Positions 1-32,000 of a stretch of 32,000 nucleotides of DNA are shown piece by piece (within the stretch, counting starts at the first letter, position 1; the number at the start of each line of letters is the position of its first letter). The notes beneath the pieces were generated by a model, which worked only from the letters and a program-made list of their open reading frames with translations, had not been told where the DNA came from and ran no database searches. Source of the stretch: Isorropodon fossajaponicum endosymbiont JTNG4 (GTDB taxonomy: Bacteria > Pseudomonadota > Gammaproteobacteria > PS1 > Pseudothioglobaceae); contig NZ_AP013043.1 in assembly GCF_016592615.1 (NCBI RefSeq), forward strand, positions 510,001 to 542,000. Direction: 5' to 3'. A program made the translations under genes and the position numbers.

Positions 1-1
1 T

Positions 2-514
2 AGTAATCGTGGCGTTAAAAACATTCTCATTGCCTCAGTCGATGGACTAACGGGCTTTCCTGAGGCAATTAATGCCGTGTTCCCCCAGACTGGTGTTCAA
101 CGGTGTATTGTGCATATGGTTAGAAACTCCCTTAAATATGTGGGTTACAAAGACAGAAAGCAGGTTGCCAGTAGTCTTAAACAAATTTACCAGTCCATCA
201 GTGAAGATGAGGCTTTACTCGCATTAGATGAGTTTGAACACCAGTGGGGTAAACAGTTCCCAAGCATTGCCAAATCATGGCGACGTCATTGGGATAATGT
301 AGCAACAATATTTGCTTATCCTGAAGCCATTAGAAAGGCAGTCTATACCACCAATGCCATTGAATCCTTAAACTCAGTGATTCGTAAATCTATCAAGAAT
401 AGAAAGATTTTTAATCACGATGATTCTGCTTTTAAAGTTGTCTTTTTGGCCATTGAAGCAGCCAGTAAGAAATGGACGATGCCAATTAGAAATTGGTCAC
501 AAGCAGTGAATTAG
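2..514 (+). CDS. IS256 (Mutator-like) family transposase, C-terminal portion (partial at window edge)
   Basis: Frame 2 reads SNRGVKNILIASVDGLTGFPEAINAVFPQTGVQRCIVHMVRNSLKYV...YTTNAIESLNSVIRK, which are typical IS256 transposase motifs. There is no start codon inside the window. Confidence 0.85.
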   Translation, partial: SNRGVKNILIASVDGLTGFPEAINAVFPQTGVQRCIVHMVRNSLKYVGYKDRKQVASSLKQIYQSISEDEALLALDEFEHQWGKQFPSIAKSWRRHWDNVATIFAYPEAIRKAVYTTNAIESLNSVIRKSIKNRKIFNHDDSAFKVVFLAIEAASKKWTMPIRNWSQAVN

Positions 515-564
515 TTTATAATCCTGCATGAGGATAGATTAAAGGATTATGTCTGATTTTTAAC

Positions 565-595
565 GAGGGCTTTACACAATCTGGTTTACAGGGTC
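565..595. repeat. IS256-family terminal inverted repeat (right end, copy A)
   Basis: gagggctttacacaatctggtttacagggtc. Its last 25 nt are a perfect reverse complement of 3195-3219. Confidence 0.8.
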
Positions 596-619
596 TATTT
601 TACGTAAAGCCTTGGCTTA

Positions 620-1153
620 TTAATGCAATACTGAGCTGGTTTTATTTTCAATAATAGCAGTGTTTGTCACACCTTTCAATACAAGCCCCCAATTTGTGCT
701 AGGTAATATTTTAGCAATGAGTTCATATAAATTGTGCACCAATTCTTGATTGAGGTTAAGATTGATATTTTTACCATCAGCACTTGAAAAAACAATCAAA
801 GTCATATTGCTATCATTTGTGTTAATACTTATTTTTGTTGTTAGCATGGGTATTTGCCCAACTGGAGATTCTTTTCCCTTATTAAAAGGCGTAATGTAAT
901 CACTTTTTTCAATAATTTGTTGGTGTTGTATTTCTTGTTTGATTTTTTTAACTTCTGGTATTTCTGGCGTTCTTTGCATATCGTTGAGTGTTGGCTCAGA
1001 TTGTTGCATTGCTGGAACAAGAATTGTCCAAAAATCATTAACCAGCCGACGAGTGAGAAATAAGCAAATTTCCTCATCTGTGATGCTACCAACACGCAAA
1101 ATAATACGATCTTCTTCGGGCGAATAACTCATTTGTAATTGGTGTATTTGCAT
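620..1153 (-). CDS. Hypothetical protein (177 aa), co-oriented 10 nt downstream of lolD
   Basis: Long ORF with no signal peptide or TM segment. Two predicted domains are joined by a charged Q/E/K-rich linker. I do not recognise the family. Confidence 0.6.
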   Translation of the reverse strand: MQIHQLQMSYSPEEDRIILRVGSITDEEICLFLTRRLVNDFWTILVPAMQQSEPTLNDMQRTPEIPEVKKIKQEIQHQQIIEKSDYITPFNKGKESPVGQIPMLTTKISINTNDSNMTLIVFSSADGKNINLNLNQELVHNLYELIAKILPSTNWGLVLKGVTNTAIIENKTSSVLH

Positions 1154-1163
1154 GGTTTTACGT

Positions 1164-1844
1164 CTAGGTTAGAGGGATTAATACACCATGATTTAAGACA
1201 AGCGCTTTGTCCATTTTTGCAGCGATTTTTTCATCATGAGTAACAACAATTAGTGAACAATTTTGGGCACGATTAAGTGTTAGCATTAGATTGAGCACTT
1301 CATGAGCATTTTCAGCATCCAAATTTCCAGTGGGCTCATCTGCCAAAATACAACTAGGATTTGTAATTAAAGCCCTGGCGATAGCAACGCGTTGGCGCTC
1401 GCCACCAGAAAGCTCACTTGGTAAGTGGTTAAGGCGGTGCTCAAGCCCAATTTTTGAGAGTATTTTTTCAGCATTGGTTTGGGCAAATTGTTGATTTTTC
1501 CCTTGTATTCGCTCAGGCATTGCAACGTTATCAAGTGCGCTAAAATCATTCAATAGATGATGAAATTGATACACAAAACCTAGATATTTACCACGCAATA
1601 ATGTGGTGTCGTTTTCATTTAATAAGCCTAAATTGTTGCCATTGATGAGCACTTCGCCTTGAGTGGGTTTGTCGATACCACCTAGCAGATTAAGTAAAGT
1701 AGATTTACCACAGCCTGATTGTCCTAAGATCGCAATTGATTCACCTTGCTTAACGCTTAAGTTAAGGTTGTTAAGTATCGGCGTTTCTTGCTTGCCATCA
1801 AAGTAGCTGTAACTAAGACTATTACACTCAATAATTTTATTCAT
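1164..1844 (-). CDS. lolD: Lipoprotein-releasing system ATP-binding protein LolD
   Basis: Walker A GQSGCGKST, ABC signature LSGGERQR and Walker B ILADEPTGNLD. Its start overlaps the end of the lolC/E-type permease. Confidence 0.85.
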   Translation of the reverse strand: MNKIIECNSLSYSYFDGKQETPILNNLNLSVKQGESIAILGQSGCGKSTLLNLLGGIDKPTQGEVLINGNNLGLLNENDTTLLRGKYLGFVYQFHHLLNDFSALDNVAMPERIQGKNQQFAQTNAEKILSKIGLEHRLNHLPSELSGGERQRVAIARALITNPSCILADEPTGNLDAENAHEVLNLMLTLNRAQNCSLIVVTHDEKIAAKMDKALVLNHGVLIPLT

Positions 1845-3072
1845 GATTTAATACCTTGGCAATATCTATTTTTCCTGCGCGTTTGGCAGGAAAAATAGAG
1901 GCGATTATGACTAAAATAAAACTACCCAAGGCAACTTTTGCGATGTCTGTCATGTGTATTTCAGAAGGAAATCGAGTAATATAAAACACATCTTTTGGAA
2001 AGAACTGAAAGCCCAAAAGGGACTCAATGCCACTAACAACCATTTCAATATTAAGCGAGAGCAAGACACCTAAAATACTACCAATAGTAATACCAACCAA
2101 ACCAATTGTCAGTCCTTGGTAAAAATATATTTTTACAATGCGATTGGGCGTCATGCCAAGAGTTCTTAAAATAGCGATGTCAGCTTTTTTATCAGTCACT
2201 ACCATAACCATCATAGAAACAATATTAAAAGCAGCCACTGCAATAATGAGTGATAATATGATACCAATCATTTGCTTTTCAAGATTAAGTGCTTTAATAA
2301 AGTTGGCCTTTTGTTCCGTCCAATCAACGCCATAATATTGATCACTTTGCAAGCTGGCAACAACCTCACGAGTGATTTTCTTAGCATTAAACAAATCATC
2401 AACCTTAAGTCGAATGCCAGAAACTTGACCTTTCATAGAGTACAACTTTTGAGCTTGCTCTAAGCTAATAAATGCTAAATTATTGTCATACTCACCAATT
2501 CCAGCATCAAAAATACCACTAATGGTAAAGCGTTTAAACCTGGGTTGAATGCCTATAATATCAGAAGATAATTTAGGGGTAAGTAGTGTAATTTTATCAT
2601 TAACAATCACACCTAATTGCGCTGCCAGCCCTGCACCAATTAAAATGTCTGATTTAAGTAAGTTGGCACTACCAGACTTAATTTTATTTAACAAAATAGA
2701 AGTTTTTTTCTCCAAATCAGGTTTAATACCTCGCACACTAATGCCTTTGGCGCCATTTTTTGCACTGAGTAAAGCATATTTTTCAATATAGGGCGAAGTG
2801 CTAACAATGTTAGGATGTTGGTTGATTTGGGTTTGTAAATCCTGCCAATTATCAACCAAGCCATTATATTGAGTAATATATGAATGAGAAATAGCATTTA
2901 ACACCCTATCTCTAAGTTCTTTGTGAAACCCATTCATAACAGATAGTACGGTAATCAAGGTAACGATAGATAAAATCAAACCGACCATAGAAACCCCAGA
3001 AATAAAGGAAACAAAGCCCTTTTTTTGACTGGATCGCAAATATTGATTAGAAATTGTAAATTCGATACTCAT
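1837..3072 (-). CDS. lolC: Lipoprotein-releasing system permease, LolC/LolE family
   Basis: 411 aa of MacB/FtsX-like topology: N-terminal TM, large periplasmic domain and C-terminal TM bundle. Translationally coupled to lolD. Confidence 0.8.
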   Translation of the reverse strand: MSIEFTISNQYLRSSQKKGFVSFISGVSMVGLILSIVTLITVLSVMNGFHKELRDRVLNAISHSYITQYNGLVDNWQDLQTQINQHPNIVSTSPYIEKYALLSAKNGAKGISVRGIKPDLEKKTSILLNKIKSGSANLLKSDILIGAGLAAQLGVIVNDKITLLTPKLSSDIIGIQPRFKRFTISGIFDAGIGEYDNNLAFISLEQAQKLYSMKGQVSGIRLKVDDLFNAKKITREVVASLQSDQYYGVDWTEQKANFIKALNLEKQMIGIILSLIIAVAAFNIVSMMVMVVTDKKADIAILRTLGMTPNRIVKIYFYQGLTIGLVGITIGSILGVLLSLNIEMVVSGIESLLGFQFFPKDVFYITRFPSEIHMTDIAKVALGSFILVIIASIFPAKRAGKIDIAKVLNHE

Positions 3073-3136
3073 TAGGGTGATATTTTGTCATAAATTAACC
3101 AGCTTAAGGGTGTAAAATCTAGCCAATAGAAAAAAT

Positions 3137-3163
3137 TTGATTGAATAAAAGCAATGCTATAAT
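3137..3163 (+). promoter_or_regulatory. Possible sigma70 promoter with extended -10 (ttgatt ... tgctataat) pointing into the IS left end
   Basis: TGnTATAAT lies at 3155-3163 with a TTGATT-like -35 placed 15-16 nt upstream. Pattern only. Confidence 0.25.
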
Positions 3164-3194
3164 CACTCAAAAACTCATAATAAAAACATAGTTT

Positions 3195-3848
3195 GACCCT
3201 GTAAACCAGATTGTGTAAACCCTCATATTTTATAATCCCCGAAAAGGAGAAAAAACATGAGTAACACAATACCAAGAAACAAAAAAAAGCAACTTAACAA
3301 CACAGGCATCAACCAGAAAAAGCTCCGTGCTTTTGCTGATGAACTTGCCAAAGACATCCACACCCAAGATGATTTAGCAGATCTAGCTGCTTCACTGGTT
3401 AAAATGACCATTGAAGCAGCATTAGGTGCTGAGATGGAACATCATCTTGGTTATCCAAAATATGGGCAAAATAGCAGCGAGCTTAATACAGACAGCAATG
3501 CTCGTAATGGCTATTACCCTAAAACCGTCAAAGGCAATCATGGTGAAGTTGAACTTGCTATCCCAAGAGACCGCAGAGGTAGCTTTGAACCTTTAATTAT
3601 TGAAAAAGGTCAAACGCCGATTGGGTGCTTTTGATAGTCAGATATTAAGCCTATATGCCAAAGGCATAGGTACCCGTGACATCGTCTCAACCTTTAAAGA
3701 AATGTATGATGTAGACATCTCAGCAACATTGGTATCCAATGTCACTCAGCAGGCGGTTATCACCCAAGCGATTGAATGGCGTAATCGTCCACTTGATGAA
3801 ATTTACCTATTGTCTATTTAGATGGTATTGTCATTAAAGTTAGGCAAA
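3195..3848 (+). mobile_element. IS256-family insertion sequence, 5' part only (copy B, truncated and frameshifted)
   Basis: Left terminal IR at 3195-3224. The transposase N-terminal region follows and then stops abruptly at about 3848, where unrelated duplicated DNA begins. Confidence 0.85.
3257..3848 (+). pseudogene. IS256-family transposase pseudogene (N-terminal about 195 codons; two frameshifts plus 3' truncation)
   Basis: ORFs 3257-3634 and 3600-3821 are consecutive pieces of one transposase (...FEPLIIEKGQT / RLGAFDSQILSLYAKG...). An extra C sits near 3615 and one base is lost near 3806. A third frame reads YLDGIVIKVRQ and then ends. Confidence 0.85.
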
Positions 3849-3928
3849 GAGTTCATATAAATTGTGCACCAATTCTTGATTGAGGTTAAGATTGATATTT
3901 TTTACCATCAGCACTTGAAAAAACAATC
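3849..3928. repeat. Direct duplicate of 719-797 (internal piece of the 620-1153 gene), fused to the truncated IS
   Basis: gagttcatataaattgtgcaccaattcttgattgaggttaagattgatatttt(t)taccatcagcacttgaaaaaacaatc is identical apart from one extra T in the T-run. Confidence 0.9.
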
Positions 3929-4048
3929 TTCCATAACTAAAATTAAGTGCAAATTATAATAAGATTTAAACATTAAATAGGCTTAAATATCTGAGTTCTG
4001 ATAAAATCGTCTAACTTTTTAATTTTATTAAACAAGGAGTTTGTAAAA

Positions 4049-5128
4049 ATGAGCCAAGTTTATAACTTTAGTGCTGGTCCTGCTATGTTGCCAACACAAG
4101 TACTAAAACAAATGCAAGATGAGTTATTAGAATATGGCAATGCACATGCATCGGTGATGGAAATTTCGCATCGTGGTGGTGATTTTATGGCAATGGCGAA
4201 AAAATCAGAACAAGATTTAAGAGACTTGATGGGCATTCCCAGTCACTATAAAGTTTTGTTTTTGCAAGGGGGTGCGTCGGCTCAATTTTCAATGGTGCCG
4301 ATTAATTTACTTCAGGGAAAAACTAAGGCTAATTATGCACATACGGGTCATTGGTCTAAAAAGGCAATTGCTGAAGGTAAGCGTTATTGCGAAGTAAACA
4401 TTTGCACCGACAGCTCAGACAATAAATATACCAATATTGATGCCTTTGAAAATTGGAACATTGACCCTGATGGTGCTTATTTACATTACACGCCTAATGA
4501 AACTATCGCAGGCTTAGAATTTGACTATGTGCCAGAGGTGGGTATGCCACTTGTGGCTGACATGTCATCAAGTATTTTGTCGCGTGAGGTTGATGTGTCA
4601 AAGTATGGTGTTATTTATGCGGGTGCGCAAAAAAATATTGGTATTGCAGGGTTGACAATTGTGATTGTTAGAGAGGATTTGATGGGCAATGTGGTGGCTA
4701 ATCAACCCGTGTTGTTTGACTATACAACGCAAGCGAATAATGATTCAATGTATAACACGCCATCAACTTATCCTTGGTACGTGGCATCTCGTGTGTTTGA
4801 ATGGCTTAAACAACAAGGCGGATTGAGCGCTATAGCTAAGATTAATCAAACCAAGGCAAAAACACTTTATGATGCGATTGATGGTTCTGATTTTTACTCA
4901 AACCCAGTGGCAATAAAATATCGCTCTCGGATGAACGTGACATTTTTGCTAGCTGATGAAAGCCTCAATGGCTTGTTTTTGGAAAAAGCAGCCGCTAATA
5001 ATTTAATCACCTTAAAAGGCTATCGTAGTGTGGGCGGTATGCGTGCTAGCATTTATAATGCTATGCCACAAGAGGGCATTAATGAATTGGTGAATTTTAT
5101 GAAAGCATTTGAAAAGGAAAACACCTAA
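4049..5128 (+). CDS. serC: Phosphoserine aminotransferase
   Basis: MSQVYNFSAGPAMLP... N-terminus, 359 aa, class V aminotransferase layout, with AGGAG 8 nt upstream. Confidence 0.9.
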   Translation: MSQVYNFSAGPAMLPTQVLKQMQDELLEYGNAHASVMEISHRGGDFMAMAKKSEQDLRDLMGIPSHYKVLFLQGGASAQFSMVPINLLQGKTKANYAHTGHWSKKAIAEGKRYCEVNICTDSSDNKYTNIDAFENWNIDPDGAYLHYTPNETIAGLEFDYVPEVGMPLVADMSSSILSREVDVSKYGVIYAGAQKNIGIAGLTIVIVREDLMGNVVANQPVLFDYTTQANNDSMYNTPSTYPWYVASRVFEWLKQQGGLSAIAKINQTKAKTLYDAIDGSDFYSNPVAIKYRSRMNVTFLLADESLNGLFLEKAAANNLITLKGYRSVGGMRASIYNAMPQEGINELVNFMKAFEKENT

Positions 5129-6285
5129 TGATTAAGATTCTCACGCTTAATAATATCTCACCAATTGGCTTGGAAAAATTACCAAGAAAAGATTATGAAA
5201 TTGCCTCAGAAATGAGTAATCCTGATGCAATTTTAGTGCGTAGTGCAAAAATGCATGATATGGAAATTAATGATAACCTTAAAGTTGTTGGCCGTGCTGG
5301 CGCAGGCGTTAATAACATTCCACTGGATAAAATGAGCGATAAGGGTGTGGTGGTTTTTAATGCACCAGGTGCGAATGCTAATGCGGTGAAAGAATTAGTT
5401 ATTAGCTCAATGTTACTTGCAAGTCGTAATATTTGCCAAGCTTGGCATTATGTTAATAATTTACCACTTGATAATTTAAAAACTGCCATTGAAGAAGGTA
5501 AGAAACATTATGCTGGCTCTGAATTACCAGGTAAAACGCTAGGGATTGTTGGTTTGGGTGCAATTGGGGTGCAAATTGCTAATGCGGCACATGCTTTAGG
5601 TATGAATGTTATTGGTTTTGATCCTAGCATAACCATTAAAAGCGCTTGGAAGTTATCTGCAGGTGTAGAGCAAGCATTGAGTATTGATGAGCTGTTTTCA
5701 CGCAGTGATTTTGTTTCATTCCACGTGCCATTACTCGAAGGCACTAAAAACTTATTAAATAAAGAACGTATTGCTTTATTGCCAAAAGATGCAACTGTTC
5801 TTAATTTTGCCCGCGACGGTATTGTTGATGAAGAAGCTTTAATGGTTGCCCTTGAGAGTGGTGAAGTTAAGTATTACGTGACTGATTTTCCAATTGATGA
5901 CAAAAAAAATCATGACAGAGTGATTGCTTTGCCACATTTGGGCGCATCAACAGTAGAGGCTGAAGACAACTGTGCGATTATGATCACAAACCAAGTAAGA
6001 GATTATTTAGAAAATGGCAATATTACCAACTCGGTAAATTTTCCAGAAGCATCAATGCCAAGAGCAGGCAAGGAGCGACTGGCCATTACCCATAAAAATA
6101 TTCCTAATATGGTGGGTCAAATCTCAACAACCATTGCAGATTCTGGTGCTAATATTATTGATATGCTTAACAAATCAAGAGATAATGTTGCTTATACTTT
6201 GGTTGATTTGGACCGTGAAATTTCACCTTCGGTTATTAATAATTTAAAGCAAGTCAAAGGTATATTGACTGTTAGAGGCCTTTAA
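5128..6285 (+). CDS. serA: D-3-phosphoglycerate dehydrogenase (short form with C-terminal ACT domain)
   Basis: 2-hydroxyacid dehydrogenase NAD motif GIVGLGAIG and an ACT-like C-terminus. Its start overlaps the serC stop (TAATG). Confidence 0.8.
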   Translation: MIKILTLNNISPIGLEKLPRKDYEIASEMSNPDAILVRSAKMHDMEINDNLKVVGRAGAGVNNIPLDKMSDKGVVVFNAPGANANAVKELVISSMLLASRNICQAWHYVNNLPLDNLKTAIEEGKKHYAGSELPGKTLGIVGLGAIGVQIANAAHALGMNVIGFDPSITIKSAWKLSAGVEQALSIDELFSRSDFVSFHVPLLEGTKNLLNKERIALLPKDATVLNFARDGIVDEEALMVALESGEVKYYVTDFPIDDKKNHDRVIALPHLGASTVEAEDNCAIMITNQVRDYLENGNITNSVNFPEASMPRAGKERLAITHKNIPNMVGQISTTIADSGANIIDMLNKSRDNVAYTLVDLDREISPSVINNLKQVKGILTVRGL

Positions 6286-6295
6286 GAGATAAAGC

Positions 6296-7375
6296 ATGAG
6301 CAAAAAAACACTGCTAGAATTGCGTGATGAGATTGACGCATTAGATAAAAAAATTCAGCTATTAATTGGCAATCGTGCACAGCTAGCTGCTGAGGTTGCA
6401 CAGGTAAAAAAAATCTCGGATGATGATAGTATTTTTTATCGACCTGAGCGTGAAGCACAAGTGCTACGTTCAATTATTAAAAGAAATGATAGTTTATTAA
6501 AAGACAAAGACATGGCGTATATTTTTCGACAAATTATGTCAGCCTGTCTTGCACTTGAGCAGCCTTTAAATATTGCTTATTTAGGTCCTGAAGGTACCTT
6601 TACACAAGAAGCAGCACTTAAACATTTTGGACACAGCGTATTTACACTTGATTGTGCAAGTATTGATGAGATTTTTCATCAAGTTGAAAAGGGCAATGCG
6701 CATTATGGCGTTGTGCCTATTGAGAATTCATCTAATGGCGTGATTGGTGCTACGGTTGATATGCTTTATTCTCAAAATTTAAAAATTTGTGGCGAGGTGG
6801 AAATTTCAATTCAGCATCAGCTAATGAGTGCAAATCAGTCACAAGAAATTAAAGTTATTTATGCCCACTCTCAAGCATTGGATCAATGCCAACGTTGGCT
6901 AAGTAATCACTATCCAAGCACCGAGTTAAAATCAGTGGCATCAAACGCATTGGCTGCCCGTATTGCTAAAGATGAAGTGGGCGTTGCTGCTATTGCCTCA
7001 GAAGTGGCATTAAGTTTATACGGCTTAGAAAGAATTGCTAAAAATATTGAAGATAAGGCTGGCAATGTCACTCGTTTTTTAATTCTTGGTAAAGAGGATG
7101 TTCCTACTTCTGGTGAAGATAAAACCTCGCTTTTAGTTGTGACTAAGCACGAATCTGGTGCGCTGTTTGATTTGTTAGAGCCATTTAAACAGCAAAATAT
7201 TAATATGATACAACTGGCAAAACACCCCATGCCTGGTGTTAAGTGGGAGTATCTATTTTTAATTGATATTGAGGGGCATAAAGATGATAAAAAAGTAAAT
7301 TTGGCATTAGCAGAAGTGTCCAGTAGAGTGCTTAAAGTTAATGTGCTTGGCTCGTATCCTGTTGCTGTTTTATAA
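6296..7375 (+). CDS. pheA: Bifunctional chorismate mutase / prephenate dehydratase (P-protein)
   Basis: N-terminal LRDEIDALDKKIQLLIGNRAQLA (CM type 2), a PDT domain and a C-terminal ACT domain. Confidence 0.9.
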   Translation: MSKKTLLELRDEIDALDKKIQLLIGNRAQLAAEVAQVKKISDDDSIFYRPEREAQVLRSIIKRNDSLLKDKDMAYIFRQIMSACLALEQPLNIAYLGPEGTFTQEAALKHFGHSVFTLDCASIDEIFHQVEKGNAHYGVVPIENSSNGVIGATVDMLYSQNLKICGEVEISIQHQLMSANQSQEIKVIYAHSQALDQCQRWLSNHYPSTELKSVASNALAARIAKDEVGVAAIASEVALSLYGLERIAKNIEDKAGNVTRFLILGKEDVPTSGEDKTSLLVVTKHESGALFDLLEPFKQQNINMIQLAKHPMPGVKWEYLFLIDIEGHKDDKKVNLALAEVSSRVLKVNVLGSYPVAVL

Positions 7376-7447
7376 GGTGATTTTTCGTATTAATTGTTAT
7401 GAAAATATTAATTTTTAAGAGGCTGGTTTTTTCTTTTACACATTTAC

Positions 7448-7475
7448 AAAACCCTTTCTTATTTGGAGGGTTTTT
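7448..7475 (+). promoter_or_regulatory. Hairpin aaaaccct-(11 nt)-agggtttt plus T-run between pheA and hisC; weak terminator or RBS-occluding stem
   Basis: 8-bp stem. The right arm contains the hisC Shine-Dalgarno GGAGGG and a T-run follows. Confidence 0.3.
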
Positions 7476-7478
7476 ACT

Positions 7479-8543
7479 ATGAGTGTTTGCTTGGCAATAA
7501 AGTCTTTAAGGCCTTATCAAGGTGGCAAGCCTATTGCTGAATTACGTCGTGAACTGGGGCTAGTGCATATCGTTAAGCTCGCTAGCAACGAAAACCCTTT
7601 GGGTATTGGGCCTAGAGTGCAAAAAGCTATACAACAAGCTATTACCGAGGTTAGTAGATACCCTGATGGCAATGGCTTTGAACTAAAACAAGCAATTAGT
7701 GAGCATTTAAATGTTGCTACTAATTGCATTACATTAGGCAATGGCTCAAATGATATTTTAGAATTAGTGGCTAAGGTTTGTGTTTGTGATGTTGATGATG
7801 AAGTGGTGTTTTCAGAATATGTGTTTGTGGTTTACCCTTTGGTGACTCAAGCACTTGGTGCAAAGTCAGTGGTGACAAAATCTAAGAATTTTGGGCATGA
7901 TTTAGATGCAATGCTTGCAGCAATTAGCGATAAAACCAAACTTATTTTCATTGCTAATCCAAACAATCCAACAGGCACGCTTTTAAGTGATGAAGCCATT
8001 TATCAATTTTTAAAACAAGTACCACAATCAGTCATTATGGTCTTGGATCAGGCTTATTTTGAATATTTAGATATTGAAGATAGGGCGATTGGATGGCTAA
8101 AAGAATTTGATAATTTAGTCATTACCCGTACTTTTTCTAAAGTGTATGCTTTGGCAGGATTAAGAGTAGGTTATAGCGTATCAAGCGCTAAGATAGCTGA
8201 TTATTTAAATCGTATTCGCCAGCCCTTTAATGTCAATCACATTGCGCAAATAGCTGCTATATCAGCATTGGCTGATGATTCTTTTTTAACAAGATCCGTA
8301 TTTGCTAATAAAAATGGATTAATTCAGTTGTCAAAAGGGTTTGATGAATTACAACTTTCTTATATCAAGTCTTTTGCAAATTTTATTGCACTAAAGGTTG
8401 ATAATGCAACCGACATTTATCAAAAGTTACTAACAAAAGGCTTTATTGTACGACCAGTGGAGATGGAGAATTATTTAAGAGTGTCTGTTGGCACGTTAAA
8501 AGAAAACAATGATTTTTTAGAGGCGTTAAAATCAGTCTTATGA
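7479..8543 (+). CDS. hisC: Histidinol-phosphate / aromatic aminotransferase
   Basis: 354 aa class II aminotransferase (...KLASNENPLG..., TRTFSKVYALAGLRVGY). Sits in the conserved serC-pheA-hisC-tyrA-aroA context. Confidence 0.85.
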   Translation: MSVCLAIKSLRPYQGGKPIAELRRELGLVHIVKLASNENPLGIGPRVQKAIQQAITEVSRYPDGNGFELKQAISEHLNVATNCITLGNGSNDILELVAKVCVCDVDDEVVFSEYVFVVYPLVTQALGAKSVVTKSKNFGHDLDAMLAAISDKTKLIFIANPNNPTGTLLSDEAIYQFLKQVPQSVIMVLDQAYFEYLDIEDRAIGWLKEFDNLVITRTFSKVYALAGLRVGYSVSSAKIADYLNRIRQPFNVNHIAQIAAISALADDSFLTRSVFANKNGLIQLSKGFDELQLSYIKSFANFIALKVDNATDIYQKLLTKGFIVRPVEMENYLRVSVGTLKENNDFLEALKSVL

Positions 8544-9394
8544 TAGATAAAATTTGCATTATTGGTGTTGGATTAATTGGTGGTTCTTTTGCGACTGGAT
8601 TAAAACGAACTAATCAAGTTAAAACTATTATTGGTTTTTCTAGGCAAGAGTCGCACCTTAAAAAAGCACAAGAAATGGGCGTTATTGATGCGTATAGTTT
8701 GGATATTGCCCAGGCTTTAAAACAAGTGCAAATGGTTATTATTGCAACGCCAGTGAATAGCTTTCAAGCTATTTTAGAACTGATTAAGCCTCATATTGAT
8801 GAATCGGTTATTATTTCTGATGTTGGTAGTACCAAGGGCAGTGTGATAAAAATTGCCAAATTGGTATTTGGTCAAATGCCAGCAAGATTTATCCCAGCTC
8901 ATCCAATTGCTGGTAAGGAAAAAAGTGGTATTGAAGCAGTTGATGCTCAATTATTTAACCACAAGCGTGTTATTTTAACGCCAGAAGAAAATGCAGACAC
9001 TCAAGCAGTAGATATATTAAGTAGCCTGTGGCGCTCACTCGGCGCTAAAGTAGAGATTATGAGCGATGAAAAGCATGATGATTTACTGGCCATAACCTCT
9101 CATTTGCCACATATGTTGGCGTATGGGCTGATGGATTATTTAATCAACAACAATCCAAATGCTTGTCGTTATGCGGCAGGTGGATTTAAGGATTTTTCAC
9201 GTATTGCCTCGTCAGATGCACTTATGTGGCGTGATATTTGCATTAACAACCCTAAGGAAATTGTGAAGCACATTGAAGGCTATCAACAGACGTTAGAAAA
9301 AATATCAAACTTGATTAAAAATAATCAAGCACAAGCACTGGAAAAGCTTTTTCAAGAGGCTAAATCTGCACGAGATAACTGGTTGGATGGTTAA
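8540..9394 (+). CDS. tyrA: Prephenate dehydrogenase
   Basis: Rossmann motif IIGVGLIGGS, PDH domain (HPIAGKEKSG), ATGA overlap with hisC. Confidence 0.85.
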   Translation: MIDKICIIGVGLIGGSFATGLKRTNQVKTIIGFSRQESHLKKAQEMGVIDAYSLDIAQALKQVQMVIIATPVNSFQAILELIKPHIDESVIISDVGSTKGSVIKIAKLVFGQMPARFIPAHPIAGKEKSGIEAVDAQLFNHKRVILTPEENADTQAVDILSSLWRSLGAKVEIMSDEKHDDLLAITSHLPHMLAYGLMDYLINNNPNACRYAAGGFKDFSRIASSDALMWRDICINNPKEIVKHIEGYQQTLEKISNLIKNNQAQALEKLFQEAKSARDNWLDG

Positions 9395-9400
9395 AAAAAT

Positions 9401-10702
9401 ATGAGTAAATTTATTGCAAAGCCAGTCAACTCATTGTCTGGTTGTTTAAAAGTTCCTGGCGATAAATCAATTTCCCATCGAAGCATTATGCTAGGCGCCT
9501 TGGCTAATGGCATTACTAAAATCAGTGGTTTTTTAGAAGGGGAAGATGCGTTATCAACGTTAAAAGCCTTTCAAGCCATGGGGGTTAAAATTGAGCGTAA
9601 TGGTGATAAGGTTACTATTTATGGTGTGGGGCTTAATGGGTTAAAAAAACCTTTAACACCACTTGATTTAGGTAATTCTGGCACTTCCATTCGTTTAATA
9701 TCTGGCATATTGGCAGCGCAAGCATTTGATAGTGAATTGTGTGGCGATGAGTCACTATCAAAACGTCCGATGGGTAGGGTTATTAATCCTTTAACCAAAA
9801 TGGGTGCGGTGATTGAAAGTAATGATGGCAAATTACCACTTAAAATTAAAGGCGGACAGGCACTAAAAGGCATTCATTATGATTTGCCAGTAGCTTCAGC
9901 GCAAGTGAAATCTTGTGTGCTTTTAGCGGGTTTATATGCACAAGGTGAAACCTGCATTAAAGAGCCAGCACCCACACGAGACCACACTGAACGCATGTTA
10001 AAAGGCTTGGGTTACAAGGTAGATGTTAATAAAAACAAAATATGTTTAACAGGCGGTGCCCAGCTAAACGCTTTTGCAATACAAGTGCCAAGCGATATAT
10101 CTTCAGCTGCATTTTTTATGGTAGCAGCATCAATTGCACCAAAAGCAGACATAATCCTTACTGGTGTTAATATCAACCCAACACGAACAGGTGTTATTGA
10201 TATTTTGAAGTTGATGGGCGCTAATTTAAGCTTATCAAATGAGCGTAAGATCGGCGGAGAACTGTTAGCCGATATCCGTATTCAATCAGCGCAACTAAAA
10301 GGTATTTGCATTCCTGAGGAGTTAGTGCCATTAGCCATTGATGAACTCCCTGTTATTTTTATTGCAGCGAGCTGTGCTAAGGGTGAAACCATATTGACTG
10401 GTGCTAAAGAACTAAGGGTTAAGGAGTCTGACCGTATTCAAGTGATGGCAGATGGTTTAAGCATTCTTGGTATTGAAAACGAAGTGCTTGAAGATGGCAT
10501 TAAGATTCAAGGCGGTGTTTTTTCAAAACCCAGCATTGCGATTAAATCTTACCATGACCACCGCATTTCTATGTCATTTGCCGTTGCCTCTCTAAGATGT
10601 CAGTACACTATTGAAATTGAAGGTGTGGATAATGTTAAAACTTCATTCCCCAATTTTGTTGAATTGGCTAATTTTTCGGGCATGAATATTGTAGAAATTT
10701 AG
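9401..10702 (+). CDS. aroA: 3-phosphoshikimate 1-carboxyvinyltransferase (EPSP synthase)
   Basis: LKVPGDKSISHRSIMLGALA and LGNSGTSIRL motifs, 433 aa. Confidence 0.92.
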   Translation: MSKFIAKPVNSLSGCLKVPGDKSISHRSIMLGALANGITKISGFLEGEDALSTLKAFQAMGVKIERNGDKVTIYGVGLNGLKKPLTPLDLGNSGTSIRLISGILAAQAFDSELCGDESLSKRPMGRVINPLTKMGAVIESNDGKLPLKIKGGQALKGIHYDLPVASAQVKSCVLLAGLYAQGETCIKEPAPTRDHTERMLKGLGYKVDVNKNKICLTGGAQLNAFAIQVPSDISSAAFFMVAASIAPKADIILTGVNINPTRTGVIDILKLMGANLSLSNERKIGGELLADIRIQSAQLKGICIPEELVPLAIDELPVIFIAASCAKGETILTGAKELRVKESDRIQVMADGLSILGIENEVLEDGIKIQGGVFSKPSIAIKSYHDHRISMSFAVASLRCQYTIEIEGVDNVKTSFPNFVELANFSGMNIVEI

Positions 10703-10706
10703 TTAT

Positions 10707-10735
10707 AAAAAAAGACGCTTGTTTAAGCGTTTTTT
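10707..10735. terminator. Bidirectional intrinsic terminator between convergent aroA and the dsrC/tusE-like gene
   Basis: aaaaaaagACGCTTgtttAAGCGTttttt: a stem flanked by an A-run and a T-run. Confidence 0.6.
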
Positions 10736-10754
10736 AACAAAGAAAGGTTAAAGT

Positions 10755-11096
10755 TTAGTAACCACCTTTGCGTTTCGTTTCAGGCAATCCAGCAATTTTA
10801 CCCGCCTGCTTGGCAGGGCCTTTTGGAAATAATGCATATAACTCTTTGGTGCTTAACTTACCTTCCCAATCATCTTTTAAGCCTTTAACCATGTTGCGTT
10901 CGTTAGGTTGGTTGGCGTTGTTATTGATGTATTCACCACGTAAAAAATTAATTAATTTGAAGCTGTCATCTGTTAAGTTAACACCTTCTTCTTCTGCTAA
11001 CTCACGAGCAACGTCTTCATTCCACTCATTAAGATCTTTTAGATAACCATGATCATCTCTTTCTAAATCAGCTAATACCATTTCTTTCTCCATCAA
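10755..11096 (-). CDS. DsrC/TusE-family protein lacking the conserved C-terminal cysteines
   Basis: ...LFPKGPAKQAGKIAGLPETKRKGGY matches the TusE/DsrC tail (LFPKGPAKQA.KIAGLPKP..C.). Gly replaces the upstream Cys and there is no penultimate Cys. Confidence 0.8.
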   Translation of the reverse strand: MMEKEMVLADLERDDHGYLKDLNEWNEDVARELAEEEGVNLTDDSFKLINFLRGEYINNNANQPNERNMVKGLKDDWEGKLSTKELYALFPKGPAKQAGKIAGLPETKRKGGY

Positions 11097-11098
11097 TT

Positions 11099-11130
11099 AA
11101 AAAGTAATTATTATATAATAATTACTTTTT
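11099..11130. promoter_or_regulatory. Perfect 32-bp palindrome in the divergent dsrC-like / lepB promoter region
   Basis: aaaaagtaattattatataataattacttttt equals its own reverse complement. It contains TATAAT-like hexamers on both strands. Confidence 0.6.
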
Positions 11131-11149
11131 GAATTCGCTTATTTTTATT

Positions 11150-12034
11150 ATGACAATTGAAAACGCTTCACCTTTTTTTGCATGGGATGTTTCTTCATTC
11201 TTGGCTTTATTTCTAGTATTGGCTTTTGTTATTGTGACTATTGATCAATTATTTTTTAATCACACGCAAATGCCAGTTACAGATAAAGCGCAAAAACCAA
11301 TCTTAGGGAGGTTTATTTATTTTGCTTTATTTTTACGTTTTAATAAATCTGAAAAATATTTAAATCGTCCTAAAATAGTACAGTGGTCAGCTGAATTTTT
11401 CCCAGTATTGTTATTGGTATTTGCACTTCGAGGTTTTGTTATTGAGCCTTTTAGAATTCCTTCAAATTCAATGATGCCAACTTTATTAACAGGCGATTTT
11501 ATTTTGGTATCAAAGTTTGATTATGGCGTTAGTATCCCAATTTTAAATAAAAAAATAATCGAGTTTTCAAAGCCTGAAAGAGGTGATGTTGTTGTATTTA
11601 GGTATCCTAATTATGAAAAAAAATCAAAATATCAGGGCGCTGATTTTATTAAGCGAGTCATTGGCATTCCGGGTGATAAGATAATTTACCGTGCAGATAG
11701 CTTATATGTGAATGGTGTAAAAATTGACAATAAAAATATTGGTACATACCAAGGTGTTGAGTCGGGTTCAGCCATGACGGGCTTTAAGCATAAGCGTGAA
11801 TTATTAGACAACAATCCGCATAATATTTTGCTAGACCCAAATCACCCCTCTAAAGGGGTTAAACTGACTGTGCCAGAAGGACATTACTTTGTTATGGGTG
11901 ATAATCGTGCTCGTAGTAGTGATTCTCGTTTTTGGGGTTTTGTACCAGAATCATACATTATTGGCAAAGCGTTTGGTATTTGGATGCACTGGGATGAATC
12001 TTTAAAGCTTGATAGAATCGGTGGTTTTGATTAG
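11150..12034 (+). CDS. lepB: Signal peptidase I
   Basis: IPSNSMMPTL (catalytic Ser box), GDNRARSSDSRFWGFVP. An ATG at 11150 is preferred over the TTG at 11129, which lies inside the palindrome. Confidence 0.88.
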   Translation: MTIENASPFFAWDVSSFLALFLVLAFVIVTIDQLFFNHTQMPVTDKAQKPILGRFIYFALFLRFNKSEKYLNRPKIVQWSAEFFPVLLLVFALRGFVIEPFRIPSNSMMPTLLTGDFILVSKFDYGVSIPILNKKIIEFSKPERGDVVVFRYPNYEKKSKYQGADFIKRVIGIPGDKIIYRADSLYVNGVKIDNKNIGTYQGVESGSAMTGFKHKRELLDNNPHNILLDPNHPSKGVKLTVPEGHYFVMGDNRARSSDSRFWGFVPESYIIGKAFGIWMHWDESLKLDRIGGFD

Positions 12035-12879
12035 TTAATGTGATTTAGAATATTATCCAATTCATCTATTGATTGATAGTGAATAATAATTTTTCCTTGA
12101 TTGCCATTTGATTTAATTTCAGTTTTTGAAGCCAGCTTTTTACTTAAAGTTTGCATTAGTTCTAAAATACGCGGATCAATTGAGGTTGATTTTTTAGGTG
12201 TTGGATTTAGCACTTTTTTGACCAATTCTTCAGTTTGACGAACAGATAAAGATTTTTTAATAACCTGATTGGCCACATCAAGTTGCTGCTCTTCTGTCAG
12301 TGATAAAAGCGCTCGTGCATGGCCCATTTCTATATCACCACTGCTAAGCAGTTGTTTAACAGCATTGTTAAGCTGTAATAGGCGAATTAAATTACTTACT
12401 GTAGAGCGGGAACGACCAACGACATTGGAAATTTCTTCATGGGTCATTTTGAAATCTTCAATGAGTTGTTGTAGTGCTTTCGCTTCTTCAAGTGGCGTTA
12501 AGGATTCGCGTTGAATATTTTCAATCAGACCAATAGCAAGTGCCACTTGATCATCAATTTTACGGATGATAACGGGCACTTCATTTAAACCAGCAATTTT
12601 TGCCGCTCGCCAACGCCGCTCGCCAGCAATGATTTCATATTTATCATAGCTTACTTTGCGTACAACCAATGGCTGAATGACGCCTTGTGAAGTAATAGAA
12701 CTGACCAATTCATTTAGCGTGTTGGGATCAATGTCGTCTCTAGGCTGGAACTTTCCTCGTTGCAACCAACCAACACTTAACATTGTTAAGTTGTTTTCGG
12801 AATCAGCTTGTTCGCTTGTAGAAGGCACTTGTCCTAATAATATATCCAATCCACGTCCTAGTTTTGAAATTTTTGCCAT
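12031..12879 (-). CDS. parB: Chromosome partitioning protein ParB
   Basis: IQPLVVRK...YEIIAGERRWRAAKIAGL ParB box plus an HTH region. Confidence 0.9.
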   Translation of the reverse strand: MAKISKLGRGLDILLGQVPSTSEQADSENNLTMLSVGWLQRGKFQPRDDIDPNTLNELVSSITSQGVIQPLVVRKVSYDKYEIIAGERRWRAAKIAGLNEVPVIIRKIDDQVALAIGLIENIQRESLTPLEEAKALQQLIEDFKMTHEEISNVVGRSRSTVSNLIRLLQLNNAVKQLLSSGDIEMGHARALLSLTEEQQLDVANQVIKKSLSVRQTEELVKKVLNPTPKKSTSIDPRILELMQTLSKKLASKTEIKSNGNQGKIIIHYQSIDELDNILNHIN

Positions 12880-12880
12880 A

Positions 12881-13651
12881 TTAATTAATTAACGTTTTCC
12901 TCAGCACTTCACTGGCTAAGGAGATATAAGAAATTGCCCCTTTGGATAATCTTGCATAGCTAATCACATCCTGTCCAAAACTCGGCGCTTCTGCTAATTT
13001 TACATTTCTAGGGATGATTGTTTTAAAGACTTTGTGTGAAAAATACTGAAGTAGCTGAATAGACACTTCATTAGATAAGTTATTCCTTGTGTCAAACATT
13101 GTGCGTATTAAACCTGTAATCTCTAAGTTAGGATTGGTGGTTGATTTAATTTTATCAATCGTTTGTATCAATGCACTCAGGCCTTCTAACGCGTAGTATT
13201 CACACTGCATTGGGATAATAATACCATCTGATGCGGTAAAAGCATTAATGGTTAGCATGTTAAGCGAGGGTGGGCAGTCAATAATGATATAGTCGTACTT
13301 AGCACTAATTTTAGCAATTGCTTTTTTGAGTTTATATTCAGAATTATCCTCACGCAATAAGACAATTTCAGCGGCAACAAGGTTAGTATTAGAGCCCAGT
13401 ACGTCTATACCAGATTCATCAACATGGGTAATGGCCTTGTCGACACTGCACTCGTCTAATAGCAACTCGCAAATAGAATAATTAAGGTTGTATTTATCAA
13501 CACCACAGCCCATCGTTGCATTGCCTTGGGGGTCAATATCAATAAGTAATACACGCTTTTTAATGGCTTTTAATGCTGCACTTAAATTAACAGCTGTTGT
13601 TGTCTTGCCAACACCGCCTTTTTGGTTTGCAATAGAAAGTGTAATTGCCAT
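12881..13651 (-). CDS. parA: Chromosome partitioning ATPase ParA/Soj
   Basis: Deviant Walker A IANQKGGVGKTTTAVNL, 256 aa, immediately upstream of parB. Confidence 0.9.
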   Translation of the reverse strand: MAITLSIANQKGGVGKTTTAVNLSAALKAIKKRVLLIDIDPQGNATMGCGVDKYNLNYSICELLLDECSVDKAITHVDESGIDVLGSNTNLVAAEIVLLREDNSEYKLKKAIAKISAKYDYIIIDCPPSLNMLTINAFTASDGIIIPMQCEYYALEGLSALIQTIDKIKSTTNPNLEITGLIRTMFDTRNNLSNEVSIQLLQYFSHKVFKTIIPRNVKLAEAPSFGQDVISYARLSKGAISYISLASEVLRKTLIN

Positions 13652-14970
13652 TATTGATTGCTTAAAACTGTTAAAGCTTTTAATAAATTCGTAGCTTCGT
13701 GCACAAAATAATCTTTTTTCAATTTTTCAATGGTTGTTTTGTTTTGTTTCTTTTTGTTCTTTTCTTGGGTGCTTAATATTTCTTCAGAAGGGTCTTCCAC
13801 CTCTAAGTGGCCATCAAGGTCTTTTTCCTTGGTCTCAATCACTGATTTTTCTGCTTCATTTTCTAGGCTAATGTTTTTTAGTTCAATGTCAGGCACAATA
13901 CCTTTGGCTTGAATAGAGCGCCCATTTGGTGTGTAATATCTGGCAGTTGTCAGTTTAAGTCCATAGCCTTTTTGAAGCTCAAGAATGGTTTGTACCGAGC
14001 CTTTTCCAAACGAAGTACTGCCCATAATAATGGCGCGTTTATGGTCTTGCAATGCACCTGCAACAATTTCTGATGCAGAAGCTGAGCCTTCATTGATTAG
14101 CACAACAATAGGCAATCCTTGCATGATGTCACCTGATTTTATTTTGAATTTAAGGTTTGAGCTTGGAATTCTGCCCTTGGTGTAAACCACCAGTCCTTTC
14201 TTATCAAGAAATAAATTTGATACATCAACTGCACCATTCAAAACACCGCCTGGATTGTTTCTTAAGTCAAGAATTAATGAGTTAAGTTGGACATTGTTTT
14301 CTTCAACCAAGTCATTAAAAGTCTGTTTGAGTAGTTTCGCTGTTGGATTTTGAAAACTAGAGATGCGTATATAGCCAATATTTTTTTCCAATAAATAGCC
14401 TTTAACCGAGATAATGGTAATAATTTCTCTAGTAATGTTAACAATAAATGGTTTCTTATTTTTGCGAACAATGGTAATTCGAATGTCAGTACCCGCTTTG
14501 CCACGCATTAACTCAACACCATCCTCCAAAGTCATGCCACGTACTGGCTTATCACCAATTTTCACAATTAAATCGCCCGCTTGGATGCCGGCTCTATAAG
14601 CAGGTGTATCGTCAATAGGAGAAATTACTTGAATGGCTTCGTCTTTCATGCCAATAACAATACCAAGACCGCCAAATTTTCCCGAGGCACTTTCGAGTAG
14701 GTTTTTTTGCTCTTTAGGTTCAAGATAGCCTGAATGCGGGTCTAACCCACTAACCATACCTTTTATAGCATGGTTAAATAGTTTTTTATTATCAACATCA
14801 TCAACGTACAGCTGTTTAATATTGTTAAAAACAGCTGTAAACGTTTCAAGGTCTTTGAAAAAGGCTTCTATTTTTTGTTTTTCAGCATCGCTTTTAGCTA
14901 ATACGGGTGTATAAATGCCAAAAAGTGTATAAAAAAGCGTTAAAAATAGTGAATATTTAAAAAAGTTCAT
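13651..14970 (-). CDS. ctpA: Carboxy-terminal processing protease (S41 family)
   Basis: Signal peptide, PDZ segment (AGIQAGDLIVKIGDKPV), and a catalytic region GSASASEI...FGKGSVQT. Confidence 0.85.
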   Translation of the reverse strand: MNFFKYSLFLTLFYTLFGIYTPVLAKSDAEKQKIEAFFKDLETFTAVFNNIKQLYVDDVDNKKLFNHAIKGMVSGLDPHSGYLEPKEQKNLLESASGKFGGLGIVIGMKDEAIQVISPIDDTPAYRAGIQAGDLIVKIGDKPVRGMTLEDGVELMRGKAGTDIRITIVRKNKKPFIVNITREIITIISVKGYLLEKNIGYIRISSFQNPTAKLLKQTFNDLVEENNVQLNSLILDLRNNPGGVLNGAVDVSNLFLDKKGLVVYTKGRIPSSNLKFKIKSGDIMQGLPIVVLINEGSASASEIVAGALQDHKRAIIMGSTSFGKGSVQTILELQKGYGLKLTTARYYTPNGRSIQAKGIVPDIELKNISLENEAEKSVIETKEKDLDGHLEVEDPSEEILSTQEKNKKKQNKTTIEKLKKDYFVHEATNLLKALTVLSNQ

Positions 14971-15072
14971 AATATAATCATTTGCTTATAGAAAGTTTAA
15001 ATATAATAACTGTGAAACCAATATTATTATTTTTAATTTTACTTGGTTTTGTTTTTTAAAAATGGAGAAAAA

Positions 15073-15654
15073 ATGAGAAGATTAAATGTAATTTTGTTGG
15101 CTTTAATGATGTTTGCCTCATTAGGTACTTTTGCGGAGAAGGTAGCACAAGACAATGGCCCAGTTCAGGCAATACAAACAGCAATTGTAAAGCTTAATCA
15201 GTTAACAACCATGGCATATTCGCCAAAAATGCTTAATTTTTTCGTCGAAAAAGAAATTGCACCACTGTTTGACTTTAACCACATTGCCAGTGAAGTTTTA
15301 CTGGTGATCAATAATCGCTTGGGCGAAGAAGAGACCAGGTTTTTTGTCAATAGGCTGAAAAACAATATGATGACAACCTTATTGGCAAGATTATCCCAAG
15401 TAAATTCTACCTCGTTTCAATTTATATCTGCTAGACCAATGATGGATGGTTCAATTGCAGTACAACTTAAGGTTAATAGATATACTTCATTTGGTGGTAT
15501 TTATCTTGATTTGTTATTCCATCAAAACGAGAATAAACAGTGGCAGGTTTTTGATATTGTGCTTAATAATGACAGTCTGATTAACTATTACCAAAAGATG
15601 GTATTAATCAAAGTTAGGCGATATGGCATTTATGGCATGTTGGGCAGACTTTAA
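15073..15654 (+). CDS. Periplasmic MlaC/Ttg2D-like lipid-binding protein (tentative)
   Basis: Signal peptide MRRLNVILLALMMFASLGTFA, then a ...PLFDFNHIASEVL...FFVNRLKNNMMTTLLARL pattern resembling the MlaC family. GGAG lies upstream of the ATG at 15073. Confidence 0.5.
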   Translation: MRRLNVILLALMMFASLGTFAEKVAQDNGPVQAIQTAIVKLNQLTTMAYSPKMLNFFVEKEIAPLFDFNHIASEVLLVINNRLGEEETRFFVNRLKNNMMTTLLARLSQVNSTSFQFISARPMMDGSIAVQLKVNRYTSFGGIYLDLLFHQNENKQWQVFDIVLNNDSLINYYQKMVLIKVRRYGIYGMLGRL

Positions 15655-15682
15655 TTAATTTTAAAGAAATAGAGGATTCATT

Positions 15683-15988
15683 ATGAGCGAAATAACATTA
15701 TTAGAAAAAGAAGAAGACATTGAAAAAGCAACAAGAGCTTTAAAAGCAATGGCACATCCACTGCGTTTAAAGATTTTATGCGCACTAAAAAATGACGAAT
15801 TACCTGTATTAGAAATTGTAAAAAAAGTGGGCTCTTCACAATCTAATATTTCACAACATATTGACATTCTTAGAACTAAAAATATTGTCGAATCTCGGCG
15901 TGATGGCAATAAAGTACTCTGTAAGGTTAAAGATGCCAAGGTTTTAAAATTAGTATCTAATATACAGGCAGTGTTCTGCTCTGAATAA
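15683..15988 (+). CDS. ArsR/SmtB-family transcriptional regulator
   Basis: LKAMAHPLRLKILCAL...LPVLEIVKKVGSSQSNISQHIDILRTKNIV winged-HTH signature. Confidence 0.8.
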   Translation: MSEITLLEKEEDIEKATRALKAMAHPLRLKILCALKNDELPVLEIVKKVGSSQSNISQHIDILRTKNIVESRRDGNKVLCKVKDAKVLKLVSNIQAVFCSE

Positions 15989-16014
15989 GATTAATTTTAA
16001 CAATTTTTGTCTAT

Positions 16015-16091
16015 GCGCTCGTAGCTCAGTTGGATAGAGTGTTAGCCTCCGAAGCTAAATGTCGGGTGTTCGAGTCACCTCGAGCGCACCA
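16015..16091 (+). tRNA. tRNA-Arg (anticodon CCG)
   Basis: Hand-folded cloverleaf: acceptor GCGCTCG/CGAGCGC, D-arm GCTC/GAGT, anticodon stem TTAGC/GCTAA with loop CT-CCG-AA, T-arm GGGTG-TTCGAGT-CACCT, and an encoded ACCA tail. Confidence 0.9.
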
Positions 16092-16106
16092 TTAGGAATA
16101 CTAAGC

Positions 16107-16886
16107 ATGACTTACCCAACCATTAATCCAATTGCAATAGATTTAGGCTTTGTACAAATCTATTGGTATGGGTTGATGTATTTGATGGCTTTCTTAGCGG
16201 CTTATTTGTTGGCAAATTATCGTGCTAAGCAACTTAACAGCTGGAATGCACAACAAATTGAAGATTTAATTTTTTATGGTGCAATTGGTGTGGTTGCTGG
16301 TGGTCGTTTGGGCTACATGTTGTTTTACAATTTGCCAAATTTTTTATCCGATCCTTTGTTAATTTTCGCTATTCAAGATGGCGGTATGTCATTTCACGGT
16401 GGTTTTTTAGGCGTATTGTTGGCAATGGTTTTATTTAATCGAAAATATAACAAAACTTTTTTTACCACAATGGATTTTGTTGCACCACTTGTGCCATTAG
16501 GATTGGGTTTTGGCAGAATGGGTAATTTTATTAACATTGAACTTTGGGGCAAAATAACCACCAGTCCATTTGGCATGTACATTGAACAACAAGGTGTGAG
16601 CCGATATCCATCACAATTATTTGAAGCATTTTTAGAAGGTTTAATTTTATTTATTATTCTTTGGGTGTTTAGTAACAAATTGCGCCCATCCATGTCAATT
16701 TCAGCATTATTTTTGATTTTCTATGGTTTGTTTAGATTTATAATTGAGTTTGTTCGAGTGCCAGATGTGCAATTGGGTTATTTGGCTTTTGGTTGGCTTA
16801 CCATGGGGCAATTATTAAGCCTACCAATGGTAGTACTTGGTATTGTGCTATTGCGAAAAGCATATCTTAACAAGGAAACAATGTGA
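16107..16886 (+). CDS. lgt: Prolipoprotein diacylglyceryl transferase
   Basis: [25 protein letters not shown]... and [15 protein letters not shown] motifs. The ATG at 16107 avoids overlapping the tRNA. Confidence 0.9.
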
Positions 16887-17677
16887 AGCAATACTTAGAT
16901 TTTTTAAGGCTGGTTAAAAATACTGGCACCAACAAAACTGACAGAACAGGTACAGGAACAACCAGTTTGTTTGGACACCAAATGCGTTTTGATTTATCCA
17001 AAGGTTTTCCACTTGTAACCACCAAGCGCGTACATTTGCCTTCGGTTGTACACGAATTGTTGTGGTTTCTTAGTGGTGATACTAACATTAAATATTTACA
17101 AGAAAATGGCGTGCGAATTTGGAATGAATGGGCGGATAAGAATGGGGATTTGGGTCCAGTTTACGGTGCGCAGTGGCGTCATTGGCAAAATGCTAGAGGC
17201 GACAGTATTGACCAAATTACGCAAGTGGTAGCGCAAATCAAAAGCACGCCAGATTCTCGTAGAATTATTGTTTCAGCTTGGAATGTTGGTGAGTTGGAAA
17301 ATATGGCATTACCACCTTGCCATGCATTTTTCCAGTTTTACGTGGCTGATGGAAAGCTATCTTGCCAGTTGTACCAAAGAAGTGCAGATATTTTTCTTGG
17401 TGTGCCATTTAACATTGCTTCATATGCATTACTAACCCACATGATGGCGCAACAGTGTGATTTGGAAGTGGGTGATTTTATTTGGAGTGGCGGTGATTGC
17501 CATATTTATTCCAATCATACTAAACAAGTAGAAACACAATTGGCTCGCACCCCAAAAGCACTAGCAACACTTAAAATTAAGCGCAGGCCTAAGAGTATTT
17601 TTAATTACAGTTATGAAGATTTTGAATTTATAAATTATGTATTTGATGCGCCGATTAAGGCACCAGTTGCAATCTAA
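16883..17677 (+). CDS. thyA: Thymidylate synthase (ThyA type)
   Basis: MKQYLDFL...RTGTGT..., [12 protein letters not shown] active-site Cys. GTG start overlaps the lgt stop, and lgt-thyA synteny is conserved. Confidence 0.92.
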
Positions 17678-17678
17678 A

Positions 17679-18716
17679 TCATTTCCAAATATCTACTGTA
17701 ACACTAACACCTTGAGCGCGAAGCTTATCTGACTTATCTTCTAAATAACGCTGAAAGTTTGGCTGGTGTTTGTATTCTCCTGAAGTGACGTAAGTCATTA
17801 TGCCGTGAAAGTGATAGGCTTTAAAAAAAGCATCTTTTCTGATAATTTCTTTGCCTTGTTTGTCAAAAAACACAATGGCTGGCTTGTAAGTAAGTTTTAA
17901 ATCCTCATACCATTTCTTGGCAGTGGTTCGCTTGCCTGATGGGGTGATAATTTTAGTCTCTGATAGAACATTAAGCTGTACCACTTGCATGGTTTTTAGT
18001 AAGGCTTTGGTTTGTTTTAGCTGCATGAGCGTTTTATGAAAGGTGTTACATTCTTGACAATTAGGTTCTTCAAAAAAAACGGCCAAATAATTTTGCGCTG
18101 GCAAGGTTTTATTGCGAGATAGCATGTGTGGTGGTGTTCCGAATAATGAATTTTTATTAAGGCTACCTGTTTTATCTTTTTTAAGATTGTTGGTATAACT
18201 AGAAAAACTTTGATTTAAATATTTTTTGGTAGCAACATAGTCAAGTACTTTGTGCATTTTTTCAACCGATTGATAGCCATTAAGCCTAAGCACGCTATCA
18301 CCTTTTGAGTTTAAAAAGACAAGGGTAGGAGTGAATTGTACTTTCATCAAAGCTGAAAATTCTTTTTCTGTCAATTCTCTGCCCTGCCAGTCAGTCAAAT
18401 CTCTATCGCCCCACATATTTGTTTCAATAACGTCAAAATCTTTTTGTAGTTTGGCGACTAAAGAAGCATTGTGAAAATTATCTTCAACCAATTTGGCGCA
18501 ATAAGGGCAGCTATTTTGATGAAAGTAAATCATCACATGTTTGTTATTGTCTGTTGCCTCTTCTAAGTCTTCAGAAAAATCCATAAAAGAAGCTTTAAAC
18601 CAATTAGGCACCTCGTCAACGACTTTAGCACCTAAAAATTCACCTTCTTTCAAAGGTTCAATTGCAATAGATGAACATGAGACAAATAAAGAAAACAATA
18701 GTATTAAAGCACGCAC
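17679..18716 (-). CDS. Secreted thioredoxin-fold protein with two Trx-like modules (CPYC and CQEC motifs)
   Basis: Signal peptide MRALILLFSLFVSCSSIA. CxxC motifs at ...HQNSCPYCAKL... and ...EEPNCQECNTF..., each followed by Trx-like spacing. Confidence 0.65.
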   Translation of the reverse strand: MRALILLFSLFVSCSSIAIEPLKEGEFLGAKVVDEVPNWFKASFMDFSEDLEEATDNNKHVMIYFHQNSCPYCAKLVEDNFHNASLVAKLQKDFDVIETNMWGDRDLTDWQGRELTEKEFSALMKVQFTPTLVFLNSKGDSVLRLNGYQSVEKMHKVLDYVATKKYLNQSFSSYTNNLKKDKTGSLNKNSLFGTPPHMLSRNKTLPAQNYLAVFFEEPNCQECNTFHKTLMQLKQTKALLKTMQVVQLNVLSETKIITPSGKRTTAKKWYEDLKLTYKPAIVFFDKQGKEIIRKDAFFKAYHFHGIMTYVTSGEYKHQPNFQRYLEDKSDKLRAQGVSVTVDIWK

Positions 18717-18777
18717 AATTTATCCCTAGAAGTTGTTTAATGGTTTAATTGTAGTACCAAAATGTTTTTAGTGCAAG

Positions 18778-19440
18778 TTAGATGCTTGTGATGTCTTTGT
18801 GTGGAATAAACAATCCACAGCCTAGTAAGCGATAATTACCAAGACCTTTTTCTTGTAATAATACTGATTCATCTTTTTTTAAATCAGCTACCATTAGCGA
18901 GCGAGTATGGATAATACGAGTGTCGGTTTTAATGTTATTTTCAAGACCAGCCATCATTTTTTTAACAGAAATGCCAAGTGTTTTTAATTGTTCAAAAGTT
19001 ACTTGTAAGAAATTCTCCTCACTCATTGCCACATTACAGGCAACATTTTTTGCAAATAGTACAGGCATATCACTGAGTAATTTTGGTTTTAAAGATTTGA
19101 TAATCTTTATTTGATATTTGCCTAAATCTAGTGTTTTATCAAGTAATTGATGAGTTTCATCAAGCCTATCTTTTGGTACTCTAATGATTAGTTTTGAGCG
19201 TTTGGAAGGGTAATAAAATCCATTTTCATGGTTTTGTGCCCAGCCGTTACCATCTGCCACGCTAATATTAAAGATACCAGCACTCGCCTTGTCAAGCCAT
19301 GGCAAGTGTTTAAGTAGTGCCTGTGCTAGTAAAAAGCTATGATCAATAGGTAGGATCTTAACAAAGATATTAAACACGGCATCTTGTGTGGTTTCAGGCA
19401 GCGTAAAATATTCTTTTTTAGCGTCTTCTTGCCAAAACAT
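18778..19440 (-). CDS. Orphan Cas6/Cmx6-like RAMP-family protein (tentative)
   Basis: C-terminal LQEKGLGNYRLLGCGLFIPHK carries the GxGxxxxxGxG glycine-rich loop typical of Cas6. The N-terminal LPIDHSFLLAQALLKHLPWL segment resembles the type I-MYXAN Cas6 (Cmx6) family as I recall it. Confidence 0.55.
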   Translation of the reverse strand: MFWQEDAKKEYFTLPETTQDAVFNIFVKILPIDHSFLLAQALLKHLPWLDKASAGIFNISVADGNGWAQNHENGFYYPSKRSKLIIRVPKDRLDETHQLLDKTLDLGKYQIKIIKSLKPKLLSDMPVLFAKNVACNVAMSEENFLQVTFEQLKTLGISVKKMMAGLENNIKTDTRIIHTRSLMVADLKKDESVLLQEKGLGNYRLLGCGLFIPHKDITSI

Positions 19441-19510
19441 AAAAAGGCTTAAGTTATAATAACAACGTATTATAAACAGATTACTTGTTTATAAAACCTG
19501 ATACAAAGTA

Positions 19511-20173
19511 ATGGAAAGATTACAAAAGAAAATTAATTACCAATTTAAAGATTTGTCTTTGTTAAAACTTGCCTTAACACATCGTTCCATGGGTAAAAAC
19601 AATAATGAACGTTTAGAATTTTTAGGTGATAGTATTTTGGGTGTGGTAATCTCAAAAGAGCTTTATCAGCGTTTTTCTCATATTGACGAAGGCAAATTGT
19701 CCCGATTAAGGTCATACTTAGTTAGGGGACAAACCTTGGCGCAGTTGGGCGCTGCATTAGAACTATCAAACAGTTTGATTCTAGGCTCTGGCGAGTTGAA
19801 AAGTGGTGGTTACAGGCGAGAATCTATCCAGGCAGATGCTGTTGAGGCAATATTTGGTGCAGTGTTATTGGATTCTAATTTTGAAACCACAAGTACGGTT
19901 ATTTTGGGTCTTTTTGAGATGTTATTAAACAATATCAGCCCAGACGATGATTCACTAAAAGACCCAAAGACACAATTACAAGAATACTTACAAAAGCGTG
20001 GTAACGTTTTACCAAAATATGAACTCATTGATACAACAGGCAAGGATCATAATGCAATATTTACAATAAATTGTCTTTTAAAAGACCAAAGCTTGCAAGT
20101 TAGCCAATCTGCCAAAAGCATTAAAAAAGCAGAACAATCTTGTGCACAAGCCTTATTAAAAAAACTAAAATAA
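19511..20173 (+). CDS. rnc: Ribonuclease III
   Basis: RNase III signature NERLEFLGDSILG and a C-terminal dsRBD. Confidence 0.92.
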   Translation: MERLQKKINYQFKDLSLLKLALTHRSMGKNNNERLEFLGDSILGVVISKELYQRFSHIDEGKLSRLRSYLVRGQTLAQLGAALELSNSLILGSGELKSGGYRRESIQADAVEAIFGAVLLDSNFETTSTVILGLFEMLLNNISPDDDSLKDPKTQLQEYLQKRGNVLPKYELIDTTGKDHNAIFTINCLLKDQSLQVSQSAKSIKKAEQSCAQALLKKLK

Positions 20174-20175
20174 TC

Positions 20176-21102
20176 ATGAATCTCAAACAACTTAAAACGA
20201 GCAATAAAACCACCAAGCCAAATTTTAAGTCAGGCTTTATTGCAGTTGTTGGGCGACCTAATGTTGGTAAATCTACGCTTGTTAATGAATTAATTGGGCA
20301 GAAATTATCCATCACTTCGCATCGTCCACAAACCACGCGTCACCGTATTCATGCGATTGACACAACTGATGATTATCAAATGGTGTTTGTAGATACGCCA
20401 GGCATTCATATGGGCAACGCCAAAGCCATTAATTCTTATATGAACAGAGCGGCTAGTTCAACCATAGCAGATGTGGATGTTATTTTATGGCTAACAGAAG
20501 TGGGTAAATGGACCAAAGAGGATTCAAGGGTTTTGGAGCATATTACTCGAGTAGAGGTGCCTGTTATTTTATGTATTAACAAAATTGATAAACTAAAATC
20601 TGCGCAAGAGGTGTTGCCATTTTTAGACAAAGTTTCTCAAAAATATCAGCCAACAGATTTGTTTCCCTTGTCGGCATTTAAAAAGAATGATATCCGTACA
20701 TTGCGTAAATTAGTTTTGCAATATTTACCAGAGCAGGGGCTTATTTTTGATGCTGATTATATAACGGATAGAAGTGAAAAATTTATTGTTGCTGAATTTA
20801 TTCGAGAAAAACTTATGCGTCATTTAGAAGATGAGTTGCCTTATGATTTAACCGTTGAAATTGAACAATTTGAACAAGATGGCAACCTAAAGCGAATTTC
20901 TGCCCGTATTTTTGTTGACAAAGCCTCACAAAAAAATATCGTGATTGGTAACAAGGGAGCAATGCTCAAACTGATTGGCACTGAAGCGCGAAAAAGTATC
21001 GAAGGCTTTTTAGATAGAAAAGTATTCTTAAAGCTTTGGGTCAAAGTCAAACAAGGCTGGTCTGATGATAAACGCGCACTGGCCTCATTAGGATATGACT
21101 AA
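20176..21102 (+). CDS. era: GTPase Era
   Basis: G1 GRPNVGKST, G3 DTPG, NKID, and a C-terminal KH domain. The ATG at 20176 follows the rnc stop directly. Confidence 0.9.
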   Translation: MNLKQLKTSNKTTKPNFKSGFIAVVGRPNVGKSTLVNELIGQKLSITSHRPQTTRHRIHAIDTTDDYQMVFVDTPGIHMGNAKAINSYMNRAASSTIADVDVILWLTEVGKWTKEDSRVLEHITRVEVPVILCINKIDKLKSAQEVLPFLDKVSQKYQPTDLFPLSAFKKNDIRTLRKLVLQYLPEQGLIFDADYITDRSEKFIVAEFIREKLMRHLEDELPYDLTVEIEQFEQDGNLKRISARIFVDKASQKNIVIGNKGAMLKLIGTEARKSIEGFLDRKVFLKLWVKVKQGWSDDKRALASLGYD

Positions 21103-21787
21103 AGTTGAACTAACCCCTGCTTTTTTAATTCATCGTCGGGCTTTTAAAGATTCGTCACTACTACTTGATTTTTTTACTCGTGATTTTGGCAAAATTCGCT
21201 TGGTGGGTAGGGGTCTTAGAAGCTCAAAAACCCATATTCAGATGTTTCAACATTTAAGTATTTCATTTTCAGGCAGAGGCGAGTTAAAAGCACTAAGCCA
21301 TTGGGAGATTGATGATGTACCTAGAAATTTTAAGGGTGAAGAATTGATATTGGGCATGTATGTGAACGAGTTAATATCAAGATTATTACAAGAGCAAGAT
21401 CCGTATTCTGGGTTATTTGAACGCTACCAACAATTTGTGAGTCAGGTGGGGCATTTAAAGCAAAGTGCTAGGCATTGGCATTTGAGGATATTTGAAAATA
21501 ATCTATTGACTGAGTTGGGTTACGGTATCGATTTTGAAACTGATATTAATGGCAATGAAATTAACCTAAATAGTTATTATGAATATCAACCCCAAGCAGG
21601 ATTCATACCCAATTCTTTGGGTAAAATATCGGGAAAATCAATCAATCAATTATTATTAGAAGTAATTGAAAATAGTCCAAACTCACAACAATTAAAAGTT
21701 TGCCGTGATTTGAACAGACAGCGCTTACGCTCGCTTTTGGGTGATAAGCCCTTAAAAAGCCGGTCTTTATTTTTTACTAAACCATAA
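21095..21787 (+). CDS. recO: DNA repair protein RecO
   Basis: N-terminus PAFLIHRRAFKDSSLLLDFFTRDFGKIRLVGRG (OB fold). Overlaps the era stop; conserved era-recO-pdxJ order. Confidence 0.85.
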   Translation: MTKVELTPAFLIHRRAFKDSSLLLDFFTRDFGKIRLVGRGLRSSKTHIQMFQHLSISFSGRGELKALSHWEIDDVPRNFKGEELILGMYVNELISRLLQEQDPYSGLFERYQQFVSQVGHLKQSARHWHLRIFENNLLTELGYGIDFETDINGNEINLNSYYEYQPQAGFIPNSLGKISGKSINQLLLEVIENSPNSQQLKVCRDLNRQRLRSLLGDKPLKSRSLFFTKP

Positions 21788-21793
21788 CAAACA

Positions 21794-22519
21794 ATGAGTA
21801 TTTATTTAGGCATTAACATTGATCATATCGCCACCATTAGACAGGCCAGAGGTACAAACTACCCCTCGCCGATAGAGGCAGCTTTATTGTGTGAAAAATC
21901 AGGTGCAGACAGTATTACGCTACATTTACGTGAAGACAGACGCCACATTCAAGATGCTGATGTAGAAATTTTACGTAATCAACTCACTACAAAAATGAAC
22001 TTAGAAATGGTAGCAACAGATGAAATGATTGCCATTGCTGATAAAATAAAACCTCAGGATTGTTGCCTAGTGCCTGAAAAGCGTGAGGAGTTAACCACCG
22101 AAGGTGGGCTTGATGTAGCATCGCAAATACCTAGAATGAAAGACGTTTGCCTGCGCTTGAGCGAATCACATATTATTGTTTCTTTATTTGTTGATGCACA
22201 AAAGAATCAAATTGATGCGGTACGTGAGTGCGGCACACCTGTGATTGAGCTACATACTGGGCACTATGCCAATGCAACTGATGAGGCGCAATTAGTAGAA
22301 CTTGAAAAAATTAAAACCATGGCCACTTATGCACACTCAATTGGTTTGCAAGTCAATGCAGGTCATGGGTTGACCTTGGAAAATACAACTGCTATTGCTA
22401 AATTACCTGAAATTGTTGAGCTTAATATCGGGCATTCAATTATTGCTAGAGCCATGTTTGTTGGGCTTGAAACTGCCACTCGCGAGATGAAAACATTAAT
22501 GTTAGAGGCAAGATTATGA
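21794..22519 (+). CDS. pdxJ: Pyridoxine 5'-phosphate synthase
   Basis: [16 protein letters not shown]..., [12 protein letters not shown] motifs. Confidence 0.92.
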
Positions 22520-22899
22520 TTTATGGCGTAGGCACTGATATTATCAACATCAAACGTGTTGAGCACATATTAAGCAAAAACAAACAAGGCTTTGTAAAAC
22601 GCGTATTATCCGAACATGAACAAGCCTTATTTGCCAATAAAGGCGACAGTGCCTCTTATTGCGCCAAGCGTTTTGCCGCCAAAGAAGCTTTTGCAAAGGC
22701 TTTGGGTACAGGTATTGGTAAAATTGTTAGTTTTCAAGATTTAACCGTGCGTAATAATGAAAATGGCAAGCCGTATTTTATTCCTAGCGAAAAATTACGT
22801 TTATACCTTGTGAATAAAAACATCAAACAGGCGCATTTAAGCCTATCAGATGAAAAATTTAACGCCGTGGCGTTTGTCGTTTTAGAAACAGAAAACTAA
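22516..22899 (+). CDS. acpS: Holo-[acyl-carrier-protein] synthase
   Basis: [14 protein letters not shown]..., [14 protein letters not shown]; ATGA overlap with pdxJ. Confidence 0.9.
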
Positions 22900-23201
22900 T
22901 TGATATATTGCCCAAACCCTGCTTTATAGGCTTCATTTTTGGTGCCAGCACAGCCAAATTTTTTTGCGGTTTGATAACTAGATATAGCTAAAGGATGTTG
23001 TTCTAATACAGGTATAGGTGTTTTGTGCATTTTAAAGCGTTTAATGCCTTTATTCATTCGTTGAAAGCCTGCTGGATTTAACCCGCCACAGTTTTCATTG
23101 TAATATTTCACCGCACCAACAATTGCCAGCATTTCATTGGGTGAGAGGGCTAATGTACTAAAATTAGCAATAAGTAATAGAAAAGTGAGTATTTTTTTCA
23201 T
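22896..23201 (-). CDS. Small secreted hypothetical protein (101 aa, two Cys)
   Basis: Clear signal peptide MKKILTFLLLIANFSTLALS. Family not recognised. Confidence 0.55.
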   Translation of the reverse strand: MKKILTFLLLIANFSTLALSPNEMLAIVGAVKYYNENCGGLNPAGFQRMNKGIKRFKMHKTPIPVLEQHPLAISSYQTAKKFGCAGTKNEAYKAGFGQYIN

Positions 23202-23229
23202 TTTTTGGAATTGCTACAATCACTTATTA

Positions 23230-23400
23230 TTAAAATTCTAACTGCTCTAAACCCTGAGCTATTTTTTCCAATGTTGAGGCTCTAGGAGGTTTAGCATTAT
23301 TCTCAATTCTAGCATAAGCACTTTGCTGCATGCCTGCTTTAAGCGCTACTTGTTTTTGTGTCAATTTTAAAAAAAATCGCCAAGCCTTAATCGGCGACAC
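23230..23400 (-). CDS. Small XRE-family helix-turn-helix protein (56 aa, GTG start; below the ORF-track length cutoff)
   Basis: Minus-strand translation gives (M)SPIKAWRFFLKLTQKQVALKAGMQQSAYARIENNAKPPRASTLEKIAQGLEQLEF*, the classic HTH_3/XRE pattern (LTQ.Q.A...G..Q...S..E.G...P....L.KIA..L). Confidence 0.6.
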   Translation of the reverse strand: MSPIKAWRFFLKLTQKQVALKAGMQQSAYARIENNAKPPRASTLEKIAQGLEQLEF

Positions 23401-23421
23401 TTAAGGTCTTTTTTCGTCTTG

Positions 23422-23474
23422 TTCATAACATTATTATAACATAACATTATTTTATGTTATAATAATGTTATGAA
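23422..23474. promoter_or_regulatory. Inverted repeat with perfect 23-bp arms and a 7-bp spacer, 21 bp upstream of the XRE gene and downstream of the Sel1-like gene
   Basis: ttcataacattattataacataa-cattatt-ttatgttataataatgttatgaa. The arms are exact reverse complements. Confidence 0.7.
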
Positions 23475-23523
23475 AGATAACCTTGGTATTAGTATATTTA
23501 AAAGATAGAATGGTTTAAATTTG

Positions 23524-23794
23524 TCAAAATGTTTCTTTTTTTAGTTTGGCATAAAAGTCACAATCTGCTTGAGACTTAAAATCGTAAGCTTTTCCATAAT
23601 GTTCCAAGGCTTTAATGTTACTTTGCCTAACACCTTCGCCACGTTTATACATAAACCCAAGACCAAAACAACTATTAGCATTATTAAAATCATCACAAGC
23701 CTTTTTGTATGTATCAATTGCATCAAGCGACATTAGCAAGCATGCCAATATTTAATCCAAAACTTAGAATTGCTAATAATAGTATTTTTTTCAT
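23524..23794 (-). pseudogene. Sel1-repeat (TPR-like) secreted protein, frameshifted between the signal peptide and the repeat body
   Basis: An ATG at 23794 with AAGGA upstream encodes the signal peptide MKKILLLAILSFGLNIGMLANVA*, which stops. The Sel1-like body (...CFGLGFMYKRGEGVRQSNIKALEHYGKA) continues in another frame (23524-23748). Confidence 0.6.
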
Positions 23795-23829
23795 TTGTTT
23801 ATTCCTTTATTATTTGTGATTTTATGGGG

Positions 23830-24528
23830 TTATTTTTGGTAAAAACATAGGTAATTTACACTTACATCATTCTCAAATTTATAGGTTTTTGTAAAGGGGT
23901 TATAGGTCATACCAATCATGCCTTTTAGGGTTAAACCTGAGTGCCTTGCCCATTCATCCATTTCACTAGGTTGAATGAACCTGCCCCAATCGTGCGTGCC
24001 TTGGGGTAGGAGTTTGAGGATGTATTCTGCACCGATGATGGTGAATAAATAGGATTTAGTATTGCGGTTGATGGTTGAAAAGAAGGCTTGTCCACTAGGT
24101 TTGACTAATTTGCTACAAGCTTTGATAATTGAGCTAGGGTCGGGCACGTGTTCTAACATTTCTAAACAGGTTACAATGTCAAACTTTTCGGGGTGTTGCT
24201 CGGCAAATTCTTCCACAGGGATTTTTTGATAGTTCACTTCCAAGCCTGACTCAAGCAAGTGCAATTTGGCAACTTCTAAGCCCGCTTCTGCCATGTCAAT
24301 GCCTGTCACAATCGCGCCTTCTAAAGCAAGGGATTCTGCTAAGATGCCACCACCACAGCCAACATCAAGGATTTTTTTATCCTTGAGTGAGCCACTACAT
24401 TTCTCTTTGATATAATTTAGCCTGAGTGGGTTAATATCATGCAAGGGTTTAAATTCAGAATTTTTATCCCACCAACGCGATGCTAGGGCAGCGAATTTAT
24501 CAACCTCGTTAAAATCTACGTTGCTCAT
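23830..24528 (-). CDS. ubiG: Ubiquinone biosynthesis O-methyltransferase
   Basis: VDKFAALASRWWD...FKPLHDINPLRLNYI and SAM motif ILDVGCGGGILAE. Confidence 0.9.
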   Translation of the reverse strand: MSNVDFNEVDKFAALASRWWDKNSEFKPLHDINPLRLNYIKEKCSGSLKDKKILDVGCGGGILAESLALEGAIVTGIDMAEAGLEVAKLHLLESGLEVNYQKIPVEEFAEQHPEKFDIVTCLEMLEHVPDPSSIIKACSKLVKPSGQAFFSTINRNTKSYLFTIIGAEYILKLLPQGTHDWGRFIQPSEMDEWARHSGLTLKGMIGMTYNPFTKTYKFENDVSVNYLCFYQK

Positions 24529-24974
24529 AGTGCTTGGACAGTTGTTAAAACTTCTTTAGCATGACCTTTGACTTTAACCTTATCCCAATGTTTAAGGATA
24601 TTGCCATCAGCATCAATTAAGAAAGTAGAACGGACGATACCCATATATTCACGCCCCATAAATTTTTTCAACTGCCAAACGTTAAACAATTCGCACAATT
24701 TGCCATCAACATCAGCAATCAGTTCAAAAGGGAAATTTTGCTTGGCTTTAAATTTCTCATGCTTGGTTAAATCATCTTTTGAAACACCATAAATCACTGT
24801 ATTGGCATCTGTAAAGGCTTGATGTTTATCTTTAAAATCTTGCCCTTCGGTGGTACACCCTGGAGTGGCGTCTTTGGGGTAAAAATACAACACGATGTTA
24901 CGTCCTTGAGTATCGGGAATGCTTATTTCTAAATCGCTTGTAGCGGTGCAGGTAATTGGTTGAACTTTATTCAT
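24525..24974 (-). CDS. bcp: Thiol peroxidase Bcp (peroxiredoxin Q type)
   Basis: VLYFYPKDATPGCTTEG active-site motif, 149 aa. Confidence 0.88.
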   Translation of the reverse strand: MNKVQPITCTATSDLEISIPDTQGRNIVLYFYPKDATPGCTTEGQDFKDKHQAFTDANTVIYGVSKDDLTKHEKFKAKQNFPFELIADVDGKLCELFNVWQLKKFMGREYMGIVRSTFLIDADGNILKHWDKVKVKGHAKEVLTTVQAL

Positions 24975-25017
24975 GACTGTATAATAATATGCTTAAAAAA
25001 ATCTATTTTATCATATG

Positions 25018-25180
25018 AGAGACCTTTGCATAAATATGAACAATCATCAAAACACCATCTTTCATCAACTTGGGAATTTTTTAAAAATACCCTTAGCTCT
25101 GCTAGGTGTAGATTTAAAAAATTCCCAAGTTGATGAAAGATGGTGTTTTGTTAATCATCCCTATTTATGCAAAGGTCTCT
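25018..25180. repeat. 163-bp near-perfect inverted repeat / long hairpin (MITE-like), ending at the base before the lepA ATG
   Basis: Outer arms 25018-25036 / 25162-25180 (19 bp perfect). Inner arms 25048-25085 / 25113-25150 (38 bp perfect). There are 11-nt mismatched bubbles and a 27-nt apex with its own mini-stem. Confidence 0.9.
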
Positions 25181-26968
25181 ATGAAAAACATTCGTAATTT
25201 TTCAATTATTGCTCATATTGACCACGGTAAATCAACCATTGCTGATCGCTTTATTCAGTTTTGCGGTGGTTTGAGTGATCGGGAAATGTCAGCGCAAGTA
25301 CTGGATTCTATGGACATTGAAAAAGAGCGTGGTATTACCATTAAATCTCAAAGTGTTACGCTTGATTATCAGGCTAAAAATGGTGAAACTTATCAGCTGA
25401 ATTTTATTGACACACCGGGTCATGTGGATTTTTCTTATGAAGTATCTCGCTCGCTTTCTGCTTGCGAGGGCGCATTACTTATTGTTGATGCATCGCAAGG
25501 GGTTGAGGCGCAAACGGTTGCAAATTGCTATACGGCACTAGACCAAGGCTTGGAAGTAGTGCCTGTACTTAATAAAATTGACTTACCAGCAGCAGACCCT
25601 GAGCGTGTGGTGGATGAAATTGAAGATGTGATTGGCGTTGAGGCGCATGATGCGGTTCATGCCAGTGCTAAATCAGGCATTGGCATTGAGGATATTTTAG
25701 AACAAATTGTAGAAAAAATCCCTGCCCCCAAGGGTAATATTGACGCGCCTATTAAAGCTTTAATCATTGATTCTTGGTTTGATAATTACCTAGGTGTGGT
25801 GTCTTTAATTCGTGTGATTGATGGCGAAATTAGAGCTAAAACAAAAATTAAGATTTTCTCAAATGGTGAAGAATATTTGGTAGATGGGGTGGGTGTGTTC
25901 ACACCTAAGCGCAAAAAAACAGACAGTTTAAAAGCAGGAGAAGTTGGATTTTTAATTGCCAGTATTAAAAATATTGATGGTGCGCCAGTGGGAGATACCA
26001 TTACAGGTGCTAAAAATTCTGCATCAGAACCTTTAGAAGGTTTTAAACCAGTACAACCTCGTGTATTTGCAGGTATTTTCCCTATTTCTGGTGAAGATTA
26101 CGAGAAGTTTCGCGATGCCTTGGCAAAACTTCGCCTAAATGATGCGGCGTTACAATACGAGCCTGAAAATTCAGATGCACTAGGTTTTGGCTTTCGCATT
26201 GGGTTTTTAGGTTTATTGCACATGGAAATTGTTCAAGAGCGCTTGGAACGTGAATATGATCTTGATTTAATTACCACTGCACCGACTGTCATTTATGAAA
26301 TTCTTGATACTAGAGGTACTATTCACAGGGTAGATAACCCCTCAAAAATGCCAGCCAATCAAAGCATTGCTGAATTTAGAGAGCCAATTATTACCGCAAA
26401 TATCTTGGTGACTGATGAATACGTAGGTGCGGTCATTAGTTTGTGTGTTGAAAAACGTGGCGTGCAAAAAAACATCACTTATATGGGTAGGCAAGTGTCC
26501 CTTCTTTATGAATTGCCACTCAATGAGGTTGTGCTTGATTTTTTTGACCGATTAAAATCTGTATCACGTGGCTTTGCCTCCATGGATTATCATTTTGAGC
26601 GCTATCAAGAATCTGATTTAATTCGCCTAGATATCATAATAAACCAAGAGCCAGTAGATGCGCTAGCGCTTATTATTCACCGAGACGGTTCTGTGCGCAA
26701 AGGGCGCGAGTTGGCCGAAAAGATGAAGGAGCTTATTCCACGGCAAATGTTTGATGTTACCATTCAAGCTTGTATTGGTTCTAAAATTATTTCACGCTCA
26801 AATGTAAAAGCCCTCAGAAAAAATGTGACTGCTAAATGCTATGGTGGCGACGTTTCTCGTAAACGAAAACTACTTGATAAACAAAAGAAAGGCAAAAAAC
26901 GTATGCGCAGTGTGGGCAGGGTAGACATTCCTCAGGAAGCTTTTTTAGCAGTGTTACATATTGATTGA
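25181..26968 (+). CDS. lepA: Translation elongation factor 4 (LepA)
   Basis: [23 protein letters not shown]..., [12 protein letters not shown], and the LepA-specific C-terminus. The ATG at 25181 matches the canonical N-terminus. Confidence 0.93.
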
Positions 26969-27059
26969 TAATATCACTTGCTGTTTTTTACAATAGTTTA
27001 CAAAAAGATATACAATAGTATTATACTTGCTATTATTTTGTAACTAACTAGGTGTTGTT

Positions 27060-27302
27060 ATGACGACTTTACTCAGTACAAGAATTGACAATGATACAAA
27101 AATCAAACTTGTGAACAAATCGGGCTTAACCCTTCTCAAGCCATTAAATTATTCGCAATGGCGGTTATTAATTCTGGCTCAATCCCATTTAAATTAACTG
27201 CCAAACAAACAGCCGAACCAAGAAACTATAAAAGCCATGCAAGAATTAGAAAATGGTAATGGCGTTAAAGCATTATTTTAAGAGCTTGATGCTGAGATGT
27301 AA
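27060..27302 (+). pseudogene. DinJ/RelB-family antitoxin pseudogene (frameshifts and internal stop)
   Basis: Pieces lie in three frames: MTTLLSTRIDNDTKIKLVNKSGLT / SQAIKLFAMAVINSGSIPFKLTAKQ / ETIKAMQELENGNGVKALF*ELDAEM*. The stop overlaps the toxin ATG (TAATG). Confidence 0.7.
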
Positions 27303-27576
27303 TGCTTGAAATTGTTTATTCAATGCAATTTAAAAAGGATTTTAAAAAAGTTAGGAAATTACTACTACCTGATTTAAAGGCTGTTTTTGAAGTGATTCAA
27401 ACTTTAGAAAAGCAACAAAGGTTACAGGAAAAATACAAAGACCATTGTCTTAGTGGTCATTAATATTGATTTTCGAGAATGTCATATCAAACCTGATTTG
27501 TTACTTATTTATCAAACTAGTTCTGCTGAGCTTAAACTTATTAAGAACTGGTAGTCACAACAGCGAATTATTCTAA
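27302..27576 (+). pseudogene. YafQ/RelE-family toxin pseudogene (at least two frameshifts)
   Basis: MLEIVYSMQFKKDFKKV...KYKDHCLSGH* / NIDFRECHIKPDLLLIYQTSSAELKLIKN / TGSHNSELF*. The YafQ hallmarks (FKKD, DH.L.G, ECHI.PD.LLIY, GSH.ELF) are split over three frames. Confidence 0.7.
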
Positions 27577-28364
27577 CTTAAAAGCCTTTCTAACACGAAT
27601 TTAGAGCCAAAATAAGCAATAACTAAAAGCCCAAAGCCGATTTGTGTGGCGCTGATGGCTTGCTTTCCACGCCAGCCAAAGGCTTTTCTGCCAAACACAA
27701 GTGTGGCAAAAATAATCCATGCGATGATTGAAAGGGTGGTTTTATGTATCAGGTGCTGGGCAAATATATCTTGTATAAAAATAAAGCCAGAAAGTAGTGA
27801 CAAAGTTAATAAATAAAAACCAATTCTAAGGCTTTGAAATAGCAACGACTCCATGGTTTGTAGTGCTGGCAGTTTGTTAATAAAGCCATTAACCTTTCTT
27901 GCGTGCAAGTGTTTTTCTTGGATTTTTAACAATACAGATTGGCACACTGCTAAAGCCAATAGGGCATAGGCAGTTATTGATAAGAATACGTGTGAAGCAA
28001 TGCTCAGTGGAATAATTTTGTTTGTTGTATCTGGAAAAGTGATACTAAAGACTAGGGTGAATGCTACTAATGGATAAACCAAGATGCCTAATGCGTGCAC
28101 AGGTTTGGATAATGAGGATAAAAACAATAAAACAGCAATCAGCCAAGCAACAAATGAAGCACTATTTGCCAAACCAAAAACAATGCCTTCGTCACTCCAA
28201 AAGTGACTAAAGGTGAGTGCTTGTGCAATCATGGCAAAACTAACCAATAAAAAAATGGTTTTTTGATGCTGGTGCTGTGTTTCATTTTTCACAAAATAAC
28301 GCATTAGTAGAAGGGCTGCAGCCAAATATAAAGCTATTGCAAAGTAAGATAAAAGCATAATCAA
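27573..28364 (-). CDS. CcsA/YpjD-like cytochrome c assembly family inner-membrane protein
   Basis: 263-aa polytopic membrane protein divergent from ffh, matching the conserved ffh-ypjD arrangement in gammaproteobacteria. Confidence 0.65.
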   Translation of the reverse strand: MIMLLSYFAIALYLAAALLLMRYFVKNETQHQHQKTIFLLVSFAMIAQALTFSHFWSDEGIVFGLANSASFVAWLIAVLLFLSSLSKPVHALGILVYPLVAFTLVFSITFPDTTNKIIPLSIASHVFLSITAYALLALAVCQSVLLKIQEKHLHARKVNGFINKLPALQTMESLLFQSLRIGFYLLTLSLLSGFIFIQDIFAQHLIHKTTLSIIAWIIFATLVFGRKAFGWRGKQAISATQIGFGLLVIAYFGSKFVLERLLS

Positions 28365-28420
28365 CTTTTGAATTAATACAAAGTACTATAATACGATACT
28401 TTAGTTATATTTATTTAAAA

Positions 28421-29824
28421 ATGTTTGATAATTTAACCGAGCGTCTACAAAATAGTTTTAAAACCTTACAGGGAAAAAATAAACTATCTGAATCCAATAT
28501 TAAAGAGGCAATTCGTGAAGTGCGCCGTGCACTGCTTGAGGCTGATGTTGCACTTGAGGTCATTAAAGTGTTTTTGGACCAAGTTCAAACTAAGGCATTA
28601 GGGCTTAAAGTTGGACAAGGGTTAACGCCATCACAAGCGTTTATTAAACTGGTTGAAACTGAATTAACTGGGATTATTGGCGGAGAAACTGCATCGCTTG
28701 ATTTAAAAACCCAGCCGCCAGTTGTTATTATGGTGGCAGGTTTGCAAGGTGCGGGTAAAACCACCTCAATTGCCAAGCTTGCGCTTTATTTAAAACAGCG
28801 TGAAAACAAAAAAGTATTAATGGTTAGTGCTGATGTTTATCGTCCTGCTGCCATTGAGCAATTAGAAGTGTTGGCCAGGCAAGTTGAGGTGGATTTTTTC
28901 CCATCAACAATCGGTGACAAGCCTTCAGATATTGTAGCTAGCGCTAAAAAGCACGCACAAAAACAGTTTTTTGATGTTTTATTGGTTGATACTGCAGGTC
29001 GTTTGCATATAGATGAGCAAATGATGGATGAAATTAAAACCTTGCAGAAGAAAGTAAATCCGATTGAAACCTTGTTTGTGGTTGATTCTATGACGGGTCA
29101 GGACGCGGCGCATACTGCCAAAGCGTTTGCTGATGCATTGCCATTAACAGGGATCATTCTTACCAAAACTGATGGCGATGCTAGAGGTGGTGCGGCATTG
29201 TCTGTGCGTCATATTACGGGCAAGCCGATTAAGTTTTTAGGTGTTGGTGAGAAAATTGACGCCTTAGAGCCGTTTCATCCAGAGCGTGTGGTTTCAAGAC
29301 TTTTGGGTATGGGCGATGTGCTCTCGCTGGTAGAAGAAATTTCACGCAAGGTTGATCATAAAAAAGCACAAAAGTCTGCCAAAAAAATGGCCAAAGGTCA
29401 ATTTGATTTATCCGATATGCGTGACCAATTTTTGCAAATGGAGCAAATGGGTGGTATGGAAGCATTGATGGAAAAACTGCCGGGCATGGGTCAAGTTCCA
29501 CAAAATGTTAAAAACCAAATGATGGGCGGGGCTGAAACCAAGAAAATGGTCGCCATCATTAATTCTATGACACCTAAAGAGCGTAACCATATTAAGCTCA
29601 TTAAAGGCTCGCGTAAGGCACGTATTGCTAATGGCTCTGGTACCAACGTTCAAGCGGTTAACAAACTCATCAAGCAGTTTGAAAAAATGCAAAAACAAAT
29701 GAAAAAAATGGGTGGCGAGAAAATGCAAAAAATGATGGCTAAAATGGCAGGTGCTGAGGGTATGCCTGATTTTTCTAAGATGAAATTGCCTAATATGGGT
29801 GGCGGTAATAAGTTTCCTTTTTAA
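28421..29824 (+). CDS. ffh: Signal recognition particle protein Ffh (SRP54)
   Basis: MFDNLTERLQ..., GLQGAGKTT, DTAGR, TKTDGDARGG, and a Met-rich M domain. Confidence 0.93.
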   Translation: MFDNLTERLQNSFKTLQGKNKLSESNIKEAIREVRRALLEADVALEVIKVFLDQVQTKALGLKVGQGLTPSQAFIKLVETELTGIIGGETASLDLKTQPPVVIMVAGLQGAGKTTSIAKLALYLKQRENKKVLMVSADVYRPAAIEQLEVLARQVEVDFFPSTIGDKPSDIVASAKKHAQKQFFDVLLVDTAGRLHIDEQMMDEIKTLQKKVNPIETLFVVDSMTGQDAAHTAKAFADALPLTGIILTKTDGDARGGAALSVRHITGKPIKFLGVGEKIDALEPFHPERVVSRLLGMGDVLSLVEEISRKVDHKKAQKSAKKMAKGQFDLSDMRDQFLQMEQMGGMEALMEKLPGMGQVPQNVKNQMMGGAETKKMVAIINSMTPKERNHIKLIKGSRKARIANGSGTNVQAVNKLIKQFEKMQKQMKKMGGEKMQKMMAKMAGAEGMPDFSKMKLPNMGGGNKFPF

Positions 29825-29830
29825 GGATTG

Positions 29831-30605
29831 CTAGATTTCAATAGTACCTGTCATGTATTTTATGGCTTTGCCAGAGATTTTTACTCTTTGACCTAGATGC
29901 TGACATCTAACCTTACCACCTCGTTTTGAAAGCTGTTTTGCAACTAGGTTGTTTTTGTTAAGTTGTTTTGACCAATATGGGATAACTTGGGTGAATGCAG
30001 AGCCTGTAACAGGGTCTTCATTAATGCCATATTTTGGCGCAAAACATCGGATAACAAAGTCAAAATCACATCCTTTTGCTGTGATAATAACCCCTCTTAA
30101 ATCCAATTGACTTAATAAGGACATATCAGGTTTTGCATTTAGTATGCTTTGTTCATTATTCAAAAATAACAATATAGTCTTTAGATTTAAGACATGCAAT
30201 AGGTGCTGTTGAAAATGTCTTTAGAATTTGTTTAGGTGTTGGAAATTGGGCTGGAAAATCCATTTCTAGCCATTCTTTATTTTTGACTACAGTTAGAAGT
30301 GCCACTTTTTGATGAAAATTGTATTTTATGTGGTTTATATTCAAGAATATTAAACAACACAAATGCAGCAGCAAGTGTGGCATGACCACATAAATCAACT
30401 TCACAAGTTGGGGTGAACCATCTAATTTTATAAGTTGATTCGCTTGGTACAAAAAACGCTGTTTCAGAGAGGTTGTTTTCACTTGCTATTGATTGCATGA
30501 TATCATCAGGTAGCCATTTTTCAAGCGGGCAGACTGCCGCCCCAACAGGATTCCCTCAAATAGTTTGTTTGTAAAGGCATCAATTTGATAGATGGTTAAT
30601 GCCAT
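29831..30605 (-). pseudogene. PhzF-family isomerase pseudogene (three frameshifts)
   Basis: Four consecutive pieces: MALTIYQIDAFTNKLFEG | NPVGAAVCPLEKWLPDDIMQSIASENNLSETAFF...CGHATLAAAF...SKSG | LLTVVKNKEWLEMDFPA...DYIVIF | NNEQSIL...RCFAPKYGINEDPVTGSAFTQ.... Shifts lie near 30551, 30302 and 30168. Confidence 0.8.
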
Positions 30606-30621
30606 ATTTTATGTTGATGAA

Positions 30622-31917
30622 TTAGTGATTTATTCGATATTTAGCTGATTGAGCATGCGCCTGCAATCCCTCACCATCCGCCAAGATGGCAGCCACTTCG
30701 CCCAGTGTATTTGCACCTTGGTGTGATACCATAATCAAACTTGATTTTTTTTGAAAATCATACACACCCAAAGGGGACGAAAAACGTGCTGTACCTGATG
30801 TGGGTAGTACGTGATTTGGCCCTGCACAATAATCCCCTAATGATTCACAAGTGTAACGACCCATAAAAATTGCGCCTGCGTGTTTAATGCCATCTAACAT
30901 GGCTTGTGGATCTTCAACAGACAACTCTAAATGTTCAGGTGCAATTTGGTTAGATAAAGCAATGGCTTCATTCATATCTTTGGTGTGAATGAGTGCACCA
31001 CGGTCTTTAAGTGCGGTTTTAATGATGGCTTTTCTATCCATAGCAGGCAATAGCTTTTTAATGCTTGCTTCAACCTGGTTAATAAAGCCAGTGTCTGGGC
31101 ATAGCAAGATTGATTGTGCGTCTTCATCGTGTTCTGCTTGAGAAAATAAATCCATGGCAATCCAGTCAGGATTGGTTTTTCCATCACAAATAATTAAAAT
31201 CTCACTAGGACCAGCAATCATATCAATACCAACTTGGCCAAATACTGCACGCTTGGCTGTTGCCACATAAATATTACCAGGACCTACAATTTTATCTACT
31301 TTTAGTATGGTTTGTGTGCCATAGGCAAGGGCTGCTATTGCTTGTGCGCCACCCACTGTAAATACTTGAGTGATGCCTGCAATGTATGCAGCCGCTAATA
31401 CCAATGGATTGCTGATGCCATTGGGCGTTGGTACAACCATAATCAAAGACTCTACACCAGCAACTTTAGCTGGAATAGCATTCATTAAAACAGAGGAAGG
31501 ATAAGCTGCCTTGCCACCAGGAACATACAAACCGACGCGATCAAGTGGTGTGATTTTTTGTCCTAACATCGTGCCATCATCTTCTGTATAGGTCCAAGTG
31601 CTTTGCTTTTGCTTTTCGTGGTAAAGGCGTACGCGGTCTGCTGCTATGGTTAGTGCGGATTTTTGCTTTTCATTAAGAGTGTCAAATGCTTGTTTAAGCG
31701 CAGGCAGTTTAATGGTTAAATCTTTCATGCTAGAGACATTGACACCATCAAATTTATTTGTGTAATCAATTAAAGCGCGATCGCCACTATTACGAACATT
31801 AGTAATAATATCATCAACCGTTTGGGCAACCTCTTTGTTAGAAACCTTATCCCATGCAAGCAATGAAGCAAGTTTTTCTTGAAAATCAGATTGTGTAGAG
31901 GTTAATTTAGTAATCAC
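30622..31917 (-). CDS. hisD: Histidinol dehydrogenase
   Basis: 431 aa; ...[10 protein letters not shown]..., SQAEHD, ...APEHLEL... motifs. The GTG start overlaps the hisG stop (GTGA). Confidence 0.9.
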
Positions 31918-32000
31918 AAGTTGTGCCTAATATTTTCAATCCAAGACTTAATTTGTGTATTTTTGGTTTTAAATGAGGCGGTATTTACTATCAAGCGCGA
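31914..32000 (-). CDS. hisG: ATP phosphoribosyltransferase, C-terminal 28 codons (partial at window edge)
   Basis: Minus-strand frame reads ...[28 protein letters not shown]. Position directly upstream of hisD fits hisG. Low information because the fragment is short. Confidence 0.5.

Follow-up and report, generated by a model that had tools for sequence, protein, structure and literature searches.

A Cas6-fold protein of a clam symbiont and its predicted place in a family encoded beside the dsr genes of sulfur-oxidizing bacteria

What is an intact gene for a Cas6-like protein doing among housekeeping genes, with no other CRISPR component in sight? This question is raised by an open reading frame (ORF) at 18778-19440, minus strand, of the 32-kb stretch of DNA that we analyzed (hereafter the window), whose source is a SUP05-clade bacterium living in symbiosis with a vesicomyid clam. 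The initial annotation had seen in it an isolated orphan of the Cas6/Cmx6 family of RAMP proteins, under selection for a role outside CRISPR. We report here the predicted fold of its product, its genomic neighborhood, the family to which it belongs, and the functions that this family might serve.

Results

Profiles and a structural model identify a Cas6-fold protein

The ORF is intact, starts with ATG, and encodes a protein of 220 residues, whose sequence is 100% identical to that of the protein from the Isorropodon fossajaponicum endosymbiont JTNG4. This protein matches the Pfam family PF09559 (Cas6) over profile positions 2-190 of 191 (E = 5.6e-43, 147.6 bits), the PADLOC Cas6 profile PDLC01346 (E = 6.7e-65), and NCBIfam TIGR02807 (cas6_cmx6), whose cut-off of 98.85 it passes marginally with 104.7 bits. 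Since these three profiles match, the resemblance to Cas6 is not due to chance. In databases, the protein goes by the name of type I-MYXAN Cas6/Cmx6, type I-MYXAN being a variant of type I-B.

We then modeled its structure with AF2. Prediction from the single sequence was unusable (pLDDT 37.8), and an 85-sequence alignment was used as input instead, which yielded a model with a pLDDT of 87.9 and a pTM of 0.84. The model consists of two beta-alpha-beta-rich halves, the two tandem ferredoxin-like (RRM) domains of the Cas6 superfamily. When it was compared to the PDB using Foldseek, the top 47 matches were all Cas6, Cse3/Cas6e, or Cascade, except for two weak matches to aspartokinase. The top pair, 8fcu_B and 8fcj_B, are both Cas6, the best match being 8fcu_B (E = 1.2e-15, TM 0.80). 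As judged from profiles and model, the ORF product has a genuine Cas6 fold and falls into the Cmx6 branch, in line with the family and the RAMP fold proposed for it initially.

The gene has no CRISPR partners in the window

No CRISPR array was detected in the 32-kb window by TRF, a direct-repeat search, Rfam (gathering thresholds and E ≤ 5), or a seed-chain scan. A PADLOC scan of 37 window ORFs revealed no cas gene besides the Cas6-like gene, and none of the I-MYXAN partners cas3, cas8a1/cmx1, devR/cas7, devS/cas5, cas4-cas1, and cas2 is present in these 32 kb, as had been noted before for all but cas4. PADLOC matches to Csa3, CasR, and CARF were discarded: all came from a 101-aa ORF (15683-15988, plus strand) and covered only the HTH part of longer profiles. 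The Thioglobus ortholog of this ORF is an ArsR-type winged HTH protein (HTH_5/HTH_20).

The same picture emerged from related genomes. A seed-chain scan of 81 related loci found no array, the CRISPR-like chains in two of them (L013 and L081) being plain tandem repeats of 99 and 104 nt, and no cas family occurs among the conserved neighbors of these loci. Orthologs of the Cas6-like protein are found in Ruthia magnifica (87% identity) and Vesicomyosocius okutanii (80% identity), two species for whose genomes neither a CRISPR site nor a Cas protein has been counted in published work (PMC5361782). Defunct remnants of cas1, cas2, and cas3 have been reported in two Ruthia species (bioRxiv 10.1101/2020.10.19.345819).

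The dsr locus is the usual home of the family

We wondered how widespread such proteins might be. A search with a 10-sequence alignment gave 597 or more matching stretches when contigs of one genome per species were searched, corresponding to some 600 or more species, and 2845 clusters at 90% identity matched with E ≤ 1e-10. Of the matching loci, the 80 that most resemble the query were inspected for their neighborhoods. The counts that follow refer to the 76 loci nearest to it that do not belong to the SUP05 group and, for dsrAB, to the 49 of these with enough flanking sequence.

Outside the SUP05 group, dsrAB lies directly upstream of the Cas6-like gene, in divergent orientation, in 45 of 49 loci. 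On the same strand, a gene for a TauD-like dioxygenase (57/65 loci) and one for a 65-aa protein (64/70) are found upstream, while the gene directly downstream encodes a DsrC/TusE-like protein of the Cys-less RspA type in 60 of 70 loci, all 60 proteins ending in GGY. The gene preceding the Cas6-like start often overlaps it or ends a few bases short of it. In most lineages, the order is TauD-like, 65-aa, an optional protein of ~235 aa, Cas6-like, RspA-type, and then a rhodanese or a 70-aa protein, and this operon is transcribed divergently from dsrABEFHC. Independent gene calls on a metagenome contig (L088) place dsrMK-C-H-F-E-B-A on one side and TauD-65aa-232aa-Cas6-DsrC-like-rhodanese on the other. 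Among the carriers of the operon are two Chromatiaceae loci (L044 and L079). The partner proteins of 65, ~235, 70, and 146 aa matched no Pfam or NCBIfam family, and a PDB search with the 65-aa and ~235-aa proteins gave no match. Every conserved neighbor is an oxygenase, a sulfur-relay protein, or a protein of unknown type, and none is an RNA enzyme.

By sequence comparison, the window gene is a member of this large family of rDsr-type sulfur-oxidizing bacteria, whose usual home is beside dsr. What had looked like an isolated orphan is therefore better described as one member, the ortholog in the SUP05 clade, of a very large family, usually found in an operon divergent from dsrAB. This dsr-linked Cas6 branch is apparently undescribed, and our full-text literature searches found no paper on a Cas6 homolog tied to dsr or on solo PF09559 proteins.

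In the SUP05 lineage, the gene has moved and its operon is dispersed

In the window, the Cas6-like gene is followed after 61 bp by a gene for a two-module thioredoxin-like (Trx-like) secreted protein of 345 aa (17679-18716, minus strand; PF13098/PF13899). On its other side, a 70-bp gap separates it from the divergent rnc (19511-20173, plus strand), which encodes RNase III and heads rnc-era-recO-pdxJ-acpS. Both distances agree with those first given, and we asked how far each linkage extends. The Trx-like gene is downstream in the SUP05-clade loci L001, L002, L004, and L005 and is missing in L003 and in all 76 other loci. Outside SUP05, a conserved linkage can thus be dismissed; only SUP05-clade loci show it, and one of these no longer does. 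The Trx-like gene probably lies outside the ancestral system. The arrangement with divergent rnc reaches further, from L001-L005 to L086 and L087, two relatives at a greater distance (50% and about 40% identity to the window protein for Cas6-like, ~63% for Era), but rnc is within 10 kb of the Cas6-like gene in 0 of the 76 other species loci. In another relative (L090), the Cas6-like gene sits in yet another housekeeping context. Judged from these comparisons, the housekeeping context in the window is a lineage-specific relocation. Hence, the initial picture of a lone orphan in such a context is correct only in part.

No dsrAB, TauD-like, or 65-aa gene is present in the 32-kb window. There is, however, an RspA-type DsrC/TusE-like gene (10755-11096, minus strand), whose true start may be an internal ATG near 11081. 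Its product matches PF04358 (DsrC, E = 4e-30) as well as TIGR03342, lacks the C-terminal Cys, and ends in AGLPETKRKGGY. True DsrC ends in PKPTGCV. The lack of both C-terminal cysteines fits the RspA class, which is named in the literature on the DsrC/TusE/RspA family (PMC8477390). In the literature that we searched, no publication connects a Cas6 homolog to proteins of the RspA type. The comparison of its C-terminus with those of the 60 Cas6-adjacent genes identifies the ORF as the ortholog of the gene that directly follows the Cas6-like gene at dsr-linked loci. Of the Cys-less type that ends in RKGGY, it co-occurs with the Cas6-like gene in the window, 7.7 kb away and nonadjacent. As far as the flanks of the Cas6-like genes indicate, the operon is dispersed in the SUP05 lineage. 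This Cys-less DsrC-like gene, which the initial annotation had left unconnected to the Cas6-like gene, is the predicted conserved functional partner.

Both genes are under purifying selection, with dN/dS of 0.09-0.24 for the Cas6-like gene and 0.03 for the RspA-type gene. For the former, a non-CRISPR role is therefore a sensible reading, as had been anticipated.

Cas6 hallmarks are conserved together with family-specific residues

We next quantified residue conservation across 140 family representatives. The motif PIDHS (residues 31-35; 19336-19350, minus strand), corresponding to the LPIDH segment singled out originally, places D33-H34 at the junction of strand 1 and helix 1 in the AF2 model. 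Of the 140 representatives, 122 have His and 12 have Tyr at position 34 (non-His, ~13%). H34 is a candidate catalytic His; in the alignment, it coincides with the His of Cmx6 from Gloeothece, which is CRISPR-linked. R81 (139/140) and R87 (138/140), both of which are also found in Gloeothece Cmx6, are kept almost throughout. The C-terminus, QEKGLGNYRLLGCGLFIPHK (residues 196-215; 18796-18855, minus strand), contains the glycine-rich loop GLGNYRLLGCG (residues 199-209), a feature of the Cas6 superfamily that had correctly been read as an exact GxGxxxxxGxG-type loop. Its G199, G201, G207, and G209 are kept in 132-136 of 140 representatives. In this region, Q196, G199, G201, G207, C208, G209, F211, and P213 are conserved and common to canonical Cmx6, whereas H214 and K215 of the closing PHK tail are specific to the dsr-linked family.

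Other features also set the family apart. A 19-residue N-terminal extension (MFWQE..., 19384-19440, minus strand) lies outside the Cas6 profiles, which begin at residue 20; it is not found in canonical Cmx6. Its Trp at position 3 (W3) is kept in 128 of 140 representatives. The loop DGNGW (19240-19254, minus strand) is a family-specific insertion, in which N65-G66-W67 is near-invariant; GNGW is absent from canonical Cmx6 and from I-B CAST Cas6, and residues 62-68 are modeled with low confidence. Altogether, the invariant residues that have no counterpart in canonical Cmx6 are W3, W48, N65-G66-W67, E141, K161, G165, T179-R180-S181, and H214-K215. The window protein displays all the signature motifs of the dsr-linked family, namely MFWQE (MxWQE, with W3), DGNGW, TRS (residues 179-181), and PHK.

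A palindrome, not a hairpin, is conserved near dsrA

Our search for a possible RNA target gave none. Rfam (E ≤ 5) gave no CRISPR-DR or other relevant match in the window and three dsr-type loci, and no universally conserved hairpin was found in the cas6-rspA and dsrB-dsrE spacers. The dsrA/tauD-like intergenic region contains one strongly conserved element, the palindrome TATCCC-N4-GGGATA. We rejected it as an RNA hairpin because its arms vary without compensation, and it therefore resembles a DNA operator. The window contains no copy of it, even when up to two mismatches are allowed.

Discussion

Taken as a whole, our analysis leads us to lean, if only slightly, toward a Cas6-fold, dsr-linked protein that would bind or cleave host RNA and help to control the dsr regulon. 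As in CRISPR-linked Cmx6, its D33-H34 dyad, R81/R83/R87 strand, and glycine-rich loop are kept, which suggests that the protein would still bind, and probably cleave, a specific structured host RNA. Its conserved position beside the dsr promoter region and the HTH-bearing DsrC-like protein suggests a regulatory module, which would tune the dsr sulfur-oxidation genes post-transcriptionally by processing or stabilizing an mRNA. New specificity or partner contacts would be provided by the N-terminal Trp extension, the GNGW loop, the TRS motif, and the PHK tail. In a more far-reaching version of this scenario, which we put forward only tentatively, an ancient domestication would have turned a single RAMP endoribonuclease of the Cas6 type into a regulator devoted to the oxidative Dsr sulfur-oxidation pathway and acting post-transcriptionally, or into a subunit that handles RNA for this pathway. 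The Cys-less DsrC-like protein would be its partner, and the endoribonuclease would since have been inherited as a core accessory gene in hundreds of sulfur-oxidizing species, including CRISPR-free, genome-reduced animal symbionts.

Since several invariant residues are not Cas6-like, the fold may serve something other than RNA. The protein could act as scaffold or adaptor and join the 65-aa, ~235-aa, and RspA-type proteins in a complex. Sulfur trafficking by DsrAB/DsrEFH might be modulated by this complex, or the neighboring 2-oxoglutarate oxygenases might receive a substrate from it. The closely spaced or overlapping boundaries between the Cas6-like gene and the small genes upstream would fit such a complex, as would the many family-specific invariant residues missing from canonical Cmx6, the lack of RNA enzymes among the conserved neighbors, and the failure to find a conserved RNA hairpin in spacers, intergenic region, or Rfam scans. 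We nevertheless regard this explanation as rather doubtful: D33-H34, R81, R83, R87, and the full glycine-rich loop, the residues expected to handle RNA, are among the most conserved positions, and SUP05 genomes retain the Cas6-like gene without the 65-aa, ~235-aa, and TauD-like genes nearby.

The layout with divergent rnc, kept in L001-L005 and in the distant L086 and L087, could instead point to a partner of RNase III in housekeeping RNA processing, the dsr linkage elsewhere being incidental. This is improbable, because rnc is more than 10 kb away or missing in 76/76 other species loci, the relative L090 has a different housekeeping context, and rnc-era-recO-pdxJ is a generally stable housekeeping block, so that synteny kept within one lineage is expected. 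Less probable still is an ordinary crRNA-processing Cas6 that acts in trans for a CRISPR-Cas system elsewhere or is the undecayed remnant of a lost locus. The TIGR02807 equivalog score just over the cut-off, the I-MYXAN name, and the defunct cas1, cas2, and cas3 of two Ruthia species (bioRxiv 10.1101/2020.10.19.345819) would be compatible with it. Such a gene is difficult to reconcile with the lack of arrays in the window and 81 related loci, the lack of conserved cas neighbors, orthologs in R. magnifica and V. okutanii, counted as CRISPR-free and Cas-free (PMC5361782), purifying selection, conservation across ~600 species, a conserved non-cas neighborhood, and a family that has its own insertions and of which the window protein is 28% identical to a genuine I-MYXAN Cmx6.

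If host-RNA handling in the service of dsr is true, CRISPR biology would gain a clean and phylogenetically broad case of one Cas protein recruited to core energy metabolism rather than defense, and the dsr-linked family offers a natural system for studying how a Cas6 acquires a new specificity for RNA or protein. In sulfur microbiology, the TauD-like, 65-aa, Cas6-like, and Cys-less DsrC-like genes represent an uncharacterized conserved operon directly upstream of dsrAB, together with a conserved palindromic site. Parts of this operon are kept even in clam and mussel symbionts, and as a whole it is a candidate module for control of the rDsr pathway. As regards annotation, the genomes that carry the label "type I-MYXAN CRISPR-associated Cas6/Cmx6" for the dsr-linked protein number in the hundreds, and this label can inflate CRISPR-Cas counts for CRISPR-free sulfur oxidizers.

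How does the protein compare to known systems? The cas6 product of Gloeothece citriformis PCC 7424 plasmid pP742402 (WP_012599599.1; TIGR02807, PF09559) belongs to the same Pfam family and length class and has in common with the window protein the D-H dyad after strand 1, the R81/R83/R87 strand, and the LQxxGxGxxRxxGCGxFxP loop, yet identity is only 28%. Its gene (locus L084) heads a full I-MYXAN operon, cas6-cas3-cas8a1-devR-cas5-cas4/cas1-cas2, whereas the window has neither other cas genes nor an array, and the Gloeothece protein lacks the 19-residue N-terminal extension with W3, the GNGW insertion, the TRS motif, and the PHK tail. Closest in structure is the Cas6 of the I-B CAST (PDB 8fcj/8fcu, chain B; Foldseek E ~1e-15, TM 0.77-0.80, ~212 aligned columns), also the only significant PDB sequence match (E = 5.6e-5) and itself an example of Cas6 at work outside classical immunity. 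However, this Cas6 processes crRNA from an array and is part of a Cascade complex, unlike the array-free setting of the window gene, and it has an Asn at the position of His34 and no GNGW insertion. Array-less derived modules are also known, such as the Streptomyces I-E cas5-8 genes with a STAND NTPase and haloarchaeal HRAMP (PMC8730458), a review that does not mention the dsr-linked Cas6-like gene. Like dsr-linked Cas6, these are RAMP-family Cas proteins conserved away from arrays, for which exaptation is presumed (PMC8730458). They are multigene, Cascade-like, and presumed to be defensive, whereas dsr-linked Cas6 is a single gene in an energy-metabolism (dsr) neighborhood.

A Cas6-fold protein maintained by selection

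The gene at 18778-19440 (- strand), whose position had been given exactly in the initial annotation, starts with ATG and encodes a 220-aa protein, in which translation places PIDHS at residues 31-35 and QEKGLGNYRLLGCGLFIPHK at the C-terminus. The assignment to Cas6 made there was correct: the protein matches Pfam PF09559 (Cas6) over essentially the whole profile (E = 5.6e-43), NCBIfam TIGR02807 (cas6_cmx6) with 104.7 bits against a cut-off of 98.85, and PADLOC Cas6 models (best E = 6.7e-65). Significant Cas6 matches were also obtained with its predicted structure. The AlphaFold model was built with an 85-sequence alignment (pLDDT 87.9, pTM 0.84), a single-sequence model being useless. Among the best 47 Foldseek matches in the PDB, all are Cas6, Cse3/Cas6e or Cascade except two weak ones to aspartokinase. 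The closest structure is the type I-B CAST Cas6 (8fcu_B, E = 1.2e-15, TM 0.80), which is also the sole significant sequence match in the PDB.

SUP05-clade orthologs, found in Ruthia magnifica, Vesicomyosocius, Thioglobus autotrophicus and Bathymodiolus symbionts, are 60-95% identical. Pairwise dN/dS against them is 0.09-0.24, with 0.04-0.15 for neighboring housekeeping genes. Selection thus keeps the gene in place, as had been proposed from its intactness.

Absence of CRISPR and cas partners

The claim that the window holds no CRISPR or cas partners was borne out by every scan applied. No array was found by TRF, direct-repeat search or a seed-chain scan, no CRISPR direct repeat matched by Rfam (at the gathering threshold or at E ≤ 5), and no other Cas protein was detected by PADLOC among the 37 window ORFs. 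Matches to Csa3, CasR and CARF were rejected as cas because all come from one 101-aa ORF (15683-15988, + strand), located beside a tRNA and an MlaC-like gene, and because on the longer profiles they extend over the HTH part alone. The Thioglobus ortholog of this ORF is a winged-helix protein of the ArsR type (HTH_5/HTH_20). The PADLOC "Csa3" score of this ORF is strong (E = 1e-17) and could mislead automated cas calling.

Arrays are likewise absent from the 81 related loci scanned, where two seed-chain matches proved to be plain tandem repeats of 99 and 104 nt. For both R. magnifica and V. okutanii, the published count of CRISPR sites is zero, as is that of Cas proteins (PMC5361782). In two Ruthia species, cas1/cas2/cas3 are reported, but solely as defunct remnants (bioRxiv 10.1101/2020.10.19.345819).

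A Cmx6-annotated homolog on the Gloeobacter morelensis plasmid pGMOR1 (L085, 8968-9759) also has no cas genes nearby; its neighbors are hypothetical genes, two PAPS-reductase-family genes and two DNA methyltransferases. It may represent a separate non-CRISPR use of the same Cas6 branch.

The usual context of the family is dsr

Homologs form a large family: exhaustive searching with HMMER returned 600 clusters at 50% identity (288 with E ≤ 1e-10), and in nearly all of them the alignment begins at residue 1; a profile search gave 2845 clusters at 90% identity, and a pattern scan of one-genome-per-species contigs at least 597 confirmed loci. Context was inspected in the 80 species loci closest to the query and a few metagenome contigs. 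The 80 loci come mostly from sulfur-oxidizing Gammaproteobacteria (Acidiferrobacterales, Sulfuricaulis, Beggiatoaceae, Thiothrix, Cocleimonas, Chromatiales and Ectothiorhodospiraceae), with a few from Burkholderiales.

In the window, the Cas6-like gene lies at the distances initially described, 61 bp upstream of a gene for a 345-aa two-module thioredoxin-like protein (17679-18716, - strand; PF13098/PF13899) and 70 bp from the divergent rnc-era-recO-pdxJ-acpS block. Of the species loci compared, only the five from the SUP05 clade have such neighbors, L003 being without the thioredoxin-like gene. A divergent rnc recurs in L086 and L087, metagenomic relatives at a greater distance; identity to the window is 50 and 40%, respectively, for the Cas6-like protein and ~63% for Era in both. 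The rnc arrangement thus reflects an old relocation within one lineage and is no trait of the family at large. In L087, the SUP05 thioredoxin-like gene is replaced by a downstream CcmH-like gene (4083-4517) overlapping the end of the Cas6-like gene. CcmH-like proteins are periplasmic thiol-redox proteins, and this second thiol-redox neighbor may or may not be a coincidence. In another relative (L090), a LysM/M23 peptidase gene precedes the Cas6-like gene.

Neighbors in 76 non-SUP05 loci were counted by clustering followed by targeted phmmer, and the usual context of the family is dsr. Where 4.5 kb of flank or more is available, dsrA/dsrB (NIR_SIR), then dsrE and the true dsrC, lie upstream on the opposite strand in 45 of 49 loci. 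The Cas6-like gene is accompanied, upstream on the same strand, by genes for a TauD-like dioxygenase (57/65), a 65-aa protein (64/70) and often a ~235-aa protein; its start is in many cases overlapped by the end of the preceding gene or only a few bases away from it. In 60 of 70 loci, a DsrC-like gene lies within 900 bp downstream. Next in line is often a gene for a 70-aa protein or a rhodanese, and a YbiX-like Fe(II) dioxygenase is encoded close by. The full layout, dsrMK-C-H-F-E-B-A then TauD-65aa-232aa-Cas6-DsrC-like-rhodanese, is seen on a metagenome contig with independent gene calls (L088).

The true DsrC of the dsr operon ends in ...AGLPKPTGCV, while all 60 Cas6-adjacent DsrC-like proteins end in ...AGLPExxRKGGY and have no C-terminal cysteines; by sequence, the latter is a type distinct from true DsrC that fits the published RspA class (PMC8477390). 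The window ORF at 10755-11096 (- strand; PF04358, TIGR03342), ending in AGLPETKRKGGY, is of this type, so the symbiont keeps both members of the pair, now 7.7 kb apart and each among housekeeping genes. It is 97% identical to its Ruthia ortholog, with a dN/dS of 0.03.

A likely operator in the dsr promoter region

A search for an RNA target of the Cas6-like protein was negative: no universal hairpin was found in the cas6-rspA or dsrB-dsrE spacers of related loci, and no relevant Rfam match in the window and three dsr-type loci. The divergent region between dsrA and the TauD-like gene (~170-850 bp, mostly 300-550 bp) carries a well-conserved bipartite element, in which CCTACCCATGGGGTG is followed, after ~20 nt, by the palindrome TATCCC-N4-GGGATA. 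It is present with at most two mismatches in 43 of 58 loci (among L006-L080; e.g., L067, 1002-1467); in the window, the palindrome has no match at that threshold. The arms of the palindrome vary without compensation (C-A, C-T and T-T pairs, with a single double change), which is more in keeping with a DNA operator than with an RNA stem. An RNA hairpin was rejected on this ground, and the element is likely a transcription-factor operator.

Two other spacer elements were noted. The motif TTTGTATCATTCGCG, a putative internal promoter or binding site, recurs between cas6 and rspA in Acidiferrobacterales-like loci (L009, L011, L012, L015, L016, L019, L029, L042 and L049). A strong 9-bp GC hairpin (GACGCCGGG-loop-CCCGGCGUC) in the dsrB-dsrE spacer of L016, L030, L031 and L042, absent from most loci, may serve within the operon in mRNA stability or attenuation.

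Other features of the window

The remainder of the window consists of housekeeping genes and two fragments of a Mutator-family transposase (C-terminal part, 77-514; N-terminal part, 3257-3634). A direct repeat of ~90 nt (714-797 and 3844-3928, 98-100% identical, 3.13 kb apart) flanks lolCDE-like genes; fragments and repeat look like remnants of IS activity or duplication. An inverted repeat between ahpC and lepA (25018-25180; 80-nt arms, 88% complementary, 3 nt between) extends into the lepA ORF at its annotated TTG start and gives miRNA-precursor-like Rfam matches on both strands; a regulatory hairpin and a MITE-like element are both possible readings. ThyA (16883-17677) is only 27-28% identical to the thymidylate synthase beside lgt in Thioglobus loci L001 and L004, while the flanking genes are ~80% identical, which suggests gene replacement in one lineage.

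Proposed role and comparison with canonical Cmx6

The Cas6 fold, the retained canonical Cmx6 motifs, purifying selection, the lack of CRISPR in the window and related loci, and the conserved linkage to the dsr promoter region and the RspA-type protein are shown by the data. Function is read from sequence, predicted structure and gene context: the Cas6-like protein would still recognize a defined host RNA, would probably cut it, and would act with RspA as a module controlling the dsr genes of sulfur oxidation. The main alternative, which is credible, is that the Cas6 fold now acts as a protein scaffold together with RspA and the small proteins encoded upstream. The motifs common with canonical Cmx6 are presumably the RNA-handling ones.

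Databases already name the protein "type I-MYXAN CRISPR-associated Cas6/Cmx6", so the fold assignment is not new; as an equivalog name, Cas6/Cmx6 is probably wrong for the dsr-linked branch. What would be new is the exaptation of a Cas6 into a sulfur-metabolism neighborhood. Neither a dsr-linked nor a solo PF09559 Cas6 was found described in the reviews and full-text literature searched, mostly outside subscription journals, so an earlier mention is possible.

A genuine comparator, with 28% identity to the window protein, is the Cmx6 of a Gloeothece plasmid, whose gene heads a cas6-cas3-cas8a1-devR-cas5-cas4/cas1-cas2 operon. The two have in common D20, P31, D33-H34, L38, R81, R83, R87 and F144, together with Q196, G199, G201, R204, G207, C208, G209, F211 and P213 of the glycine-rich loop. 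Position 34 is His in 122 and Tyr in 12 of 140 representatives; in the AlphaFold model, H34 lies at the strand 1/helix 1 junction. This junction is the place of the catalytic His in many Cas6 enzymes, as in Cas6e and Cas6f structures, and H34 is a candidate for that role. In contrast, W48, E141, K161, G165, T179-R180-S181, H214-K215, an inserted loop with N65-G66-W67 and a 19-residue N-terminal extension with W3 are absent from Gloeothece Cmx6 and specific to the dsr-linked family, where they are nearly invariant among the 140 representatives.

Follow-up and report, generated by a model that had tools for sequence, protein, structure and literature searches.

The window, by which we mean the whole 32,000-bp stretch analysed, spans positions 510001-542000 of a complete, 1.448-Mb genome of 37% G+C (G000). 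Here lepA, the gene for EF4, and a divergent gene for a bcp-type peroxiredoxin are separated by a 206-bp spacer that holds a long inverted repeat (Table 1). The genomes used for comparison include the nearest relative of the source genome (G011), ten congeners (G001-G010), and a member of another genus (G016).

A repeat search placed the arms of the inverted repeat at 25018-25097 and 25101-25180, each 80 nt long and together 88% complementary. When the RNA from 25010 to 25190 was folded, its minimum free energy (MFE) was -97.3 kcal/mol, compared with -28.7 +/- 3.8 kcal/mol for 200 shuffled sequences (z = -18), none of which matched it. These two analyses bear out the near-perfect 163-bp hairpin described in an initial annotation of this DNA, and the finer anatomy given there (19-bp outer stem, 11-nt bubbles, 38-bp perfect inner helix, 27-nt apex with a mini-stem, and 206-bp spacer) matched in every part, as did a right arm that ends, at 25180, one base before the lepA ATG (25181-25183). 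In the predicted fold, UCAU at 25011-25014 is the pairing partner of the lepA AUG and the A that follows it; the upstream AUG (25015-25017) forms a 3-nt bulge.

Table 1. Features of the bcp-lepA locus (window coordinates) and, in the last three lines, the other family loci of G000 (genome coordinates)
Feature	Position	Strand	Remarks
bcp-type peroxiredoxin (AhpC/TSA)	24525-24974	-	divergent neighbour; Pfam
native sigma-70-like promoter candidate, TTGAAC-17-AATAAT	24960-24988	+	overlaps TATAAT 24980-24985; 5' of the insertion; conserved in empty-site relatives
left TATGA duplication, 5 bp	25014-25018	+	includes duplicated ATG 25015-25017
upstream ORF, 60 codons	25015-25197	+	duplicated ATG to TAA 25195-25197, 14 nt past the A of the lepA ATG; +1 frame; no Pfam family
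outer stem, 19 bp	25018-25036 / 25162-25180		RNA fold
MITE core, 161 bp, GAGACCTTTGCATAAAT ... ATTTATGCAAAGGTCTC	25019-25179		core length as in 73/103 complete copies elsewhere
left terminal inverted repeat, 17 nt	25019-25035	+	identical to IRR of the G004 1,266-bp IS5-family IS
symmetric bubbles, 11 nt	25037-25047 / 25151-25161		RNA fold
left inner arm of 38-bp perfect helix	25048-25085	+	derived state, unseen in the rest of the family
apex, 27 nt, with mini-stem	25086-25112	+	family orientation in G000; inverted in the G011 orthologous copy
right inner arm of 38-bp perfect helix	25113-25150	+	holds ATG 25133 (in-frame) and a weak TTGATG-17-AATCAT promoter-like motif
right terminal inverted repeat	25163-25179	-	source of AAAGG, 6 nt 5' of the lepA ATG
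right TATGA duplication, 5 bp	25180-25184	+	includes working lepA start codon 25181-25183; LepA N-terminus begins there
lepA (EF4), 595 aa, intact	25181-26968	+	Pfam GTP_EFTU 9e-55, LepA_C 2e-48
second complete G000 copy	741885-742029		family profile; overlaps fbpB stop codon
degraded G000 copy	1148980-1149139		family profile
G000 fragment	1323166-1323224		family profile

A MITE family and its IS5-family parent

The hairpin belongs to a family of MITEs whose parent is an insertion sequence (IS) of the IS5 family. A profile built from 95 family members matches G000 at 535019-535179, which is the lepA copy, with E = 1.8e-45, and identifies four family loci in this genome: two complete, one degraded, and one fragmentary. 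The family is thus multi-copy both in G000 and in its relatives, one of the points by which the initial annotation would have judged its transposon reading; 41 matches were found in G004, 37 in G007, 28 in G016, and 12 in G011. Members of the genus with a genome of 1.0 Mb had none. When one genome per species was scanned for exact matches to the 21-nt terminus, at least 120 stretches were returned. Among the matches listed, all belong to the SUP05/Thioglobaceae group except for a few MAGs labelled only Gammaproteobacteria, Piscirickettsiaceae, or Bacteroidales; they include Bathymodiolus thiotrophic symbionts, Ca. Thiodubiliella, Ca. Ruthturnera, and a free-living SUP05 MAG. Viral contigs, scanned for the element ends as possible carriers, yielded only four isolated single ends.

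The ends and flanks of these copies define the element. About 140 copies, drawn from several genomes, carry GAGACCTTTGCATAAAT at each end, and the core measures exactly 161 bp in 73 of 103 complete copies of other genomes. We examined the flanks of 38 copies from six relatives and then of 103 more from the scan loci: perfect 5-bp flanking repeats border 20 copies of the first sample, where shuffled pairing gave a mean of 1.3 and a maximum of 6, and 67 of the second, and at most five copies have a duplication of any other length. The target sequence is AT-rich (W-W-W-N-W), with no strict consensus. A duplication at the start codon had been anticipated in the initial annotation, and it is present; its length is not that of the ATG (3 bp), as supposed there, and is instead 5 bp (TATGA). 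A 3-bp model fits nearly as many copies, but fails for junctions such as ...aatgT followed by GAGACC...GGTCTC and then Aatgt, which is a perfect 5-bp repeat. We therefore dropped the description of a 163-bp element with a 3-bp ATG duplication, since copies whose outer bases are not complementary (T...A, T...G) still give perfect 5-bp repeats.

On every count that can be tested, the hairpin is a MITE. Its 161-bp core carries no transposase gene and its sole ORF (60 aa) belongs to no Pfam family; the copies are multiple, their duplications are of fixed length, the lepA site is empty in 10 congeners (see below), and a parent IS has the same ends. Of the readings first offered for the hairpin, that of a non-autonomous transposable element is accordingly the one upheld.

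The parent was traced through the terminus. The 12-nt tip AGAGACCTTTGC also starts two other types of repeat end in G000, and one of these two, AGAGACCTTTGCGTAATTC..., encodes on its reverse strand the C-terminal part of a transposase of the DDE type (Pfam DDE_Tnp_1 and DDE_Tnp_1_6). Every copy of this IS in G000 is broken, at three different positions, by a different and very abundant IS of 1.3 kb, and the longest transposase frame that remains is 127 aa. G004, by contrast with these wrecks, holds about 30 copies of the intact parent, which is 1,266 bp long and has the ends GAGACCTTTGC(G/A)TAA.. (IRL GAGACCTTTGCGTAATTC, IRR GAGACCTTTGCATAAATC); a 5-bp duplication flanks 7 of 15 G004 copies. 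The open frame of 353 aa (340 aa from the first ATG) encodes a transposase that scores 244.7 bits against the NCBIfam model NF033581 (IS5; cut-off 140, E = 1.2e-72), and the nearest annotated transposases, at ~52% identity, are labelled 'IS5-like element ISAba23 family'. A single frame for a DDE transposase, AT-rich targets, and short, imperfect terminal repeats starting with GAG are features that the parent IS has in common with the IS5 family; the values usually given for the duplication in the main IS5 subgroups (ISfinder) are 2-4 or 8-9 bp rather than 5 bp. The 1.3-kb IS (about 38 full-length and about 22 partial copies) was also considered as a parent and rejected, its ends (CTGCAAT..TTGGACACA) being unrelated to those of the MITE.

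The sequence common to the MITE and the IS is limited to the 17-nt tip, over which the MITE end is identical to the G004 IRR; such tip-only sharing is usual for MITEs other than simple deletion derivatives. Judging from these shared ends, the MITE was probably mobilised by the IS5 transposase. This transposase was undetected in G011, G016, G015, G002, and G009, while the same type of query matched G000, G004, and G007, so that the MITE copies in the first five genomes are orphans at present. In G000, where the parent is present only as wrecks, the lepA element is now an immobile fossil.

The family, with its 161-bp core, 17-nt termini (GAGACCTTTGCATAAAT), 5-bp duplication, and AT-rich targets, is apparently a previously undescribed one from SUP05/Ruthia-type sulfur-oxidising symbionts. 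We found no papers on MITEs in SUP05, Ruthia, or Bathymodiolus symbionts in a literature search of incomplete coverage. A recent IS census of vesicomyid-type symbionts, from a preprint on genome expansion driven by IS elements, lists IS3 and IS5, the latter in a single genome, and does not mention MITEs (bioRxiv 10.64898/2026.10.22.761039); in contrast to the one IS5 genome of that census, we observed IS5 wrecks and MITE copies in several. A MITE family and its parent IS are thereby added to a clade that is studied for genome erosion and re-expansion, comprising the sulfur-oxidising symbionts of vesicomyid, thyasirid, and bathymodiolin hosts and free-living SUP05.

Insertion into the lepA start codon and expression of the gene

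Comparison of the bcp-lepA spacer among relatives, an approach suggested in the initial annotation, uncovered precise empty sites in ten congeners (G001-G010); the site is filled only in G000 and G011. Where it is empty, bcp and lepA are ~43 bp apart and the junction reads ...cttaaaaaaatctattttatca(c/t)ATGAAAAACATTCG, that is, the two flanks with one TATGA or CATGA between them. The filled junction, present in G000 and G011 only, reads ...ttttatcatATG followed by AGAGACC...GGTCTCT and then ATGAAAAAC. The MITE was thus inserted into TATGA, which consists of the lepA start codon and one base on each side. Because the insertion fell inside the start codon and duplicated TATGA, the locus now has two ATGs: one remains in the old leader context, and the other, rebuilt by the duplication, opens the lepA coding sequence.

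A gene can, then, survive a transposon strike on its start codon, the ATG being restored by the duplication, and a second, independent case was found in another genus. In G016, an imperfect copy (L068) was inserted at a TATGA that contains the start codon of an S-formylglutathione-hydrolase-like (frmB-like) gene, which directly follows a class-III alcohol-dehydrogenase-like gene. In AT-rich genomes, start codons (uAUGa) and stop codons (UAA) fit the AT-rich target of the element.

LepA is 595 aa long in every genome, with a dN/dS of 0.039 at a dS of 0.31 between G000 and G011. An intact lepA under such strong purifying selection is functional, and hence expressed, and must long have been so with a hairpin set against its start codon. 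The uninterrupted leader of the relatives lacks a Shine-Dalgarno sequence and has a TATAAT some 30 nt before the ATG. A promoter scan detected nothing inside the element at its threshold and returned the native upstream site only. The proposal that the hairpin buries the lepA ribosome-binding site is weakened by the relatives' leader, which does without a Shine-Dalgarno sequence; AAAGG is indeed present, but it comes from the end of the element and is not a native site.

We tentatively propose that lepA is expressed from its native promoter, through the element, with an upstream ORF (uORF) coupled to it in translation. The 60-codon uORF begins at the duplicated ATG, which retains the whole original upstream context of lepA, and it is open in both G000 and G011 despite the inverted loop of the latter. 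The dismissal of this 60-aa ORF as an artefact of the repeat was right in so far as it is not a conserved gene; it is not a pure artefact, in that it starts at the duplicated ATG in the original initiation context of lepA. Under the proposal, (i) transcription from the native promoter would run through the element and give a leader of about 186 nt, (ii) ribosomes would load at the duplicated ATG before the right arm is made, (iii) translation of the uORF would melt the hairpin and end 14 nt past the lepA ATG, and (iv) lepA translation would follow by termination-reinitiation or through the exposed start site. A uORF stop beside a downstream start is the classical termination-reinitiation geometry of bacterial translational coupling. 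When the leader is folded at full length, the 19-bp stem takes up the 19 nt that directly follow the uORF ATG; initiation would be hindered by this unless ribosomes load during transcription. The uORF was rejected as a feature specific to lepA, its frame being open in the family consensus; it is fully open in 9 of 30 copies, and most of the others have one stop, which arises from the flanking T. Its presence at lepA is for this reason no evidence of selection or adaptation.

As the main alternative, a weak outward promoter in the right arm (TTGATG-17-AATCAT, about 25130-25158) could produce an mRNA with one arm only, and so without the hairpin, on which the AAAGG of the element would act as a new Shine-Dalgarno sequence. 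MITEs often carry such promoters, for instance the Correia elements of Neisseria (CREE; PMC2649163) and MITEAba12 (PMC6382973). The element would supply, 6 nt before the ATG, the Shine-Dalgarno sequence that the native leader lacks, and homogenisation of the arms has turned the TTTAAT of the family into TTGATG, a better -35 hexamer. The motif nevertheless agrees with the promoter consensus at just 8 of 12 positions, below the scan threshold, and although both hexamers are identical in G000 and G011, this much conservation is expected anyway at 93% identity. We regard an outward promoter as rather unlikely. The in-frame ATG at 25133, which would give LepA 16 extra residues, sits within the perfect stem.

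Origin of the near-perfect helix

To place the lepA hairpin within its family, we compared 96 copies of exactly 161 bp, namely the two lepA copies and 94 others. In the 94, between 22 and 29 of the 38 inner positions pair and the longest perfect run, of 18-20 bp, is the terminal inverted repeat (TIR). A perfect run of 38 bp is found in the two lepA copies alone, and these rank first and second by MFE (-93.5 in G000 and -92.0 in G011; median -43.9). The weaker arms of the 94 other copies rule out a near-perfect hairpin as a trait of the family.

The differences between the two lepA copies indicate how the helix may have formed. Both have been converted at the same four core positions, where the two arms have become identical: 35, 37, and 45 are in the left-arm state and 59 is in the right-arm state. 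A 2-nt mismatch of the family (40-41/121-122) has been resolved in opposite ways, both arms having the left-arm state in G000 and both having the right-arm state in G011, and the apical loop of G011 is the reverse complement of the family orientation, in this copy only among the 96. The remaining stem differences between G000 and G011 are a double change in the TIR, from G:C to A:T, and a single change from A-U to G-U, and none of the seven stem differences breaks a pair.

The 38-bp inner helix, we infer with fair confidence, arose after the insertion by quasi-palindrome correction, through template switching or exchange between the arms, in steps and independently in the two lineages. The opposite resolution of the mismatch and the inverted G011 loop point to template switching at a quasi-palindrome, a process in which multi-base changes restore pairing and the loop can be inverted (PMC8794818, PMC5453318). 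Both G011 changes could have come from one inverted-copy event, if it started at or before position 40 of the left arm, crossed the loop, and extended into the right arm. The template-switch mutations described previously resemble the G000/G011 pattern in that perfect pairing is reached in one step, either arm can template the other, and the loop can invert (PMC8794818; PMC5453318). Those studies, however, concern rRNA, other RNA genes, and the human genome, whereas the present case is that of a MITE within the 5' leader of a bacterial gene, with a mechanism read only from end states.

Three further observations favour a mutational origin of the helix. First, a perfected outer helix of 34 bp is present in another G011 copy (L060), whose locus is unrelated to lepA and is flanked by sat and an lptA-like gene. 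Second, the identity of the element between G000 and G011 is 0.93 with the loop un-flipped. Other intergenic DNA has 0.92-0.93, and third codon positions, at 0.82-0.87, are only modestly lower; the idea that the element is more conserved than neutral DNA is unsupported, 0.93 being the value of neighbouring intergenic DNA. Third, MutS domain V was undetected in G000, G011, G004, and G016, while control genomes matched, which also makes mismatch repair of a cruciform heteroduplex an unlikely route of homogenisation. recA is present in the same four genomes.

Taken together, we assign a probability of roughly 0.85 to the joint reading that the hairpin is a MITE, that it was inserted into the lepA start codon, that this occurred in a single ancestral event, and that the quasi-palindrome was corrected after the insertion, stepwise and independently in each lineage. 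The locus is then a natural, dated example of a quasi-palindrome that was perfected stepwise, in opposite directions in sister lineages, with a loop inversion, and it should be useful for telling mutational from selective origins of compensatory changes in hairpins.

A selective origin would have the MITE exapted, or domesticated, to control EF4 synthesis as a structured 5' leader, for instance by RNase III cleavage or translation-dependent opening, with selection keeping the 38-bp helix and the 60-codon uORF that starts at the duplicated start codon. The confinement of the perfect helix to the two lepA copies among 96 of equal length speaks for this, as does the 2-nt mismatch that each lineage independently brought to full pairing; the stem differences all preserve pairs, the change of A16 to G still allowing G-U on the lepA-sense RNA. 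lepA is strongly constrained, RNase III is encoded in the window (about 19556-19906), and, by analogy with the hairpins of Correia elements (PMC2649163), cleavage of a perfect RNA helix of 38 bp by this enzyme is to be expected. On the other hand, the perfected L060 helix indicates that perfection is not specific to this locus, template switching yields perfect pairing without selection (PMC8794818), and the element is no more alike between the two genomes than the intergenic DNA beside it. In addition, ten congeners manage with an unstructured lepA leader of ~25 nt, and the hairpin matched no Rfam family above threshold. Domestication therefore appears improbable; if true, EF4 synthesis would depend on ribosomes that translate through an extremely stable hairpin and melt it, on RNase III cleavage, or on both, and a sensor of translation capacity for a ribosome-rescue and biogenesis factor would have been built from a transposon.

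The number of insertions can be judged from the same changes. The element was inserted once, we conclude with reasonable confidence, in the common ancestor of G000 and G011. Two separate insertions at the same TATGA hot spot would be consistent with the AT-rich target preference, with the recurrence of TATGA at the G016 frmB-like start codon, and with a TIR variant (A:T at core position 10/152) that the G011 lepA copy has in common with another G011 copy and that could reflect either exchange between copies or an independent insertion. Yet the two lepA copies lie in the same orientation and have in common the conversions at four positions, which occur in 0 of the 94 other copies. The partner transposase, moreover, was undetected in G011 and survives only as wrecks in G000, and the two genomes are each other's closest at lepA: G011 is the genome most similar to G000, with 92% identity across the region and a lepA dS of 0.31 compared with at least 0.40 for the others. 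Two insertions are thus very unlikely.

The initial suggestion of a small RNA gene, or of an intrinsic terminator, unconnected with transposition can be set aside: the spacer does hold a very stable hairpin, but no GC-rich stem followed by a T-run was found on either strand in 24850-25300, the scan gave no internal promoter at its threshold, the best match in Rfam 15 was a plant miRNA-precursor model at 59.7 bits against a threshold of 200 (all matches being generic hairpins below threshold), and the TIR, the duplication, the empty sites, and the parent IS explain the sequence completely.

Comparison with known MITEs

The closest functional counterparts of the lepA element are MITEAba12 (PMC6382973) and the Correia elements (PMC2649163); it belongs to neither, differing from both in length, ends, and duplication. 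MITEAba12, from Acinetobacter and other Moraxellaceae, is 113 bp long, with a 9-bp duplication, GGCTTTGTTGCA-type ends, and ISAba12 as its parent (PMC6382973). Like the element described here, it is non-autonomous, has only its TIRs in common with a co-resident IS5-family IS, and prefers AT-rich targets. About 40-65% of its copies have intact duplications and some are fused to the first codons of a neighbouring gene (PMC6382973), as is also the case here. In contrast, the lepA element has a 161-bp core, a 5-bp duplication, GAGACCTTTGC ends, and a parent IS of 1,266 bp, and we saw no sequence relationship between the two.

The CREE of Neisseria are MITEs of ~100-160 bp in the 5' regions of genes, with which they are co-transcribed; they are able to create promoters, and their long hairpins can be cut by RNase III (PMC2649163), so that they provide a model of how such an insert can alter the expression of an adjacent gene. 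They have a TA duplication and their own 26-bp Correia repeat (PMC2649163). Neither a TA duplication nor a Correia-type terminal repeat was found in the lepA element, whose duplication is a variable AT-rich sequence of 5 bp and whose ends are GAGACCTTTGC. The current understanding of MITEs is unchanged by these results; what is worth keeping from this locus is (i) an insertion that regenerated the start codon it struck and (ii) the stepwise, bidirectional perfection of a palindrome in sister lineages.

Copies of the MITE at gene starts and stops

The MITE that precedes lepA (161-bp core with a 5-bp target-site duplication) lies at gene boundaries in other genomes as well. In G016, a member of another genus, one copy occupies the start codon of a frmB-like gene (locus L223), 12 nt past the stop codon of a frmA-like dehydrogenase gene. 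This insertion is independent of the lepA copy, carries the identical TATGA duplication, and leaves the frame that begins at the duplicated ATG open. In G011, the closest relative of the source genome, a copy that adjoins an lptA-like stop codon (L224) is located 148 nt upstream of sat; it has the right-end type at both ends, giving a 34-bp perfect outer helix that takes in the region present as a bubble in other copies. The second complete copy in the source genome (G000) is 145 bp long, having lost part of its centre and gained an inserted 28 nt in its left arm, and is flanked by TAAAAC on each side, a 6-bp repeat instead of a 5-bp one.

Locations of MITE copies, MITE-like ends, and IS elements
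Feature	Location	Setting
MITE copy, G016	L223 (G016:C1:1132900-1135800), locus 2008-2170	start codon of frmB-like S-formylglutathione hydrolase gene
MITE copy, G011	L224 (G011:C1:1343900-1347100), locus 1504-1664	adjoins lptA-like stop codon
Second complete MITE copy, G000	741885-742029	
MITE left terminus and right terminus with 3 mismatches	L225 (IMGVR_UViG_3300023174_000053), locus 293-389	171-kb viral contig
Wrecks of IS5-family parent, G000	82126-82439, 236789-237098, 388227-388767, 634883-635423, 910295-910604	IRL-/IRR-type ends
Wrecks of IS5-family parent (ends), G000	622184, 1166551, 1243937, 1323140	IRL-/IRR-type ends
1.3-kb IS, G000 (example)	237100-238400	outside the window

Left flank and open frame

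The left flank of the lepA MITE contains the palindrome CATATG (window 25010-25017), so that the modeled helix can gain four pairs, between 25181-25184 and 25011-25014, which sequester the lepA AUG and place the duplicated AUG in a 3-nt bulge. In the 161-bp family consensus a single reading frame, which begins at the final base of the left duplication, is free of stops, and the five others carry between two and eight; an outcome like this has a chance of ~0.1 over six frames.

MITE copies and the IS5-family transposase

G016 yielded 28 MITE matches, of which 12 complete copies (L062-L073) were extracted; many of its copies are nearly identical and retain intact 5-bp duplications, but no IS5-type transposase was detectable in this genome. 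Either (i) the MITE multiplied there in a recent burst under a transposase that has since disappeared, or (ii) the transposase came from outside the chromosome. The MITE-like termini on the viral contig are spaced just 97 bp apart, and may represent a shorter relative of the MITE on a phage genome. A search for MutS domain V (PF00488) gave matches in control genomes but none in the complete genomes of G000, G011, G016, and G004 (the relative with an intact parent IS); recA was found in all four.

Decay of the IS5-family parent in G000

The transposase frames left in the G000 wrecks of the IS5-family parent do not exceed 127 aa. All remaining copies are split by a 1.3-kb IS, with ends CTGCAAT..TTGGACACA, which has entered the parent at three points, 71, 310, and 524 nt from its left terminal repeat. 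This IS, assigned to the IS3 family by a preprint, is present in the 1.45-Mb genome as ~38 full-length and ~22 partial copies at >99% identity. As the preprint 10.64898/2026.10.22.761039 reports IS5 from just a single member genome of the clade, such decayed copies may have been overlooked by ISEScan-type annotation.
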